From: Candidatus Diapherotrites archaeon CG08_land_8_20_14_0_20_30_16
GTDB lineage: Archaea > Iainarchaeota > Iainarchaeia > Iainarchaeales > 0-14-0-20-30-16
Length of the DNA: 7,874 bases
NCBI GenBank assembly: GCA_002779075.1
Contig: PEXK01000020.1
Location: 1-7,874, forward strand
Direction of reading: 5' to 3'
In this document: positions 1 through 7,874 of the stretch, piece after piece
Layout of the letters: each line of letters starts with the position of its first letter
Position numbering within the stretch: the first letter of the stretch is position 1
Translations under genes and position numbers: made by a program
The notes under the pieces: generated by a model
Databases searched by the model: none
Told to the model about the DNA's origin: nothing
Seen by the model: only the letters and a program-made list of their open reading frames with translations

Positions 1-226
1 TTAACACCTGAACTGCACGTCTTACATCAGGATATTTCTTACCTAAAACTGATCCACGAATAGTACAACTCAAATCTGAATATTCTTTTGGTAAATCTCT
101 AATGATAGCAGAATCTGTTTCTCTTAACACCTGAACTGCACGTCTTACATCAGGATATTTCTTGACTAAAACTAATCCACGAATGGTACCACTCAAATCT
201 GAATATTCTTTGGGCAAATCTTTTAT
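1..226 (-). repeat. Tandem direct repeat with a 123-bp period (41 codons, in frame) inside the 1-625 CDS. At least 2 copies are present and copy 1 is cut by the window edge.
   Basis: Positions 1-100 align with 124-223 with 8 mismatches in about 100 nt. The first 40 nt (1-40 vs 124-163) are identical. Similarity is lost after about 100 nt of each unit. Confidence 0.9.
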
Positions 227-625
227 TTCTTCATTTATTTCTAAAACTTGAAAAGGCGACATACCTAATTTCAATACAGATTCTGGATTCTTTTGAGTCT
301 TTAATAATTCAAACTCTGACCTTAAATGATCTACAGTATCTCTAAAATAAGCAGGATCTTTAAATTTGTTCCCAAATAATATTTTTGCTTTTCTTAATCC
401 TTGCAAAACATATCTTCTTTCAACATCTGATTTTATGCCTAAAGATTCTAAAACAAATAACATATCTCTTGATGATTTGCCAATATTTTTTGGTGCTCTT
501 TTTTTTCTTTCAACTAAAGAATCAAAAACCTTATTTGTTATTTGTGATCGTGGTTTTTCACGTGCTTTTAATAACTGTAAAAATCTTTGTCGTTCTAGGA
601 AAATTGATTTTGATACTTTTGGCAT
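1..625 (-). CDS. Hypothetical cytoplasmic protein with a 41-aa tandem repeat (HEAT/PBS-like '..YPDVRRAVQVL..' signature). The 5' end is complete and the 3' end runs off the window.
   Basis: This ORF is missing from the supplied track because it has no stop inside the window. Manual reverse-strand translation from the ATG (complement of 623-625) gives 208 open codons down to position 2: MPKVSKSIFLERQRFLQLLKAREKPRSQ...DLPKEYSDLSGTIRGLVLVKKYPDVRRAVQVLRETDSAIIRDLPKEYSDLSCTIRGSVLGKKYPDVRRAVQVL. An in-frame TGA lies 4 codons upstream of the ATG. No TM segment is visible. The plus-strand ORFs 366-671 and 385-654 are F/L-rich antisense shadows. Confidence 0.7.
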   Translation of the reverse strand, partial: MPKVSKSIFLERQRFLQLLKAREKPRSQITNKVFDSLVERKKRAPKNIGKSSRDMLFVLESLGIKSDVERRYVLQGLRKAKILFGNKFKDPAYFRDTVDHLRSEFELLKTQKNPESVLKLGMSPFQVLEINEEIKDLPKEYSDLSGTIRGLVLVKKYPDVRRAVQVLRETDSAIIRDLPKEYSDLSCTIRGSVLGKKYPDVRRAVQVL

Positions 626-667
626 ATTATCACTTCAAAAATCAAATATATTAAGTAATTACAATTT

Positions 668-1678
668 TTAATCACATTTTTCTATTGGTAAATAAGATAT
701 TGCGTATTTAGCAGATTCTGGTTCAACAGCCTGTCCTTTTGCATTCCAAACATCACTGCAATATGTTGCTAAAGTGCAGCCTTCACAATAATTGTAAACA
801 ACACACTTGTTTTTTTCATAATTTTTGTATTTCTTTTCAGATGTTGTTGACTTGCAGTCAATTTTCTGATAATCTTCATTCTGCTGAACATCAACAGCCT
901 GCACTTTAAACTGGGCAGGCAAAATTAAATTGAGATAAGGATTAACACCTAATTGCATAACTGCCTGCAAAATCAGTTTTTCACCAGCTTTCGGAATATC
1001 AAATTTCACATTAGGCAGAGCTTTTGAATCAAATGAATATATAGCATCAGAAAAAATATCTTTTGTTTGTTTCAAGTAACTCAAACTATCTTTTGAAACA
1101 GTTTGATTCTTTTCATTGTTTAAAACAAATATTTTGTAAGTATAACCTACAGGAAGAGTTTTTATATTTGTATTTAATATGTGTTCTCCTTGCAACTCCT
1201 GAGAATTAAAGGTGTGGAGATCATAATTCAATAAGACTAATTTAGAACCAAATAAGATACCACAGAATAAATCATTATTTTCTAATATATTATTAAGATC
1301 AGGATATTCTGTTAATAATATTCCGGGATAACAAATAACGCAGAAATCCAATTGCTTAAAATTTTCTTTTGCTAAAAAAGAAAAACCATTCTCTTTAGGG
1401 ATCAATTCAAAATTTTTATTATTACCAGAAAACCAAACAAATATCTTCAAATCCTTCAAATAGGTAGCCCCAATAAGATTATTAGTAGTTAAAAAATCCC
1501 CTTTTTTAATATCTACTTTACTGCAAGTAGGTTCACCAGCTTTAAATGTTGCAGATTTTAATGTTTTTGATATTTCCAAATAATGATCTGAAGATTTAAA
1601 AACAAAAAGTGTTAATATAATATATAGAAGCACACCAAAAACAATTGCAGCAATCAAAAGCTTAAATATATTATTCAT
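668..1678 (-). CDS. Signal-anchored (type II) Cys-rich extracellular protein, orphan, about 336 aa
   Basis: The track ORF 668-1696 starts at a TTG. The first ATG (complement of 1676-1678) gives MNNIFKLLIAAIVFGVLLYIILTLFVF, a single N-terminal hydrophobic helix. There are 10 Cys in total, and 6 of them lie in the last ~65 residues (DCK..KCVVYNYCEGC..YCSD..EKCD). I recognise no catalytic motif. A TATA-like TTTTTATAAT (minus strand, 1698-1707) lies 20-29 nt upstream of the ATG. Confidence 0.72.
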   Translation of the reverse strand: MNNIFKLLIAAIVFGVLLYIILTLFVFKSSDHYLEISKTLKSATFKAGEPTCSKVDIKKGDFLTTNNLIGATYLKDLKIFVWFSGNNKNFELIPKENGFSFLAKENFKQLDFCVICYPGILLTEYPDLNNILENNDLFCGILFGSKLVLLNYDLHTFNSQELQGEHILNTNIKTLPVGYTYKIFVLNNEKNQTVSKDSLSYLKQTKDIFSDAIYSFDSKALPNVKFDIPKAGEKLILQAVMQLGVNPYLNLILPAQFKVQAVDVQQNEDYQKIDCKSTTSEKKYKNYEKNKCVVYNYCEGCTLATYCSDVWNAKGQAVEPESAKYAISYLPIEKCD

Positions 1679-1726
1679 ATATAGAAAAATATGCAAAATT
1701 ATAAAAAGCCACTCCTAAACTTTTGT

Positions 1727-2974
1727 TTAATCAAGCTTTCCAATATATCTTCTGCCTACACCCTGCAATTTTTTACTTTGTTGATAATGATTCAAAAAAT
1801 CACTTAAACCCATATTATAAGCCTTGCAGGCATCATCGTAATCAGTGTCAATAACTTCATAATAATACTTAAATATTAAAGTGCCAACAAGTATATTGTA
1901 ATAGGGATTATACAATTCTTTTTCTTTAATTTTCATACCTATTATTCTTTCTAAACCATCTATTAAAACATCAACTTCTTTAAGTGCTATTGGCCTTACC
2001 TGCATTAATCCTATTGCTCCACTTCTTCTGTTTACTGCGTTATATTTGAAACCAGACTCAACATCAATTAATCTTAAAACAAATTTAGAATCCAAATCTA
2101 AATAACCACAAAGAAATTCAACAAAATTTGCAATCTCTTCTTTTTGTTTTTCAAATGACAGTTTAGCAAATTGTTCTGAAGTTAAAATAGAATATCTTTC
2201 AATTGAAACAATTAAATCTTTCATTATTGTTTTTGCTCTTGCAAATGCTTTTTGTCTATCAAATCCAGTAAAATAATCAGCTTCAGTCTTTTTCAAAAGC
2301 CTTGCAATTTTCGCACGTTTTACTTCAAATTGTTTTTTTGGCAGATTCCCAAACTTATAAACAGTTAACAAACCAGGTACATCTCTAATACCTGTTTTTT
2401 TACGTATGTGTGAAAATAAAACTGCACCCAAATCCATACCCAAAAAAGGGTCATCTAAAAGGTCTTGCCTACTAATTTGTCTTCCCAAAATAGTACTCAA
2501 TGTTCTAAAATCTGCAATACCTAATGGATTCTCTAAATCAAAAGAATTGTTAAAAAAAATAAATCTAAAAAGTCTAGGATCTAAATTAGCTCTATTTGCA
2601 ACAATATCAATATAATGATCAAACAAATCCATAATTTCATATGGATATTTTTTCAAAAGAACTTTTGCTTTTAATTTGTGTAAATTTAAATCTTCTAGCT
2701 TTGACAAACTAGTCAAATCATCAAACATCTGTTTAGCTCTAAGCTCTGGATTTATTATTTGTTCTTCTAAATTTATATAACCTGCTCTTTTACTTACTAT
2801 TTCCTTCTCTGGACCTCTTCGTTCAACCAGAGCAGTTCTTTGTCTTACATCAAATGGATTAATACTCCTAGTACCCTTAATTGCATGATGGCTTATACCA
2901 ACTGCTAACCCGGCAACCAAAGCACCAGCAACAACACCTTTGGCAATTCTTCTATACTTTGGTTTAAGAGGCAT
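1727..2974 (-). CDS. Membrane-anchored lytic transglycosylase (SLT / GH23 family 1-like domain) protein, 415 aa
   Basis: The N-terminus MPLKPKYRRIAKGVVAGALVAGLAVGISHH has a positively charged start followed by one TM helix. The C-terminal region carries the SLT signature in the canonical order: LIDVESGF (catalytic Glu306, codon 2057-2059), SGAIGLMQV, YNPYYNILVGTLIFKYY, then AYNMG. Confidence 0.85.
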   Translation of the reverse strand: MPLKPKYRRIAKGVVAGALVAGLAVGISHHAIKGTRSINPFDVRQRTALVERRGPEKEIVSKRAGYINLEEQIINPELRAKQMFDDLTSLSKLEDLNLHKLKAKVLLKKYPYEIMDLFDHYIDIVANRANLDPRLFRFIFFNNSFDLENPLGIADFRTLSTILGRQISRQDLLDDPFLGMDLGAVLFSHIRKKTGIRDVPGLLTVYKFGNLPKKQFEVKRAKIARLLKKTEADYFTGFDRQKAFARAKTIMKDLIVSIERYSILTSEQFAKLSFEKQKEEIANFVEFLCGYLDLDSKFVLRLIDVESGFKYNAVNRRSGAIGLMQVRPIALKEVDVLIDGLERIIGMKIKEKELYNPYYNILVGTLIFKYYYEVIDTDYDDACKAYNMGLSDFLNHYQQSKKLQGVGRRYIGKLD

Positions 2975-3045
2975 ATCTAATTTATAAGCTCAAGGTTTAT
3001 ATAATTATCTTGGTTTTTATATATAATATCTAAATTAAATAAGTA
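2975..3045. promoter_or_regulatory. Divergent promoter region with two TATA-like boxes, one per strand
   Basis: The 71-bp spacer separates divergent start codons at 2974 (-) and 3046 (+). GGTTTATATAAT (2994-3005) lies about 26 nt from the minus-strand ATG. TTTTTATATATAAT (3014-3027) lies about 26 nt from the plus-strand ATG. This spacing fits archaeal TATA-to-TSS distances for leaderless mRNAs. TATA-like strings are common in AT-rich DNA, so this is weak evidence. Confidence 0.4.
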
Positions 3046-4308
3046 ATGCTATTTAATTTGCATCAATATATAAAATTAAACTGCCTAGTGTGTAAAGTGG
3101 TGAAGATGGAAAGGCTTGATGAAAAAAGAGGGGAATTTAATTTAAATGTATTTCAAGCAATAGATAGTGATAACACATTTGAACAATTGAAAACAGAACT
3201 TAGTATAATCAAAATGCATGCACAGAGTCTAAAGTTGGAGAATCAAACACTTTCTGCAGAAAAGGAAAAACTAGAAAAAACATTAACTGCTTTTAAAAAT
3301 ATGCCTGCAATTGTCGGCGCAATATCTGAAATTTTTATTGAAAAAAAGAGAGCAGTAATAAGAACACACACGGGAGTTACATTTTATATTAATATTCCTG
3401 AAACATTTAAAGAAAAAATAAATATTGATGATAGAGTTGTTTTAGCACAAAGTAATTTAGCAATGTTAGATGTTTTGCCACCAGAAAAAGATTATAGGGC
3501 TTTAGCTTTTGAAATAAATGAAAAACCCAATGTAAGTCTAAAAGAAATTGGCGGTTTAAAAGAAATAATTCAAGAAGTTGAAGAAACTGTTATTTTGCCA
3601 ATGACTAATCCTCAGATATTCAAAAAATTTAATGTTGAGTCACCAAAAGGGGTTTTACTTCACGGCCCGCCAGGAACTGGAAAAACAATGATTGCAAAAG
3701 CAATAGCATCAAAAACAAACTCTACTTTTATTTCTTTATCTGGTTCGGAATTAGTACATAAATATATTGGTGAAGGTGCTAAAGTTGTAAAAGATCTTTT
3801 CAAACTCGCAAAAGAAAAATCACCAACAGTTATTTTTATTGATGAAATAGATTCTGTTGCGGGATACAGAATGGAAAATACAACTGGTGCAGACAGAGAA
3901 GTAAACAGAACTATGACCCAATTATTAGTTGAAATGGATGGTTTTAAAGAAAGTGACAACATAAAAGTAATTGCAGCAACAAATAGAATAGATATTTTAG
4001 ACAAAGCAGTTCTGCGTCCAGGAAGATTTGATAGAATTGTTGAAATCTATCCCCCCAGAACTGAAGATCGAAAAGATATTTTTAATATATATTTGCAAAA
4101 AGTGCCAATGCAAAAACTGGATTTTGAAGAAATAATTGAAAAAACAGAAGGAGCAAGTGGTGCTGAGATTAAACTTATATGCAAGGAAGCAGCAATATTT
4201 GCAATAAGAGAAAACAAAAACAAAGTAACACAAAAAAACATGTTAGATGCGATAAACAAAATACTTAAAAAAAATGTTAAAGAAGAACAAAAAAGAATTT
4301 ACAGGTGA
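3046..4308 (+). CDS. pan: Proteasome-activating nucleotidase (PAN; archaeal Rpt-type AAA+ ATPase)
   Basis: A coiled-coil segment (QLKTELSIIKMHAQSLKLENQTLSAEKEKLEKTL) is followed by an OB-like segment (AIVGAISEIF..RAVIRTHTGVTFYINIP..VVLAQSNLAMLDVLP). Walker A is GPPGTGKT (3664-3687). The pore loop is KYIGEG. Walker B is VIFIDEID (DE at 3841-3846). The second region of homology with the Arg finger is ATNRIDILDKAVLRPGRFDR. The C-terminal HbYX motif is I-Y-R (4297-4305). An alternative start is M21 at 3106 (MERLDEK). Confidence 0.95.
   Translation: MLFNLHQYIKLNCLVCKVVKMERLDEKRGEFNLNVFQAIDSDNTFEQLKTELSIIKMHAQSLKLENQTLSAEKEKLEKTLTAFKNMPAIVGAISEIFIEKKRAVIRTHTGVTFYINIPETFKEKINIDDRVVLAQSNLAMLDVLPPEKDYRALAFEINEKPNVSLKEIGGLKEIIQEVEETVILPMTNPQIFKKFNVESPKGVLLHGPPGTGKTMIAKAIASKTNSTFISLSGSELVHKYIGEGAKVVKDLFKLAKEKSPTVIFIDEIDSVAGYRMENTTGADREVNRTMTQLLVEMDGFKESDNIKVIAATNRIDILDKAVLRPGRFDRIVEIYPPRTEDRKDIFNIYLQKVPMQKLDFEEIIEKTEGASGAEIKLICKEAAIFAIRENKNKVTQKNMLDAINKILKKNVKEEQKRIYR
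4303..4308 (+). promoter_or_regulatory. Shine-Dalgarno-like AGGTGA overlapping the last sense codon and stop codon of pan
   Basis: The sequence is TAC AGG TGA gatttg ATG. AGGTGA matches the complement of the archaeal/bacterial 16S 3' tail and sits 6 nt upstream of the ATG at 4315. Confidence 0.55.
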
Positions 4309-4314
4309 GATTTG

Positions 4315-4767
4315 ATGTTTATGAATAAAAAAGAATTAATGTATTTGGGAATAATTACTTTTGTGTTTTTAATTATTATTTTCATTTTGGTTTTGGTTCT
4401 ACCATTAAAACAGGATATTCCTAAAGATACAAATGATTCGAACAACCCCGATACAAATAATCAGAACCCTGCATTTGATGGCAATGTTGATCAAAAATTA
4501 GCACAGAAACAAAGTGTTGAGGATAATGCAAAAGAACTTTGCATAAAGATGTGCAAAGATTATAACAATTCAATAAGCTATAAAAAGGGGCCTTGTTTAT
4601 CTGATAATTTTGGCTTTAAACAAGAAGACTGGGTATGCGATATTGCACACGACCCAAGAACAGAAGAAGATAATGATCAAAAGAATCAATGCAAAGCATT
4701 TATTAATGTAAAAGCACATCACTTTGTTGAAGTTGATGAACGCTGTAATTTCATACGTTTATATTAA
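4315..4767 (+). CDS. Small signal-anchored Cys-rich protein, orphan, about 150 aa
   Basis: The track ORF begins at TTG 4312, and I prefer ATG 4315 (or 4321) because of the AGGTGA just upstream. There is one TM helix (LMYLGIITFVFLIIIFILVLVLPL), then an N/D/P-rich linker (DTNDSNNPDTNNQNPAFDGN), then a C-terminal domain with 6 Cys (CIKMC, GPCLSD, WVCDIAHDPR, NQC, ERC). Confidence 0.7.
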   Translation: MFMNKKELMYLGIITFVFLIIIFILVLVLPLKQDIPKDTNDSNNPDTNNQNPAFDGNVDQKLAQKQSVEDNAKELCIKMCKDYNNSISYKKGPCLSDNFGFKQEDWVCDIAHDPRTEEDNDQKNQCKAFINVKAHHFVEVDERCNFIRLY

Positions 4768-4818
4768 TCCATTAAACAAGATAATTATACTTGTTGGAAA
4801 AAAGAGAGTGATCTTAAA

Positions 4819-5040
4819 ATGACAAAATACAAATTTGAACACATAGTTTCTGATTGTATAAGCTGTGGCGCCTGTGCATCATTATTGCCTAAGTATTGGG
4901 CAATGCAAGGCCAAAAAGCAAAATTGACAAAGAAAGACATTGATGACAAAGATTTAAATAGTGCAAAAGAATGCAGAGATGTATGTCCTGTTACTTGCAT
5001 AAAAATCAAGGATGAAAAAGGAAAAGAATTGAAGGATTAA
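4819..5040 (+). CDS. Small single-cluster [4Fe-4S]/[3Fe-4S]-type ferredoxin, 73 aa
   Basis: The motifs are CISCGAC (CxxCxxC) near the N-terminus and a distal ECRDVCPVTC (C..CP), which is the pattern of monocluster ferredoxins. An SD-like GTGATC (4808-4813) lies 5 nt upstream of the ATG. Confidence 0.78.
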   Translation: MTKYKFEHIVSDCISCGACASLLPKYWAMQGQKAKLTKKDIDDKDLNSAKECRDVCPVTCIKIKDEKGKELKD

Positions 5041-5042
5041 TT

Positions 5043-5723
5043 ATGGTTAAATTAGTTTTGATTAGACATGGAGAATCAGTTTGGAATAAATTAAATGAAT
5101 TTACTGGCTGGGTAGATGTTCCTTTGAGTAATAAAGGAATAAAACAAGCAATTAATGCAGGAAAAATTCTGCACAAAATAAAGATAAAATTTGATTCTAT
5201 TTACACTTCTGAATTAGTAAGAGCACATCAAACTCTCTTCCATATACTGGAACAAATGCATTTAGAAACTGTTGTTTACCATGTTGATGACCCGGAATTA
5301 GAAAAAATGGCTAGTCATCACATACAGGACAAGGAATTACCCATATACAAAACTATTGCGTTGAATGAAAGACATTATGGCGATTTACAAGGTCAAAACA
5401 AAGATGAAATGAGGAAAAAATATGGAAAAGAACAAGTCGAAATTTGGAGAAGAAGTTACAATACAAAACCTCCGCACGGGGAGTCTTTAGAAGACACCCT
5501 ACACAGAACATTGCCTTATTTTAAAAAATTTATTTTGCCAGAATTAATAAAGGGACGGAATGTTTTGATTGTTGCTCATGGTAACAGTCAGAGAGCAATA
5601 ACAAAATATCTGGAACACATTAGTGACAAAGAAATTCCAAAATATGAAATTCCTTTGGGCTTGCCAATAGTTTATGATTTGGATAAAAAAATGAAAATAA
5701 AAAACAAACTGATTCTGAAATAA
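5043..5723 (+). CDS. gpmA: 2,3-bisphosphoglycerate-dependent phosphoglycerate mutase (histidine phosphatase superfamily, dPGM)
   Basis: The N-terminus LVLIRHGESVWNKLNEFTGWVDVPLSNKGIKQA carries the dPGM RHGES-WN-N-FTGW signature. NERHYGDLQG, EIWRRSY and VAHGNSQRA (second catalytic His) are also present. The start lies 2 nt after the ferredoxin stop, with AGGA 6 nt upstream. Confidence 0.92.
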   Translation: MVKLVLIRHGESVWNKLNEFTGWVDVPLSNKGIKQAINAGKILHKIKIKFDSIYTSELVRAHQTLFHILEQMHLETVVYHVDDPELEKMASHHIQDKELPIYKTIALNERHYGDLQGQNKDEMRKKYGKEQVEIWRRSYNTKPPHGESLEDTLHRTLPYFKKFILPELIKGRNVLIVAHGNSQRAITKYLEHISDKEIPKYEIPLGLPIVYDLDKKMKIKNKLILK

Positions 5724-6347
5724 TTATTTAGAATATACAACAGCATTTAAATTGCCAACAGAATTACTTTTAATATCCTTTAATTCTTTTTTATATTTAA
5801 TTATTGGATTAAATTTATGTGTTTTAAGAACACTAGTTATTTCTTTTACAGTTACAGGAGTATAATTGTCCTTAATTTCATCTTTAATAGAAAATCCTTT
5901 TCCTAAATTTTTAAAATCTTTTTTAGGAATCTCTTGTTCTAAAATAATTATATAATCTTCAGTTATTTTTGCTGTTTTTTTCAAACAGTTTTTCCAATCT
6001 TTCAAAAACGGAATAGTTAATATAAGATAAGTTGCATTTACTTTTTTATTGAAATCAAAACTTTCAAAATCTTTACAAAAACATTTAATTCTTTTATCTT
6101 TACATTTAAAATTAGAAATCATTTCCTTGCTAGGTTCAACACCATAAACTTTTTTTGTTTTATATGATAAATAACCTTTGCAAGTTAGCCCAGAACCTAT
6201 TCCAACATCTAATATAACCTCTGGTTCTATATTAAATTCTTTTTGTAATTTCTTTAATTCTGAAATAACTATTTTACTTTGCCCATTTTTTTGCATTATG
6301 TTCTTGTACTCTTTAGCAATATAATCAAATAATGGCTTTTTTAACAT
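5724..6347 (-). CDS. Class I SAM-dependent methyltransferase, substrate unknown, about 207 aa
   Basis: Motif I is VILDVGIGSGLT and the post-I acidic strand is KVYGVEPSKEMI. The track ORF extends to 6413, but that start overlaps tdk by 62 nt. The internal ATG (complement of 6345-6347; MLKKPLFDYIAKEY) lies 4 nt after the tdk stop and is preceded by GTGA. Confidence 0.78.
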   Translation of the reverse strand: MLKKPLFDYIAKEYKNIMQKNGQSKIVISELKKLQKEFNIEPEVILDVGIGSGLTCKGYLSYKTKKVYGVEPSKEMISNFKCKDKRIKCFCKDFESFDFNKKVNATYLILTIPFLKDWKNCLKKTAKITEDYIIILEQEIPKKDFKNLGKGFSIKDEIKDNYTPVTVKEITSVLKTHKFNPIIKYKKELKDIKSNSVGNLNAVVYSK

Positions 6348-6351
6348 ATTT

Positions 6352-6924
6352 TCACTTCTTAGGCTCCCAATGCTCAAAGCAACGAGGTTCATATTTGTTT
6401 GAACCACCAACATCTACTTCATGGCCTGTTGCTTCTATTTTGAAAGTTTTTGTTGCAAACTTGCCACAAATTGGACAAATTGCAGTGAAGGTATTTATAT
6501 AATCTGCTTTTGCCAACAAAGTACCTACATCTGCTTTCTTGTCCATAAACGGAAATGGATGCCCTTCTGAAGTCTGATTCAAAACAGAAACATAAACATT
6601 AATACTCTCTTTTCTCAAATCGTCAATAACATTTAATACTTTGGAGTTAAAGAATTGTGCTTCATCAATAAAAACATTGTCTGGTTTCTCTAAGCCTACA
6701 ACTTCATTTAATTCTTCAATATTCAGTAAAACATAGCTTTTTCTTGTTCTATTATCATGTGTTGACACATCAGTATTTGAATATCTGTTATCCAACATTG
6801 GCTTTACTATAATTGATTTTTGATTTGCATATGTTGTTCTATCATAAAGTCTAATTAACTCAGATGTTTTTCCTGCGAACATAGGGCCTGATATAACCCA
6901 AAGCAAACCTTTTGAATAATGCAT
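6352..6924 (-). CDS. tdk: Thymidine kinase (TK1 / Tdk family)
   Basis: The P-loop is GPMFAGKTSELI and Walker B is VFIDEAQFF. The C-terminal zinc ligands are CPICG....RCFEH. The domain order matches Tdk. I prefer ATG 6924 (MHYSKGLLWVISGPMF) over the track's GTG 6936 because AGGTGGGTGA lies directly upstream. Confidence 0.92.
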   Translation of the reverse strand: MHYSKGLLWVISGPMFAGKTSELIRLYDRTTYANQKSIIVKPMLDNRYSNTDVSTHDNRTRKSYVLLNIEELNEVVGLEKPDNVFIDEAQFFNSKVLNVIDDLRKESINVYVSVLNQTSEGHPFPFMDKKADVGTLLAKADYINTFTAICPICGKFATKTFKIEATGHEVDVGGSNKYEPRCFEHWEPKK

Positions 6925-6928
6925 ATTT

Positions 6929-7498
6929 TCACCCACCTGTTAATTCATTAATATTTATATTGTGTTCTTTGAATAATTCTTCAAATAAAATTTCTGTTGC
7001 TTTTTTATTCTCAATACTCAGTTTTTTGGAGTAATCTAAAATATAATTAGATATTCTTCTTGCAATATCTAGCCTGCCTGTTTTTATATATGCTACAGTT
7101 GCTAAAATTGCACAATCCATATTAATATCTAAATTATGCTCATTAATCAATTTCAATAACCTAGTATATAACTCAATAACCCTCTCATATTTTGCAGATC
7201 TTAAAAAGAAATGAATTGTATTTTGATAAACAAATTCAAAACCTTCTTGTGGTTTAAAAGGATTTACTCTTTCAAGCTCTCCTAAAAGATATCCTTCTAA
7301 TATTTGTAATTGTTCTTTTGACAAATTTTCTGGGCAAATATCAAATCTTCTTGCTAGTTCTATTGCTAACTTTGTGTTTAATAGCTCTTCCCTTTGATCT
7401 CTGACCAACCTTAGTCCAGTGCTGGTGTTCCTTTCTGAGGTCTGTAATAAAACAAACCTATTTGCTGGTCTTTTTGACACCATATATTCAAATAACAT
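6929..7498 (-). CDS. Hypothetical protein, probably all-alpha and cytoplasmic, 189 aa. It is the first gene of the tdk operon.
   Basis: This is a clean ATG-started ORF, with a second ATG at codon 6. It has no TM segment and no motif I recognise. It contains amphipathic helix-like stretches (YERVIELYTRLLKLINEH, LDIARRISNYILDY). Its stop is embedded in the tdk ribosome-binding site, which implies co-transcription and coupling. Confidence 0.68.
   Translation of the reverse strand: MLFEYMVSKRPANRFVLLQTSERNTSTGLRLVRDQREELLNTKLAIELARRFDICPENLSKEQLQILEGYLLGELERVNPFKPQEGFEFVYQNTIHFFLRSAKYERVIELYTRLLKLINEHNLDINMDCAILATVAYIKTGRLDIARRISNYILDYSKKLSIENKKATEILFEELFKEHNININELTGG
6931..6940 (-). promoter_or_regulatory. 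Shine-Dalgarno-like AGGTGGGTGA overlapping the terminal Gly-Gly codons and stop of the upstream gene
   Basis: On the minus strand the sequence reads ACA GGT GGG TGA aaat ATG. GGTGA ends 6 nt before the tdk ATG at 6924. Confidence 0.55.
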
Positions 7499-7642
7499 AG
7501 AAAACTATTTAAAATCTCCAATATATTAGTTAATATTTAACAATTAATTAAGGACGGGGCATCAAAATGGCTTCTTTTTCAGAAGAGCTTTTGATGACTT
7601 CAAGTAAATATATTTTATAAAAGATATTTGGGAGATGAGAAA
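7499..7642. promoter_or_regulatory. Divergent intergenic control region containing an imperfect palindrome (7560-7596) and flanking TATA-like boxes
   Basis: TAATATAT-like sequence (7521-7530, minus strand) lies about 27 nt from the ATG at 7498. TTTTATAAAA (7613-7622) lies about 26 nt from the ATG at 7643. GGAG at 7631-7634 lies 8 nt from that ATG. Between the two boxes is CATCAAAA-tgg-CTTCT-ttttc-AGAAG-agc-TTTTGATG. Confidence 0.4.
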
Positions 7643-7874
7643 ATGCAGCACGAACATTGTGGATTTTGTGGATTTATGGGTTTAACTAAAATGCCTATTG
7701 AAGGCATGAAGAAATGCTCAAGATGTAATTGGGAAGGTTATCCTGAAAGTAGTAGCATGGAAGAGCTAAATAAATTAGCCAAAGGCTATAGACCAGGAAG
7801 CAAATGGGCACCACCAATAAAAGCATCAATACCTGAAGAGGATATAGAACCAGTACAAAAAACTGGAGACCCTA
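7643..7874 (+). CDS. Zinc-ribbon protein (CxxC-N17-CxxC) with a complete 5' end; the 3' end runs off the window
   Basis: This ORF is not in the track because it has no stop in the window. Manual translation gives 77 open codons: MQHEHCGFCGFMGLTKMPIEGMKKCSRCNWEGYPESSSMEELNKLAKGYRPGSKWAPPIKASIPEEDIEPVQKTGDP. Two CxxC knuckles are present. Confidence 0.6.
   Translation, partial: MQHEHCGFCGFMGLTKMPIEGMKKCSRCNWEGYPESSSMEELNKLAKGYRPGSKWAPPIKASIPEEDIEPVQKTGDP

Follow-up and report, generated by a model that had tools for sequence, protein, structure and literature searches.

The SLT gene and its neighbours

The window, the whole 7,874-nucleotide stretch of DNA that was analysed, carries an SLT-family gene on the minus strand (1727–2974) encoding a 415-residue product that is predicted to be exported. 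The open reading frame is real, and E306-S307, GLMQ and AYNMG lie where the original prediction had placed them. The product is GenBank PIU22437.1, annotated there as a 'hypothetical protein' and assigned to a Candidatus Diapherotrites MAG; copies of it are identical in GenBank, ENA, JGI and Logan data. A conserved, divergently oriented neighbour (3046–4308, plus strand) encodes the proteasome-activating nucleotidase PAN, which scores 461 bits against NCBIfam PRK03992 over profile positions 7–377, slightly under the cut-off of 500. PAN also gives a weak match to the Pfam OB C-terminal domain and ends in an HbYX motif (...IYR); its translation probably begins at M21 (position 3106). The A+T-rich intergenic region between the two genes (2975–3045) contains TATA-like elements on both strands that represent putative promoters. 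A scan for sigma-70-type promoters and terminators gave no enrichment over shuffled sequences and is uninformative for archaeal promoters.

On the other side of the SLT gene lies a conserved partner gene (668–1678, minus strand). It encodes a protein of 336 residues in which 10 Cys are invariant and the N-terminus carries a TM segment; this protein is 40% identical to the neighbour at locus L008 and has no match in Pfam, PHROG, PADLOC or NCBIfam. Co-transcription with the SLT gene is uncertain, since the partner gene has its own TATA-like element. A block in which ferredoxin, small-protein and PAN genes diverge from the SLT gene and the gene for this Cys-rich membrane protein is found in at least three diverged lineages, and the partner gene lies 3' of the SLT gene in four; between these lineages PAN is 66–72% identical and the SLT protein approximately 31%. 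Two genes downstream of the SLT gene, a gene for a DedA/UptA-like polyprenyl-phosphate transporter is conserved (126 bits against NCBIfam UptA, under the cut-off), so that all three genes, for the SLT protein, the Cys-rich membrane protein and this transporter, keep their order. Our reading of the surroundings covered 17 kb around the SLT gene, of a 39.5-kb contig. In a related contig, an M14 peptidase encoded approximately 8 kb downstream was considered as a murein-peptide amidase, and this reading was dropped: its match to MpaA is weak (24 bits) and its best model, acetyl-ornithine deacetylase, lies far under cut-off.

Domain architecture and catalytic motifs

The first 30 residues of the SLT protein (2885–2974, minus strand) form a predicted export signal, which would act as a signal anchor or be removed as a cleavable signal peptide. 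Across the family this region comprises a conserved MPxKP start, three to eight Lys/Arg and then 14–20 uncharged residues; in PIU22437.1 five Lys/Arg precede a 20-residue uncharged stretch with a Kyte-Doolittle value of 1.9, and AlphaFold places a low-confidence helix at residues 8–22. All members keep the Lys/Arg-rich N-terminus and the hydrophobic stretch, which spans 14–17 residues in most. Because the stretch is so short, at 14–20 residues across the family, a single TM helix is inseparable from a cleavable signal peptide, and its length in most members makes membrane anchoring uncertain. The N-terminus could thus hold the protein in the membrane or be cut off as a signal peptide: the positive charge given in the original prediction stands, whereas 'one TM helix' and 'externally anchored' claim too much. 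The protein is probably extracytoplasmic.

Residues 31–105 (2660–2884, minus strand) form a predicted disordered stalk or linker that is poorly conserved, with a mean pairwise family identity of 0.17 and AlphaFold pLDDT values below 50 at residues 1–79 and 87–98. The stalk is followed by a degenerate, SLT-like lysozyme domain at residues 111–210 (2345–2644, minus strand), detected by hhalign, AlphaFold and Foldseek. When aligned by hhalign with the SLT domain of the same protein, it gives a probability of 65% and E = 6e-5; modelled separately, it reaches a pLDDT of 90.6, and its best Foldseek matches in the PDB are MltE, MltC, MltF, Slt and g-type lysozymes, at TM scores of approximately 0.5. 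N142 occupies the site equivalent to E306, and across the family this site holds N, R, V, L or S, with no catalytic Glu. Family identity in the domain is 0.32, close to that of the catalytic domain, and it is probably a glycan-binding module. A long helix at residues 213–252 (2219–2338, minus strand; DSSP on the model, pLDDT 86–96) joins the two lysozyme-like domains. Both this conserved, catalytically dead domain and the conserved partner gene had been missed by the original prediction.

The catalytic SLT domain spans residues 274–402 (1769–2155, minus strand), as defined by Pfam, motifs and the family alignment. Pfam SLT (PF01464) matches residues 294–402 with E = 1.4e-15 and 57.3 bits, far above chance and well over the gathering score of 21.3 bits, and all family members tested score 54–60 bits. 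All four family-1 lytic transglycosylase motifs are found in the right order: motif I is E306-S307, motif II GLMQ (322–325), motif III NPYYNILVG (356–364; family-1 pattern N/D-P-x-x-N-[IL]-x-x-G) and motif IV AYNMG (385–389; A-Y-N-x-G). E306-S307 is invariant in 10 of 10 full-length members, motifs II–IV are invariant or nearly so, and the residues shared by every member are E306, S307, G322, L323, Q325, P357, Y358, G364 and G389. A phmmer search with the single protein against PDB sequences gave no match, and a family profile was needed; with it, MltC, Slt70 and MltE were matched at E = 8e-8 to 3e-6. The profile alignment equates E306 with E478 of Slt70 ('...ARQES', chain numbering) and E64 of MltE ('...AIES'), and accordingly the GAG codon at 2057–2059 (minus strand; CTC on the plus strand) is predicted to encode the catalytic glutamate.

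The AlphaFold model is confident over residues 100–415 (pLDDT 83–98) and, within this range, over 270–415 (84–98), where E306 ends a helix (296–307) next to short strands. Its top Foldseek matches in the PDB are exclusively lytic transglycosylases (LtgA, Slt, Slt70, MltE and MltC), and inactive-mutant E64Q entries of MltE are among the structure matches. The HMM score and the lysozyme-like fold, with E306 at a helix end, thus bear out the family-1 SLT/GH23 domain that had been proposed from the letters alone. Domain, motifs and predicted fold confirm that, by sequence, the protein belongs to the family-1 lytic transglycosylases of the SLT/GH23 type.

Archaeal origin and descent of the gene

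The archaeal context put forward in the original prediction, including PAN with its HbYX motif, was upheld. Full-length matches to PAN in GTDB genomes are all archaeal, the best in the GTDB species genomes being 47% identical; deoxyhypusine synthase is also encoded on the contig, and Nre and Trm5/TYW2 are encoded on related contigs. A bacterial gene brought onto the contig by mis-assembly or mis-binning would agree with the overwhelmingly bacterial distribution of SLT domains and with the left end of the window (1 to approximately 670), which differs from three other assemblies and shows that the source assembly is not flawless. Against this, the flanks on both sides of the SLT gene agree across the ENA, Logan, JGI and GenBank assemblies and are kept in three diverged lineages; the gene cannot be told from its neighbours by GC3 or codon usage, or from PAN by GC; and the searches turned up no homologue close to it in bacteria, phages or plasmids. 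An artefact of this kind is extremely improbable and effectively refuted: the SLT locus is archaeal and not chimeric.

The family is rare. An exhaustive search among 1.8 billion representatives recovered approximately 10 clusters, and the full-length relatives, including the query, are 382–420 residues long and 26–38% identical overall. A word-indexed homologue search found the query alone and, with the family alignment, two members. Scanning the GTDB species genomes with family patterns that match the query revealed no relative and, like the PAN scan of these genomes, no copy of the locus, in a collection apparently without the source MAG, and a scan of a viral contig collection likewise revealed none. 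Among bacterial, phage and plasmid sequences the closest domains share approximately 30–40% identity (approximately 30% for phage and plasmid tblastn matches), and a PADLOC defence scan gave no match. With no viral relative, such low phage and plasmid identity and no PADLOC match, an origin from a mobile element, phage or defence system was rejected.

The gene is old in its clade: vertically inherited, fully ameliorated and fast-evolving. Surface and interaction proteins likewise tend to evolve fast. Given full amelioration, vertical inheritance and foreign domains no closer than approximately 30–40%, any horizontal acquisition must be ancient; the bacterial acquisition first suggested could hold in this form, and not as a recent event, for which no donor is identifiable. 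Descent from bacterial proteins of the TM + SLT + SLT type is unsupported, as the SLT domain alone aligns in profile–profile comparison.

Proposed role and comparison with known systems

We propose, with a probability of about 0.6, that PIU22437.1 is an exported lytic transglycosylase of a DPANN archaeon that acts on bacterial peptidoglycan outside its own cell. The N-terminal export signal or anchor would place the protein outside the cytoplasm, where the disordered stalk of approximately 75 residues would be followed by the degenerate domain, most likely holding the glycan strand, and the long helix would link this domain to the intact SLT domain. Glu306 would serve as the acid/base catalyst, cutting the MurNAc-(beta1,4)-GlcNAc bond and leaving a 1,6-anhydro-MurNAc end. 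The enzyme might work where the archaeon touches a bacterial partner or prey, on that cell's wall, or it might break down wall remnants for food. No murein synthesis is known from the lineage, and for this reason the substrate is most likely peptidoglycan of bacterial origin, met outside the archaeon's own cell; that the organism has no murein or other GlcNAc/MurNAc-type polymer is an assumption drawn from what is generally known of archaea.

An elaboration that we offer tentatively makes the SLT protein the wall-breaching member of a surface module for attaching to and feeding on bacteria, together with the Cys-rich membrane protein and, it may be, the DedA-type transporter. In this module the dead domain would clamp the glycan strand and the live one would cut it. 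Such a module might amount to a compact cross-domain 'drill', unlike the giant proteins of Pacearchaeota and Woesearchaeota, a notion that we regard as speculative. Diapherotrites/Iainarchaeota-like DPANN have so far been taken as free-living or as dependent on an unidentified host.

Other roles are compatible with parts of the same evidence. The enzyme may instead remodel a GlcNAc-containing glycan of the archaeon's own envelope, built on polyprenyl-phosphate carriers, acting as an autolysin or as a 'space-maker' when the cell divides or surface structures are inserted. The conserved order of SLT gene, Cys-rich protein gene and DedA/UptA-like transporter gene would suit this reading, as would vertical inheritance beside housekeeping genes with no mobile island, and chitin-like chains are bound by GH23 folds and cleaved by some of them (MltE–chitopentaose entry 4hjy). 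DedA proteins, though, also serve as general dolichol-phosphate or lipid transporters, and wall-synthesis genes were not found within 17–20 kb around the SLT gene. The chemistry is also restrictive, as the lytic transglycosylase reaction requires the C6-OH of MurNAc, whereas pseudomurein contains beta-1,3-linked N-acetyltalosaminuronic acid with a C6 carboxylate. A targeted literature search gave no report of murein or pseudomurein in Diapherotrites or DPANN, and reviews hold that archaea have no peptidoglycan (PMC5744192). An endogenous substrate is improbable.

Two further readings keep a bacterial target. Secreted freely as an antibacterial weapon, for competition or defence, the enzyme would play no part in physical symbiosis or predatory contact. 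Most members do have an N-terminus that looks closer to a cleavable signal peptide, with a hydrophobic region of 14–17 residues, but a disordered stalk of approximately 75 residues is commoner in tethered surface enzymes, and to our knowledge the diderm wall is unreachable from outside for a lone lytic transglycosylase. Bactericidal archaeal peptidoglycan hydrolases are documented (PMC12352652); the type surveyed pairs binding with catalytic domains, whereas Pfam recognises no peptidoglycan-binding domain in the SLT protein. We consider a weapon of this kind unlikely. Alternatively, the protein may mainly be an adhesin that binds bacterial peptidoglycan for attachment, its catalysis irrelevant or lost, as could be argued from the conservation of a catalytically dead lysozyme-like domain, from a long flexible stalk that fits a tether and from the 'attachment to bacterial cell walls' that Castelle 2021 also proposed (PMC8204110). 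Members that are 26–38% identical nevertheless share invariant catalytic-site motifs, E306-S307 and GLMQ among them, which is hard to explain other than by selection for catalysis; a purely adhesive role is quite improbable. An exported enzyme that cleaves bacterial peptidoglycan remains our preferred reading.

This idea is itself not new. Action on bacterial peptidoglycan was reportedly proposed for DPANN archaea by Rinke in 2013 and Castelle in 2015. The novelty of the original prediction was overstated, because murein-type lytic transglycosylases of DPANN, with the same interpretation, have already been published (Castelle 2021, PMC8204110; Vigneron 2022, PMC9723730). The published family comprises proteins of up to 3,000 residues, mostly in Pacearchaeota and Woesearchaeota (PMC8204110). 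Like them, PIU22437.1 has an SLT/GH23 domain, is predicted to be exported and belongs to a small-genome DPANN host, and the proposed role, binding or degrading the walls of bacterial partners or prey, is shared. It differs from the published proteins (fam00969), as described, in its length of 415 residues, its Diapherotrites-labelled MAG and its tandem of one dead and one active lysozyme-like domain. The protein is thus a compact new example of a known DPANN curiosity and not a new phenomenon; what is new is a rare family of approximately 10 clusters, a second domain without the catalytic Glu and a conserved partner gene.

Archaeal peptidoglycan hydrolases can kill bacteria, and Nanoarchaeota/DPANN are rich in such genes (PLoS Biol 2025, PMC12352652). 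That survey sought modular hydrolases with a recognisable peptidoglycan-binding domain and a catalytic domain (PMC12352652); a GH25 muramidase of Aciduliprofundum boonei (Metcalf 2014, as cited in PMC12352652) is a further case. The surveyed enzymes resemble the SLT protein in being encoded by archaea and directed at a polymer foreign to archaea, but they are amidases, peptidases and muramidases with a binding domain and demonstrated activity, whereas PIU22437.1 is a predicted lytic transglycosylase lacking one.

With E. coli Slt70, MltE/EmtA and MltC (PF01464, GH23), the archaeal protein shares the catalytic fold, the four motifs and Glu-Ser, at approximately 15–22% identity in structural alignments, and like them it may be extracytoplasmic. 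In the archaeal product, the degenerate lysozyme-like domain takes the place of the superhelical U/L domains of Slt70, the N-terminal domain of MltC and the lipobox of MltE, and the lipoprotein signal is absent. Four membrane-anchored bacterial proteins from the representative search (P0014, P0019, P0033 and P0041) are similar in length (363–396 residues) and share the N-terminal hydrophobic segment and the lysozyme-like tandem, but they keep Glu-Ser in both SLT domains where the archaeal protein keeps it in one. SLT-type domains of PRD1 P7, T7 gp16 and phiKZ gp144 were matched by structure and profile; these virion-associated enzymes breach another cell's wall locally from outside, and unlike them the archaeal gene sits among cellular housekeeping genes.

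DPANN make up a large share of archaeal diversity, and for few of their lineages is a host known. An enzyme at the surface that cuts murein would be a rare sequence-level hint that a lineage interacts with bacteria instead of other archaea, and the trait would reach past Pacearchaeota and Woesearchaeota to a Diapherotrites-labelled MAG, with the current view of the lytic transglycosylase mechanism unchanged. At 415 residues, with no repeats and one intact catalytic domain, the protein lends itself far better to expression and assays than proteins of several thousand residues, and the dead domain and the partner gene, both conserved, offer handles for binding and localisation experiments.

A divergent lytic transglycosylase and its family

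ORF calling bore out the SLT gene (1727..2974, minus strand), which encodes a 415-aa protein with E306-S307, GLMQ (322–325) and AYNMG (385–389) where the original prediction had placed them, and with a fourth family motif, NPYYNILVG, at aa 356–364. Pfam SLT (PF01464) matched aa 294–402 with 57.3 bits (E = 1.4e-15; gathering score 21.3), confirming the SLT assignment, and specific bacterial lytic transglycosylase models in NCBIfam gave only weak, sub-threshold matches, which marks the domain as a divergent member. A profile of the protein's family matched the solved enzymes MltC (8e-8), Slt70 (8e-7) and MltE (3e-6). The family Glu-Ser aligned with the catalytic Glu-Ser of both Slt70 ('...ARQES', residue 478 in chain numbering) and MltE ('...AIES', residue 64), for which E64Q PDB entries are labelled inactive mutants. 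An AlphaFold2 model built with the family alignment (pLDDT 83–98 over aa 100–415, <50 over most of aa 1–98) supported the predicted fold: its best PDB matches were all lytic transglycosylases (LtgA, Slt, Slt70, MltE, MltC, phiKZ gp144), and its named BFVD matches were nearly all phage LT_GEWL, transglycosylase, lysin and other virion proteins. Identity and catalytic competence are thus well supported. In Slt70 and MltE, the Glu protonates the glycosidic oxygen and then activates the MurNAc C6-OH, yielding a 1,6-anhydro ring; by analogy, Glu306 would serve first as proton donor to the glycosidic oxygen and then as activator of the same hydroxyl for ring formation.

When 1.84 billion cluster representatives were scanned exhaustively with HMMER, 205 of them matched. 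About ten of these (P0002–P0011; 382–420 aa where complete, 29–38% identity) align from about aa 80–115 through the C-terminal end, and the remainder span the SLT domain alone (E = 1e-14 to 1e-3); with so few near-full-length matches, the protein belongs to a rare, distinct family. Residues E306, S307, A320, G322, L323, Q325, G346, L354, P357, Y358, G364, Y370 and G389 are invariant in the family alignment. On one contig (L007, 151–2946), the family member P0010 is followed by two same-strand short SLT-domain genes encoding 151 and 154 aa (P0016 and P0012), and the three SLT genes make up a local cluster; these two are the closest relatives of the SLT domain outside the family. A fragment on another contig (L091, 1–387), upstream of P0187, a homolog of the partner described below, retains Glu-Ser and GLMQ and has YEFG where AYNxG is expected, so motif IV is not universal in the wider family.

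A second lysozyme-like domain and the N-terminus

The region preceding the catalytic domain carries the conserved motifs F-x-L-x-NPLG, DPFLxIDxG and LTxYLxG, and in profile–profile comparison it is collinear with the protein's own SLT domain (probability 65%, E = 6e-5). Modelled separately, aa 100–255 reached a pLDDT of 90.6; the top 24 PDB matches were lytic transglycosylases throughout (MltE, MltC, MltF), with Slt, g-type lysozymes, phi6 lysin and a T7 ejectosome protein ranking lower (TM about 0.5; rmsd to MltF 2.8 A across 110 columns). The site equivalent to Glu306 is N142, occupied by N, R, V, L or S among family members, which precludes acid catalysis of the family type; the following residue is N, T, R or S. 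Mean pairwise identity is nonetheless almost as high in this domain (0.32) as in the catalytic domain (0.37), against 0.17–0.19 in the linkers, which argues that the middle domain is functional. This dead domain is most plausibly a glycan-binding module.

The N-terminus has five K/R residues and, after them, 20 uncharged residues in a row, and all ten full-length members share an M-P-x-K-P-like start, 3–8 K/R and 14–20 uncharged residues. We read this as a predicted export signal. The next ~75 residues are disordered in the AlphaFold2 model and poorly conserved. Such a long stalk favours tethering, whereas in most members the hydrophobic stretch is short, which favours cleavage; the membrane anchor originally proposed and a cleaved signal are both candidates. 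The protein contains neither a lipobox Cys nor a recognisable C-terminal sorting signal.

Archaeal locus and conserved neighbours

The adjoining PAN gene was recognised with 461 bits by PRK03992 and ends in IYR, an HbYX-type C-terminus, as predicted. Among GTDB species genomes, its full-length matches are all archaeal (best, a Woesearchaeota MAG, 47%), and bacterial matches are confined to the AAA module. Genes for deoxyhypusine synthase and pyruvoyl AdoMet decarboxylase lie on the same contig. The SLT gene resembles its neighbours in composition (GC 0.30; GC3 0.166, PAN 0.178) and in codon usage (RMS distance 0.092, PAN 0.091). The gene row, in which PAN, a 145–151-aa protein and ferredoxin diverge from SLT and a 328–336-aa protein, recurs in two further lineages, one (L008/L092/L093) with PAN 72%, SLT 31% and partner 40% identical, the other (L090) with PAN 66% and SLT 31% identical. 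A fourth contig, L091, keeps the SLT–partner pair, and L092 also encodes an archaeal Nre protein and Trm5/TYW2. Together, these features establish the archaeal context and indicate that the SLT gene is passed down vertically within an archaeal clade, where it evolves fast, and that it is not a contaminant or a recent arrival. No close donor was found among the bacterial, phage and plasmid sequences searched. Since SLT domains are overwhelmingly bacterial, a bacterial origin, as originally suggested, is likely on general grounds, but would be ancient.

The PAN ORF is listed from 3046 (plus strand), and the PANs of L008 and L090 suggest M21 (window 3046–3108; ATG at 3106) as its true start; a TATA-like 'ATATATAAAA' precedes that ATG by about 30 nt. 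Further along lie a 2,3-bisphosphoglycerate-dependent phosphoglycerate mutase (5043–5723, plus strand; best NCBIfam dPGM model PRK01112, 271 bits, against just 44 bits for dPGM_arch) and a thymidine kinase (6352–6936, minus strand). Both fit the 'hybrid bacterial/archaeal' DPANN gene content reported in PMC8204110.

The 336-aa product of the partner gene (668–1678, minus strand) carries a TM segment at its N-terminus and ten invariant Cys; Pfam, NCBIfam, PHROGs and PADLOC gave no match for it. In four lineages (only four cluster representatives found in all) the partner gene comes directly after the SLT gene. A TATA-like element of its own lies about 25 nt upstream, and the partner may work together with the SLT protein. 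The gene between PAN and ferredoxin (4312–4767, plus strand; 151 aa) holds that position in the window as well as in L090 and L092/L093. Its product has a TM segment at the N-terminus, is rich in Cys in the C-terminal half and contains no known domain; it is a further small exported protein that the clade conserves. The conserved third member of the SLT–partner row is a DedA/VTT gene (L092 10467–11081; L094 2926–3612; L001 12315–12452), whose product is similar to UptA, the undecaprenyl-phosphate transporter of bacteria, scoring 126 bits, which is below the cut-off.

In the window, positions 1 to about 670–680 differ from three assemblies of the same or a near-identical strain (L001, L094, L095), in which the partner is succeeded by DedA/VTT, beta-CASP and TatD, just as in the relatives. 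The window instead has a partial ORF (1–~625, minus strand; no Pfam match) that starts near 625 and runs off at base 1, a 123-bp direct repeat (1–103/124–226, 91%) and a partner ending in ..EKCD rather than ..ESCD; no record of this exact version was found. Either a rearrangement or a mis-join in the assembly accounts for this end, and the SLT gene is untouched by it. The exact SLT protein also occurs on ENA contig k141_438744 (39.5 kb) and one Logan contig. JGI contigs, further ENA contigs and GenBank (PIU22437.1, 'MAG: hypothetical protein COT14_01155 [Candidatus Diapherotrites archaeon ...]') hold near-identical copies, and placement of the gene here by mis-assembly is extremely improbable.

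Substrate and published precedents

A targeted literature search found no report of murein or pseudomurein in Diapherotrites or DPANN, and pseudomurein has neither the C6-OH nor a beta-1,4 bond; bacterial peptidoglycan outside the cell is therefore the likeliest substrate. We infer such a substrate with a probability of roughly 0.6, taking partner-wall breaching, attachment-linked cutting and debris scavenging together. The original prediction of outward-acting cleavage of another organism's wall holds in part: enzyme identity and archaeal context are upheld, whereas its target and anchoring are points that we infer. Release as a free antibacterial weapon is unlikely, if the least so of the alternatives; action on an endogenous envelope glycan, at which the conserved DedA/UptA-like neighbour hints, is slightly more doubtful. 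A mainly adhesive role is less probable again, given the invariant catalytic motifs.

Murein-type lytic transglycosylases in DPANN archaea are already published, so that their novelty had been overstated. Castelle et al. (PMC8204110) proposed bacterial-wall binding and degradation for DPANN proteins, citing earlier sightings (Rinke 2013, Castelle 2015); Vigneron et al. 2022 (PMC9723730) described GH23 genes and a 'vampiristic' lifestyle in Woesearchaeota, a 2024 study (PMC11537232) restated the idea for Pacearchaeota, and a 2025 paper (PMC12352652) showed killing of bacteria by other peptidoglycan hydrolases from archaea. The present protein is a modest architectural twist on this known phenomenon, differing from published DPANN lytic transglycosylases in its compact size, dead-plus-live tandem of lysozyme-like domains, conserved partner gene and Diapherotrites label. 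By Castelle's table (PMC8204110), Diapherotrites-labelled Crystal Geyser MAGs of 30–32% GC belong to Iainarchaeota in GTDB.
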